From assembly GCA_016840035.1 (NCBI GenBank), contig JAEOTC010000066.1, positions 1 to 31,518 on the forward strand: 31,518 bases of DNA, read 5' to 3'. Below are positions 1-31,518 of the stretch, piece by piece (position 1 is the first letter of the stretch; each line of letters opens with the position of its first letter). The translations under genes and the position numbers were made by a program. The notes beneath the pieces are model-generated. The model searched no databases and was not told where the DNA came from. It was given only the letters and a program-made list of their open reading frames with translations. This DNA comes from Candidatus Hodarchaeota archaeon (lineage in GTDB: Archaea; Asgardarchaeota; Heimdallarchaeia; Hodarchaeales; Hodarchaeaceae).

Positions 1-1955
1 AAAACAGAATCATAGAATTTATCGACATATGCAGTGATATATTGACCTCGTGAATCATATTCCAGATAATCATCTTGATCGATTTGGACAATATTTCCAC
101 TTTGCTCTCCAATACGTACGAACCAAGGGACTTTTCCCAGATCTGAATCTAGACCATACGTTCCGTATCCGTCAGAAACGAGGAGTGCAATGTAGGTAAC
201 ATCATACATTTTGGCAATCTTGAGTGATTGCCGCGGGTTAAGTACTAGCATACATCCCACGTTCCCTATCTTCGTTTTATTTATAGTAGCATTGTCAACG
301 AGTATAGTAGTGTTCGAATTGCCGCTTATCCAATACCCATAATCCCACCAAGATGCTGTAACATCATTTACCGTTGTATGATAATCTAACCAACCGATAG
401 CTTCTTGCCAATCATTACCAATTATTAGTGATTGTCCTTGACTTCCAGGTACAACTGTGAGAATTGAGGGAGCCTGTGTTGAATCAATAGCCGCTTGAGT
501 TGCGTTAAGGACTGAAAATAGTAGGAATAGTCCAATAAATGAAAATGCAATCGCTGTGTGTTCGTTAGACATTGGTTGTGTTAATCGTGTTTTTCTTCGA
601 CTTAAAGCGAATCGTTCTTGGAAAGTAAGTACAAATGGTAATAAGGTCTGGTCAATTGCTTTTGCGGCTAATAGTGCAGCTGCAGGTGCTAAGATTAATG
701 CTAATCGAACCATTGATCCAGCAAAATATATAGCAGTGAAACCAAAAATTAAAAGCAATAAATTTCTCTCTGTTGGTTTTTCATATAAATAATACAATGC
801 TAATGGTAATAAGAATAATAATATGCCATTATTTCTAAAGAAACCTGCCCAAGATACTAGTTGATGTTCGCTTACTGATTTTAAGATTGGTGTTTCATCT
901 CTAAAGAAAGGAAAAATTACTGTGAAGAATTTTGAAGAGAGATTAGTTGCTATTCCAGAGAAGAGAAGGATTACAATTCCGAGAACAATTCCTATTCCAA
1001 TGATTGCATAGTAAGATCGTATTCGTGCTTTGATGTCAGTTAGATCATAGATACTTGAGATATTTCTATAGAGCGTTACTAGAACTAGAAGACCGACAAT
1101 ACCTAGTGGAATTAATCCATCAGTTGATAATATTGATTCAGGTCCATTTCTAGGAATTAAAGTCATAATTAAGGACCCGATTATTACTGATCCTCCATAA
1201 GCAAGTAGTAGTCGATCTGAATCCTTTCTCATCAATATTAATACAAATGCATGAAGAGCTAAGAGATTGAATACATAAGTAGAAGCTCCCCATGAACCAG
1301 ATAGAACTCCTAAGCTAATACCTGCAAATAATGTCATTGTTGCAGATCCTGTTCTTAATGCTCTCGCATAGAAGTACAGAGTTAGTACCAAGAAAAGAAT
1401 CCCAAGAGCTTCATTATCGAAAAAACCAGCAATAGTCCGTTGTAAGTGACCTGCAGAGATTGAAAGAAATAATGCTGCAAGTAATCCAACTTTTTTATTA
1501 CTAATTTCTTTTCCTAAGAAGTAAATTGCCACGCAAGTAAGTGCCCCTAATAGAGGAGGTTGAAGATAAGCTACAAAATCCAATGGAACTTGGAATCCAA
1601 GTATGAGGAAAAATTGGTGCAATATAACTGCTGAGAGTGGTGTACCGATATATTGAGATCTTCCCCAATAACGTCCTTCAGGGTACCATGTTTGAGGGTC
1701 AACCCAGCTGAAAAACGCTCCTAATCCGTTGCTTTCGATATATTCTGCAGCTCGAAGCTGAGAAAAAGGATCGTTCGCCGCCAAGATAATTTCATAGGGT
1801 CTTAACATTGCTAAAATTCGAATTAGAAAAGCTAATACGAATATGAATATCAATGCTGTATAGCTAAATACTATTTCTCGGCTTATCGTCGTAGTTGCTG
1901 CATTATATCGCTCTCGAAGATCATTGGTTACTCGGTTTAGGATGACGGGGGACAC
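1..1955 (-). CDS. aglB: Oligosaccharyltransferase STT3/AglB catalytic subunit (partial; 3' end runs off the left edge)
   Basis: Not in the ORF track; translated by hand on the minus strand. GTG at 1955 with GGTGA 6 nt upstream. Motifs: ANDPFSQLR...WYPEGR, RTIAGFFDNEALG, PILKSVSEHQ, SWWDYGYWI (WWDYG at 336-350, same frame as the start), DNATINKT, DLGKVPWFVRI. Many hydrophobic segments. Confidence 0.95.
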   Translation of the reverse strand, partial: MSPVILNRVTNDLRERYNAATTTISREIVFSYTALIFIFVLAFLIRILAMLRPYEIILAANDPFSQLRAAEYIESNGLGAFFSWVDPQTWYPEGRYWGRSQYIGTPLSAVILHQFFLILGFQVPLDFVAYLQPPLLGALTCVAIYFLGKEISNKKVGLLAALFLSISAGHLQRTIAGFFDNEALGILFLVLTLYFYARALRTGSATMTLFAGISLGVLSGSWGASTYVFNLLALHAFVLILMRKDSDRLLLAYGGSVIIGSLIMTLIPRNGPESILSTDGLIPLGIVGLLVLVTLYRNISSIYDLTDIKARIRSYYAIIGIGIVLGIVILLFSGIATNLSSKFFTVIFPFFRDETPILKSVSEHQLVSWAGFFRNNGILLFLLPLALYYLYEKPTERNLLLLIFGFTAIYFAGSMVRLALILAPAAALLAAKAIDQTLLPFVLTFQERFALSRRKTRLTQPMSNEHTAIAFSFIGLFLLFSVLNATQAAIDSTQAPSILTVVPGSQGQSLIIGNDWQEAIGWLDYHTTVNDVTASWWDYGYWISGNSNTTILVDNATINKTKIGNVGCMLVLNPRQSLKIAKMYDVTYIALLVSDGYGTYGLDSDLGKVPWFVRIGEQSGNIVQIDQDDYLEYDSRGQYITAYVDKFYDSV

Positions 1956-2153
1956 TCGTTTTCACCTTGGATGTTGAAATTCAGTTATCTTGTAAAGATC
2001 AGAAAAAACCTCAGAAAACTGAGGACAGATTGCTTATTTTACATTCGGCCCCCTTTTGCAATATTTTAATAATTTAATGACACAATTTTTTAACACTCAT
2101 TATGGACTGAAAAACTTACTCAGAAACTGTCGAAAGCAAGATAGACATTGTAA

Positions 2154-2504
2154 ATGGTATGGATAATGACAAAACAACCATTAGATATTGACCTAGAATT
2201 GTATGAATTAGTTTTTCCTGGTCAACTCATAGGAAAAGCCGTAATTGACAGTGATGCGCGGATGGTTGGAGTTATTAGAAATGTAAGAATCCAGATTCCA
2301 TCACCATCAATTTCATTAATAATTAAGGGTCTTGATACAGAATTCACGGTAAAAGCAGAGAATGTGCAAATGATTGGAAATGTTGTACAATTAAATGTTA
2401 CAATTAAGCATTCTGAACCTATTGAGGTCAATGATGTAATCAGACTCAGAAATGAGATTCAAGAAGAGATAATTCACTTTTTCCAGGTACTACAGTCAAG
2501 ATAA
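2154..2504 (+). CDS. PRC-barrel domain protein
   Basis: LIGKAVIDSDARMVGVIRNVRI...VKAENVQMIGNVVQL follows the PRC-barrel pattern, with an extra C-terminal helix. The start may be a few codons downstream. Confidence 0.7.
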   Translation: MVWIMTKQPLDIDLELYELVFPGQLIGKAVIDSDARMVGVIRNVRIQIPSPSISLIIKGLDTEFTVKAENVQMIGNVVQLNVTIKHSEPIEVNDVIRLRNEIQEEIIHFFQVLQSR

Positions 2505-2533
2505 TCTATATTTGGGATATATTAATCCTATAA

Positions 2534-2911
2534 TTACGAAATCTTTTCCAAAATTCCCAGTATCCGCTCAATTAACTCCAAAATTTCATTGATTTCTCCT
2601 GGGGTGTCTAATGAAGCTAATTTATTGGTTAACAAGGTAATTTTTCCAGTTAATACTTCCTTCAGCTGATGAGTTGCTTCCCCAAGGGATATTTTTTGTT
2701 CAATCGTCTTGATTTCATCTTTATTCTTAGCATAAACAGCTTTTCTCTCACAATTTGGGCAGAATATCTCATCATTCTTTTTGAAGAGAGGAACTGTACA
2801 GTCAGGACAAGACTCTCCTAGCATTGTTGCGCCAGCTAATAATAATTGACTCATCTTGGACAGATCAGGTTCTTTTTGTTCCTTTTTTTGGACCATTTTG
2901 GTCATTCCCAC
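2534..2911 (-). CDS. SSSCA1/ZNRD2 (UPF0148, autoantigen p27) family zinc-ribbon protein
   Basis: MSQLLLAGATMLGESCPDCTVPLF...IFCPNC is the family signature, followed by a C-terminal helical region. Lies directly downstream of valS. Confidence 0.85.
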   Translation of the reverse strand: MGMTKMVQKKEQKEPDLSKMSQLLLAGATMLGESCPDCTVPLFKKNDEIFCPNCERKAVYAKNKDEIKTIEQKISLGEATHQLKEVLTGKITLLTNKLASLDTPGEINEILELIERILGILEKIS

Positions 2912-2918
2912 ACTATAA

Positions 2919-5540
2919 TCAGAGTTTTATTGAAAAATTATCCTTTGTGATTAATTTCTTTATGCTGCTATCAGGTTCACTCATTTTAACAGTTTTAATG
3001 TTGTGCATGATCTGTAAATCATCAATAAAGATTTTTAAAGTGTCTGGCATAAATACAATATTAACTGATTCTTTTAAGGATAATCCATTATCCTTTTTTG
3101 CCTTCCAGATTAGCGAATCGAGTGTGAGAAGATCCTCTGTTTCTGGAAGTTCTTCAGTACTGGTCGTTCTAGGCTGAGGTAAGGATTCAAGGTGAATACT
3201 GCTCTTGGAATCATATATTGATCGAAATATATACTCTGTTATAAAAGGAGTTATCGGTGCCAATAATTTTAATATTACTTGGAGAGCGGTATGTAGACTG
3301 TAACGAGCGCTATTTATTGAATTTTCTGACATACTCTCTTCTCCATATGCCCGAGACTTAACTAATTCAATATAATGCGCAGCGAATAAATTCCAAACCC
3401 AGTTATACAAATTTTCAGCTGGGATCGAAAAATCAAGTTTTTCATAACCATTCAAACATCTATTAGTTAAAGCATCCAGACTAGCCAGAAGCCATTCATC
3501 AACCGGTTCTAACTTTTTGGGTTTGTTCTCGAATGGAAATATTGAGATGAATCGTGAAATATTCCATAATTTTGTTACGAATTTGGCGTTACCATCCAGT
3601 TTTGAAAGTGAGAATCGAATATCTGAGCCATGACTTCCTTGAAGACATGAAGTAAGTCTTACACTGTCCGCTCCATAATAAAGATTCAGATTGGCTTGCT
3701 TTCCTGAGAATTTTGGGGAAGCATCTAGTTTAGCAACTACTTTCCAGCTCTCCTTGTCTGGACGTAGAGTAGCCGGAGTATTCTTTGGTAACACTTGAGG
3801 TTGTAGGAATAAAAGGGGATCTACACTATTTCCTTCACTTTTTGACATTTTTCCACCATAAGGATCTCTTACTAGTCCTGAAATCCATACTTGTTGAAAT
3901 GCTGGCTTTTTAAAAAGGTGATATGCTCTTAAGATCGTGTAAAATAACCAAGTTCTTACAATCTCTTTTCCTTGGGGACGTATAGAGCAGGGGAAGTTAT
4001 TCTCGAAGAACTGCTTTCCTTCATCTCTAAAGAAAATCTCTCCGAAATTACATGCAGCTAATTCAGATATAGATGAATCAAACCAAGTATCAAATGTGCG
4101 TACCTCACCTCGAGCATCTTTCAGAGACTTTCCACATTCAATACATGATTTTATTGGAGAAAGTTCTTTCCACGCATCATAATAGCGATCTAATTCTTCT
4201 TCTTTTGGAACATTCGGTGTTTGACATTTGTTACAGTACCAGATAGGAATGGAAGTACCATAGAATCTTCTTCGACTTATAGCCCAATCTGTGTTTATAG
4301 CTTTTATCCAATTGTCTAATATGATTTTGTTCGATTCGGGGAAGAAATCCATCTCTTCCACAAGTTCTTTAATTTCAGGAATCACTTCGAGTTGTTTAAG
4401 ATAATATTCTTCCATGGCAATTATTTCAATGGGAGTTTTCGACCTCCAACAAACTGGAACCCTCCTTTTTGTCTCTGTTGACTTTATGAGAGTTTTGGAT
4501 TCCTTTAAATCTCTAACAATCGCAATTTGCGCATCTTTTACAAGCATTCCTTTATATTTTTCCCCAACTTCATTAATACGTCCATCTGCATCAATGGCCG
4601 TTTTTGGGTTAAGAAATCCTTCTTCCCGTAGAATTTTCACGTCAGATTTATCCCCGAATGCGCATATCATCATAATTCCAGTTCCAAATTCAGGATCTGC
4701 TTCTCTATGTTTCCGTATGGGGACTTTCTTCTCAAAAATTGGTGTAATAGCATTTTTCCCTTCAAATTTTGTGTATCTTGAGTCAGTAGGGTGAAATATG
4801 ATTAACTCACATGTGGTTATCAGTTCCGGTCTTGTTGTAGAGATTATAATTGATTCATCAGATTCTTCAATTTCAAATCTTATTTCGTGTAAATGTGACT
4901 CATCATTTCTGTACTCAATCTCCGCATCCGCTATTGTAGTTCCACAGTCAACGCACCAATTATTCGGACGTTCCGCTCTCGTAATTAATCCTTCATTCCA
5001 AGCTCTAATAAACGTTCTTTGGGTGTTATATCGATATTCTGGAGAATCAGTTTGATAATATATTTCTGGGGATCCGTAGAATGTATTACACGAGAGTCCC
5101 ATCCACTTCATCACTTGTATAGTATTTTCTTCAGCAGTATCAAGTTCCTGTTTGCAAATTTGTAGAAATTCTTCTCTATCCATCTCATGCATTGATTTAT
5201 TGAGTTTTTGCTCAACTTTTACTTCCACTGGTAGACCATTCCGATCTGCACAAGCTGGAAAAATTACATTGCTTCCACGCATTCGGTAATATCGCGCAAT
5301 CATATCAATTTGAGCATAATGTATAGCAAATCCCAGATGAGCACGGCCCGAAACATAAGGAGGAGGAGTATCAATAATGTATACGGGTTTTTTGGAATCC
5401 TTTGAAAATTTGTACGTCTCAGATTCAGCCCAATATTGGATTATATCTCTTTCACTACTTGCTTTCCATCTTTTTTTCTTAATTTTTGGTTTTAGTGCCA
5501 TGCTTTTCTCCTCTGATAATTTATTTCGCTCATATTCCAT
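2919..5540 (-). CDS. valS: Valine--tRNA ligase, archaeal type
   Basis: DTPPPYVSGRAHLGF (HIGH-like), STTRPE and GTG editing-domain motifs, DWAISRRRFYG, DTWFDSS, RPQGKEIVRTW, KMSKS. The real start may be the ATG of MALKPK at about 5501. Confidence 0.95.
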   Translation of the reverse strand: MEYERNKLSEEKSMALKPKIKKKRWKASSERDIIQYWAESETYKFSKDSKKPVYIIDTPPPYVSGRAHLGFAIHYAQIDMIARYYRMRGSNVIFPACADRNGLPVEVKVEQKLNKSMHEMDREEFLQICKQELDTAEENTIQVMKWMGLSCNTFYGSPEIYYQTDSPEYRYNTQRTFIRAWNEGLITRAERPNNWCVDCGTTIADAEIEYRNDESHLHEIRFEIEESDESIIISTTRPELITTCELIIFHPTDSRYTKFEGKNAITPIFEKKVPIRKHREADPEFGTGIMMICAFGDKSDVKILREEGFLNPKTAIDADGRINEVGEKYKGMLVKDAQIAIVRDLKESKTLIKSTETKRRVPVCWRSKTPIEIIAMEEYYLKQLEVIPEIKELVEEMDFFPESNKIILDNWIKAINTDWAISRRRFYGTSIPIWYCNKCQTPNVPKEEELDRYYDAWKELSPIKSCIECGKSLKDARGEVRTFDTWFDSSISELAACNFGEIFFRDEGKQFFENNFPCSIRPQGKEIVRTWLFYTILRAYHLFKKPAFQQVWISGLVRDPYGGKMSKSEGNSVDPLLFLQPQVLPKNTPATLRPDKESWKVVAKLDASPKFSGKQANLNLYYGADSVRLTSCLQGSHGSDIRFSLSKLDGNAKFVTKLWNISRFISIFPFENKPKKLEPVDEWLLASLDALTNRCLNGYEKLDFSIPAENLYNWVWNLFAAHYIELVKSRAYGEESMSENSINSARYSLHTALQVILKLLAPITPFITEYIFRSIYDSKSSIHLESLPQPRTTSTEELPETEDLLTLDSLIWKAKKDNGLSLKESVNIVFMPDTLKIFIDDLQIMHNIKTVKMSEPDSSIKKLITKDNFSIKL

Positions 5541-5905
5541 AGATTTATCTTCTTTTGCAAAAAAGAGTAATAATTACCTAAAAAAGTAGAGCAATAAAAA
5601 TCGTACTTACTCGGTACAAGGTTTTTACGGAATAAGTCAAAGAAACTATGTCGTATGATAAGAAACTGTGATTTCCTTTTAGCGGATTGATGTAGAAGGA
5701 ATAACAAAACGATCCCAGCTATTTACCACAATTTTTCACCACATTTAGTCATTTAAGGGAACTCCTTTTAAAGTTTAATTTTTGGCTAAATATTTACGCT
5801 ATCGAGCTTGAACGTCAATACACAAAATATTCCCTCTTGATCTTTGTTCAAAGTGTTATTACTTGTAGTTCAGTATGAATATACGTGTAGATATTTCTTT
5901 CTCGG

Positions 5906-7018
5906 GTGTTTCGTCGAATGGCAGCTGACATACTCGCTGAAGAACAACTTAAGCTGGAATTACTTCGAGTATTATCCAAATACTTTTTAAGACAGCTCGA
6001 AGAGCTTTTGAGAGATCAAACCGGAGCTTTTTTTCCTGTTGATCATTTATCGACACTAGAATTAGGAAAAAGGCTAGGAAAGAGAAAAGAGCTACAATTA
6101 ATGACAGTTTCTGTCTGTGACTCGCTACAAAATCGTGATTTTGATATTGATTTAGCCTTTAAATTCCACGAAAGCTCTGAAGCCGCAGTTGAGGAAGCAA
6201 GCGGCGCTGCATGGCTAGAGGATCTCCTTAAAACTAATAACAGACTAAAAACTGCGCGTTTACTATATTTTTCACGTGAGCACTCATTGTTAATATATGA
6301 AGGTTTATCAAAGCCCACAGAGTTTTTTGAAAATGAATTGGACATGCCACAAAAATTATTTCTTGCGGGGAGTGCCCTTCCTTATATTCATGGGCTTTTT
6401 GAACAAAAAATAGGTCTTGATCGATATCTTCATCTAATCACGGAAACTTTAAATGGATTGAATATATCTTCAAATGACCGTGATGAATTAAATTACCTTT
6501 TTAAGCATCCTTTAAAGCAAATGGGATTAAGTTTAGCAGGAGCTCACTGTTTCGGAGATTTTCATCCAGGAAATTTGATGTTTTATGAATCAAATACACC
6601 TCTTGAAAATACAGGAGATTCTCGTATGGATAAAACCATAATTTATCTAATTGATCCTGCTTATTTAGATAGAAATAGTTTTGTAGATCGTACTGAAGAT
6701 ATTGGAACATTTTTCGCGAAATTTGCCTATAATGACTATTCGTTAACACAGAATTTTGATAAGACTGTTTCAGATGTCGAACTCTTCTGTAAAGGGTATG
6801 ATCATACTTGCTCCTATAATGGGGTATCTTTATCTGATTATTATCCAGAAGGAATTACCATCGATTTTCATATTGCATTAGGAATACTAATTGAAAGTCT
6901 ATTCAAAACTAGATTGGCCAGATATACCCAACCAAATTCTATTAGTCCTTTAGTTCAAACGAGTGTTGATGCGGCAAAATTCATCCTAGAACGACGTCCT
7001 TTTCAAGGTCTTGAATGA
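5906..7018 (+). CDS. APH/choline-kinase-like (protein kinase-like fold) phosphotransferase
   Basis: HCFGDFHPGNLM (Brenner-type catalytic loop), YLIDP (metal-binding Asp), DRTEDIG, and an upstream AFKFH...EE. Substrate unknown. Start probably at the ATG at 5918. Confidence 0.7.
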   Translation: MFRRMAADILAEEQLKLELLRVLSKYFLRQLEELLRDQTGAFFPVDHLSTLELGKRLGKRKELQLMTVSVCDSLQNRDFDIDLAFKFHESSEAAVEEASGAAWLEDLLKTNNRLKTARLLYFSREHSLLIYEGLSKPTEFFENELDMPQKLFLAGSALPYIHGLFEQKIGLDRYLHLITETLNGLNISSNDRDELNYLFKHPLKQMGLSLAGAHCFGDFHPGNLMFYESNTPLENTGDSRMDKTIIYLIDPAYLDRNSFVDRTEDIGTFFAKFAYNDYSLTQNFDKTVSDVELFCKGYDHTCSYNGVSLSDYYPEGITIDFHIALGILIESLFKTRLARYTQPNSISPLVQTSVDAAKFILERRPFQGLE

Positions 7019-7070
7019 ATTAGGATATAAAATTAGAACGGATCATCCGTATCAACAATCTTTCTCGTTA

Positions 7071-7967
7071 TTAGAAGAAATTCTCAATCAAAAGAAATCC
7101 AAGGATAGCTAGAATACCACTGAGAAATGCCGAGCTTATGTTAACAAGATCATTGGTCACTAAACGATTTCCCTTTAGAAAACGTGTAGTATTTCCACAT
7201 TTATGGATCTGTCTTTCCGTTACTTTCTGACAGCGATCACAATAATATAAACCTTGTATTGTAGCTCCTTCTAGTGAGTCAATTAATCCACCTACTGTAC
7301 CCATCAGTGTTAATAGTACAAATTGTATGAACATCTGTATTAAACCAAATTTTGAAGAACATACCAAAAAAATGAAGTATACGAAAGATATTATTGATGC
7401 ACCAACCAATCCTGCAATTGTGCCCATAATTGTCACACCTCCGCTAGTTCCTTTCGGAACCTGTTTTTTAAGATTAGTTATTAGTCTAGGTATGGCAGAT
7501 GTGTTAATTCCAATTTCTGTCATCCATGTATCTGAATTATGAGTAGCAATGCTTGTGAATGCAGCAAATATTAACGGAGAATTCGATAGTAAGGAAATAT
7601 TATTATTTTCCTGAACCACTGGGAAGTAATCAATTAATAAATACATAATTCCGAATACTATTGCTGGAAGGCTATTTGATAAAACTTGAATTGCATCTCG
7701 AGTTGAATCCTTAGAGAATTCAGCAATAACAATTTGCTTTTGCGGTGAAGTTTGTTTTGAAATTAATGAGGAGGTTAGAAAAAAGACCAATAACGCACAC
7801 CATAGAAATGGCGAAATTACAAACAGCATAATAGCAATTGTAGCTCCAGCTATAACTCCTCTGGGAACAGTAAGTAATCTTAATCTTATTATTATGAATA
7901 ACATGGGGAAGTTGAAAATAATTCCCCAAAATAGTGCTAATAATAGATAATCTGTAATGATATTCAT
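7071..7967 (-). CDS. DUF92 / TMEM19 / VTE6 family membrane protein
   Basis: RDAIQVLSNS, DTWMTEIG, PRLIT...VPKGTSGGVT, DSLEGATIQ...CDRC...HKCG...NDLVN. Multiple transmembrane segments. Confidence 0.9.
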   Translation of the reverse strand: MNIITDYLLLALFWGIIFNFPMLFIIIRLRLLTVPRGVIAGATIAIMLFVISPFLWCALLVFFLTSSLISKQTSPQKQIVIAEFSKDSTRDAIQVLSNSLPAIVFGIMYLLIDYFPVVQENNNISLLSNSPLIFAAFTSIATHNSDTWMTEIGINTSAIPRLITNLKKQVPKGTSGGVTIMGTIAGLVGASIISFVYFIFLVCSSKFGLIQMFIQFVLLTLMGTVGGLIDSLEGATIQGLYYCDRCQKVTERQIHKCGNTTRFLKGNRLVTNDLVNISSAFLSGILAILGFLLIENFF

Positions 7968-8365
7968 CTAGAGTTTCCATCCATTTTCTCGGGCGCATAA
8001 CAGATTGTTATTAGTCAATAGTTTTTTTAATCCCTGATTTTTCTATAGAATTTAGTGTATTGTGATTGTTGTACAAAAATAGCTAAATCTGGTTCACACT
8101 GCTCAACTTCTTTCTTTGGAAAAAAATTCACAGCTAATATAAATTCTTAGTAAAGTTGTTTCATCTGCCTTCGTTGATAAGCCCTGTGAATGATAGTCGA
8201 AATTATCATTAATAATCAGCATTAAGTAGCTTTTCCTAGAAGATTTAACTAATGAGGTTTGAGCTATGTGTTTTATTGAATATGACGTTGATTTATACGA
8301 TTCTCTACGCTTATTTAGTTTTTTCTTAGATTAAACTCAAACGAAGACTAGAAGAGGTCTATCTC

Positions 8366-11300
8366 GTGGAACAATTAGCAAATGATGATAAGTGGGAAGT
8401 CCTTAAATCCCTGTATAATGAATTTGGATTAGTAAGGCAACACCTTTACTCCTTCAATGAGTTCGTTGATAAAAAACTAAATGAGATCGTCCAAGAACGG
8501 CCTAAAATTGAACCAGATATTGAAGGATTTTATGTAAAATTGGAAGGAATCGAGGTTGGAGAACCTTCCGTGAGGGAAGCTGACGGTTCTGAAAGAACTA
8601 TTTACCCCATGGAAGCCCGCGTAAGGAATTTGATATATTCAGCCCCCCTTAATCTGAAAATGCGACCAGTATATGTAGATGCAGGAATTGAGAAGGAAGA
8701 GGAAGTAATTGTTGCTTACATTGGTAGATTACCAATTATGTTAAAATCAAATTCATGTTTGTTACATAATCTAACCACTGAAGAATTAACACGATTAGGA
8801 GAAGATCCTGAAGACCCTGGTGGATATTTTATTATAAATGGATCAGAAAGAGTAATTGTTACCCAAGAATATCTTGTATCAAACCGTGTATTAGTAGATG
8901 AAGGTCGAAAAGGATCCTCAACAACTGCAGTAGCGAAGGTATTCAGCACCGTTGCAGGATTCCGTTCATTAGTTTCTGTTCAACGAAGGAAGGATGGACG
9001 GTTACTTGTGAATTTCTTTAGTGTTCCTAGACCCCTTCCATTAGCGGTTTTGATCAAGGCACTAGGCATTACTATAGATCGTGATATTGCGAATCTTGTT
9101 AGTAATGATCCTGAACTAATCCAAGAACTGCTACCTACGTTACGAGAAGCAGCAGAAATTGTAGATCAGGAAGAAGCCTTGGATTTCATTGGTAAACGAG
9201 TTGCTGTAGGACAAACTAGACAGTATCGAATTTTGCGAGCTAAACAGGTATTAGACAACTATTTGTTGCCACATGTTGGAAAAGATGCTAGTTATCGAAA
9301 ACAAAAAGCCCTATATCTTGCGCAAATGGCCTTAAAGGTCATAAAGCTTAATTTAAAAAGAATCGAGGCTGATGACAAAGATCATTATGCGAATAAGAGA
9401 TTGAAACTTGCTGGTGAAATGCTTACCAGTCTTTTCCGTGTTGCTTTTCATTCCCTTTATCGTGATATTAAGTATCAACTTGAAAAAGGAGCACGGAGAG
9501 GTAAATTACCAAATTTACGAGTAGCAATGCGAGCTGATGTTATTACTGAACGGATCCGTCATGCCTTAGCAACTGGCAATTGGGTAGGCGGAAAAGCAGG
9601 AGTATCGCAGTTATTAGATCGTACAAACTATATGTCTACTTATAGCCATCTTAGACGTGTAATTAGTCCTCTCATCCGAAGTCAAGCTCACTTTGAAGCT
9701 AGAGATTTACATGCTACTCATTGGGGAAAGATATGCCCAAATGAAACTCCAGAGGGGCCTAATTGTGGATTGGTGAAAAATCTTGCAATGCAAGCTTATA
9801 TCTCAATTGGCACACCCGACGAACCGGTTAAAGAGTTTATCTATCAAAATTGTAAAGCTATTCCAGTAACTGAAGACATCGACCATCAAGGCGTTCAAAT
9901 ATTACTAAATGGAAACCTTATTTCCACGACGAGAGAGCCACTCGAAACCTTCACCATGATCAGAAATGCAAGAAGAACTAATAAGCTCTATCATGAGATT
10001 AATTTGGCCTTCTTTGAAGAAAATCATGTTATCTCAATCAATACTGATGAAGGACGTGTTCGTAGACCATTAATCATACTTGATCCCTCAGAGAATCCAG
10101 AACAACCGGCTATTCCAAGACTCAAAATGGGGCATATTGAGAAATTACGGAAAGGTGACATAAAGTTTTCCGATTTGTTAAGAGAAGGAGTAATTGAATT
10201 TCTTGACGCAGAGGAAGAAGAAAATTCATTTATTGCGATGACTTTAGATGAAATTGAAGTAAATCATACACATGTAGAAATTTCTCCTTCCGCAATATTA
10301 GGCATATGTGCGTCCATCATTCCGTATGCTGAACACAATCAATCACCTCGTAATACTTATGAAGCGGGAATGACAAAACAAGCTCTAGGACTTTATGCTT
10401 CTAATTTCTACTTCCGAACTGATCGTCGTGCTCATATATTACAAGCTCCTCAAATACCTTTAGTGGGTAGTAAACCAATGGAGGTCATTGGGTTCAATGA
10501 TCGTCCTGCTGGACAAAATTTCATCGTGGCAATCTTGAGTTTCCAGGGTTACAACATCGAAGATGCTATCATACTTAATAGAGCTAGTGTTCAGAGAGGT
10601 TTAGCTCGAAGTCATTTCTTTAGATCATATGTTGGTGAGGAGAAGAAGTATTTAGGCGGACAAGAAGACAGGTTCGAGATTCCTCAAAAAGGAGTGCGTG
10701 GGTATCGTGCAAAAGAAGTTTATAGGCATTTGAGCGAGGTCGATGGTATTATTGAACCAGAGATTGAAGTAGGAGGAGGAGATATCTTAGTTGGACGGAC
10801 TTCTCGACCACGTTTTCTAGAAGAATACATTGAACTAGATTCATTTGAGTCTGCAACTCCCCAACGAAGAGAAACAAGCCTTGCTATCCGTCATGGCGAG
10901 AAAGGTATTGTTGACGCGGTAATTCTGACTGAAACTTCTGAAGGAAGTACTTTGGTAAAGATAAAAGTTCGTGATCAAAGAGTTCCCGAGTTAGGAGACA
11001 AATTTGCATCTCGACATGGCCAGAAGGGAATCATTGGAAATGTTGTTCCACAAAGTGATATGCCTTTTACAGAAGAGGGAATTGTACCAGATTTAATCAT
11101 CAACCCACATGCCATTCCAAGCCGAATGACGGTGGGCCAAATAATTGAATGTATGAGTGCTATTGTTGCTTGTTATGAAGGTAAACAAATTGACGCGACT
11201 CTTTTTGAATCTCCTGATCCTGAAGATATTGCTGATCGTTTGAGAAATTTAGGTTTTCATCCCTACGCTGAGTCCGTCATGTATGATGGAATGACTGGTC

Positions 11301-11737
11301 AAAAACTTCCTGCACGAATATTTATCGGGCCAACTTATTATCAAAAACTACATCATCTTGTATCTGATAAAATTCATGCTCGGGCACGTGGACCTATTCA
11401 GATCCTCACTCGTCAACCTACAGAAGGACGTGCACGTGAAGGAGGGCTGAGATTCGGCGAGATGGAACGTGATTGTCTGATTGGACACGGAGCTGCTTTA
11501 TTATTAAAAGAACGGTTACTAGAGGAATCAGATAAAACTGAAATCTTTATTTGTGAGAATTGTGGGGTGATAGCAACGTGGGATCGAAAAAAGGATCAAA
11601 CTTACTGTAGTATCTGTGGGACAGTAGATACTGGGATTTATAAGATTGCGATATCTTATGCATTTAAACTATTGTTGCAGGAATTAATGGCTCTGACAAT
11701 TAAACCTCAAATTGTGTTAGCAGACAGTACATATTAA
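8366..11737 (+). CDS. rpoB: DNA-directed RNA polymerase subunit B (Rpo2), unsplit
   Basis: DPGGYFIINGSERV, ETPEGPNCGLVKNL, GYNIEDA, GDKFASRHGQKG, NPHAIPSRMT, RQPTEGRAREGGLRFGEMERD and a C-terminal CxxC/CxxC clamp zinc site. GTG start after GAGGT. Confidence 0.99.
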   Translation: MEQLANDDKWEVLKSLYNEFGLVRQHLYSFNEFVDKKLNEIVQERPKIEPDIEGFYVKLEGIEVGEPSVREADGSERTIYPMEARVRNLIYSAPLNLKMRPVYVDAGIEKEEEVIVAYIGRLPIMLKSNSCLLHNLTTEELTRLGEDPEDPGGYFIINGSERVIVTQEYLVSNRVLVDEGRKGSSTTAVAKVFSTVAGFRSLVSVQRRKDGRLLVNFFSVPRPLPLAVLIKALGITIDRDIANLVSNDPELIQELLPTLREAAEIVDQEEALDFIGKRVAVGQTRQYRILRAKQVLDNYLLPHVGKDASYRKQKALYLAQMALKVIKLNLKRIEADDKDHYANKRLKLAGEMLTSLFRVAFHSLYRDIKYQLEKGARRGKLPNLRVAMRADVITERIRHALATGNWVGGKAGVSQLLDRTNYMSTYSHLRRVISPLIRSQAHFEARDLHATHWGKICPNETPEGPNCGLVKNLAMQAYISIGTPDEPVKEFIYQNCKAIPVTEDIDHQGVQILLNGNLISTTREPLETFTMIRNARRTNKLYHEINLAFFEENHVISINTDEGRVRRPLIILDPSENPEQPAIPRLKMGHIEKLRKGDIKFSDLLREGVIEFLDAEEEENSFIAMTLDEIEVNHTHVEISPSAILGICASIIPYAEHNQSPRNTYEAGMTKQALGLYASNFYFRTDRRAHILQAPQIPLVGSKPMEVIGFNDRPAGQNFIVAILSFQGYNIEDAIILNRASVQRGLARSHFFRSYVGEEKKYLGGQEDRFEIPQKGVRGYRAKEVYRHLSEVDGIIEPEIEVGGGDILVGRTSRPRFLEEYIELDSFESATPQRRETSLAIRHGEKGIVDAVILTETSEGSTLVKIKVRDQRVPELGDKFASRHGQKGIIGNVVPQSDMPFTEEGIVPDLIINPHAIPSRMTVGQIIECMSAIVACYEGKQIDATLFESPDPEDIADRLRNLGFHPYAESVMYDGMTGQKLPARIFIGPTYYQKLHHLVSDKIHARARGPIQILTRQPTEGRAREGGLRFGEMERDCLIGHGAALLLKERLLEESDKTEIFICENCGVIATWDRKKDQTYCSICGTVDTGIYKIAISYAFKLLLQELMALTIKPQIVLADSTY

Positions 11738-11742
11738 TCAAG

Positions 11743-11952
11743 GTGGACATAATGGGAATTGATAGTAGTAGTAGAATGGGTTCAGCAAGTTTCTATAAAA
11801 GAGCAATGCGAATTCTGAAACTCGCCAAGAAGCCAGACAGATCAGAAGTAACGCTAGTTATTAAGATTACTGTAGCTGGAATGGCAGTATTGGGTTTAGT
11901 AGCCTTTGTTATACGGTTTATTATATTTGTAATACTTGGTCGTGAATTATAG
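11743..11952 (+). CDS. secE: Protein translocase subunit SecE / Sec61 gamma
   Basis: RILKLAKKPDRSE followed by a single TM helix (GMAVLGLVAFVI). Upstream of spt5. Confidence 0.93.
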   Translation: MDIMGIDSSSRMGSASFYKRAMRILKLAKKPDRSEVTLVIKITVAGMAVLGLVAFVIRFIIFVILGREL

Positions 11953-11990
11953 GAAATATTAGTCCTGAATTCTTCTTAAATTAAGATTAA

Positions 11991-12473
11991 GTGATTAGAA
12001 TGCTAGAAAAATATGGAATTTACTGCTACAAGGTGAAAAAGGGCCAAGAATTCAATGCCGCGGAATCAATTGCACAGTATGCTGATGTCCATCGTTTTGA
12101 TATAAACACTGTCCTTGTTACCGAAATACAAGGATATTTATTTATCGAGGGGAATATTCAAGATATTTTGAAGGCCGTTGAGAACGCTCATTATGTCAGT
12201 AAGCAATTAGGACGTGTCCCAATCTCGGAATTAGAAAATCAATTAGTTCCTACTCCAGTCATTGAGGGTTTGAAATCTGGAGATATTGTTGAAATTACGG
12301 AAGGTCCTTTCAAAGGAAGTCAAGCTAGGATTTCTTCAATTTATCAAGCTCGTGAGGAGATTACTGTTGATTTATTGACCAGTAGTGTTACAATACCAAT
12401 CGTACTCCATGCTGATTCAGTGAAATTGATACAACCCAGTGAAGAAGAGGACGAAACTGAAGTCGAGTTGTAA
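11991..12473 (+). CDS. spt5: Transcription elongation factor Spt5 (NusG family)
   Basis: NGN domain (GQE...GYLFIEG) plus KOW motif (GDIVEITEGPFKG). Confidence 0.95.
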   Translation: MIRMLEKYGIYCYKVKKGQEFNAAESIAQYADVHRFDINTVLVTEIQGYLFIEGNIQDILKAVENAHYVSKQLGRVPISELENQLVPTPVIEGLKSGDIVEITEGPFKGSQARISSIYQAREEITVDLLTSSVTIPIVLHADSVKLIQPSEEEDETEVEL

Positions 12474-12542
12474 AATCTTCTAGCTACTAGAGCCTAACTT
12501 ATTAATCCTGAAAAAAGAAAGCCTAGACGAAGGATATATTCT

Positions 12543-12574
12543 GCAGGAGTCTCGGTACTTCGAGTTCTAACTGC
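12543..12574 (+). promoter_or_regulatory. Candidate structured leader (internal-loop hairpin, uL1-binding-site-like) upstream of uL10
   Basis: GCAG-GA-GTCTCG-GTACTT-CGAGTT-CTAA-CTGC: a GC-rich hairpin in AT-rich intergenic DNA. Function is inferred only. Confidence 0.35.
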
Positions 12575-12592
12575 TTAATTAGCGAAAACGAG

Positions 12593-13516
12593 ATGAATAT
12601 TATGGCTATCTCAATCACAAAAATGAAAAGCGGCTCGGATAGAAAAGAAGCCCAAATTGAGACTATTGTTAAATTAGCAGAAGAGAATTCAGTCATTGGT
12701 ATTGCTGATTTGAGTGGAATAAGTTCTAAAGCAATTCAAGGAATAAGAACATCCTTAAGATCAGGAGAGGTAAGTGCGACACTTAAAGTCGCAAAAAATA
12801 CCCTGAAAGCAATCGCACTGGGAAAACTGGAAGGAAAAACTAGTAAAAAAACTGTAGAACAGTTTCTCGCAAATATCACTGGTTCCTGTGCCCTGATTTT
12901 TACCAATGAAAATCCTTTTAAACTTCAGCAATTTCTTAGTAGGAATTCCGTTCCTGCACCTGCAAAAGCAGGCCAGATCTCCCCTGTAGAAGTGTTTATC
13001 CCTGAAGGTGTTACCAATCTCGATCCAGGTCCAATAATTAGTGAATTAGGTTCAATCGGATTACAAACTAGGATAGAGAAAGGTAAAATAAGAATAACAA
13101 AAACTGCCAAGGTTCTCTCTGTCGGAGATACTGTTAGTGAAACTCATGCAGCTGTACTTACAAGACTTGGAATCCAACCGTTTAGTGTAAACCTTCAATT
13201 GAGCTATGTACTTGAGGGTGATGAGGTAATTGATGGAAGCATACTAGACGTTGATGAGGATCAAATTCTGTCTGATCTAAAACAAGCTTATATGAATGCT
13301 TTAGCTCTTGCAGTTGATCCAAGCGTGAATTATTATTCAATGCAATCAATTCCAGTTTTACTTAGTAATGCAGCACGTCAAGCTTTTAATCTATCTATAG
13401 AATCGAATTACATCACACAAGATAATCTCAATATATTACTGGCGAAAACAAAAGCCCAGGCAAATACATTGAAGGGAAAAGTATCTGATTCAAAAATAAA
13501 ATTCAAAGAATACTGA
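12593..13516 (+). CDS. rplP0: 50S ribosomal protein uL10 (P0)
   Basis: KVAKNTL, LIFTNENPFKL, PAPAKAGQISP, GVTNLDPGP, LTRLGIQP, including the archaeal/eukaryotic insertion domain. No acidic C-terminal tail. Confidence 0.95.
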   Translation: MNIMAISITKMKSGSDRKEAQIETIVKLAEENSVIGIADLSGISSKAIQGIRTSLRSGEVSATLKVAKNTLKAIALGKLEGKTSKKTVEQFLANITGSCALIFTNENPFKLQQFLSRNSVPAPAKAGQISPVEVFIPEGVTNLDPGPIISELGSIGLQTRIEKGKIRITKTAKVLSVGDTVSETHAAVLTRLGIQPFSVNLQLSYVLEGDEVIDGSILDVDEDQILSDLKQAYMNALALAVDPSVNYYSMQSIPVLLSNAARQAFNLSIESNYITQDNLNILLAKTKAQANTLKGKVSDSKIKFKEY

Positions 13517-13549
13517 TCTTGACTATTAGTTGTCCTTATCAAGAAATAA

Positions 13550-14473
13550 TCATTTCAAGATCTTTTGGATATATTTTTCTGGATTGAATTTCTCTAAATC
13601 TGAGTATTTCTGTCCAGTTCCGATATACATTACTGGCAGACCATTTGTAGCATGTGTTACTGATATTAAAGCTCCTCCCCTTGCATCTGCATCCATTTTC
13701 GATAATATAACTCCATCTAAGTTAATGGATTTGTGAAACTCTGAAGCTTGTTTGGTTGCATCATTTCCAGCAAGAGCATCGACAACTAAAATTGTATAAT
13801 CTGGACGTGTAACCCGTTTGATTTTCATCATTTCTTGCATTAGATCTTTATTAATAGCCATTCTACCTGAGGTGTCTATTATGACTACATCCGCATATTT
13901 TGATTTTGCGTGAGCAATGGCATCATAAGCAACCGCTGCAGAATCACTTCCGTAATCTCCTGAAATTATCTTAACACCTACTTTGTCTGCATGAATCTTT
14001 AGTTGTTCTTGTGCACCAGATCTAAAAGTATCACTTGCTGCGAGAATCACACGCATTTTTTTCTTCTTTAGTAGGTATGCTAATTTTGCGATTGTAGTTG
14101 TTTTTCCAGTACCATTAATTCCCAATAAAAGAATGATAACGGGTTCTTTTGTAAGAGATTGTTCTGTTTTTTTCCTTGACTCAACTATCTCCTCTATCAA
14201 ATCGATTGATTTGGAGGGGGAGATGATTTTAATGAGGGCAGGTTCTGCATTGTCTAAAAGAAATTTTGAAAGATCGCTAAATCTACGAGCCCTTTTTCCT
14301 TTCATCTTATTAATTAAATCTGTTGCTATCGCGTTTGCAACTTCAATAGAGACATCATTAGTAATTAGTAATCGCTTGAAATCGGTGATTGCTCTCTGGA
14401 TGTTTTTTTCTGTGATTTCATATGTAGAGAATTTCTTCTTAAGTGAACCCACCCCTTTCTTAAGTGATGACAT
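13550..14473 (-). CDS. ftsY: Signal recognition particle receptor FtsY
   Basis: GINGTGKTTTIAKLA, DTFRSGAQEQL, DTSGR, SKMDADARGG, GTGQKYSDL. Confidence 0.97.
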   Translation of the reverse strand: MSSLKKGVGSLKKKFSTYEITEKNIQRAITDFKRLLITNDVSIEVANAIATDLINKMKGKRARRFSDLSKFLLDNAEPALIKIISPSKSIDLIEEIVESRKKTEQSLTKEPVIILLLGINGTGKTTTIAKLAYLLKKKKMRVILAASDTFRSGAQEQLKIHADKVGVKIISGDYGSDSAAVAYDAIAHAKSKYADVVIIDTSGRMAINKDLMQEMMKIKRVTRPDYTILVVDALAGNDATKQASEFHKSINLDGVILSKMDADARGGALISVTHATNGLPVMYIGTGQKYSDLEKFNPEKYIQKILK

Positions 14474-14524
14474 TCTTACATCAGCTAGTGTAATTGTTAC
14501 TTTTTCAAGATTTGGTCAATGATT

Positions 14525-14974
14525 TTATTGTCCAAGGACTTGGTAATCCTGGGCAATCTTCACTAATTCAGTCCTTCGATTATTCATCATCTGAGAGAAT
14601 TGATTGTACTGATCTCTTAGTTGTTTCACATTGGAGTTTAAGCTATCGAGTTGAGTTTTATTCCTCTCTTTAGCCTCCTTTAATGAAGCTTGCCGACTTA
14701 TACCTGATCCAAGAGAGATAAAAACTTTATCTGGATCTTTGATTGTACAAAGAATGTAGTTTGATCCTCCAATTTGAATAAGCATCTCATCACCGCCCTT
14801 TTTTCCTTCAAGTTCTGTTTGAGTTAGAATGGACCCATCGATAGAGGTCATTGCTCTATTTATTAGTGATATCTGCTGCTCTATAGCATTTAAATTTAGC
14901 TGAAGTTGTTCAATTTCAGTCTGAAGAACTTGAACTCGTTGAAGAATCTCCGGAGGCAAATTGGGATTCGCCAT
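14525..14974 (-). CDS. pfdA: Prefoldin subunit alpha
   Basis: Coiled coil, two beta hairpins (EMLIQIGGSNY...KVFISLGSGI), coiled coil. Conserved position between eL20 and ftsY. Confidence 0.9.
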   Translation of the reverse strand: MANPNLPPEILQRVQVLQTEIEQLQLNLNAIEQQISLINRAMTSIDGSILTQTELEGKKGGDEMLIQIGGSNYILCTIKDPDKVFISLGSGISRQASLKEAKERNKTQLDSLNSNVKQLRDQYNQFSQMMNNRRTELVKIAQDYQVLGQ

Positions 14975-14976
14975 TA

Positions 14977-15243
14977 CTAGTCCTCTACAGGGATGGAGAA
15001 TTCATTGTTGATTATTTTCTCAATTAAGGGATCTGTAACTTCTTCTTTTGAAATCTCTGAAATACTTAGGATTTTTATTTGATTTCGTTTTAAACGGTTT
15101 TTACTCCCAAGTTGTGAGAATAGTTTATCTTTTGCATTTTTTTCTGTAACAGCTAAATATTCCTTTGAGAATGGTGAAGTTTCTCTTCTCTGCTTAAATT
15201 GACCTGAAATTCGGTAAATTTTTACAGATTTTTCATTTGACAT
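14977..15243 (-). CDS. rpl18a: 50S ribosomal protein eL20 (L18Ae/LX)
   Basis: VKIYRISG...FSKEY...LFSQLGSKNRLKRNQIKI...EI. Confidence 0.92.
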   Translation of the reverse strand: MSNEKSVKIYRISGQFKQRRETSPFSKEYLAVTEKNAKDKLFSQLGSKNRLKRNQIKILSISEISKEEVTDPLIEKIINNEFSIPVED

Positions 15244-15313
15244 AATTTTACACCTCTTTTGGTTTACTTTGTGTTTGTTTTATAATTTCAATTCTATGTG
15301 ATTAATCGCAATA

Positions 15314-15967
15314 TTAGGAGGAGAAACATCTTGTTATTTCCATTATTTCAATACCTGTTGTTTCTCGTCCAATCAGTAGTCCTTTGGAGTTACCGATAAT
15401 TCCAGAGGAAATAAATTCAGATCCTTTATTGACACTTCCTACTCCAATCTCTTCAAGATTTAGTATGGATTTCAATTCCTTTACTTCATCCTCGTGGGAG
15501 AGTGGGGTGATCAAACCTCCATAATTGGTAATATAGGCTAAACTTCCTACTAGATCTGAATTAGCAATTGTTCTAACGGTAAGAGGCACCTTTAAAATGT
15601 TTTGAATGTTCTCACGGATTTTAGAGGGTACTATTGGGGAGATGATTCCGCCAAAATCATTTGCTAACACTACATTACCGAAAGCAAAGAATTCTGGAGC
15701 CTGATAAACAGGTAGACCTGTTGATTCTATTTGTTCGACTACTTCCTTCGATACTACATTTGAAAGAATAAATCCATTGGAGTTCCCAAGGACTAATGAA
15801 CCAATTATTCTTTCAGCGAGTTTAATTGCCTCAATATTCATAGTTGATTCTATAAGATTGACAAGAGCTTCTGGTGTTTCAATAGGAACTAGTGCATAGT
15901 TTTCTGTACAAAGAATTGAGACTCCAATATGGATGTTTCCGTTTAAGTCAGCAAATTCAATCTCCAA
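15314..15967 (-). CDS. eif6: Translation initiation factor 6 (aIF6/eIF6)
   Basis: GNIHIGV, GNSNG, GNVVLANDFG, VGSVNKGS, IGRETTGIE repeats. TTG start after AGGAG. Confidence 0.95.
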   Translation of the reverse strand: MEIEFADLNGNIHIGVSILCTENYALVPIETPEALVNLIESTMNIEAIKLAERIIGSLVLGNSNGFILSNVVSKEVVEQIESTGLPVYQAPEFFAFGNVVLANDFGGIISPIVPSKIRENIQNILKVPLTVRTIANSDLVGSLAYITNYGGLITPLSHEDEVKELKSILNLEEIGVGSVNKGSEFISSGIIGNSKGLLIGRETTGIEIMEITRCFSS

Positions 15968-16027
15968 TACCTAGGCATCTCCTTTTTAAAACAATTGAAC
16001 CAATTTTTGTTCTAAAGAATCCAATAA

Positions 16028-16309
16028 TCATGCAAGGAAGACGGTAACAATGTCGTCTTCGGTTTTTACAACACGTATACGGATTCTTCGTGGGGGATGC
16101 TGAATGCCTCTTGTCCACATTAATTCATTGACTTCAGGTGTAATAATAATATTTTCACTCCTCAGATGCCGTTGAATAAATGACTTCAAATGACGCATTG
16201 CTCTTGGAGTCCTCTTCTGTCGTGGAATCTTTCGTCCATAGACCACCTTACTAAAGGGTACGGTGTAAATTCTTTCTTCAATAATAGAATCTTCTGGTGT
16301 TTCACTCAT
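16028..16309 (-). CDS. rpl31e: 50S ribosomal protein eL31
   Basis: ERIYTVP...RTPRAM...FIQRH...VNELMWTRGIQHPPRRIRIRV. Confidence 0.97.
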   Translation of the reverse strand: MSETPEDSIIEERIYTVPFSKVVYGRKIPRQKRTPRAMRHLKSFIQRHLRSENIIITPEVNELMWTRGIQHPPRRIRIRVVKTEDDIVTVFLA

Positions 16310-16320
16310 TTTGTTTCACC

Positions 16321-16476
16321 TTATGGTTTAATCTTAGTACTACGCCACCGTCTCTTTTTTGGGTGATTTGTAAATCGTCGTGAGGTTCTCATAATTACCC
16401 ATGTAGGAACAGTCTGATTTTCCTTTCCTTTCTTCCCTAATCTGATTTTTTTTGGGAATGGTTTATTTCGTGCCAT
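16321..16476 (-). CDS. rpl39e: 50S ribosomal protein eL39
   Basis: Not in the ORF track. Hand translation: MARNKPFPKKIRLGKKGKENQTVPTWVIMRTSRRFTNHPKKRRWRSTKIKP* (51 aa). Directly upstream of eL31. Confidence 0.96.
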   Translation of the reverse strand: MARNKPFPKKIRLGKKGKENQTVPTWVIMRTSRRFTNHPKKRRWRSTKIKP

Positions 16477-16488
16477 TGTTCTTGCTCC

Positions 16489-17148
16489 TTAATTTTTATC
16501 CACTTTCGTAGAAGGACCCATGGTAGTCTTAATGGTTATTGATTTAATCTGTGTAGATCCTTTCGGTAATTTTCCCGTAAGTGTTTGGAGGATTGCGTTT
16601 GCGTTTTCAGATAGCATTTTGTTATCTAAATTGGCTTTCCCTATTTTAGCATTAATAACTGGGGTAGATTTTAAACGTAACTTCACTGTTCTACCATATC
16701 GCTCCACAAATTTCTCGATATCTACTTTAGGTGGTATTGGTTTGGGCATTTTTCCCCTTGGTCCAAGGATTTTTCCTAAAAATCTCGCTACAACTCCCAT
16801 TAGGGGAGGTTGTGCGAGGAAAAATGCATATTGATTAGCAAATTTTTTCGCTTGCTTGGGTTCTTTAGATAATTGTTCGATTTCCTTGCGACCTAAGGTT
16901 TGTAATCCTGATTCTTTAGATTTTGTTGCGAGGTCTCCCTCAGCAAAGACGGCAACACGGGTGTCGCCTCCCAAATCGTTAGGAACCAAGGTTTCAATAT
17001 TTATTCGGTTCGTAGGATTCTTTAGGTCAATATCACGTAAGCCTATGGAAATTTCAACAGTCTCAGTAAATTTACGTTGTTTTCTTTCCTCACTTAAACT
17101 TTTGGCTTTTGATATTGCTTCTTCCAGTTGATTTGGTGCATAAGACAT
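16489..17148 (-). CDS. rpl1: 50S ribosomal protein uL1
   Basis: RKFTETVEISIGLRDIDL, LGKILGPRGKMP, IKTTMGP. Confidence 0.97.
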   Translation of the reverse strand: MSYAPNQLEEAISKAKSLSEERKQRKFTETVEISIGLRDIDLKNPTNRINIETLVPNDLGGDTRVAVFAEGDLATKSKESGLQTLGRKEIEQLSKEPKQAKKFANQYAFFLAQPPLMGVVARFLGKILGPRGKMPKPIPPKVDIEKFVERYGRTVKLRLKSTPVINAKIGKANLDNKMLSENANAILQTLTGKLPKGSTQIKSITIKTTMGPSTKVDKN

Positions 17149-17483
17149 AATAAAATCCCTTCATATTTTCTTAATGGGTTTTATTTAAATTTTTAGACTG
17201 CTTCTAGGTTTTTTAGACTTATTTTTTGTGTGTTTTGAGGAGTTTATCCCTCATTTGTAAAAAGGAAATCCTTCACTTGAAATTTAAATTTACTAAATTC
17301 TTTTACTCTATGTCTCCCTTACACAAATTCTTTTTATTTTAGCGAATAATAGGCTAATTAAAGATATAAAGGAAAAGAATTCGATGATAACAACTCTTAA
17401 TTTGTCTAGAAAATCTTCCTAACCTGTTAAGTATATTAGCTTATTCACATTGTATAGGCGTCTTTTCGATTAAAATCAAACTT

Positions 17484-17963
17484 GTGATCAAAATGGCAAA
17501 AACAGTTGAAGCATTAGTTGATGCAGGACAAGCCACCCCTGGTCCACCCCTTGGTCCAGCACTTGGCCCCCTAGGTGTTAACATCAAAGCAGTTATTGAT
17601 GAAATCAACAAGAAAACTCAAAATTTTAAAGGAATGAAAGTACCAATTGTTGTTGAAGTACATGATAATCGGAAATTCTCAATTACTGTTGGTGTCCCTC
17701 CTACATCATCACTCCTTTTGAGTGAAGCCAGAGTAGAAAAAGGAAGTGGAACTCCAAATTCTGAAAAAGTCGGTAATTTAAAGTTCGAACAATGTGTTAA
17801 AGTAGCTAAGATGAAACGAGATGCGATGTTAGCCGTTGATTTACGCGCTGCAGTAAAAGAAGTTGTAGGTACTTGTGTTTCCATTGGATTAACTGTTGAT
17901 GATTCTGAACCCAAGAAAATCATCGAAGAAATAAATTCAGGGACCTATGATAGCTATTTTTGA
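17484..17963 (+). CDS. rpl11: 50S ribosomal protein uL11
   Basis: GQATPGPPLGPALGPLGVNI, PPTSSLL, KEVVGTCVSIG. Likely ATG start at 17493. Confidence 0.98.
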   Translation: MIKMAKTVEALVDAGQATPGPPLGPALGPLGVNIKAVIDEINKKTQNFKGMKVPIVVEVHDNRKFSITVGVPPTSSLLLSEARVEKGSGTPNSEKVGNLKFEQCVKVAKMKRDAMLAVDLRAAVKEVVGTCVSIGLTVDDSEPKKIIEEINSGTYDSYF

Positions 17964-17969
17964 GGTATA

Positions 17970-27038: not shown

Positions 27039-28250
27039 ATGACTCGAGATCCAAGTAGCTTTTTTGTCACTGAAATGGAAGAAATTCGTAGTGCAGGTAG
27101 AGAATGGGTTCATCGCAAACTCGAAGGTGCTTCTGATACTGTATGCAACGTTGAGGGAAAAGAGGTAATCATGTTATGCTCGAATAATTACCTAGGATTA
27201 AGTAACCATCCTAAAATGAAGGAAGCGGCAATTCAAGCCGTCAAAACCCATGGTGTTGGTTCGGGATCAGTACGAGCTATCGCTGGAAATATGGATTTGC
27301 ATGTTCAGTTGGAAGAACGTCTTGCTGAATTCAAGGAACAAAAAGCAGGATTTGTTACCTCTGCTGGATTCACTGCAAATGAAGGAATCATACCCCAGCT
27401 AGCTCCTGATAAAAATGATATAATTTTGTCAGATGAGTTAAATCACGGATCGATAATTGACGGTGTACGATTATCTAAAGCTAAGCGTGCTGTATACAAG
27501 CACAATGATATGGGTGATTTGGAAAAAGTAATAGCTGAGTTAGATAAACAAAACCCTCGCAGAATACTCTTAATTACGGATGGAGTATTTTCTATGGACG
27601 GGGATGCAGCCAAATTAGATGAAATCTATAAGATTGCGGCCCCCTTTGGTGCAATGTTTTACGTTGATGATGCCCATGGTGATGGTGTACTTGGACGAAA
27701 TCATTCTGGTAAGGGTCTTGTTGACCACTATAATCTACAAGGAAAAGTAGATATTGAAATGGGAACTTTTTCTAAAGCATTTGGAACAATGGGTGGATCA
27801 GTTGTCGGCTCTAAGGAATTAGTGACTTGGTGCAGAAATAAAACCCGATCATACTTATTATCCGGGAGTCACCCTCCTGCGACTGCAGCAGCTTCTATTA
27901 AAGCTCTTGATTTAATTGAACATGAAGAACCAGACTTAGTACCAAGATTATGGAAAAACATAAATTATTTTAAGAAGAGAATCATTGATATGGGGTATAA
28001 TCATGCCATCACTGATGCATCCACAACAGCAATTATCCCCATCATATGCGGGGATCCACTTAAAGCTAAGGACATATCGAATTCCCTTTATAATGATTAT
28101 GGGATATTCGCCCTTCCAATAGTTTTCCCTATGGTTCCAAGAGGACTGGATAGAATTCGTGTACAGGCAAATGCAGCTCAAACAAAAGATCAGTTAGATG
28201 AAGGATTACGAGCATTTGAGGAACTTGGGAATAAATTTAAGATTTTCTAA
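27039..28250 (+). CDS. Alpha-oxoamine synthase (glycine C-acetyltransferase Kbl / BioF family)
   Basis: CSNNYLGL, SDELNHGSIIDG, ITDGVFSMDGD, DDAHG, GTFSKAFG (PLP Lys), PIVFPMVP...RIRVQ. Confidence 0.88.
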   Translation: MTRDPSSFFVTEMEEIRSAGREWVHRKLEGASDTVCNVEGKEVIMLCSNNYLGLSNHPKMKEAAIQAVKTHGVGSGSVRAIAGNMDLHVQLEERLAEFKEQKAGFVTSAGFTANEGIIPQLAPDKNDIILSDELNHGSIIDGVRLSKAKRAVYKHNDMGDLEKVIAELDKQNPRRILLITDGVFSMDGDAAKLDEIYKIAAPFGAMFYVDDAHGDGVLGRNHSGKGLVDHYNLQGKVDIEMGTFSKAFGTMGGSVVGSKELVTWCRNKTRSYLLSGSHPPATAAASIKALDLIEHEEPDLVPRLWKNINYFKKRIIDMGYNHAITDASTTAIIPIICGDPLKAKDISNSLYNDYGIFALPIVFPMVPRGLDRIRVQANAAQTKDQLDEGLRAFEELGNKFKIF

Positions 28251-28265
28251 ATTTTTCCCCTTTCT

Positions 28266-28688
28266 TTATTCTTCTTCCTCAGTATGAACCAGCTTCCTAT
28301 TACTTCTAACCGTTACTCTACCCGAGTACCGAAATACTTGACTACAATCAGGGCAATACCAATATTTTCTTGATGCTTCATCCCCACTAGAAAATTGATA
28401 GAATCCTTGAAATATTGCATTGGGATGTCGACATCGTTTATTTTTTCGTTGTTTGTAAGTTTGGGTCATTAATTTTGGGATTGGAGGTGGTTCATTTTCT
28501 AAAATTCTCGTCTTATCCTTCTCGGTGTGTTTAATAACTGTAGTTTCTTGAAACGCTACTTTATTAACTTTTTTTCCTTCAAGAATCTCTTTTTGACATT
28601 TTGTACACCAATATATCAATTTCCTTTCTGGTCCAACCCTTTGTGTTGTAATAAGGGTACCACAAGTTTCACAGAAAGGACTGTTCAC
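28266..28688 (-). CDS. TFS/RpoM (Rpb9/RPC11/RPA12-like) double zinc-ribbon protein, atypical
   Basis: N-terminal FCETCG...CTKC. C-terminal CRH...QFSSGDE...WYCPDC resembles the QxRxADE hairpin of TFS. GTG start after AGGAG. Confidence 0.7.
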   Translation of the reverse strand: MNSPFCETCGTLITTQRVGPERKLIYWCTKCQKEILEGKKVNKVAFQETTVIKHTEKDKTRILENEPPPIPKLMTQTYKQRKNKRCRHPNAIFQGFYQFSSGDEASRKYWYCPDCSQVFRYSGRVTVRSNRKLVHTEEEE

Positions 28689-28910
28689 AGAATAACTCCT
28701 CTTATCCAGATTAATGATGTTATTTAAGGGAAATATTTCACTTTTCCCATTTTCCTCTTCAAATCAAAATACGTTTTCCTCTCAGAATCAACTTAAAACG
28801 AATGTAAAAAACTATAAAATACTTGTTAAAAAGCTCTACGTACTTCATGAGAGATTAAAAAGAAATTTATGAATTATTCAAAGAAGTAAAATTAAAAAAC
28901 GGAGATAAAT

Positions 28911-30869
28911 TTGAAAATTCCATTTTTAGGCAAGTTGCGGTTACATTGGTGCACTAACTGCCATGTTCCTTTAATTCGAAATCATTGTAGTAGCTGTGGA
29001 TCATCAGGCCAAAAGGTTCAAGTCACCCCTCCAGGAGATATTCGACCTGCCTTTAAAGGAGATGTTACCCGAATATCCTCTCTAATAGAAAAGCAATATG
29101 GGGATATTTCTGGCCAAATTTTCCAAAAAATGATAGAAAATCAAATTCTTCTTCTAAATAAGGTGCCATATATCGACAGAATGGATGAAATTTATTTTCT
29201 CGGAAAAGTAATAGGATTACTTCGATTTAATCCTATAAAGAATGATTTTGAAGTGGTCCCTAGACTTGCTTTAGCAAAGAAACTCTGGCATAAAGATGCG
29301 AATAGCTGGGTTGAGGTTGATAAAGGAGCTAAGGATCCCATCAAGAAGGGAGCTTCGGTTCTAACTCCTGGTTTATTGGAAGTTCACGGAAAAATTTCCT
29401 TAAATGATCCAATTATTATTGTATGCCAACAAGAAGTAATTGCTGTTGGATTAGCAAAGATGACTGATGAAACTATGCTTAATGCCCCCAAAGGTGTCGC
29501 TATCAAGACAAAATATCGAAAAGAATTGGTTTCATTTGAATCAGTTCCCTCTTCATCATGGAAGAATATTGTTGAAGCCAATAGTCAATCATTAAATTCT
29601 CTTGAAGATGAAGCAATTAGTTTCATTGAAAATACAGCGAAGAAGTATGAAAACGTTGTTGTTGCTTATTCAGGTGGAAAGGATTCACTTGCGACACTCA
29701 ATCTTGTTGCTCAATCTGACGTTCCATACGAAATTATATTTGCTGATACTGGATTAGAATATCCTGAAACGATTGAAAACGTTAAACTTATTTCAAAAGC
29801 TTATCAACGTAAAATATTGATTGATGAAAATGAGACTTGGGATTTTTGGGATCGTTTCGAACACTTTGGACCTCCCACTCGGAATTCTCGTTGGTGTTGT
29901 AAATCAGCTAAACTTGCTCCAGTTAATGCTATATTGGAGAAGAATTTTCCCGACGATAAGCATGTATTAACTTTTTTGGGAAAACGTCGTTATGAATCAA
30001 TTGGCCGTTCTCAAGAACCAAGAGTTTCTCAAAATCCTTGGATTCCCAAACAAATTTCTGCCTCACCAATAAATAATTGGACCGCATTCGAGGTTTATCT
30101 ATACATTAAAGCCAAAAATTTAATGGAATTGTTGAATCCTTTGTATTTACAAGAATTTGTCAGAATTGGGTGTTGGGTTTGTCCCGCTTCTTCCCTTGCT
30201 GATTTTTCCATTATGAAAAAGACTCATCCTAATCTCCTTAAGCAACTCACAGATAAATTATCAAAAATTAAATCAAATCGAGACTATCCTACTCAATATA
30301 TATCTTGGGGTCTTTGGAGATGGAAACTTCTTCCATCGAAGATTCTCAACCTTTTAAACAGAGAAAATGTTACATATAAGATTAAGGACTCCTCATCAGA
30401 TACAAATTCACAGTTACAGTTTTATATTACTCGTTCTCCTTCTCCATGTGCTCTAGGAGGGTACTCGAGTTATCTTTCAGCCAATCAAATGCTTAATTTG
30501 GAGTTAATCGATAAATTACTTCCTATTTTGGGAAATAGCGAATTCAATGAGAATTTAGACATACTTTCTGTTAGTAATTCTGATAGGGTTCATACAGATG
30601 TTTTCAGGGATGGTTCTATTATTGTTCGGGAGAATTCAATTGATACATTGACAGTTTCGGCAATAGATTACGCAAAAACGGTTTTTCGTATTACCTATTG
30701 CGATGGTTGCGGCGTGTGCACATTTAATTGTGAGGAAGATGCTTTAAAAGTTGATGAGGGAAAAGTAAGAGTTGATCATACAAAATGCACTCAGTGTAAG
30801 CAATGTAATAGTTTTTGTCCCTTGTTGAGATATCGTAGTGATGCTAGTTATTTTTTTCAAGAGAAATAA
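28911..30869 (+). CDS. PAPS/APS-reductase-family (PP-loop) protein with N-terminal zinc finger, PUA domain and C-terminal 4Fe-4S ferredoxin domain
   Basis: WCTNC...CSSC...PPGDIRPAF; PUA (VDKGA...GASVLTPG); SGGKDS; DTGLEYPET; RWCC; RIGCWVCP; CDGCGVC...C and CTQCKQC...CP. Confidence 0.85.
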   Translation: MKIPFLGKLRLHWCTNCHVPLIRNHCSSCGSSGQKVQVTPPGDIRPAFKGDVTRISSLIEKQYGDISGQIFQKMIENQILLLNKVPYIDRMDEIYFLGKVIGLLRFNPIKNDFEVVPRLALAKKLWHKDANSWVEVDKGAKDPIKKGASVLTPGLLEVHGKISLNDPIIIVCQQEVIAVGLAKMTDETMLNAPKGVAIKTKYRKELVSFESVPSSSWKNIVEANSQSLNSLEDEAISFIENTAKKYENVVVAYSGGKDSLATLNLVAQSDVPYEIIFADTGLEYPETIENVKLISKAYQRKILIDENETWDFWDRFEHFGPPTRNSRWCCKSAKLAPVNAILEKNFPDDKHVLTFLGKRRYESIGRSQEPRVSQNPWIPKQISASPINNWTAFEVYLYIKAKNLMELLNPLYLQEFVRIGCWVCPASSLADFSIMKKTHPNLLKQLTDKLSKIKSNRDYPTQYISWGLWRWKLLPSKILNLLNRENVTYKIKDSSSDTNSQLQFYITRSPSPCALGGYSSYLSANQMLNLELIDKLLPILGNSEFNENLDILSVSNSDRVHTDVFRDGSIIVRENSIDTLTVSAIDYAKTVFRITYCDGCGVCTFNCEEDALKVDEGKVRVDHTKCTQCKQCNSFCPLLRYRSDASYFFQEK

Positions 30870-30968
30870 AAGGAGCATTGCACTTTTAGTTCCTTGAGAT
30901 ATCAGTAGAAAAACAAAAAACCCTGCAATAAAAGCTCCCCTTGAACTGTTTTTTGAGGTTTAACGCAT

Positions 30969-31511
30969 TTGACTGGGCGTAAAGATCGAGTTATTGATGG
31001 TGCAAAGTCTATTCTATTAACCAGAGGCTTTGAAGTTACTTCCGAAGTTGAGAATGAGGAATATCACGATATTTTCGGGAAAAATCCAGAGGGTCAGACA
31101 ATTATTGTTCGAATTCCTGAGAAAGAAGTTGTTGGTGTTAAGGAATTAAGGGATTATAAGGAAGAGATTGAGGAGAAGAAGTACGATTACGCCTTATTAC
31201 TTGCTTTGAATAAATATACTCATTATGCTAAGAGAGAAGCTAAAGCAGCGGATATCGAGACTTTTTCAATTAAGTTTCCATTCTTCAATCTTTTTAAGCA
31301 TTATCTCGTTCCCGTTCATGAATTCGCTACTGAGTCAGAAATTCAAGAATTAGAGGAAAAATATTCAATTTTTACTTATCAACTTCCTAAGATCTCTGCA
31401 GAAGATCCAGCAGTCCAACTTTTAGGAGCTAAAGTTGGCGATGTGTTGAAAATTAAAAGAGATAGTCCAACTGCTGGTGAATTCTTGGTTTATCGAACAG
31501 TAGTTCCATAA
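30969..31511 (+). CDS. rpoH: RNA polymerase subunit Rpo5/Rpb5, two-domain eukaryote-like form
   Basis: C-terminal HYLVPVH...QLPKISAEDPAV..LGAKVGDVLKIKRDSPTAG...YRTV is RpoH/Rpb5-C, preceded by an extra ~105-aa N-terminal domain. TTG start after GAGGT. Confidence 0.93.
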   Translation: MTGRKDRVIDGAKSILLTRGFEVTSEVENEEYHDIFGKNPEGQTIIVRIPEKEVVGVKELRDYKEEIEEKKYDYALLLALNKYTHYAKREAKAADIETFSIKFPFFNLFKHYLVPVHEFATESEIQELEEKYSIFTYQLPKISAEDPAVQLLGAKVGDVLKIKRDSPTAGEFLVYRTVVP

Positions 31512-31518
31512 TTAAACG

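What the first reader, a model, noticed from the sequence alone, without database searches (positions are those of the whole stretch)
30969..31511. Full-length eukaryote-type Rpb5 with the N-terminal jaw domain
Seen: 180 aa, of which only the last ~75 correspond to RpoH. Known: classical archaeal Rpo5 is only the C-terminal assembly domain, while eukaryotic Rpb5 adds an N-terminal jaw domain that contacts downstream DNA. By-eye comparison with human RPB5 as recalled shows co-linear matches: LTRGFEV/HDRGYLV, IPEKEVVGVKELRDY/FPEEPKVGIKTIKVY, YTHYAKRE/MTPSAKQS, IETF/LEQF. Inference: this archaeal RNAP has a eukaryote-like jaw, which bears on the origin of eukaryotic polymerases. It may already be reported for some Asgard or TACK lineages.
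Basis: partly seen in the sequence, partly recalled or inferred. Interest (0 to 1): 0.75.

Follow-up and report, generated by a model that had tools for sequence, protein, structure and literature searches.

The report
Archaeal Rpo5 with Rpb5-type jaw
This Heimdall-group (Hodarchaeales-type) Asgard archaeon makes its only RNA polymerase subunit Rpo5/RpoH as a two-domain protein. The extra front half is a dead Mrr-type nuclease fold homologous to the "jaw" of eukaryotic Rpb5, a part that the reviews I could read say archaea lack.

Summary
Window 30969-31511 (+) encodes a 180-aa protein. Residues 106-180 are a textbook RpoH/Rpb5_C domain. Residues 1-105 are a conserved, purifying-selected PD-(D/E)XK domain (dN/dS 0.027) that has lost the catalytic (E/Q)xK.

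A profile of the N-domain alone finds only eukaryotic Rpb5 jaws in the PDB (human E 1e-8). Against 1.84 billion proteins it retrieves true Rpb5 and true Mrr nucleases about equally, so the domain is an intermediate. It shares with eukaryotic jaws the lysine-to-proline change, the RG[YF] motif and the T-x-x-A (TPSA-equivalent) motif. The full-length model superposes on Rpb5 at TM 0.80-0.87.

Pfam's own Rpb5_N model misses this protein.

It is the genome's only rpoH and lies outside any rpo operon. The long form occurs in 139 of 201 sampled Asgard genomes (20 of 27 families) and in Bathyarchaeia; four sampled families have the short form. NCBI often truncates the gene to 80 aa.

I found no paper reporting it. 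This scan has noted the same thing about 70 times in other genomes.

The parts
30969..31511 (+). rpo5/rpoH gene, long form (180 codons plus TAA stop); TTG start
   Evidence: It is the only Rpb5_C locus in the 4.3-Mb, 87%-complete genome. The same frame and the same non-ATG start occur in all 9 sampled same-genus genomes.
30955..30959 (+). Shine-Dalgarno-like GAGGT, about 10 nt upstream of the TTG start
   Evidence: Read from the sequence. A GGAG/GAGG motif sits at the same distance upstream of the TTG/GTG start in four same-genus loci.
30969..31283 (+). N-terminal jaw-like domain (residues 1-105): inactivated PD-(D/E)XK / Mrr-type fold with alpha-beta-beta-beta-alpha-beta-alpha-beta topology
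   Evidence: Mrr_cat 22-24 bits against a cut-off of 21. Models have pLDDT 87.6 and 88.5. N-only profile hits Rpb5 jaws. N-only fold gives TM 0.72-0.79 to Rpb5. dN/dS is 0.027.
31023..31031 (+). R19-G20-F21 at the end of helix alpha1, the counterpart of the eukaryotic invariant DRGY motif
   Evidence: R19 is invariant in A1 and A2 and aligns with eukaryotic RGY. Yeast R26E in DRGY is lethal (PMC1802627).
31068..31070 (+). D34, the only retained residue of the Mrr catalytic signature (DGGxD ... Q/E-x-K)
   Evidence: Three-way alignment of Asgard, eukaryotic and Mrr domains.
31110..31118 (+). R48-I49-P50 in place of the catalytic (Q/E)-x-K; the lysine is replaced by proline, as in eukaryotic jaws (F-F-P)
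   Evidence: P50 is at least 90% conserved in A1.
31218..31229 (+). T84-H85-Y86-A87, the counterpart of the eukaryotic TPSA element that contacts downstream DNA
   Evidence: Aligned by HMMER with MTPSAK. T84 is invariant in A1. Other Asgard lineages read TPAA. The role of TPSA is taken from PMC6690254.
31269..31271 (+). ATT codon 101, the position where NCBI's 80-aa 'subunit H' calls in related genomes begin (annotation truncation)
   Evidence: the 80-aa records start MKFPFF, which equals residues 101-106 here.
31284..31508 (+). C-terminal assembly domain (residues 106-180), the classical RpoH / Rpb5_C
   Evidence: PF01191 E 1.8e-24. NF007129 scores 90.5 bits against 83. 57% identity and rmsd 1.4-1.6 A to Thermococcus/Pyrococcus RpoH. 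H111, P115, D146, R164 and R176 correspond to yeast H147, P151, D182, R200 and R212 (offset 36) and are invariant in A1.
8366..11737 (+). rpoB (unsplit Rpo2, 1123 aa), context only; it lies 19 kb upstream of rpo5 and not adjacent to it

Best explanation
The gene encodes the genome's single Rpo5/RpoH subunit of RNA polymerase in a two-domain form that is the archaeal counterpart of full-length eukaryotic Rpb5.

Shown here:
- The C-terminal 75 residues are the classical assembly domain. All five residues that contact Rpb1 in yeast are conserved.
- The N-terminal 105 residues are a translated, strongly constrained PD-(D/E)XK (Mrr-type) domain that has lost the catalytic (E/Q)xK and DGG elements, so it should not cut DNA.
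- By sequence and by fold this domain is specifically related to the Rpb5 jaw. It shares the lysine-to-proline replacement, the RG[YF] motif and the T-x-x-A motif, and it has the same position and orientation relative to the C-domain.

Inferred by homology:
- The C-domain docks on the C-terminal part of Rpo1.
[quoted passage not shown] There it stabilises downstream duplex or offers a surface for initiation and elongation factors.

Evolutionary inference: an inactivated Mrr-like nuclease domain fused to RpoH within archaea, and eukaryotes inherited this two-domain subunit and then elaborated it with a ~20-residue insertion. The fusion is now found in most Asgard families and in Bathyarchaeia.
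For: - Architecture and uniqueness.
- Translation of the N-domain: dN/dS 0.027 against 0.019 for the C-domain; no in-frame ATG; the only earlier start-type codon is TTG at codon 80, inside the domain; a conserved SD-like motif precedes the shared TTG/GTG start.
- Full-length profile A1: eukaryotic Rpb5 scores 107-122 bits, above short archaeal RpoH at 102 or less, and alignments reach profile positions 15-44.
- N-only profile A2: the only significant PDB hits are Rpb5 jaws, human 1e-8, Arabidopsis 2.7e-8 (profile 6-93 to chain 11-111), yeast 2e-4.
- Library-wide: A2 retrieves proteins that carry PF03871 at 99-135 bits, for example P0177 at E 4e-11.
- PF03871 hits 6 of 21 Asgard N-domains.
- Fold: the top 36 Foldseek hits are Rpb5 chains of Pol I-V at TM 0.80-0.87 over about 200 columns. 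The N-only model gives TM 0.72-0.79 to Rpb5 against 0.50-0.68 for nucleases.
- Shared derived residues.
- Rpb1-contact residues conserved.
- Phylogeny: eukaryote-type Rpb5s form one clade (98/90) nested among the archaeal long forms.
- Jaw function: taken from PMC1802627 and PMC6690254.
Against: - Pfam's Rpb5_N model does not detect this protein, whereas Mrr_cat does.
- In the exhaustive search, true Mrr nucleases score about as well as true Rpb5 jaws (best 56.0 against 58.8 bits).
- By Foldseek E-value the nuclease EndoMS/NucS ranks first for the N-domain alone. The N-domain is therefore not demonstrably closer to Rpb5_N than to nucleases on overall score.
- The TPSA element is only half conserved here (T-H-Y-A).
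- In yeast, the cleft-exposed prolines are dispensable.
- The tree backbone is unresolved and holds only three confirmed eukaryote-type sequences on long branches.
- No experimental data exist on assembly or DNA contact for any archaeal long form.
- Four sampled Asgard families use the short form, so the jaw is not indispensable.
Confidence: 0.85

Rival explanations
1. Convergent fusion. Archaea and the eukaryotic stem each fused a different Mrr-type nuclease domain to RpoH independently, so the archaeal N-domain is an analogue of the Rpb5 jaw and not its ancestor or orthologue.
For: The N-only profile scores Mrr nucleases and Rpb5 jaws about equally. All 21 Asgard N-domains hit Mrr_cat but only 6 hit Rpb5_N. 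Mrr-type domains are mobile and fuse promiscuously, for example with RuvB-type, FtsK-type and response-regulator modules.
Against: The two share the same domain order, linker position and inter-domain orientation (full-length TM 0.80-0.87). Both have the same inactivating lysine-to-proline change followed by the same P-E-x-x-x-VG[VI] context, the same RG[YF] and the same T-x-x-A. Eukaryote-type sequences nest within the archaeal long forms as one clade. No PDB nuclease is significant with the N-only profile, whereas Rpb5 is.
Confidence: 0.07
2. Reverse transfer. The two-domain Rpb5 arose in eukaryotes or giant viruses and was later transferred into Asgard archaea and Bathyarchaeia.
For: Giant-virus and eukaryotic clusters are the nearest feature-space neighbours of the N-part in the Atlas, but all scores are below 0.9, so this is a lead only. 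The tree backbone is unresolved.
Against: The long form is present in 139 of 201 sampled Asgard genomes across 20 of 27 families, in conserved local synteny within the genus, and also in Bathyarchaeia. The archaeal domain is the more Mrr-like, insertion-free and therefore less derived state. The C-domain is more similar to euryarchaeal RpoH (76 bits) than to eukaryotic Rpb5.
Confidence: 0.03
3. Only the short form is made. Translation starts internally, as in NCBI's 80-aa calls, and the upstream 100 codons are untranslated or are a separate remnant.
For: NCBI annotates 80-aa 'subunit H' proteins in several close relatives and labels one N-domain fragment 'restriction endonuclease, partial'.
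Against: Those calls start at what is an ATT codon here. The N-domain shows 37.5 synonymous against 6.5 non-synonymous differences to its closest relative, with no stop or frameshift, and stays in frame with the C-domain across the phylum. An SD-like motif precedes the upstream TTG/GTG start. Other pipelines aa.
Confidence: 0.02
4. The N-domain is an active nuclease, for example a defence or repair activity tethered to RNA polymerase.
For: It passes Pfam's Mrr_cat threshold (22.4-24.3 bits against 21) and keeps one catalytic aspartate, D34.
Against: The (Q/E)-x-K motif reads R-I-P and the DGG element is lost. These positions vary freely among Asgard homologs (R, Q, H, Y or V at the Q/E site), and D34 itself is E, N, V or R in other lineages. 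The domain also matches the 'inactive REase' family NA-iREase1, below its cut-off.
Confidence: 0.02

Closest known systems
Eukaryotic Rpb5 / RPABC1 / POLR2E (Pfam PF03871 Rpb5_N + PF01191 Rpb5_C; e.g. PDB 1dzf, 8uhd_E, 7vba_E, 7eu0_E)
   Same: Two-domain order, with a PD-(D/E)XK jaw followed by the assembly domain. The whole-chain fold and inter-domain orientation match (TM 0.80-0.87). The C-domain residues that bind Rpb1 are conserved. In the jaw, RG[YF], the P-E-x-x-x-VG[VI] context, T-x-x-A and the loss of the catalytic lysine to proline are shared.
   Different: The jaw is about 105 aa rather than about 140 aa. It lacks a ~20-residue insertion after the first strand and part of the linker. 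It is not detected by the PF03871 model. It remains recognisably Mrr_cat-like. It serves a single archaeal polymerase rather than Pol I, II and III. TPSA reads THYA.
Classical archaeal Rpo5 / RpoH (about 75-85 aa; PDB 4qiw_H, 8cro_H, 7ok0_H, 1hmj)
   Same: The C-terminal domain is 56-58% identical to Thermococcales RpoH with rmsd 1.4-1.6 A. It passes the NCBIfam equivalog NF007129. It is a single-copy gene.
   Different: It carries an extra 105-aa N-terminal domain. It is not located upstream of rpoB: rpoB is 19 kb away and rpoA is on another contig.
Mrr-type restriction endonuclease catalytic domain (Pfam PF04471 Mrr_cat) and NucS/EndoMS (PDB 5gkj)
   Same: Same alpha-beta-beta-beta-alpha-beta core. 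It scores above the Mrr_cat gathering threshold. The N-only profile retrieves genuine Mrr nucleases at E 3e-10 to 1e-6 over the whole domain. NucS is the top N-only Foldseek hit by E-value.
   Different: The catalytic DGGxD...(Q/E)xK signature is degenerate (only D34 is left). The domain is fused to an RNA polymerase subunit rather than to DNA-recognition or ATPase modules. TM-scores to nucleases (0.50-0.68) are lower than to Rpb5 jaws (0.72-0.79).
Rpo13 of Sulfolobales RNA polymerase (named from the literature only)
   Same: According to the 2026 review read, Rpo13 lies near the N-terminal part of Rpo5 and binds double-stranded DNA. It is thus a different archaeal solution for contacting DNA in the region where the eukaryotic jaw sits.
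   Different: It is an unrelated small helical subunit and not a domain of Rpo5. I did not search for it in this genome.

Membership tests
Rpo5/RpoH - Rpb5 C-terminal assembly domain (PF01191; NCBIfam NF007129) | Profile match above the curated thresholds | tested here: met
   PF01191 scores 85.7 bits against 23.5, over residues 106-178 and the full model 1-73. NF007129 equivalog scores 90.5 bits against 83.
Rpo5/RpoH - Rpb5 C-terminal assembly domain (PF01191; NCBIfam NF007129) | Conserved residues that contact the largest subunit (yeast H147, P151, D182, R200, R212) | tested here: met
   H111, P115, D146, R164 and R176 correspond at a constant offset of 36 in the phmmer alignment to 1dzf. 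All are invariant in the 33-sequence alignment. The residue list comes from PMC1802627.
Rpo5/RpoH - Rpb5 C-terminal assembly domain (PF01191; NCBIfam NF007129) | Fold of the solved archaeal subunit | tested here: met
   TM 0.81-0.89 normalised to target and rmsd 1.4-1.8 A to 9bct_H, 8cro_H, 4qiw_H and 7ok0_H.
Rpo5/RpoH - Rpb5 C-terminal assembly domain (PF01191; NCBIfam NF007129) | Physical incorporation into RNA polymerase | not testable with these tools
   No experimental data. Being the only Rpb5_C locus in the genome makes it the only candidate.
Full-length (eukaryote-type) Rpb5: PF03871 + PF01191 | A jaw domain directly N-terminal to Rpb5_C in one polypeptide | tested here: met
   One uninterrupted frame with N 1-105 and C 106-180. 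The same holds in all 20 Asgard loci fetched.
Full-length (eukaryote-type) Rpb5: PF03871 + PF01191 | Match to the Pfam Rpb5_N model PF03871 | tested here: not met
   No hit at E up to 10 for this protein, and no hit in a six-frame search of the genome. 6 of 21 Asgard N-domains do hit it, with best E 1.6e-5.
Full-length (eukaryote-type) Rpb5: PF03871 + PF01191 | Detectable sequence homology of the N-domain alone to bona fide Rpb5 jaws | tested here: met
   The N-only profile A2 hits human 28jc_E at 1e-8, Arabidopsis 7eu0_E at 2.7e-8 and yeast 1dzf at 2e-4, with no other significant PDB hit. Library-wide it hits PF03871-positive proteins at E 4e-11 to 7e-7.
Full-length (eukaryote-type) Rpb5: PF03871 + PF01191 | Two-domain fold and inter-domain arrangement of solved Rpb5 | tested here: met
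   The top 36 Foldseek hits are Rpb5 chains at TM 0.80-0.87 normalised to the query over about 200 columns. The N-only model gives TM 0.72-0.79. These are predicted models, not experimental structures.
Full-length (eukaryote-type) Rpb5: PF03871 + PF01191 | Invariant DRGY motif of helix alpha1 and the TPSA DNA-contact element | tested here: inconclusive
   R19-G20-F21 is present and R19 is invariant. TPSA is represented by T84-H85-Y86-A87, so T and A are kept and P and S are not. Other Asgard lineages read TPAA.
Full-length (eukaryote-type) Rpb5: PF03871 + PF01191 | Contact with downstream DNA and factors as the lower jaw | not testable with these tools
   Inferred from homology only. Eukaryotic data are cited from PMC1802627 and PMC6690254.
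Mrr-type restriction endonuclease (PF04471 Mrr_cat) | Profile match above the gathering threshold | tested here: met
   22.4 bits for the whole protein and 24.3 bits for the N-part, against a cut-off of 21. 21 of 21 Asgard N-domains match.
Mrr-type restriction endonuclease (PF04471 Mrr_cat) | Catalytic signature D...(D/E/Q)-x-K | tested here: not met
   Only D34 is retained. The (Q/E)-x-K position reads R48-I49-P50, and the DGG element is absent. I do not file this protein as an active nuclease.
NACHT-associated inactive REase 1 (PF22722) | Profile match above the gathering threshold | tested here: not met
   22.8-24.4 bits against a cut-off of 27. No NACHT module is present.

The most novel reading that the evidence does not exclude
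The jaw half of Rpb5, which reviews treat as one of the few features that are both eukaryote-specific and shared by Pol I, II and III, was invented in archaea. A dead Mrr-type nuclease fused to RpoH before eukaryogenesis, and the fusion is still used by most Asgard lineages and by Bathyarchaeia as a downstream-DNA or factor-binding lower jaw. Variants with tandem paralogs, two or three jaw copies, or C-terminal tails suggest that this polymerase surface is being actively remodelled in Asgard archaea.
Probability: 0.7. Interest if true: 0.7.

Novelty: new variant of a known kind. Interest (0 to 1): 0.62.

Why it matters
Reviews state that archaeal RpoH lacks the Rpb5 N-terminal domain (PMC6690254). 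They call that module "typically eukaryotic" (PMC1802627), and a survey of PD-(D/E)XK domains lists it as Eukaryota-only (PMC3424549). An archaeal two-domain Rpo5 that bridges Mrr nucleases and Rpb5_N gives the jaw a concrete origin. It removes one item from the list of eukaryote-only polymerase innovations and adds an informational eukaryote-like feature that the main Asgard surveys I could read do not mention. It also makes jaw function testable in a simpler, single-polymerase system. On the practical side, it exposes a recurrent annotation error: 80-aa truncated calls and fragments labelled "restriction endonuclease".

Tried and rejected
- **PF03871 test:** a direct search of the protein and of the whole genome found no hit. 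I read this as a limit of that 89-position model and not as evidence against homology, because the N-only reciprocal searches succeed.
- **The search for related loci with A2:** I used the full-length alignment instead.
- **The look-up of encoding contigs for P0144:** The origin of this unnamed 178-aa protein at the base of the eukaryote clade remains unknown.
- **Rpb8 (PF03870) in this genome:** uninformative, because the control detected nothing anywhere.
- **ESM Atlas on the N-part:** all scores were at or below 0.84, so I used them only as leads.
- **Phylogeny:** it did not resolve which archaeal lineage is closest to eukaryotes. The weak Helarchaeota sister relation (87/74) should not be relied on, and there is no special affinity to this window's Hodarchaeales clade.
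- **Literature:** seven full-text searches and twelve papers read gave no report of a long archaeal Rpo5. Subscription journals and supplementary tables were not covered.
- **Rejected ideas:**
  - Contamination or misassembly, because synteny and the gene are conserved in all 9 sampled same-genus genomes.
  - A second, short rpoH, because none was found (genome 87% complete).
  - An active nuclease, because the catalytic motif is lost.

Full report
**The feature**

Window 30969-31511 (+) is an open reading frame of 180 codons with a TTG start. Pfam places residues 106-178 in RNA_pol_Rpb5_C (E 1.8e-24). NCBIfam's RpoH equivalog matches 106-179 above its cut-off. Residues 14-97 match Mrr_cat just above its gathering score, and NA-iREase1 and NucS_C below theirs. 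Pfam's Rpb5_N model (PF03871) gives no hit, either on the protein or in a six-frame search of the genome.

The window is the whole of contig C293 of a 4.3-Mb, 87%-complete genome, and this is that genome's only Rpb5_C locus. The closest named relatives are MAGs labelled Ca. Heimdallarchaeota B3_Heim and Ca. Hodarchaeota, at 95-97% identity over all 180 residues. The genome is therefore a Heimdallarchaeia, Hodarchaeales-type Asgard archaeon.

**The N-domain is real, translated and constrained**

- Against the closest relative, the N-domain shows 37.5 synonymous and 6.5 non-synonymous differences (dN/dS 0.027). This is like the C-domain, at 0.019.
- The gene has no in-frame ATG. The only start-type codon before the C-domain is TTG at codon 80, inside the domain.
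- All five same-genus loci examined share a TTG or GTG start preceded by a GGAG/GAGG motif.
- All 20 Asgard loci I fetched carry the N and C domains in one frame.
- NCBI nevertheless annotates 80-aa "subunit H" proteins in several close relatives. These begin at what is an ATT codon (residue 101) here. One N-domain fragment is labelled "restriction endonuclease, partial". I read these as annotation artefacts.

**Homology to the Rpb5 jaw**

- A 33-sequence Asgard profile scores full-length eukaryotic Rpb5 (107-122 bits) above short archaeal RpoH (102 bits or less). Its alignments reach deep into the jaw.
- The decisive test used a profile of N-domains only (A2: 21 sequences, no C-domain residues). 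Its only significant PDB hits are Rpb5 jaws: human 1e-8, Arabidopsis 2.7e-8 over profile 6-93, and yeast 2e-4.
- Against 1.84 billion representative proteins, A2 retrieves long Rpo5 forms first. At 45-59 bits it then retrieves both genuine Rpb5 and genuine Mrr nucleases. The Rpb5 hits carry PF03871 at 99-135 bits, and the best is a sturgeon protein at E 4e-11. The nuclease hits carry PF04471 at 77-118 bits, and the best scores E 3e-10.
- All 21 Asgard N-domains hit Mrr_cat and 6 also hit Rpb5_N.

The archaeal domain is thus an intermediate that links two Pfam families. This is expected, because Rpb5_N is itself a PD-(D/E)XK domain (PMC3424549).

**Shared derived characters**

- Mrr nucleases carry DGGxD and (Q/R)-C-K. 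This protein keeps only D34 and reads R48-I49-P50.
- Eukaryotic jaws read F-F-P at the same place. They have the same lysine-to-proline change, followed by the same P-E-x-x-x-VG[VI] context.
- R19-G20-F21 matches the eukaryotic invariant DRGY, and R26E in that motif is lethal in yeast (PMC1802627). R19 is invariant in both of my alignments.
- T84-H85-Y86-A87 aligns with the TPSA element that contacts downstream DNA (PMC6690254). Other Asgard lineages read TPAA.
- In the C-domain, H111, P115, D146, R164 and R176 correspond, at a constant offset, to the five yeast residues critical for binding Rpb1. All five are invariant in the Asgard alignment.

**Structure**

- The full-length AlphaFold model (pLDDT 87.6) has the alpha-beta-beta-beta-alpha-beta-alpha-beta core.
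- Its top 36 Foldseek hits are Rpb5 chains of Pol I-V, at TM 0.80-0.87 over about 200 columns. Short archaeal RpoH covers only 74 residues.
- The N-domain folded alone (pLDDT 88.5) gives TM 0.72-0.79 to Rpb5 jaws and 0.50-0.68 to NucS, AF1548 and MspJI-type nucleases. NucS ranks first by E-value.

**Distribution**

- The N-only profile finds the domain in 139 of 201 sampled genomes of the phylum, in 20 of 27 families.
- Genomes sampled from four of the seven families without it (f7, f13, f17, f18) have a classical short rpoH in open frames of 81-125 aa.
- A 182-aa long form is labelled Ca. Bathyarchaeia, so the architecture is not confined to Asgard archaea. Crenarchaeal genomes match only residues ~106-179.
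- In a maximum-likelihood tree, the eukaryote-type sequences form one clade (98/90) nested in an unresolved comb of archaeal long forms. They show no supported affinity to this window's clade.

**Context**

The gene lies between a PAPS-reductase/PUA/4Fe-4S gene and, in relatives, a GIFT-domain gene. rpoB is 19 kb upstream and is followed by Spt5 and L10. rpoA is on another contig. The canonical rpoH-rpoB-rpoA operon is therefore dispersed in this genome.

**Mechanism, marked as inference**

The C-domain anchors the subunit on Rpo1. The dead-nuclease N-domain forms a lower jaw beside downstream DNA, as in Pol II.

**Novelty**

The reviews I read say archaea lack this domain. The 2026 review of archaeal small subunits and the two large Asgard surveys do not mention it. 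I cannot exclude a report in journals or supplements outside the held library. This scan has noted the same architecture about 70 times in at least 62 other genomes. I confirmed three of those leads independently: Bathyarchaeia, tandem pairs and multi-jaw forms.

Noticed in passing
L015:341-905 and 984-1554; L020:932-1550 and 1546-2182 (family f10 genomes G108, G087; also G137, G197, G128, G185, G081): Two adjacent, intact, full-length (N+C) Rpo5 paralogs sit in tandem in many genomes of one Asgard family. Earlier scan notes call these genomes Thorarchaeota. In the tree the copies fall into different sub-clades of a group that also holds copies from other genomes, so the duplication is probably older than a single genome.
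   Followed up: partly
L021:550-1945 (-) (G015, family f3); proteins P0135 (481 aa), P0142 (436 aa), P0186 (456 aa), P0151 (378 aa): These Rpo5 variants carry two or three tandem copies of the jaw-like domain ahead of a single Rpb5_C domain. They occur in families f3 and f5 of the same class as the window's genome.
   Followed up: partly
L008:991-1864 (+) (G154, family f2, genus g5); L012; protein P0127 (295 aa): In 17 of 17 genomes of genus g5 the Rpo5 frame is 226-364 aa (279 or more in 15 of 17). In the one locus examined (L008) about 95 residues follow the Rpb5_C domain. This C-terminal tail has unknown function, and I did not examine it further.
   Followed up: no
Proteins P0311-P0317 and P0309 (NCBI records of related Hodarchaeales/Heimdallarchaeota MAGs); window codon 101 at 31269-31271: Public annotation truncates this gene to 73-80 aa by starting at a rare codon (ATT here), or labels the N-domain fragment 'restriction endonuclease, partial'. 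The Bathyarchaeia cluster likewise mixes 182-aa calls with 72-81-aa calls.
   Followed up: yes
window 8366-13516 (+); G000:C71:16403-17338: An unsplit rpoB (1123 aa) is followed directly by Spt5/NusG (11991-12473) and ribosomal protein L10/P0 (12593-13516) rather than by rpoA. rpoA is on another contig. The usual archaeal rpoH-rpoB-rpoA cluster is broken up.
   Followed up: partly
Protein P0154 (561 aa): This long Rpo5 has its Rpb5_C domain split into residues 116-153 and 504-558 by about 350 residues that include a Cpn60/TCP-1 fragment. It could be a chimeric assembly or an insertion. I did not examine it.
   Followed up: no
Protein P0184 (827 aa): A response-regulator receiver plus a TackOD1 output domain is followed by three tandem Mrr-like domains that match the Asgard jaw profile. 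This shows that inactivated or repeated Mrr-type domains are also used in archaeal signalling proteins.
   Followed up: no
Protein P0144 (178 aa, on a 90.5-kb contig): This unnamed two-domain Rpo5-like protein branches at the base of the eukaryote-type Rpb5 clade (98/90).
   Followed up: partly
window 3-1955 (-); 5906-7018 (+); 28266-28688 (-): An STT3/AglB-type oligosaccharyltransferase gene runs off the window's start. Two ORFs, of 370 aa and 140 aa, have no Pfam match at E 1e-5.
   Followed up: no
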